Virus record (IMG/VR): IMGVR_UViG_3300027721_000010
Location: 1-31,002 of that record
Length of the DNA stretch: 31,002 nt
Strand: one strand, 5' to 3'
Source: a virus
Taxonomy: Duplodnaviria > Heunggongvirae > Uroviricota > Caudoviricetes
In this document: positions 1 through 31,002 of the stretch, piece after piece
How the letters are laid out: each line of letters starts with the position of its first letter
Numbering within the stretch: position 1 is the stretch's first letter
Notes under the pieces: generated by a model
What the model was told of the DNA's origin: nothing
What the model saw: only the letters and a program-made list of their open reading frames with translations
The model's database searches: none
Made by a program: the position numbers and the translations under genes

Positions 1-2
1 GG

Positions 3-272
3 GAGTATGTACCAATCATGACCGTTCCTCGTGAAGAAGCTACAGAAATCCTGCATGATCTAGATTTTGACACTCTGCAGCTAGATGATAGCTATGCTGT
101 TCGTGAACTGGAAGATTTGGCTGATAAAGCCCAATCTGGTTTTGTTGCTGAGAGTAAGAAGCATGAGTTCAACCTTCCTCATATTTCCACTGTGGAAATT
201 GAGAACATCGTTGAATCTCTTGATGAGATGAAGAGCGAAATCAGTTCTCGAGTGCAGATGATTGTTGATTAA
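3..272 (+). CDS. Acidic hypothetical protein, probably 5'-truncated
   Basis: Frame is open from base 3 (EYVPIM...) through ATG 18 to TAA 272; no recognisable motif. Confidence 0.7.
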   Translation, partial: EYVPIMTVPREEATEILHDLDFDTLQLDDSYAVRELEDLADKAQSGFVAESKKHEFNLPHISTVEIENIVESLDEMKSEISSRVQMIVD

Positions 273-276
273 TAAA

Positions 277-308
277 TTTGGGGCTGTAACAAAAATAGTT
301 TATATTTG
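277..308 (+). promoter_or_regulatory. Bacteroidota sigma-ABfr-type promoter
   Basis: TTTG (277-280), 20-nt spacer, TATATTTG (301-308): exact -33/-7 consensus; overlapped by a 15-bp inverted repeat (279-293/305-319). Confidence 0.8.
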
Positions 309-332
309 TTACGGTCCCACTTTTATAACTAT

Positions 333-731
333 ATGACAATCAAGAAGAAACGAGCATCCAGAAAACCTAGAGTAGCTAGGCCAAGGAATGCTGGTACTAT
401 GACTGAAAGTGCCTTTTGGTCTTTCATTCGTAGTGCTCTGAGACAGAAGAGTAGATTCTGGAGACCTATATTACAATGCAAGCTGGAAGCACGTCGTCCA
501 TACAAAGGACCTAACAAGCGCCAGAAGTTTGAATACTTATGCAATGACTGTAAGAAATGGTATCCAGAGAAGAAAATTAACGTGGATCATATAGTTCCTG
601 CAGGAAGCCTAAACTGTGCAGCAGACCTTCCAGGATTTGTAGAGCGTCTGTTCTGTGAAAGAGAGCATTTGCAGGTGCTGTGTTCTACGTGTCACGATGA
701 AAAAACTAAAATTGAAAAATTAAAACCATGA
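333..731 (+). CDS. HNH endonuclease family protein
   Basis: CNDC...INVDHIVP...LQVLCSTCH Zn-binding HNH pattern; ATG 333 preferred to TTG 306, which lies inside the promoter. Confidence 0.8.
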   Translation: MTIKKKRASRKPRVARPRNAGTMTESAFWSFIRSALRQKSRFWRPILQCKLEARRPYKGPNKRQKFEYLCNDCKKWYPEKKINVDHIVPAGSLNCAADLPGFVERLFCEREHLQVLCSTCHDEKTKIEKLKP

Positions 732-952
732 GTGGATTTTCAAGCGGAACACCTTGTCCCAATTGTGGAGGTGACGCAGATTTGTACACAGATTGGAAGC
801 CGTTTGACTACACAGCTATTACATGTTATGATTGTGGATTAAAAATACATCCCGCTATCGATTACATGACACTAGAGGAGTTGAATGAGTATAGAACTGA
901 TATGGACTTAGAGCCATTGAAACAGCTTCCTGAACAAGATAAAAACCTCTAA
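728..952 (+). CDS. Small zinc-ribbon hypothetical protein
   Basis: CPNC...CYDC; ATGA overlap with upstream stop. Confidence 0.7.
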   Translation: MSGFSSGTPCPNCGGDADLYTDWKPFDYTAITCYDCGLKIHPAIDYMTLEELNEYRTDMDLEPLKQLPEQDKNL

Positions 953-962
953 ACTAAAAAGA

Positions 963-1295
963 ATGGCAATTTACAACAATGACCGTGATCCCAACGATGA
1001 GATGTGGGAGAAACAAAATGAAGAAGTTAATCAGATAGTGATTAACAAAGAAGCCTCTTTTGTAGAGGTGTGGCATGAGGGATATGTAGAATCCAAAGGA
1101 GAACGCCACTATTTCTGGCTTATTGATCCTCAGGGTGTAGATCCTAGGGGTAATGAATATGCTCCAGAGGTGAGATGGTTCTTTGCTAGAGTTCCTAGAG
1201 AGGTGAGAGCTATGTATAATTCTATTATCGAAGCATTTAAACAAACACAGAAAGATGATAGTGCAAACAGTGCACGAGATCTTAAATCCATTTGA
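963..1295 (+). CDS. Hypothetical protein
   Basis: 110-aa ORF with A-rich upstream region in a densely packed + strand operon. Confidence 0.7.
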   Translation: MAIYNNDRDPNDEMWEKQNEEVNQIVINKEASFVEVWHEGYVESKGERHYFWLIDPQGVDPRGNEYAPEVRWFFARVPREVRAMYNSIIEAFKQTQKDDSANSARDLKSI

Positions 1296-1560
1296 TGTAG
1301 AAGTAAAAGACTTAGGGTATGGAGTGGCGCTATTCATGATTGTGGGTAGTGTTCACTCCAATCCTCAGTTTATTGTACGCTTCTATAACACAGGGATCTT
1401 AAGAACCGTGGATCAAAATGACCTCCAGGTGTATGGCAATCCTACAGCAGGAGAACCATTGTCCCCAATACAGGAGGATAAGAAGGTGAGTAAGAACAGT
1501 AGATGGGGTAAAGGTGCCATGAGAAACTTGGACTTTTTAAAATCAAAAAACAATGATTAA
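1255..1560 (+). CDS. Hypothetical phage protein
   Basis: 101-aa ORF (HEILNP...GNP) tiling between neighbours. Confidence 0.7.
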   Translation: MIVQTVHEILNPFDVEVKDLGYGVALFMIVGSVHSNPQFIVRFYNTGILRTVDQNDLQVYGNPTAGEPLSPIQEDKKVSKNSRWGKGAMRNLDFLKSKNND

Positions 1561-2602
1561 AGGAACAGTAAAAACAGAAGCAACCTATCGTGCTAAGGCA
1601 ATTGATAGCTCGTCCAGCTTGAAGGAATTCAGCATGGACAGAAAGAAGTATTACCGAAAGTATATACTGGGTGAGGATGTAGAGGATAAAGACACTCAGG
1701 CTGCCACTATTGGTAGAGTGGTAGAGACACTTTTGCTAGAACCAGAAGAGTTTGATAATAGATTCCACATGTCTTCTTGTGCAGAAGCTCCATCAGCTCT
1801 GATGTTAGCTTTTGTGAACGCTTTGTATAAACATACAAAGGAAGCTACAGATGATCATGGTAATGTAACTAGAAGCTTTGAGGACATATCCAAAGATGCA
1901 TACGTAGAATCTGGGTTCAAGATTAAGTATGACGCAGTGATTGGTAAGTTTGTAGGCTCTGATGCTGAGATTTATTATAACGAGATGCGCCTTGTAAAAT
2001 CTAAAGGTCTCACTGTAGTGACAGCAGAAGATGTAACGAACGCTGAGAAGATTGTAGAAGAGCTACGCAACAATCCTGTTACAAAGGATGTAGTGAATCT
2101 GGTGAACAGTCCTCGTTATTCTGTATACAACCAGCTGCAGGTAGAGAACTATGAGATCGATGGGCACATGTTCAAGAGTATGATGGATAAGGTGGTCGTT
2201 GATCACGAACAGCGAACAGTTCAGGTGTATGATTTAAAATGCACATGGTCTGTAGAGAACTTCCTGGAGGAGTATTATCTGTATCGTCGTGCCTATATTC
2301 AAGCCTATTTGTACACTATTGCTGCTACAGCCTTCAGAGATAGTCAAGAAGAACTGGATGAATACGATGTGTTGCCTCCTAGATTTCTTGTTTGTGACAG
2401 CACTAATTATTACAACCCTTTGATTTACAAGCTTTCTGAGCAAGACTTAGAGGATGCTTATAGTGGTTTTACCCACAAGAGTAGAGAGTATAAAGGAGTG
2501 GGAACAATCATTGCAGATTTGAAATGGGCCTTAGAGAATAACGTATGGAACATTTCAAGAGAAAACAGCATTACCAATGGACTTGTAAAAATTAGAGGAT
2601 GA
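1553..2602 (+). CDS. PD-(D/E)xK exonuclease, RecE/exonuclease VIII (DUF3799)-like
   Basis: SSSSLKEF, GRVVETLLLEP, FKSMMDKVVVD...VYDLKCT, Y...Q.Y.Y motifs. Confidence 0.75.
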   Translation: MIKGTVKTEATYRAKAIDSSSSLKEFSMDRKKYYRKYILGEDVEDKDTQAATIGRVVETLLLEPEEFDNRFHMSSCAEAPSALMLAFVNALYKHTKEATDDHGNVTRSFEDISKDAYVESGFKIKYDAVIGKFVGSDAEIYYNEMRLVKSKGLTVVTAEDVTNAEKIVEELRNNPVTKDVVNLVNSPRYSVYNQLQVENYEIDGHMFKSMMDKVVVDHEQRTVQVYDLKCTWSVENFLEEYYLYRRAYIQAYLYTIAATAFRDSQEELDEYDVLPPRFLVCDSTNYYNPLIYKLSEQDLEDAYSGFTHKSREYKGVGTIIADLKWALENNVWNISRENSITNGLVKIRG

Positions 2603-3153
2603 ATGATGTAAAAAAGACAATTACGAGTGTATTTATGGTGCCCACCCTCCAGATACCAAGAGGTGAGTTACAAGACAATGGATTTATTAATGGTTATGTA
2701 AAAGATGGAAGTAGAGAGGTGCAGTATGAAAACTGCATCTATCTGCTCTTCCAACCCAAAGACCTTGATAAATTCAGAGAATTTCTAGACAGTGAGTATG
2801 AACGCACGAAAGACATTGTTGATGATTATGATTATCAAGATGGGTTTGTGGTGGTAGTTTATCAGCTGAACAAGAAGTTCAACAAAGACTTCATGCTTAT
2901 CAAAGAGGGTTTGTACTCTCGCACATCTAAAGACTTCCAAGCCTTGTTTCCCAAGGTGATCAAGATAAAGAAGAACGGTTTGCAACGAGATGAGATTAGT
3001 TTGCAATATCGTGTGTTCAATAGAACAGAAGACTTGATTAAATTCTGGGAGGACAAGCTAGGCGTAGAATTTGATGATGATCAGGAAGTGTGGCATGCAT
3101 TCATCCTAAAGGATGAGATTCTTAACATTGAAAAACTAAAAGAACATGTATGA
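2599..3153 (+). CDS. Hypothetical phage protein
   Basis: 184-aa ORF, ATGA-coupled to the exonuclease. Confidence 0.75.
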   Translation: MNDVKKTITSVFMVPTLQIPRGELQDNGFINGYVKDGSREVQYENCIYLLFQPKDLDKFREFLDSEYERTKDIVDDYDYQDGFVVVVYQLNKKFNKDFMLIKEGLYSRTSKDFQALFPKVIKIKKNGLQRDEISLQYRVFNRTEDLIKFWEDKLGVEFDDDQEVWHAFILKDEILNIEKLKEHV

Positions 3154-3343
3154 CAATGAAATAGCAGAGGTGCTAAAGAAAACCTATGGTGATAAAAACT
3201 TCAAGATTTATTGCGAGATGCAGGTGGTCAGACACACACTTGCTGGCCAAGAGTTAAACAGACTTAATAACTCTGATGAGAGCTACGAAGGCTACTTCTG
3301 GCAAACAAAACTTGATGAAATTACTGAAAACGAAAAAAACTAA
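3146..3343 (+). CDS. Hypothetical protein
   Basis: 65-aa ORF overlapping upstream stop. Confidence 0.6.
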   Translation: MYDNEIAEVLKKTYGDKNFKIYCEMQVVRHTLAGQELNRLNNSDESYEGYFWQTKLDEITENEKN

Positions 3344-3349
3344 AAGAAA

Positions 3350-3769
3350 ATGAATAATCTACTAGAAAAGTATCCCTACGCTACAGAAGCTGTAAGCAAT
3401 TGGTTTATGGAGAAGATGATCGAGTCTTTTAAGGATGAGAATGTCCCTAATGATTTCAAAGACTTCATGCGCCAGCAGGGGATTTCAAACGACAGGGTGG
3501 CTCAGATGATTCAGGGTAATCCCAGGGTATTGTTTGATGTATTTGATGATAACCAGGTGATTATCAACGTATTGTGTATCTACAAAGGATTTACGTGGAG
3601 TATTGAAGATGTAAAAAGTGTTGAAGTTTACCCTTCTAGAAAGGAAGCCGAGTATGCTGCTGTTGAACGTGCTTTTCAAATACTGGACGAAAAACTAAAC
3701 ATTATCATCTCTGAAACCAAAAACGATGAAGGACCAGATAGTGGAACAAGTGATAGTAAAGTATTCTGA
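3350..3769 (+). CDS. Hypothetical protein
   Basis: 139-aa ORF with A-rich upstream region. Confidence 0.7.
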   Translation: MNNLLEKYPYATEAVSNWFMEKMIESFKDENVPNDFKDFMRQQGISNDRVAQMIQGNPRVLFDVFDDNQVIINVLCIYKGFTWSIEDVKSVEVYPSRKEAEYAAVERAFQILDEKLNIIISETKNDEGPDSGTSDSKVF

Positions 3770-3977
3770 GCGTAGTGAAACAGGGTATCGAAAGTATGGT
3801 ACCACACTATCAGAAAACAATCACGACAATTTTCTAAAGCATCTCCAAGAGGAGCTCATGGATGCCACGCTTTACATTGAAAAATTACAAAGCTTGGGAC
3901 AGGAAATAACCAGAATGGTTAAACTCTATCCAAACGATGCAGATCTTGGAGAGGCAATAAGAAAAATGATTAGATAG
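3726..3977 (+). CDS. Small all-alpha phage protein, MazG/dNTP-pyrophosphatase-like
   Basis: G.RKYGTTL...HLQEELMDATLYIEK pattern (EExxD helix). Confidence 0.6.
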   Translation: MKDQIVEQVIVKYSERSETGYRKYGTTLSENNHDNFLKHLQEELMDATLYIEKLQSLGQEITRMVKLYPNDADLGEAIRKMIR

Positions 3978-3991
3978 AATTTTCAAATTGT

Positions 3992-4023
3992 CTTGGTAAT
4001 TTGGAAGGGTCACAGTAAATTTG
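3992..4023 (+). promoter_or_regulatory. Bacteroidota-type promoter upstream of endonuclease/nrdJ
   Basis: CTTG (3992-3995), 20 nt, TAAATTTG (4016-4023); the -7 box sits inside perfect inverted repeat AAGGGTCACA-N7-TGTGACCCTT (4005-4031). Confidence 0.65.
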
Positions 4024-4041
4024 TGACCCTTTCATTTAGCC

Positions 4042-4572
4042 ATGCAAATACACTCTCAATACACAAACAGTTGTCCGATTTGTGGTAAGCTTAGGCACTA
4101 TAAATCCAAAAGTGGGTTTCATAGAGCAAATAGTAAACAATTAGCATGCAAGTCATGTTCCAACTCTATTCAGGCTGGAGGAAAAGGACATTTAATAAAG
4201 GGTGATCAGAAACTTTGTTCATTTTGCCATCAGTATAAGAGTTTTGATAAATTTGGAACAAATGGAAATGGTAAGTTGAAGTCAAGATGTAAAGATTGCC
4301 AAACAAAGTATAATACTCAATACCATAAAGAAGTATTTCGATTTGATAGATATGGTATTACAAAAGAAGCATTTACACAAATGCTTGATAATCAAAATCA
4401 TAGCTGTGCAATATGTGAAATAGGTATAAACGAAAAGTCGTCTCACATAGATCATTGCCATTCTACAGGTAAAGTGAGAGGAGTTTTATGTGAGAAATGT
4501 AATAAAGGGTTAGGACAATTTGATGACAATGTAAATTATTTAAGTAACGCAATAAAATATCTAAACAAATGA
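4042..4572 (+). CDS. Endonuclease VII-type HNH homing endonuclease with N-terminal Zn-finger motifs
   Basis: QNHSCAICE...HIDHCHSTGKVRGVLCEKCNKGLGQFDDN; four further CxxC pairs; visibly more AT-rich than nrdJ. Confidence 0.85.
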   Translation: MQIHSQYTNSCPICGKLRHYKSKSGFHRANSKQLACKSCSNSIQAGGKGHLIKGDQKLCSFCHQYKSFDKFGTNGNGKLKSRCKDCQTKYNTQYHKEVFRFDRYGITKEAFTQMLDNQNHSCAICEIGINEKSSHIDHCHSTGKVRGVLCEKCNKGLGQFDDNVNYLSNAIKYLNK

Positions 4573-6470
4573 GTAAAGTTCAAGAGGATTTGGGGCTGTC
4601 CGCATTGAGTTCCCTGACCATTTTTAGTAAGTATGCGAAGTATGTTCCTGAGCTTAAACGCAGGGAAACATGGGAAGAGATTGTTGGCAGGTATGAGCAG
4701 ATGATGGTAAAGAAATATCCTAAGCTAGAGGATATGATTAGACAAGCCACTGGCTACATCAGAGACAAGAAGGTGCTCCCTTCTATGAGAGCTCTTCAGT
4801 TTGCAGGTGCTGCAGCTGAGGTGAACAATGCTAGAATCTACAACTGCTGCTATCTGCCTATTGACAGCATTCATAGCTTCAATGAGACTATGTTCTTGTT
4901 GCTGGGAGGTACAGGTGTAGGCTATAGTGTTCAAAAACAACACGTTGCGCAGCTTCCAGCTATTACAAAGCCTGGAAAACAGCGCAATTATCTGATTGAA
5001 GACAGTATTATGGGCTGGGCAGACGCTGTGAAAGTGCTCATGAAAGCCTATCTAGAGGAAGGATTTATGCCTAAGTTTGACTTTAGAGCTATCCGTAAGA
5101 AGGGCGCTCGACTGATTACAGCTGGTGGTAAAGCTCCTGGACCTGAGCCTCTAAAGATATGTCTGGCTCATGTAGAGGCTGTTTTGAGCCGAATAGAGCC
5201 TGGTAATCAGCTCAGTCCATTACATTGCCACGATATCCTCTGTCACATTGCAAACAGTGTACTGGCTGGTGGTATCCGCAGATCTGCCATGATTGCCCTA
5301 TTTAGCCATGATGATGAGGAAATGATCACCTGTAAGTATGGTAATTGGTGGGAGACTAATGAGCAGCGTGGTAGGGCTAATAACTCTGCTGTTCTACTCA
5401 GAGGTTCTGTAGAAGAGGAAGAATTTAATTCTCTATGGAAGAGAATTGAAGCTTCTGGTTCTGGAGAGCCTGGAATCTACTGGACAAATAACCTAGACTG
5501 GGGAACTAACCCCTGCTGTGAGATTGCTCTCAGACCCTATCAGTTCTGTAACCTGTGTGAGGTGAATGTATCAGATGTTACTTGTCAGGAAGACCTGAAT
5601 AACCGTGTTACAGCAGCAGCTTTCTTTGGAACTCTGCAGGCTGGGTTTACAGACTTTCACTACTTACGCCCCATTTGGTCTAAAACCACCCAGAAAGATG
5701 CCCTCCTCGGGATAGGAATGACTGGGATTGGGTCAGGGGAGATTCTGAAATACAACCTAGCAGCTGCAGCCCGCGTAGCTAAGATGACTAATGCCATCAT
5801 TAGCGAGCAGATTGGAACTAATGAGGCAGCTCGTGTAACATGTATTAAACCTTCTGGTACAACTAGTTTGGTCCTGGGAACAGCATCAGGTATCCACGCA
5901 TGGCACAATGATTACTATCTGCGTACTATGCGCTTTGGTAAGAATGAGGATATTGCTAGTTTTCTAATGGTAAACCATCCAGAACTCGTTGAGGATGATG
6001 TACTTAGACCACACGATACCATCTGTGTACGTATTCCTGTAAAAGCACCTGAAGGGTCCATCTTCCGTACAGAAAGAGCACTTGAAACCCTTAGGCGTGT
6101 TAAGAAGTTTTCCATGGAGTGGATCAAAGAAGGACACAATATAGGAGACAACACTCACAATGTTAGTGCTACAATTTATATTGACAAGAATAAAAAGTAC
6201 GATGCTTTATTTGGAGTAATTGATGAATGGGAAGCAGTAGGTATGTGGATGTGGGAGAATAGGGAGGTGTATAATGGTCTAAGTGTTCTCCCTTATTTTG
6301 GAGGAAGTTATGTCCAAGCGCCTTTTGAGGACATCTCTAAGGAAGAATATGAAAAGAGAATTGCTACACTCCATACACTAGATCTCACCAAGGTGACAGA
6401 ACTAGATGACAGTGTAGAGTTTGGACAGGTCAGTGCTTGCAGTGGTGGTGCATGTGACATCAATATCTAA
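4569..6470 (+). CDS. nrdJ: Class II (adenosylcobalamin-dependent) ribonucleotide reductase, monomeric RTPR type
   Basis: LPSMRALQFAG, YNCC, GGIRRSA, TNPCCEI, CNLCE, IKPSGTTS, C-terminal CSGGAC cysteine pair; no small subunit adjacent. Confidence 0.9.
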   Translation: MSKVQEDLGLSALSSLTIFSKYAKYVPELKRRETWEEIVGRYEQMMVKKYPKLEDMIRQATGYIRDKKVLPSMRALQFAGAAAEVNNARIYNCCYLPIDSIHSFNETMFLLLGGTGVGYSVQKQHVAQLPAITKPGKQRNYLIEDSIMGWADAVKVLMKAYLEEGFMPKFDFRAIRKKGARLITAGGKAPGPEPLKICLAHVEAVLSRIEPGNQLSPLHCHDILCHIANSVLAGGIRRSAMIALFSHDDEEMITCKYGNWWETNEQRGRANNSAVLLRGSVEEEEFNSLWKRIEASGSGEPGIYWTNNLDWGTNPCCEIALRPYQFCNLCEVNVSDVTCQEDLNNRVTAAAFFGTLQAGFTDFHYLRPIWSKTTQKDALLGIGMTGIGSGEILKYNLAAAARVAKMTNAIISEQIGTNEAARVTCIKPSGTTSLVLGTASGIHAWHNDYYLRTMRFGKNEDIASFLMVNHPELVEDDVLRPHDTICVRIPVKAPEGSIFRTERALETLRRVKKFSMEWIKEGHNIGDNTHNVSATIYIDKNKKYDALFGVIDEWEAVGMWMWENREVYNGLSVLPYFGGSYVQAPFEDISKEEYEKRIATLHTLDLTKVTELDDSVEFGQVSACSGGACDINI

Positions 6471-6643
6471 TGAAATACCACAAAGATTTCATAGAGGGCA
6501 TGCATTATTACCTAGAGGGTAATAAGGTGGTATTTACAGAGCTGTTCCATAAACAACGTGGCTATTGTTGTGGTTCAGGCTGTAAACATTGCCCTTTTGA
6601 TCCTAAGCACAAGAAAGGAGAAAAGAAAACTAAGAGTAAATAA
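6470..6643 (+). CDS. 57-aa Cys-rich protein, DUF5522-like (absent from ORF track)
   Basis: Manual translation MKYHKDFIEGMHYYLEGNKVVFTELFHKQRGYCCGSGCKHCPFDPKHKKGEKKTKSK; TAATG overlap with nrdJ stop. Confidence 0.8.
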   Translation: MKYHKDFIEGMHYYLEGNKVVFTELFHKQRGYCCGSGCKHCPFDPKHKKGEKKTKSK

Positions 6644-6668
6644 GAGTTTCTATTCGACAGTTAACGAA

Positions 6669-6705
6669 AGCCCTGGGTGTGTCTACACTCGGGGCTAATT
6701 TTTTT
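6669..6705 (+). terminator. Intrinsic terminator
   Basis: 12-bp stem AGCCCTGGGTGT-GTCT-ACACTCGGGGCT (2 G-U pairs) followed by AATTTTTTT. Confidence 0.85.
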
Positions 6706-6714
6706 GTAAAAAAG

Positions 6715-6746
6715 TTAGGTTTTCATAGGGAAAACCGTTATATTTG
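6715..6746 (+). promoter_or_regulatory. Bacteroidota-type promoter for recA operon
   Basis: TTAG (6715-6718), 20 nt, TATATTTG (6739-6746); 7-bp inverted repeat GGTTTTC-N5-GAAAACC mostly in the spacer. Confidence 0.65.
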
Positions 6747-6767
6747 TGTATTAAACAACAACTACAT

Positions 6768-7802
6768 ATGGCAAAAGCAAAACAAGAAATCTCTGATTCT
6801 AAACAGAGTAAATTCCAAGAAGCATTAGAGAAATTAAACAAGACGTATGGTGTAGGCACAGTGCTTGCACTAGACAGTAAAACTGGTGGTGATTATGATG
6901 TAATCAGCACAGGATCAATTGGTTTTGACTACATCACATTAGGTGTGGGTGGCTTTGTGAAAGGGCGCCTCTATGAACTGATGGGATGGGAGGGTACAGG
7001 CAAATCAACTATCTGTGGTCATGCAGCAGCTGAATGTCAAAAAGCAGGAGGCACTGTATTGTACATAGATGGCGAGCATGCTGTTGATAAGAAGTATTTC
7101 CAAGCTCTGGGTGTAGACACCACTAAGATGTTAATCGCTCAGCCTAGTTGCGGTGAGGAGGGTTTTAACATTGCTATGGAGATGATCAACACTGGAGAAG
7201 TGGACCTGGTAATTATCGACTCAGATTCATCACTGATTCCTAAGAAGGTGTTAGATGGTGAGGTGGGTGATAGTGCCATCGGTAAGAAAGCTGTGTTGAA
7301 CAGCAACGCCTATCCAAAACTAAAGACAGCCCTGTCTGCAAACAATGTTTGTGTGATTGTAATCAGCCAGTATCGTGAGAAGATTGGTGTGATGTTTGGC
7401 AATCCTACAACAACACAAGGCGGACATGCATTGAAGTTCTATTCAGATGTTCGTGTAGAGGTGAGCAGGTCCTTAGCAAAAGAGGGTGATGTCACCTACG
7501 GTAATCTAACCAAGGTGAAGGCTACCAAGAACAAGATGAATCCTCCCTATCGTATGTCTAGTTTTGAGATTGTGTATGGTGAGGGTATTGACAAGGTTGG
7601 TGAAGTGCTTGAGCTCATGAATGAATATGAAGTGGGTAGAAAGTATGGTAAAACCATGACTTTTAAAGAAACTAAGTATGATTTAGAGCAGTTCAAACAA
7701 ATGCTACTTGACAATCCCGAGTTCTACATAGAAATCAGAAATGCTATTCTTGACAAAATAAAACAAGCAGATGTCCAGCAAGAAACCGAAGATCAGATTT
7801 AA
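6768..7802 (+). CDS. recA: RecA-family recombinase
   Basis: ISTGS...LGVGG, Walker A GWEGTGKST, YIDGEHA, VIIDS, ISQYREKIGVMFGNP.TT.GG.ALKFYS; ATG 6768 preferred to TTG 6744. Confidence 0.95.
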   Translation: MAKAKQEISDSKQSKFQEALEKLNKTYGVGTVLALDSKTGGDYDVISTGSIGFDYITLGVGGFVKGRLYELMGWEGTGKSTICGHAAAECQKAGGTVLYIDGEHAVDKKYFQALGVDTTKMLIAQPSCGEEGFNIAMEMINTGEVDLVIIDSDSSLIPKKVLDGEVGDSAIGKKAVLNSNAYPKLKTALSANNVCVIVISQYREKIGVMFGNPTTTQGGHALKFYSDVRVEVSRSLAKEGDVTYGNLTKVKATKNKMNPPYRMSSFEIVYGEGIDKVGEVLELMNEYEVGRKYGKTMTFKETKYDLEQFKQMLLDNPEFYIEIRNAILDKIKQADVQQETEDQI

Positions 7803-8217
7803 GAAAAAAGATGAGCAAGCCAAGCTCCCTGTAAAGGGGAGTTTGGATGCTGCTTGTTTTGATGTATTTGCCCACAGCGTTAAGATCGAACGCCCCAATA
7901 AGATGATCATTGGGCTTGGGTTTAGCACAGAAATTCCTGTAGGATACAAAGGAGTCGTTGTCCCTCGTAGCAGCTTATCCAAAACTAGTTGGATATTAGC
8001 CAACTCTATTGGTATTATAGATGCTGACTACCGTGGTGAGTGGATGATGGTGTTCAAGTGTCTAGGAGAAATGATTTACCAACCTCTACCCTATGGCATA
8101 GGTGACAGATGTGGTCAGCTTTATTTTGAACCCATACAGGGATTCTATATGGAGGAAGTAGACGAGCTCTCTGACACTGAAAGAGGTGAAGGAGGATTTG
8201 GTTCAACTGGTAAATAG
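7771..8217 (+). CDS. dut: Trimeric dUTPase
   Basis: AACFDV, VVPRSSL, GIIDADYRGE, GQL, ERGEGGFGSTG (motifs I-V). Confidence 0.95.
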   Translation: MSSKKPKIRFKKKDEQAKLPVKGSLDAACFDVFAHSVKIERPNKMIIGLGFSTEIPVGYKGVVVPRSSLSKTSWILANSIGIIDADYRGEWMMVFKCLGEMIYQPLPYGIGDRCGQLYFEPIQGFYMEEVDELSDTERGEGGFGSTGK

Positions 8218-8223
8218 TTTTCT

Positions 8224-8451
8224 ATGAGTAAACTAATATTATCCCTGGAAGACGAGAACACCAGCTTGTTCTCCAAGCAATATCTAAGCCTCGTTGAGCT
8301 TTGTGATGAGATAGAAAAACAGCTTGAAGATCTGCAGAAGATGGACAAGCGTAAAAAGAAAGAGCTCAAGCAGGCTAAGGAGGACGTTAACTTCCTTATA
8401 GACATGTACAATGCTAGGGCTAAATTTAAAACCTACAATCGTGTAAAATGA
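8224..8451 (+). CDS. Hypothetical coiled-coil protein
   Basis: 75-aa ORF tiling the operon. Confidence 0.7.
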   Translation: MSKLILSLEDENTSLFSKQYLSLVELCDEIEKQLEDLQKMDKRKKKELKQAKEDVNFLIDMYNARAKFKTYNRVK

Positions 8452-8840
8452 ACACATGCCCTACGTGTGGAGCAAGGTGTGAAGGATCTCACTGTTTCAG
8501 ACACAAACCTAGAAAAGCTCTTCCAAAGTCTCGTGCGTTAAATAGAACACCTATTCAACGCAAAAATGCGGAGAATATGCAGGAGTTTTTTCTGTCTTTA
8601 TGGAAAAAACTTCCTCATTATTCTCAGGTTAGTGGAAAATATTTGGGAAAAGAGCCTCTAACAGTGTTCTTTCATCACATCCTTCCTAAAGAAAAACACC
8701 CTCAGGCTTGTTTTGATGAGGAGAATATTATACTTTTGACCTTAGAAGAGCATGATCAGGTAGAATTAGACATGTATAGATATGAGGAAGTTAATAGAAG
8801 GCGTGATCTGTTAAAAGCAAAGTATGAAAGAACCAAATAG
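8448..8840 (+). CDS. HNH-like nuclease/recombination protein
   Basis: N-terminal CxxC...C..H; FHHILPK...NIILLT..EH degenerate HNH. Confidence 0.6.
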   Translation: MNTCPTCGARCEGSHCFRHKPRKALPKSRALNRTPIQRKNAENMQEFFLSLWKKLPHYSQVSGKYLGKEPLTVFFHHILPKEKHPQACFDEENIILLTLEEHDQVELDMYRYEEVNRRRDLLKAKYERTK

Positions 8841-17405: not shown

Positions 17406-17990
17406 TTAAACAACCTCAAATAGAACACTTAGTTGAGCCTCCTCGGTTGATGTTCCAATTGAACCTGTTTCATCACCCGCTATTCTAATAATATCTCCCG
17501 TAGTAAGAGATAAATTTAGCCCACTTGAAAACGCACCAACAGTTACACCCGAATCAGCACTAGTAAGTGTTATTCCCATGCTTCCAACTAAGGTGAAATT
17601 CCCGTCTGCTGTTGTGCTACCCGTCAACGGGTTTGTCATTTTATAAAGGTTAATAGTCCATGACTGACCCACTCCTATGGTCGGTGGTGTTGAACTAATC
17701 CATTTAAATCCCGCAGCTATAATTTTGCAGTTTTGAAGGATTGGCAAAACCGAAGAGTGCGTTGACGCGGGTGATGTTGGAGACCATTCTAATACATCTC
17801 GATTTAATCCGCCAGGGTCGCCACCAAACATATTAACAAATACACCCGTCATCATGTATCGTGTGGGTGCTACTAAATCAGCAATGTCTTGCACTGTAGT
17901 GCTAACTGTTTGACCACTCTGTACAACTGGTAATACCTCTGTCCCTGTAAGGGGTGCAGCTGCGGTGAGCTGACTAATCTTTTTATCCAT
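17406..17990 (-). CDS. Putative fibre/virion adaptor protein, KKISQL N-terminal module
   Basis: MDKKISQLTAAAPLTGTEVLPVVQSGQTVSTTVQDIADL paralogous to 16814-17305; unrelated beta-sandwich-like C-terminus. Confidence 0.7.
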   Translation of the reverse strand: MDKKISQLTAAAPLTGTEVLPVVQSGQTVSTTVQDIADLVAPTRYMMTGVFVNMFGGDPGGLNRDVLEWSPTSPASTHSSVLPILQNCKIIAAGFKWISSTPPTIGVGQSWTINLYKMTNPLTGSTTADGNFTLVGSMGITLTSADSGVTVGAFSSGLNLSLTTGDIIRIAGDETGSIGTSTEEAQLSVLFEVV

Positions 17991-17994
17991 AGTT

Positions 17995-18225
17995 TTAAAG
18001 GATTATGCGACTTCCGTCTTCTTGAAGAATGTATTGATTGTCTTCTGGTGTAGAACTTTCCAGGAGAAGGAAATCTCCTATAACAGGACCACAACATTCA
18101 TACGTCTGGATTTCTTTCCAGTTGCCCACCTTGGGCTTTGTTCTAGCTAGAATTACACTGCTAGACACAACTCTGCCTGTACCATCATAACGAACGTATG
18201 CCTTAAGTTTATTATTAGTTGCCAT
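17995..18225 (-). CDS. LKAYVRxDG-module protein 1
   Basis: LKAYVRYDGTGRVV...KPKVGNWKEI..YECC then LLLE...YILQEDG. Confidence 0.75.
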   Translation of the reverse strand: MATNNKLKAYVRYDGTGRVVSSSVILARTKPKVGNWKEIQTYECCGPVIGDFLLLESSTPEDNQYILQEDGSRIIL

Positions 18226-18248
18226 TTTATTAAATATATATATAAGAA

Positions 18249-18890
18249 TTAAAAGCTTCTTATTGGTCTTACAACAGCCGAAGTATCCTTATTACTGGCA
18301 CCCTGTTGACCAGTTGAAAAATCTAAACGCCAAGCATTAAGTGCATCAAATTGTGAGGAAGACCAATATCGAAGATTTAGGAATCCACCGATTGCAACCC
18401 TGTTTTCATATAATTTCAAGAGTTCAAGTCTACTTGCTAAATACCAATCAGTATATCCTCCTTCGTTTAAATCCAAACAAAGTTTTGCTGCACTGAAAGG
18501 ATCAGCACACTCAGCAGCTATATCAAGACTGTTTTGTAATCCAGTCCCGATAGCTTGTCCATTAGCCCCTGTTAAAAGAGTTCCAAAACAACCCCAACCA
18601 GCCTGGAAAGGATTGGTTGTGGTGGTTACTAAACCATGTTGAACTAATGGATCATAACCTTCATCACCTGGTTGTAAAATGTATGCAATAATACCACCCA
18701 ATGCAGCGTCACCAACTTCATATTGAAATGCTGTAGTGGTTGTTGTTGTAGTATTACAACACTCATTTGCGTCTATCTCTACCCAGTTGCCCACCTTGGG
18801 TTTAAAGCGCTGAAGGATAAGACTTCCAGCGATTACACGTCCTGTTCCGTCAAAACGAACATAAGCTTTCAGTTTATTGTCAGTTGCCAT
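18249..18890 (-). CDS. LKAYVRxDG-module protein 2 with poly-Thr linker and DUF1566/Lcl-like C-terminal domain
   Basis: Shared N-module, T7 linker, GGYTDWYLAS..EL..LY...YWSSSQ...AW.LDF..G. Confidence 0.75.
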   Translation of the reverse strand: MATDNKLKAYVRFDGTGRVIAGSLILQRFKPKVGNWVEIDANECCNTTTTTTTAFQYEVGDAALGGIIAYILQPGDEGYDPLVQHGLVTTTTNPFQAGWGCFGTLLTGANGQAIGTGLQNSLDIAAECADPFSAAKLCLDLNEGGYTDWYLASRLELLKLYENRVAIGGFLNLRYWSSSQFDALNAWRLDFSTGQQGASNKDTSAVVRPIRSF

Positions 18891-18901
18891 AGGTTAAGAT
18901 T

Positions 18902-19144
18902 TTACCCACCTGTAGTAGTAGTGGTTGTGGTGGTAGGTTCTACTGTAGTAGTGGTTGTCGTAGTGACAGGTACACCAGTGGTAGTTGTGGTAGTAGTAGG
19001 ATTGCAGCACTCATACGCTGGAATTTCCACCCACTTACCAACTTTGGGCTTCTTTCTTCTCAGAATAAGACTACCTGCAACTATTCTTCCGCTTCCATCG
19101 AAACGGACAAATGCCTTTAAAGGACGAGGATCAATTGTTCCCAT
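18902..19144 (-). CDS. LKAFVRxDG-module protein 3 with mucin-like poly-Thr tail
   Basis: Shared N-module followed by three Thr runs (T7, T7, T8) separated by GVPV and VEP. Confidence 0.8.
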   Translation of the reverse strand: MGTIDPRPLKAFVRFDGSGRIVAGSLILRRKKPKVGKWVEIPAYECCNPTTTTTTTGVPVTTTTTTTVEPTTTTTTTTGG

Positions 19145-19155
19145 AATAATTAGGG

Positions 19156-20172
19156 TTAATAGTTAAGGTTATATTTATTAGATAATTTCTTCAATTCGTT
19201 TGCGTAATACCATGTACAACGCGGTTTGCTATTTTCATCATTCAACACCACATCCAGATGCTCATCTTTTGTAGGATCACCACCAGCGTGGTACTTACCC
19301 TTGTAAAAACAGCTGTAGTCACCCATTCTAGTGCCTACAACACCTGCATTATGAAGGATGGGGTGGGTTTCTAGTTTGGTGATGGGGTCAGGAGCCCAAG
19401 AGAATCCCATTTCATCAATCACCTTCACCTCTTTTTCTTTCACCCACAGGTTCCACAGAACAGCCCACATATCAGCGCACCAGCTCTGGAATCCTCTATC
19501 CTCGCTTTCAAAGAATTCTTTGTTGATTCTCTGGAGGTAGCTTCTAATCAGGATGCAATCATTCATCACTTTGTTCCAGAAAGCTGCATCTATGTTCTTC
19601 AGGAGGTATTGTGCACCACCTGAATCTTTATCTTTTTCCATAGCTTCCTCACGACTAATCCCAATCACACTGCCTATCTCTGCAAGGATGTCGCGTGTCT
19701 TATATTCTTCCAGCTTTTCAGGAAGTACATCCTTTATTTTGCTGTCAAAATAAGAAGCGCTTATGTAGCTGTGTGTATCAGACAGATAGCACACATCATC
19801 ATCTATATACTTATCAACGTTGAAATGCTGTGTGAACAGCACATCAGAATCGCAGTAGAAGATAGCCTTATCACTGAGCTCTGGGTGTTCTTTCCAATGT
19901 CTCCAGAGGGTGTAAGGTCTAAGCACTGGAATGTATATCCCTAGTAGCGAACTTACGTCGTGTTCATCTTTGTAGAAGTGGAACTCAGTTTCTGGGTAGA
20001 GGTCAATTACCTGCTTCCAGTTCTTATTCACTTCTCTGTAGTTGGGAGTAAAGATTAAGACAATTGCCTTATCGCTATCTCCTCTGTTCTTTAAACTCTC
20101 TAACCACAGGTGTACTTGCCATGTGTAATACGTATCATCTGGCTGAACACAGACGTACTTAAGATCCTTCAT
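19156..20172 (-). CDS. GT-A glycosyltransferase resembling HPAT/SGT1 (GT95/GT96) protein O-glycosyltransferases
   Basis: YYTWQVHLWLESL, PVLRPYTLWRHW, FYCDSDVLF (DxD), GGAQYL, WCADMWAVLWN occur in the order of the HPAT/SGT1 motifs Y..WQ, N[KR]P...WL, DxD, W..EMY. Confidence 0.6.
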   Translation of the reverse strand: MKDLKYVCVQPDDTYYTWQVHLWLESLKNRGDSDKAIVLIFTPNYREVNKNWKQVIDLYPETEFHFYKDEHDVSSLLGIYIPVLRPYTLWRHWKEHPELSDKAIFYCDSDVLFTQHFNVDKYIDDDVCYLSDTHSYISASYFDSKIKDVLPEKLEEYKTRDILAEIGSVIGISREEAMEKDKDSGGAQYLLKNIDAAFWNKVMNDCILIRSYLQRINKEFFESEDRGFQSWCADMWAVLWNLWVKEKEVKVIDEMGFSWAPDPITKLETHPILHNAGVVGTRMGDYSCFYKGKYHAGGDPTKDEHLDVVLNDENSKPRCTWYYANELKKLSNKYNLNY

Positions 20173-20200
20173 ATGTAGTTTTGTTGGTTTTGTATAATCA

Positions 20201-20347
20201 CTACGGGGTGGTAGTAGTTGTGGTGGTAGTGGTGAAGTTGTTATTCAAATCACAAAGCTGGCAGGAAATACCCTCCAGCTGCTTAGCAATCTGCCACAAC
20301 AGGTTCTCTGTTGTACCCCATCCTATTTGTCTACTAGGTATTGCCAT
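20201..20347 (-). CDS. 48-aa IPSRQIGW-module protein with poly-Thr tail (absent from ORF track)
   Basis: Manual translation [48 protein letters not shown]; paralog of N-terminus of 20790-21488. Confidence 0.85.
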   Translation of the reverse strand: MAIPSRQIGWGTTENLLWQIAKQLEGISCQLCDLNNNFTTTTTTTTTP

Positions 20348-20349
20348 TA

Positions 20350-20793
20350 TTAATAAGTTTTATTCAATATGAAAATATCACTGTATATACTGTTCCCTGT
20401 GCTAGCTGCACCCCATTGAACAGTGACATCTAATGTGTTACTGATTGTTGTATCAAAGGTTGTACTATTCACTGTATTAAATGCAAAACCTTCAACAACA
20501 CCATTTACTGTTTTTGTATAATGAAATCCACCTAAAGTGACAATTGATGCTACACCAGCAGCTCCTAGTTGTCTAATGGTGAAATCTATATTCAAATTAA
20601 ACACATTGTTTGTAATGTTTGTAATGGGCTGCGCTCCACTGTCAAGTAGGATAACAGAACCCGCCTTCACTCTAATTCTTATTGTTTGGTTATTTGTAGC
20701 AGTTACAAGTCCACCAAATACAGCTCTAAAGCTATCTCCTACACTAAATCCATTAGCTGGTACAGTTAGTGTCCCCACGCCACCATTAATCAA
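20350..20793 (-). CDS. Beta-rich fibre C-terminal domain; probably the frameshifted second half of 20790-21488
   Basis: Only a TTG start overlapping the upstream TGA; [21 protein letters not shown]... Confidence 0.65.
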   Translation of the reverse strand: MINGGVGTLTVPANGFSVGDSFRAVFGGLVTATNNQTIRIRVKAGSVILLDSGAQPITNITNNVFNLNIDFTIRQLGAAGVASIVTLGGFHYTKTVNGVVEGFAFNTVNSTTFDTTISNTLDVTVQWGAASTGNSIYSDIFILNKTY

Positions 20794-21488
20794 GTGCTTT
20801 CTACAGTGGTGTTAGTGATTATGGTGCTGTTTGCTGTTTGAGCAAAAAGTCCATAATTCACTGATGTTGGGAGTGTTGCAGAAGTTCCACTGGTACCAGA
20901 AGTCCCAGTTGTTCCAGAAGTTCCCGTAGTCCCTGAAGTGCCAGTTGATCCACTTGTACCGCTAGTTGCGCTAGTGCCACTAGTACCAGCAGTACCAGAG
21001 GTACCGTTTGTACCATTACCACCAGCAGCTCCATTAAGGTTAACACCCCAAGAGCTATAAGTGCCTGATCCTGTTACTTCAGAAGGTGCACCAAACACCA
21101 AAACCCCTGTAAGGGGATTATATGAAGTGACCATTGAAACCTGGTGATTATTAATATCGTATGCTATCAGTACGTCCTGAGCTGTGGTATAAGCTAAGCC
21201 AGTTCCTACAGTGATAGTTCCACCAGTGCCTAATGTAAATGTGCTAGAAGATGTGGTTTGATATCTGTCTCCAGGTTGTCCAGCAGTTCCTGAAGTTCCC
21301 GATGTTCCTGAGGTGCCACTAGTTCCACTAGACCCACTGGTTCCTGAGGTACCGCTTGTTCCTGTAATTGTGCCTATGTTATCGTTGAGCGTACAGAGCT
21401 GACAGCCAGCTTGCTCCATTTGTTTAGCAATCTGCCACAACAGGTTGTCCTGCGTGCTCCAGCCTATCTGTCTTGAAGGTATTGGCAT
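20790..21488 (-). CDS. IPSRQIGW-module fibre protein with two (GTS)n collagen-like blocks
   Basis: N-module, GTS block, GDRY...WGVNLNG spacer domain, second GTS block, ends abruptly at TVEST. Confidence 0.8.
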
Positions 21489-21494
21489 AAGTTA

Positions 21495-21525
21495 CAAATA
21501 TATGGTGTTAGTTAGAGAAAACAAT
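21495..21525 (-). promoter_or_regulatory. Bacteroidota-type promoter, (near-)leaderless
   Basis: ATTG (21525-21522), 19 nt, TATATTTG (21502-21495); only 6 nt before ATG 21488. Confidence 0.6.
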
Positions 21526-21567
21526 GAGCTTCAACAAATTACAATAACCAAGTTTGTTAAAACAGCT

Positions 21568-21789
21568 CTAACTAAACTTGTTTAAATATTTGGACAGCAA
21601 GATATAGCAGGCAAAGAACGATCCTGAGATTCCATAGAAGATAAGATCGGCTGCCCAGAATGAGCCAGTTACCTCCATTATCAACTTGAAAAGGAAGTCG
21701 TACCCAAAAGGTAGGAAGAACATTCCCAGCATTAGGGAGACGTCTCTTAAGGTTGTTAATTTCTTTCTTTGCTTTCTTAACATGCTCAC
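21568..21789 (-). CDS. Small 2-TM membrane protein (holin-like candidate)
   Basis: Basic N-terminus, two hydrophobic segments (LMLGMFFLPFGYDFLFKLI; FWAADLIFYGISGSFFACYILL). Confidence 0.65.
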   Translation of the reverse strand: MSMLRKQRKKLTTLRDVSLMLGMFFLPFGYDFLFKLIMEVTGSFWAADLIFYGISGSFFACYILLSKYLNKFS

Positions 21790-21810
21790 TTTCCATAGAT
21801 TTAGTATTGG

Positions 21811-21936
21811 TTAACGACCCTGTCCCCTATACTTAGAGACAGCTTTATCTTTGGGACCGCTAGATTTTCTAGCCTTTCCACCCTTGCGTTTGCCAAAGGT
21901 GATTTTTCTAGAGTCTGAAGCTTTTGGTTTTGCCAT
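21811..21936 (-). CDS. 41-aa basic protein ending YRGQGR (absent from ORF track)
   Basis: Manual translation MAKPKASDSRKITFGKRKGGKARKSSGPKDKAVSKYRGQGR; resembles a common small phage family. Confidence 0.75.
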   Translation of the reverse strand: MAKPKASDSRKITFGKRKGGKARKSSGPKDKAVSKYRGQGR

Positions 21937-21942
21937 TTTGGT

Positions 21943-23055
21943 TTATTTTTTATTTTTTTCCTCTTGGGTTGCGTACTTAATACCCATAATTGTTCCTACT
22001 ATCGAGAATGCGTTGGTAAGCAATACGCTAAACATATTAGACCAAGTTGAACCAATAATCTGCGTATCCTTATTTGACAATATTGCAAATGAGTACATTA
22101 TGGTGGTAATAAATCCAACCGACATAATTACAAACAAAGCTGATTTAACAATCACTTTAATTAACTCGCTTTGACTCTTCTTTATCGTTGCATCCAAATC
22201 ATTCAAGGCTGCATCTTTTTCCATCTCTATTGCCAATCTAAGCTTGTTTGAGTTGTCTAACTCTATTTGCAAGTTCTTAGATAGTTCGTTTATTTTGTTT
22301 TTGCTATTTATAGTTTCAGTAATGTCATTGGCAATTTTCATTACCTTTTTGCAGGTGCCATCGTTGCTAAGTATGGGATTGTAAGTGGCTTTCAAATAAA
22401 TAGGAGTGCCATCTACTTTCCTTCTTTCATACTCGCCTTCAAAGAACTTGCCGCTGCTTAACTTTGCCCAAAACTCCTTGTATTCTTCTGACTTTGAATA
22501 CTCATAGCTAACAAAAATGCTGTGGTGCTTCCCAATAATTTTGCTCTCATCTTTTTCGTCAAAGCCCATTGCTTTCAAAAAAATAGAGTTCGCTCCCAAT
22601 ACATACCCGTCACAATCAAAGTAAATGATGGCGTTGCTTTTACTCACTGCGCCAATCTCATTCTTTGCTATGACCGTTGTGCTTACATCACTAGCAATCT
22701 TCATTATCTTGGTTACCTCGCCATCCTCATTCAGTATTGGATTGTAGGTTGCCTGTAGATAAATAAGATTGCCATCTACTTTTACCCTCTCAAACTCCCC
22801 CTCAAAGAACTTTCCTGCTCTTAGCGTTTCCCAAAACTTAATATAGTCATCTGACTTTACATATTCAGGAGAAACAAAAATGCTATGGTGTTTACCAATA
22901 ACCTTTTCGTGTTCTCCATCCTTATACCCCATCGTTTCTAAAAAGATAGAATTAACCCCAAGAATAAACCCATTGAGGTCAAAGTATATGATGGCATTAC
23001 TACGATTAATAGCCTCCATCCTACTCAGTAGCTCTTCTTTACTGAGGTTCTTCAT
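21943..23055 (-). CDS. Tandem PAS/PAC sensor protein with coiled coil and two C-terminal TM helices
   Basis: Two repeats of SNAIIYFD..G..LG.NSIFL..MG...IGKHHSIFV...FW..L..GKFFEGE.ER...DG..IYL.ATYNPIL (chemoreceptor-type PAS); no kinase, GGDEF or MCP output domain. Confidence 0.85.
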   Translation of the reverse strand: MKNLSKEELLSRMEAINRSNAIIYFDLNGFILGVNSIFLETMGYKDGEHEKVIGKHHSIFVSPEYVKSDDYIKFWETLRAGKFFEGEFERVKVDGNLIYLQATYNPILNEDGEVTKIMKIASDVSTTVIAKNEIGAVSKSNAIIYFDCDGYVLGANSIFLKAMGFDEKDESKIIGKHHSIFVSYEYSKSEEYKEFWAKLSSGKFFEGEYERRKVDGTPIYLKATYNPILSNDGTCKKVMKIANDITETINSKNKINELSKNLQIELDNSNKLRLAIEMEKDAALNDLDATIKKSQSELIKVIVKSALFVIMSVGFITTIMYSFAILSNKDTQIIGSTWSNMFSVLLTNAFSIVGTIMGIKYATQEEKNKK

Positions 23056-23296
23056 CGTTATTTCCTTTTGTCTTGTTAATCCATTTATCTACAGAAGCTA
23101 TTCCAAAAGCTCCCAGTACAATTATCATGAATCCATCAAATATGAATTGGTGGATGGGCATTTCTCTACCCAGAATACCAGTGATAAGATCTGTAATCAG
23201 AGCTACCACCATCATGAGGAAGGCAATAAATCCAACCACAGCTTTCTCATTAATAGAGTTGTTGTCGTTAAATAAATCGTGTAAAAACTTTTTCAT
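23039..23296 (-). CDS. 2-TM holin-like protein
   Basis: Two hydrophobic helices, charged C-tail, ATGA-coupled to endolysin. Confidence 0.6.
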   Translation of the reverse strand: MKKFLHDLFNDNNSINEKAVVGFIAFLMMVVALITDLITGILGREMPIHQFIFDGFMIIVLGAFGIASVDKWINKTKGNNDEEPQ

Positions 23297-23892
23297 GCTA
23301 ATAAATTGTAATATTCTTTAAAATGTTTGATACGATCAGCAAGACCAATTGTACCACCGTTTACGCGTTTTGTAACAGAAGTTACCACCGCATCTGTAGC
23401 ACCACCATCCGCTATCTTGTGCAAACCGTTCTTATGGAAGAACCAAGCTGCAGAAAGCAGAGGATATTTGCTAGCCACCAAGTCAGGATTAGCTAGGATG
23501 TCTTCAGGAACTACAGCATCGAAAGAAGTGTAGTTTTGTTTACCTGTAAGTTGGATGTAACCTCTTCCACGAAACTTCCATCCCTCACCAGAAGCCTCAG
23601 GACCATTTCCCATTCTTCCTCCATATACCAGATTAGCTATCTTCTCAGGCTTACGCTCGTATTCCTTAGCTTTAGCTTCTGTGGGGAAATACTTCTTGAA
23701 GATTCCAAGAAGACCCTTGGCACCATAGTTTAGGTTCTCACTTGTAGCCTTGAAACCACCACTCTCGTGACCACATTGAGCCAGGAAGTGAGCTAGTCTT
23801 AAGGGTGTATTGAGTTCAAACTTTTGTACTGTGTCAGGGATCTGAGCCAGTACAGCATCTGGGATGTGTCCTTTTAATTTCTCTATATTCAT
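23293..23892 (-). CDS. Endolysin, glycoside hydrolase family 19
   Basis: RLAHFLAQCGHESGGF..ENLNY, G.GWKFRGRGYIQLTGK.NY, RVNGGTIGL. Confidence 0.92.
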   Translation of the reverse strand: MNIEKLKGHIPDAVLAQIPDTVQKFELNTPLRLAHFLAQCGHESGGFKATSENLNYGAKGLLGIFKKYFPTEAKAKEYERKPEKIANLVYGGRMGNGPEASGEGWKFRGRGYIQLTGKQNYTSFDAVVPEDILANPDLVASKYPLLSAAWFFHKNGLHKIADGGATDAVVTSVTKRVNGGTIGLADRIKHFKEYYNLLA

Positions 23893-24500
23893 TTCTTAAG
23901 CTTTAGTTTCCAATAAGTGCCTACTCCGTACATAAAATCGCCATAAGTATTTACACTTAGTGACCCTCCAAACAGAAAATCCTTCCTAGTTTTCAGAAGA
24001 GCACCCACCGATATCTGCTGGTTCTGGCTATTCGTTTGGAAGGCCCCCCCTACATACAGCTGATTCACTTTTTTTGCAGGAAGAGTGATAGTTTCCTTAA
24101 TTATGGGATACTTAATGTTCACTTGTGTACTTCTTCCTACAATAAGATTCTTCTGAACAGTATCAATGATCTTTACGTATCCATTCGTATCAATGCGCAC
24201 ACTATCCTGCTGGATATTCTTTGCAAGTAGTTGATTTACAACCTCTTGATACTGAAGTACCAATTTTTGGTAATTAGTATCTGGGATGTAATGGTTGATG
24301 ATAGTATCATGTGATTCTATCTCAATAGTCTTTACTAGCTGAGGTTTGCTGTATATCAGGGAGTCTTTTACCACCCAAGCTGTATCCCTAACAATTGTAG
24401 GTTCTTCAGAAGCACCAGGTTGAGCACATTTTTGTAGAGCCACCACTATTAGCAGCACCACTATGGCTAAGCTCAATAAATTCTTCTTAACAAACTGCAT
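23889..24500 (-). CDS. Envelope-anchored protein, putative spanin/lysis accessory
   Basis: N-terminal hydrophobic segment followed closely by Cys (ALQKC), five D-[ST]-[AVIL] motifs, C-terminal beta-strand-like region; immediately upstream of endolysin. Confidence 0.5.
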   Translation of the reverse strand: MQFVKKNLLSLAIVVLLIVVALQKCAQPGASEEPTIVRDTAWVVKDSLIYSKPQLVKTIEIESHDTIINHYIPDTNYQKLVLQYQEVVNQLLAKNIQQDSVRIDTNGYVKIIDTVQKNLIVGRSTQVNIKYPIIKETITLPAKKVNQLYVGGAFQTNSQNQQISVGALLKTRKDFLFGGSLSVNTYGDFMYGVGTYWKLKLKK

Positions 24501-24501
24501 A

Positions 24502-24822
24502 TCAATTAGTTAGGTTGGCAAAGATTTTGGTGATGTACTCAGCACCCATCACTAAAACTCCTAAAATAGCTGCGGCCCAGTACACCTTCTTTTTGAAATC
24601 CTCATGCTTTTCCACCTTTTTCTCTAACGTAGTGATCTTTGCTTTAAGATCATCTATCTCTTTAACAAATCCACCTTGCTTGGTAAGAGGGTTACCTAGG
24701 ATAGCATCGATTACTTGTGTAAGTTTAGTATCGATGGAGTTGATTTTTTCCTCCATGTCATATAGACGCTGATCCATGCTCTTGAGCTCTGATTTTACTT
24801 GTTCTTCAAATACATTTTCCAT
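24502..24822 (-). CDS. Coiled-coil protein with single C-terminal TM (holin/antiholin-like)
   Basis: Two heptad segments, then VYWAAAILGVLVMGAEYITKIF; first gene of the lysis cassette. Confidence 0.55.
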   Translation of the reverse strand: MENVFEEQVKSELKSMDQRLYDMEEKINSIDTKLTQVIDAILGNPLTKQGGFVKEIDDLKAKITTLEKKVEKHEDFKKKVYWAAAILGVLVMGAEYITKIFANLTN

Positions 24823-24845
24823 GATAGTATTACATGGGATTAGGG

Positions 24846-24950
24846 GTTAAAATGAAACACGCCAACCCCCTCCGAAGCAGGGACCAGCGTGTTTGTAGTT
24901 AAATGCCCAGAGTGGGCATAATATAGCAATAAATTGACAGAGTAGGTGTC
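24846..24950 (-). ncRNA. Structured leader / candidate attenuator or sRNA ahead of the lysis cassette
   Basis: Three hairpins (24936-24950, 24903-24919, 24855-24894); the last has a cUUCGg loop and a U-rich 3' flank on the minus strand. Confidence 0.5.
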
Positions 24951-24956
24951 TGGGGG

Positions 24957-24988
24957 CAAATCTAATAAATTGTTTTGAAACTACCAAA
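24957..24988 (-). promoter_or_regulatory. Bacteroidota-type promoter for leader/lysis cassette
   Basis: Minus strand TTTG (24988-24985), 20 nt, TAGATTTG (24964-24957). Confidence 0.75.
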
Positions 24989-25004
24989 TATTTTTTTAAC
25001 TTTG
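24974..25004 (+). promoter_or_regulatory. Bacteroidota-type promoter for the multi-domain glycosyltransferase
   Basis: TTTG (24974-24977), 19 nt, TAACTTTG (24997-25004); overlaps the divergent promoter. Confidence 0.8.

Positions 25005-31002: not shown

Follow-up and report, generated by a model that had tools for sequence, protein, structure and literature searches.

The gene at 20172→19156 (minus strand) of the window, by which we mean the whole 31,002-nt stretch analysed here, lies among genes for proteins with threonine runs, and raises the question of whether a phage-encoded relative of HPAT and SGT1, the enzymes that start glycans on extensin repeats (PMC8012813), glycosylates such runs. 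The window is part of a 95-kb record of an uncultured tailed phage (complete relatives are ~115 kb). Among cultured phages its capsid has a single relative, in Leptolyngbya phage Lbo-JY46 (26%), and the host of the window's phage is not established.

The phage protein and its relation to HPAT and SGT1

The 338-aa ORF with its ATG start was confirmed, and the motif series listed in the initial annotation was recovered in the protein: Y15-Y-T-W18-Q19 with LESL (residues 24-27) and R85-P86, the DxD motif D108-S-D110 (19843..19851, minus strand), G185-G-A-Q-Y189, and WCADMWA (residues 231-237; 19462..19482, minus strand), in which D234 takes an xED-like position and aligns with the W-x-x-E-M-Y of HPAT/SGT1. 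The C-terminal H274 (19351..19353, minus strand) aligns with the invariant HPAT/SGT1 His (IHYT / LHYG). The core motifs of the GT-A fold are the DxD, G-loop, xED and C-His (PMC7185993), and the phage protein has all four, the third as an xED-like element: D108 and D110, predicted to bind metal and diphosphate, are found in 97/97 homologues, G185 and G186 in 94/97, D234 in 90/97 and H274 in 97/97. Y80, Y136, F257 and K291 are, like D108, D110 and H274, invariant in the 97 sequences, and G185, G186, Q188, Q229 and D234 are conserved in at least 90% of them. The motif roles follow from motif order and the alignment with HPAT and do not rest on ligand docking. According to its predicted model the protein folds as a GT-A glycosyltransferase, the Rossmann-like GT-A fold being the criterion for this class, and its catalytic domain begins at residue 4 without an N-terminal hydrophobic anchor.

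While Pfam, NCBIfam and PDB sequence searches with the 338-aa query gave no match, the protein matched PHROG 4417 (E 1e-54), which is annotated as of unknown function and is the same family as the 'prophage pi2 protein 34' of bIL285 (Orf45) and LP65 (Orf49); its fold, kinship and probable substrate are assigned in the present analysis. The implication that this is a lone phage gene had to be abandoned, as the family is large, spanning phages of Bacillota and Bacteroidota as well as a bacterial RiPP branch. At least 2,705 homologues remain at 90% clustering and 751 at 50%, and tblastn matched 77 records of a phage collection, with hosts including Lactobacillus, Enterococcus, Staphylococcus, Lactococcus, Clostridium, Chryseobacterium and others. 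Longer members are fused to GT2, GT6, PF04488, PF00534, methyltransferase or radical-SAM domains.

In hhalign comparisons the family matched Pfam-verified plant and algal HPAT/SGT1 end to end (89-92%, 242-257 columns), whereas the GT8 control, a small and shallow set, gave only an 18-column local match around the DxD. The native profile reached 89% and a score of 51, as against 1.2% and 22 for the reversed profile and at most 5.5% and 27 for 30 block shuffles, so that the likeness exceeds chance; sub-profiles were weaker, SGT1 alone giving 20% and one algal subgroup 2%. In the reciprocal fold search, the best viral match of a plant HPAT model (the BFVD top hit) was a member of the phage family, the phage and HPAT AF2 models being compared solely via this shared hit. 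No direct comparison with a solved HPAT/SGT1 structure was possible, since no GT95/GT96 structure turned up in PDB searches. The best solved-structure matches of the phage protein are elongating GT8-type enzymes, a result which the initial annotation named as part of what would refute its reading; it does not apply as such, because the plant HPAT model itself finds its best PDB matches in GT8/GT6/GT24, and HPAT scores GT8-clan structures equally to the phage protein.

The by-eye assignment to GT95/GT96 thus stands as homology, on the profile-profile and reciprocal fold searches, but not as membership. The curated PF23452 cut-off (23.9 bits) was met neither by the query, which gave no hit, nor by any of the 97 members, only three of which gave weak matches (best E 0.012) where true members score 140-438 bits; a PF23452 search of this phage's genome likewise found no match. 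Identity to HPAT/SGT1 is ~15%, and a quick tree, to be read with a long-branch warning, splits 42 prokaryotic and phage rows from 7 eukaryotic rows by a long branch (SH-aLRT 99), none of the former falling within the GT95/GT96 clade. On these grounds membership in GT95/GT96 was rejected, as was membership in GT8, given the 18-column match to a shallow GT8 set and the absence of any PF01501 hit in the 97 members, which sets the family apart from the GT8 clan (glycogenin, LgtC, Skp1 Gat1, GlyE, WbbM) and the PBCV-1 capsid glycosyltransferase A064R. The phage family is a distant sister of GT95/GT96. With the hydroxyproline O-arabinosyltransferases HPAT1-3 (CAZy GT95, PF23452) and the peptidyl-serine alpha-galactosyltransferase SGT1 (GT96) it has in common the GT-A fold, the colinear motifs YxxWQ, YxxxxRP, DxD/EPD, GG/GN loop, WxxD/EM, C-His and FxKxxY, and hydroxy-amino-acid runs in low-complexity peptides as probable acceptors, extensin Ser-Hyp4 in the one case and poly-Thr in the other. 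It differs in that HPAT/SGT1 are plant and algal enzymes with a Golgi type II membrane anchor (PMC8012813), while the sister family is encoded by phages and bacteria and has neither signal anchor nor Golgi stem; the putative acceptor is Thr, runs of which flank the gene, instead of Hyp (arabinofuranosyl transfer) or Ser (galactosyl transfer), and the phage donor is unknown.

Threonine-tailed proteins near the gene

The function of the family is best inferred from its genomic context. Poly-Thr genes do lie on both sides of the glycosyltransferase gene, as had been claimed, all on the minus strand. Directly upstream, a 48-aa ORF with a 'PSRQIGW' N-terminal module ends in T10 (20201..20347); directly downstream, an 80-aa ORF combines a 'VRFDG' module with runs of T7, T7 and T8 (18902..19144), followed by a 213-aa ORF with a 'VRFDG' module, a T7 linker and, at the C-terminus, an Lcl domain (PF07603; 18249..18890). 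These three are candidate acceptors, as is a 175-aa protein with a T7 run (28448..28975, minus strand). A 76-aa 'VRFDG' paralogue (17995..18225, minus strand) lacks a Thr run, and a 'PSRQIGW' module with collagen-like GTS repeats (20350..21488, minus strand) is a single ORF in all relatives with a match; here a one-base frameshift near 20793, which may be an assembly error or a broken allele, splits it into ORFs of 232 and 147 aa. Throughout 17995-19144 and 20201-21488, short N-terminal modules (VRFDG…ECC, PSRQIGW…) are reused with varied C-termini (poly-Thr, GTS collagen-like, Lcl domain), resembling a decoration kit.

The Thr codons in the window's runs are mixed (ACT/ACC/ACA/ACG) and the runs lie on the coding strand only, so a DNA microsatellite artefact was rejected. 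All protein-coding Thr runs of the genome are on one strand, that of the structural genes; PT6-8 repeats are further present in the structural region, and Thr runs also occur on large annotated virion structural proteins, e.g. at 60910-66264 of the full record (G000). For the small Thr-tailed proteins of the window no structural annotation was found, and their location in the virion is inferred. The record also encodes a 1685-aa protein of 43% Ser/Thr with long GTS repeats (28979-31002 of the window, minus strand, running on to G000 34036) and more than a dozen PT7 repeats at G000 69885-70985.

Two sets of genes on the plus strand could act on a glycan, the link to the Thr-tail system being inferred only: a 1138-aa fusion of methyltransferase, PF00534 (GT-B) and GT9 domains (25027..28443, opposite in strand to the late genes), possibly a glycan-extending enzyme, and two GT2 genes with a Methyltransf_24 gene (10208..12084), which possibly extend or cap the glycan. 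Other minus-strand genes of the window include a sensor-like phage gene in the lysis region (21943-23055; two PAS domains followed at the C-terminus by two hydrophobic helices) adjoining the GH19 endolysin (23293-23892), a Dps/ferritin-like protein (phrog_858; 16390-16803) amid decoration-like genes, and a group of clustered genes (12909-15818) whose very Lys/Arg-rich products have a KKAQ(T/F)G-like N-terminal motif in common and are possibly internal or DNA-condensing virion proteins.

Co-variation of the gene with Thr tails, and the bacterial branch

Among 80 related viral loci, 77 had same-strand runs of T>=6, in 66 within 500 bp, with no T>=6 run on the other strand and no Ala, Pro or Val runs; since these loci are kin, the count is by itself weak evidence. 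The gene is located within or next to Thr-tailed structural genes in ten cultured phages. The tails are on the capsid and/or tail tube in phiFL2A, bIL285, phiCTP1, VPE25, 1706, SA2 and iLp84, and on the products of two adjacent genes in MA9V-3; in LP65 and 521B Thr-rich repeats take the place of pure runs, on an MS-detected structural protein and an Ig-domain protein, respectively. As a control for kinship, relatives were gathered via their tail-tube proteins, giving 126 loci in four families. The tube was Thr-tailed in 35/35 gene-positive loci (33 with T>=5, two shorter) and in 0/91 gene-negative loci, of which one ends before the gene's position and is uninformative, and which were covered only up to 10 kb on each side rather than as whole genomes. 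Trees of the tail-stripped tubes require 4 (at least 3 forced), 2 and 1 changes and, judging from sequence alone, the gene and the Thr tails have been gained or lost together in at least 6-7 independent events. In L244, with a tube 98% identical to that of bIL285, the gene has been lost along with the capsid tail and the greater part of the tube tail.

One tail often immediately precedes the gene, a physical linkage that inflates the co-variation. Simple linkage is nevertheless an insufficient explanation, because a second Thr tail 2-3 kb off (capsid and tube) co-varies as well, and because the gene shifts its position among unrelated phages (behind the capsid gene, behind the tube gene or next to an Ig-domain gene), always with Thr tails. 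Within the lineage to which the window belongs, a whole-genome comparison of presence and absence is uninformative, since 3/3 records at least 90% complete carry both the gene and Thr runs and the gene-negative records are just 54-75% complete. The co-variation lends strong support to the Thr-directed activity suggested earlier, with catalysis itself inferred, and since the tails sit on capsid and tail proteins, the glycosyltransferase probably sugar-coats the particle.

Several loci showed oddities of reading frame at the Thr tails. In Staphylococcus phage SA2 (L383:7117-7930) the tube ends in T8-P-stop at CCC-TAA, presumably akin to the +1 frameshift motif of SPP1 gp17.1, with a long Thr/Ser tail in the +1 frame. 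In Enterococcus VPE25-like phages (L005:5745-5880, L315:7200-7300) a startless poly-Thr tail lies in the −1 frame at the capsid stop (…GCAAAGTAA / …CCAAAAGCGTAG), and a programmed −1 frameshift that tails a fraction of the capsomers is possible. In bIL285 (L003:5940-5990) a TAA stop precedes the capsid Thr tail where the relatives L245 and L246 have TCA, so that the tail is either switched off or read through.

The bacterial homologues (415-770 aa) form one clade (SH-aLRT 98, quick tree) and were found in 13/301 Sphingobacteriaceae genomes, while an even sample of 400 Bacteroidota genomes held no copy besides the centre genome. They lie in Bacteroidota RiPP clusters, with RiPP partners (LanB/LanC, LanC-like, C39 exporters, C39-VKOR, or GG-leader Ser/Thr/Cys-rich precursors) in 14/15 loci and six further assemblies; GG-type leaders have been described for Bacteroidetes lanthipeptides (PMC7268733). 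This context is independent support for a peptide acceptor. The substrates of this branch lack poly-Thr, and the family is therefore not confined to that acceptor. The Sphingobacteriaceae clusters (L333, L335, L336, L339-L341, L365-L379) are either of the class I lanthipeptide kind or pair a GG-leader Cys-rich precursor with C39-VKOR, LanC-like protein and C39 ABC exporter, and are candidates for unrecognised glycopeptide natural products.

Proposed function, alternatives and meaning

Our interpretation, to which we assign a probability of roughly 0.7, is that the protein is a metal-dependent protein O-glycosyltransferase which places a first sugar on the poly-Thr tails that virion proteins carry; activity, sugar donor and linkage are all without experimental data, and no biochemical or MS evidence stands behind glycosylation of poly-Thr. 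The enzyme would be cytoplasmic and produced late in infection. It would use its DxD and C-His to bind a host nucleotide sugar together with Mn2+ or Mg2+, and would move the sugar onto successive Thr hydroxyls before or during assembly. GT8, GT6, GT95 and GT96 enzymes are retaining, and a retaining mechanism is inferred here by likeness to them. The putative acceptors are poly-Thr or Thr/Ser/Pro-rich tails appended by the phage to its virion proteins, presumably the capsid and tail tube in Bacillota phages and small decoration-like modules plus larger virion proteins in this lineage. The outcome may be a particle bearing mucin- or extensin-like glycopeptide brushes, whose glycans other phage glycosyltransferases, where present, possibly lengthen; the phage studied here could extend or cap them with its GT2, PF00534/GT9 and methyltransferase genes.

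The initiating role is itself an inference, and the co-variation is compatible with either a priming or an elongating step. GT8 enzymes such as GlyE and Skp1 Gat1 add a second sugar, and with elongating GT8-type enzymes as its best solved-structure matches, the phage enzyme could do the same after a host enzyme, e.g. a GtfA/GtfB-type O-GlcNAc transferase of Bacillota, has primed the tail. We consider this unlikely, as the nearest named relatives, HPAT and SGT1, place the first sugar on the peptide (PMC8012813), and as hosts as diverse as Lactococcus, Enterococcus, Staphylococcus, Clostridium and Chryseobacterium are, by inference, unlikely to share a priming enzyme. That the tails instead receive a sugar-phosphate or other phosphodiester group, in the manner of the GT-A-like Stealth/GNPT phosphotransferases, seems quite improbable.

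Many phage glycosyltransferases act on DNA or the host surface, and with the gene adjoining one tail in most loci, it can be argued that the enzyme and the Thr-tailed proteins are merely linked passengers of a cassette, the real target being the host envelope, DNA or a small molecule. We hold this to be very doubtful in view of the co-varying distant tail, the varied gene positions and the peptide precursors beside the bacterial homologues. Least probable of all appears to be that the small Thr-tailed proteins of this lineage are RiPP-like glycopeptides acting in or on the infected cell; the window's clade does group with the RiPP branch (SH-aLRT 96, quick tree) and the small modules have no structural annotation, but they lack GG leaders, and the genome's Thr runs extend to large annotated virion structural proteins and keep to the structural-gene strand.

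For the preferred reading, O-glycosylation of virion tails, there is a precedent in mycobacteriophages. Virion glycosylation has been shown in Che8, Corndog and Myrna (Freeman et al. 2023, via PMC12363180, PMC11256854), where phage glycosyltransferases decorate capsid and tail-tube proteins; within the literature found, it has been shown for tailed phages only in some mycobacteriophages, and alters antibody recognition. Both systems have phage-encoded glycosyltransferases and capsid or tail-tube targets, the latter inferred here from genomic co-variation only, and a shielding function is plausible. No mycobacteriophage was among the 77 tblastn records, so there is no detectable homology at that sensitivity; the Che8, Corndog and Myrna proteins were outside direct comparison. 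In contrast to the mycobacteriophages, the acceptor here appears to be a genetically appended poly-Thr tag, the host phyla differ, and there is often a single enzyme. The family, the poly-Thr virion tags and phage relatives of GT95/GT96 are new to the literature searched (poly-threonine tails, Thr-rich tail proteins, phage GT95, RiPP glycosyltransferases), which largely excluded subscription journals.

From the family one would expect virion glycosylation in phages already in culture, those of Lactococcus, Enterococcus, Staphylococcus, Lactobacillus, Clostridium and Chryseobacterium, and at acceptor sites that can be named in advance, so that stocks in hand are open to MS without delay; the prediction is relevant to phage therapy, host-receptor binding and particle stability. 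The family also supplies soluble, anchor-free relatives of GT95/GT96 and possibly a one-enzyme/one-tag O-glycosylation tool, and points to uncharacterised glycosylated RiPPs in Sphingobacteriaceae. We lean towards a wider view in which phages use this prokaryotic sister of GT95/GT96, a family not described before, as a portable 'tag plus enzyme' module: poly-Thr tags are appended to any virion protein and O-glycosylated by one small soluble enzyme. On this view the family also came to serve as a peptide glycosyltransferase in lanthipeptide- and glycocin-like clusters of Bacteroidota. If so, virion glycosylation would be common in dairy, gut and environmental phages, and extensin-type glycosylation would gain a prokaryotic relative.

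Follow-up and report, generated by a model that had tools for sequence, protein, structure and literature searches.

A tandem-PAS protein with a near-invariant membrane hairpin as a candidate accessory regulator in phage lysis cassettes

The timing of lysis largely sets the burst size and fitness of a phage, and signal-dependent control of lysis is, to our knowledge, mechanistically well understood only for lysis inhibition of the T4 type. The locus described here raises the question of why a gene for an intracellular sensor stands among the lysis genes of a phage and on what such a sensor might act. The window (the whole stretch of DNA that was analysed, 31,002 nucleotides, positions 1 to 31,002 of IMG/VR virus record IMGVR_UViG_3300027721_000010) is part of a 95-kb record that also encodes a ribonucleotide reductase (RNR), a UvsX-like recombinase, PhoH, and endonuclease VII, and its source is therefore read as a large phage that appears lytic. 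A sequence-only reading of the window had described a PAS-PAS-coiled coil-two-transmembrane (PAS-2TM) protein devoid of kinase, MCP, or GGDEF output, lying in a cassette of TM protein, spanin-like protein, GH19 endolysin, holin-like protein, PAS-TM protein, basic peptide, and 2-TM protein, and had proposed a lysis-linked sensor acting as holin or antiholin. The layout of the protein is borne out by Pfam, NCBIfam, and an AlphaFold2 model, and the cassette order holds on the minus strand (Table 1). The labels "spanin-like" and "holin-like" are only descriptive, as neither protein matches a named family.

Table 1. Features of the lysis cassette and of the PAS-2TM protein in the window, with related features at other loci (L numbers)
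Feature	Position	Strand	Evidence
106-aa coiled-coil protein with C-terminal TM helix, weakly XhlA-like, first cassette gene	24502..24822	(-)	phrog_937 "hemolysin" 3.5e-07; Pfam XhlA 0.0046, below cut-off
203-aa protein (cluster c8), N-terminal TM helix or signal anchor	23889..24500	(-)	ORF; no family match; 83% in sister phage
GH19 endolysin, without TM or SAR segment	23293..23892	(-)	Glyco_hydro_19 4.2e-08; phrog_181 endolysin 9.4e-68
85-aa 2-TM protein ("c0"), holin-like	23039..23296	(-)	ORF; no Pfam or PHROG family
PAS-PAS-coiled coil-2TM protein, 370 aa	21943..23055	(-)	ORF; Pfam PAS x2 only; AlphaFold2 model
PAS-A (aa 15-128), predicted cytoplasmic	22672..23013	(-)	Pfam best stretch 19-126; PAS-fold strands and helices in model
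PAS-B (aa 138-248), predicted cytoplasmic	22312..22644	(-)	second Pfam stretch; match to FAD-binding PAS of MmoS (3ewk) 1.2e-08
Coiled-coil signalling helix (aa 249-296), runs into TM1	22168..22311	(-)	model helix 246-326; heptad-like hydrophobic registers
TM1 (aa 297-325), moderately variable	22081..22167	(-)	mean Kyte-Doolittle hydropathy 1.75
Near-invariant 33 residues (aa 331-363), short outer loop and amphipathic TM2	21967..22065	(-)	alignment of loci
41-aa basic peptide	21811..21936	(-)	tblastn conservation in other loci
73-aa 2-TM protein, last membrane gene of the cassette	21568..21789	(-)	better-conserved frame
Basic peptide copies elsewhere	L004:5661-5780, L207:5202-5330, L212:4866-4994, L215:2399-2527
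Single-PAS members	L004/L005 and 27 loci among L091-L201

The PAS-2TM protein scores against the Pfam families PAS_3, PAS_9, PAS, and PAS_4 with 72.5, 69.2, 65.2, and 56.7 bits (cut-offs 22.6-27; E = 3.4e-20 for PAS_3), in two stretches each, and NCBIfam recognises only the PAS S-box in it (TIGR00229, 82.1 bits). Pfam detects no kinase, MCPsignal, HAMP, or GGDEF domain in the 370 residues, and besides PAS a search at E <= 0.1 returns one chance-level match to DUF272. In the AlphaFold2 model, which was built from a 26-sequence alignment and has a mean pLDDT of 83, residues of about 20-123 and 142-244 form two PAS folds, each a five-stranded antiparallel sheet flanked by helices, with pLDDT of about 90 over both domains; these are followed by one unbroken helix (246-326), in which the coiled coil runs straight into TM1, then by a five-residue turn and a second helix (332-362). 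Since the N-terminus has no signal peptide and the hairpin is Lys-rich at both ends, we infer an N-in/C-in topology that would place both the sensor and the tail in the cytoplasm. Many members carry the JGI name methyl-accepting chemotaxis protein, an assignment that was rejected for the protein of the window, which has no MCPsignal or HAMP domain and whose part after PAS-B amounts to only 122 residues of helix and TM hairpin.

The PAS-2TM family comprises 4,373 database clusters at E <= 0.001, the best 120 of which show 66-98% identity. Thousands of relatives (64-98% identity) come nearly all from phage contigs, many of them lake-metagenome contigs of 50-124 kb, and the family is large and essentially phage-only. 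Among 185,579 prokaryote genomes, the gene is found only on four short MAG contigs (Ignavibacteria, Flavobacteriales, Saprospira, and Saccharibacteria bins), which are most likely mis-binned phage DNA; the bin labels give a weak hint that the hosts belong to the Bacteroidota group. A search of the GenBank phage collection with the protein returned only three partial PAS matches.

Within the cassette of the window, the first 17 nt of the PAS gene, counted from its ATG at position 23055, overlap the end of the upstream ORF (23039-23296), exactly the overlap that the sequence-only reading had reported, and the 85-aa 2-TM gene and the PAS gene are, judging by this overlap, translationally coupled. 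At the far end of the cassette, two almost fully overlapping frames of 73 and 74 aa occupy 21568-21796 on the minus strand, of which the 2-TM frame is conserved better (82 vs. 76%, 64 vs. 41%). The very basic peptide, 41-42 aa in length, recurs in 16 other loci at 49-88% identity by tblastn, nearly always in or beside a lysis cassette and irrespective of whether the PAS gene is present. It has the core FGKR..GKA.K and the C-terminal end KYRGQGR, matches no family, and is, on the strength of its conservation, a real small gene of the cassette. A scan for sigma-70 promoters gave a site count not above that of shuffled sequence.

Association with endolysins was followed across 88 fetched PAS-2TM loci, in which ORFs were called and neighbours clustered. 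The recurrent neighbours include endolysins of the GH19, Peptidase_M15_3, and Phage_lysozyme (GH24) families, a PG_binding_1 protein with endolysin-like PHROG matches, the 85-aa 2-TM family, and Phage_holin_4_1 holins in three clusters, each of which exceeds the Pfam cut-off. In one lineage (L014:4764-5864 (-) and related loci), a polyphosphate kinase 2 (PPK2) gene (3.6e-71) is divergent from the PAS-endolysin operon, and in other lineages a ribonucleotide reductase lies directly upstream of it. A same-strand endolysin is present no more than three genes from the PAS gene in 61 of the 68 loci that have at least three genes on each side (directly adjacent in 29), and the remaining 7 have no recognised endolysin close by; counted by distinct neighbour architecture, the same pairing is found in 42 of 48. 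An independent, non-redundant set retrieved with a degenerate DNA pattern has an endolysin within three genes in 27 of 28 loci among the matches listed, and the two sets pooled give a same-strand endolysin at this distance in 88 of the 96 loci with enough flank. These endolysins belong to four unrelated families and occur in at least 48 different local gene orders, with intergenic gaps in the PAS loci mostly of -4 to +40 nt. RNR, PPK2, exonuclease, and tail genes vary around the PAS gene, as does the endolysin family, and the pairing with an endolysin stays. Because it persists despite exchange of both the endolysin family and the neighbours, this comparative evidence is taken to establish the PAS-2TM gene as a member of phage lysis cassettes. 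The genomic contexts of its homologues are not random, in agreement with the consistent adjacency to endolysins on which the earlier proposal had been made to depend.

The same evidence bears on the possibility that the gene has no function in lysis and is instead a host-takeover or exclusion gene, which would interfere with host PAS signalling or block superinfection and would simply occupy a variable slot beside the lysis genes. The slot is indeed variable, since sister phages hold three other small genes or two multi-TM proteins in it, and the PAS pair is of a subtype seen in cellular multi-PAS sensors, to which it has about 40% identity. Yet the adjacency persists when the endolysin family and every other neighbour are exchanged, and its observed frequency of 92% compares with about 5% expected, by our own estimate, for a random gene to fall within three genes of an endolysin in a phage of about 100 kb. 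No PADLOC defence model matches either, and a function unrelated to lysis is considered quite unlikely.

The distribution of the gene points to an accessory rather than a core function. With the 85-aa neighbour as query, 80 loci (L206-L285) were obtained, 48 of them with enough flank; an endolysin is near in 35 of these 48, and a PAS gene in only 4. Five of the loci share the cassette of the window, with the 106-aa, 203-aa, endolysin, and 85-aa genes followed by the basic peptide, the 73-aa protein, and fibre genes, and hold in the PAS slot either a 94-aa TM and coiled-coil protein with a lipoprotein (in one case also a 142-aa protein) or two multi-TM proteins. One of these sister phages, a complete 114-kb genome that has terminal repeats, carries this cassette with proteins 82-89% identical to those of the window and contains no PAS-2TM homologue anywhere. 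Its PAS slot (L207:4242-5198) holds three genes: the first encodes 94 aa with a coiled coil and a TM helix at the N-terminus, the second a lipoprotein of 109 aa, and the third a coiled-coil protein of 142 aa whose TM helix is C-terminal; the first two of these resemble an i-spanin/o-spanin pair. Neither the 94-aa protein nor any Phage_holin_4_1 gene is present in the 95-kb record of the window itself. Judging from these exchanges, the PAS slot is a swap point for lysis accessory genes. Of the 88 PAS loci, 30 have Phage_holin_4_1 and 51 have the 85-aa family; 18 loci have both, and 25 have neither. Because a sister phage sharing the cassette lacks the gene, and because Phage_holin_4_1 holins are present in 30 of the 88 loci, comparative evidence indicates that the PAS-2TM gene is an optional cassette module and unlikely to be the core holin. 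The earlier proposal of a lysis-linked sensor is thus supported as far as cassette membership is concerned (61/68 and 27/28 loci) and lacks support where it would make this protein the core holin.

It is accordingly quite unlikely that the PAS-2TM protein is the holin proper, that is, a class II-like two-TM hole former with a built-in cytoplasmic sensor. Such a role would suit the N-in/C-in two-TM topology, the Lys-rich tail, and the adjacency to endolysins, and it would suit in particular the L014-type loci, in which the PAS gene opens the operon directly before a soluble GH19 endolysin with no other membrane protein between or beside them, as well as the 25 of 88 loci that have no other recognised holin candidate within five genes. 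It is at odds with the complete sister phage, which has the same endolysin and cassette and no copy of the gene, with the co-occurrence of Phage_holin_4_1 holins in 30 loci, and with the absence of any holin family match in Pfam, PHROGs, and NCBIfam. Holins are typically small membrane proteins with one or more TM helices and a charged C-terminus, encoded next to the endolysin; the PAS-2TM protein has 370 aa, and its near-invariance is unlike that of any holin family known to us.

The 85-aa 2-TM proteins form a widespread family that neither Pfam nor PHROGs recognises, with a mean column identity of 43%. Most of the loci found through it have an endolysin and no PAS gene, and it is a promising candidate for a group of holins not yet described. 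This neighbour is central to the suggestion, also made in the sequence-only reading, that the PAS-2TM protein is a classical antiholin, whose hairpin would bind its own holin (here the coupled 85-aa protein) and block oligomerisation until the PAS domains bring about release. Signal-dependent antiholins have a precedent in T4 lysis inhibition, in which the holin T is controlled by the periplasmic antiholin RI and the cytoplasmic antiholin RIII (PMC11413866, PMC8385771). In addition, 51 of 88 loci have a member of the 85-aa family next to the PAS gene, with frames that often overlap (by 17 nt here) or lie 1 nt apart, and the PAS-2TM gene is accessory, as antiholins are. However, the presumed partner is variable, as the column identity shows, and missing from 37 of the 88 loci, 25 of which have neither it nor Phage_holin_4_1. 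TM2 remains unchanged, although a binder of variable holins should co-vary with them, and the variants of TM1 do not follow the subtypes of this neighbour. Profile similarity between the hairpin and the 85-aa family is also lacking (a profile-profile comparison gave a probability of 11%, that is, no relation). Co-folding of the hairpin (aa 285-370) with the 85-aa neighbour returned a score of 0.00 and a chain pLDDT of about 50, values too low to inform either way. An antiholin acting on the neighbouring 85-aa protein is thus doubtful, and the antiholin explanation as a whole is regarded as unlikely.

The membrane hairpin shows the strongest conservation in the protein. Residues 331-363 are identical in 88 of 88 fetched loci, a count subject to partial ascertainment bias because one of the six peptide patterns used to fetch these loci lies within the invariant stretch; a less biased search with the whole protein finds the exact 33 residues in 111 of 120 proteins, and the other nine carry one to four changes, most of them conservative. 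In the family alignment, mean pairwise identity is 0.75 for PAS-A, 0.68 for PAS-B, 0.69 for the coiled coil, 0.72 for TM1, and 1.00 for TM2. The DNA underlying the 33 residues exists in 53 distinct versions, and their codons use every synonymous family, including both Ser and both Leu families. Since so many nucleotide versions draw on all synonymous codon families, the loop and TM2 are evidently under extreme purifying selection at the protein level, and their identity reflects neither recent transfer nor a DNA element. TM2 itself is weakly hydrophobic (mean KD 0.86) and bears one continuous small/polar face (S336-N340-S343-T347-S351-G354-G358).

A scan of IMG/VR with a degenerate TM2 DNA pattern, which requires the exact motif, found at least 111 new ORFs, and the complete ones among the matches listed all have two PAS domains (66) or one PAS domain (27), with a GAF or kinase/receiver input in none of these; one short ORF among the matches is probably broken. 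Proteins consisting of the hairpin alone were looked for, and both candidates inspected on longer contigs are artefacts: one is a scaffold cut at an N-run with the full PAS pair upstream, and the other starts inside PAS-B. Many "short" family members in databases are likewise artefacts of N-gaps, frameshifts, or contig ends (L090:5875-6000; L089:5489-6001). A feature search of the ESM Atlas with the hairpin, PAS clusters excluded, gave only a 0.78 match to a 104-aa viral cluster, which is below the useful level.

The explanation preferred here, tentatively and with not quite even confidence, is that the PAS-2TM protein is an accessory, sensor-coupled regulator of lysis timing that acts on a constant target. 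In general terms, the protein probably allows the phage to time lysis by an intracellular signal, and the modelled structure, in which a rigid helix links the cytoplasmic sensor to the membrane hairpin, is suited to signal-dependent control of a membrane step. The protein would dimerise via its coiled coil, and the ligand or cofactor state of the PAS domains would be passed along the helix to alter the packing of the hairpin in the inner membrane, with the net effect that lysis would be advanced or delayed according to a cytoplasmic signal. A constant target is favoured because the hairpin hardly varies, whereas holins and holin-like neighbours are diverse among the phages. Membrane depolarisation triggers holins, and one candidate for the target is the hairpin's own oligomer, which would form a gated leak, lower the membrane potential, and fire whichever holin is present. 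Another would be a conserved host membrane component, and a specific phage holin seems less likely than either. Self-assembling holins and pinholins are normally very variable; the invariance of TM2 is therefore unlike that expected of a plain self-assembling pore and may point to a host target. A further point against the regulator reading is that the adjoining endolysins lack any SAR or signal segment and could not be released by a small leak alone.

A ligand-gated membrane "fuse", in which the PAS domains would act via the rigid coiled coil to open or assemble a bundle of the near-invariant, polar-faced TM2 helices, dissipate the proton-motive force, and trigger any holin, is conceivable and rather unlikely. 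If true, phages would possess a portable trigger of lysis, independent of the holin, through which a metabolite, redox, or energy signal in the cytoplasm sets the time of the burst, and no earlier PAS domain would have had a membrane pore as its direct output.

The PAS domains offer partial clues to the signal that a lysis-timing regulator of this kind might read. Among proteins of solved structure, the nearest in sequence is MmoS with its FAD-binding tandem PAS domains (1.2e-08), followed by Aer, NifL, and phototropin, and the closest by fold (Foldseek) are MmoS, DosP, LOV-PAS, NifL, and FixL, with a probability of 1.00 to MmoS, DosP, NifL, and FixL. Cellular relatives with about 40% identity are long multi-PAS sensors in which the signatures GxHHxxF and A[ST]YNP are repeated many times, and because these are the same signatures, the phage pair is, by this comparison, derived from a common cellular tandem-PAS subtype. 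In NifL and Aer, the flavin is contacted by the Trp of the FW motif, by the Glu or His after GxN/GxxH, and by an Asn on the G-beta strand. Alignments with MmoS (3ewk), NifL (2gj3), and Aer (8dik), the best matches in sequence and fold, indicate that the PAS-2TM family retains the FW-motif Trp (W75/W196) and the GxxH His (H57/H178), with a Phe at the position of Aer W79. Unlike these three proteins, which share an Asn on the G-beta strand, the family has an invariant Arg there (R90/R211), which thus replaces what we take to be a flavin-contacting residue; their outputs, a kinase, a NifA-binding domain, or an MCP domain, are also missing from the PAS-2TM protein. The family alignment contains no invariant Cys, and PAS-A contains no Cys at all, so that LOV photochemistry and a c-type haem PAS (CxxCH) were ruled out. 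Invariant PAS residues cluster on the pocket-lining PAS elements, in keeping with a retained sensor. Redox or energy state is one candidate for the signal, and the sensing of redox state or O2 raised in the sequence-only reading is one possibility among several.

Single-PAS members of about 250 aa make up roughly a quarter of the family and keep the coiled coil and hairpin unchanged. They correspond to a deletion that stays in register and fuses the beginning of PAS-A with the latter half of PAS-B, which looks like the outcome of unequal recombination between the two PAS repeats.

Among known systems, RI and RIII of T4 resemble the PAS-2TM protein in being accessory phage proteins that make holin firing signal-dependent, as proposed here, and in operating at the inner membrane with soluble domains carried on, or acting on, membrane proteins. 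The PAS-2TM protein nevertheless has no homology to RI or RIII in sequence and no relation to them in fold, and PHROGs returns no family for it. T4 senses superinfection in the periplasm by a dedicated domain, whereas the PAS-2TM protein has standard cytoplasmic PAS domains fused via a coiled coil to a hairpin; and RI binds one specific holin, whereas the hairpin is invariant across phages with different holins.

Pinholins of the S21-68/class II type have two TM helices in an N-in/C-in arrangement, are about 70 aa long, lack a sensor domain, are diverse in sequence, and serve SAR endolysins. The PAS-2TM protein shares with them the two TM helices, the short outer loop, a small/polar stripe on the second helix, and a basic C-terminal tail, and their output, membrane depolarisation, is the one proposed for it. 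It differs in its 296-aa cytoplasmic part, in the soluble endolysins that accompany it, in its near-invariant helix, and in having no holin-family match.

VqmA-Phage of vibriophage VP882 is a soluble PAS-HTH transcription factor that governs a lysogeny-to-lysis switch (PMC8284805), and it is the only described case of a phage PAS sensor that a literature search retrieved. Like the role inferred for the PAS-2TM protein, it is a phage PAS receptor that ties host killing to a small-molecule signal. In contrast to VqmA-Phage, the PAS-2TM protein has no DNA-binding domain, is predicted to be membrane-anchored, and is encoded inside the lysis cassette of a large, apparently lytic phage. A full-text search of the literature retrieved no paper in which PAS domains are connected with holins, antiholins, or endolysin cassettes.

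An abundant lake-metagenome family thus places a standard intracellular sensor directly on a predicted membrane effector within lysis cassettes, and phages of freshwater bacteria may routinely read the internal state of the host before bursting it. An output from PAS domain to membrane hairpin would be novel as a signalling architecture and might serve as a tool for lysing cells under the control of a ligand. The pair formed by the phage of the window, which has the gene, and its complete sister, which has none, together with the 33 invariant residues, provides immediate experimental handles. A further relative, BFVD entry A0A6J5L941, is a 528-aa tandem-PAS histidine kinase of an uncultured Caudovirales phage that shares 36% identity with the PAS pair over 262 aligned columns and has a kinase output instead of the membrane hairpin; phage PAS sensors with other outputs therefore exist.
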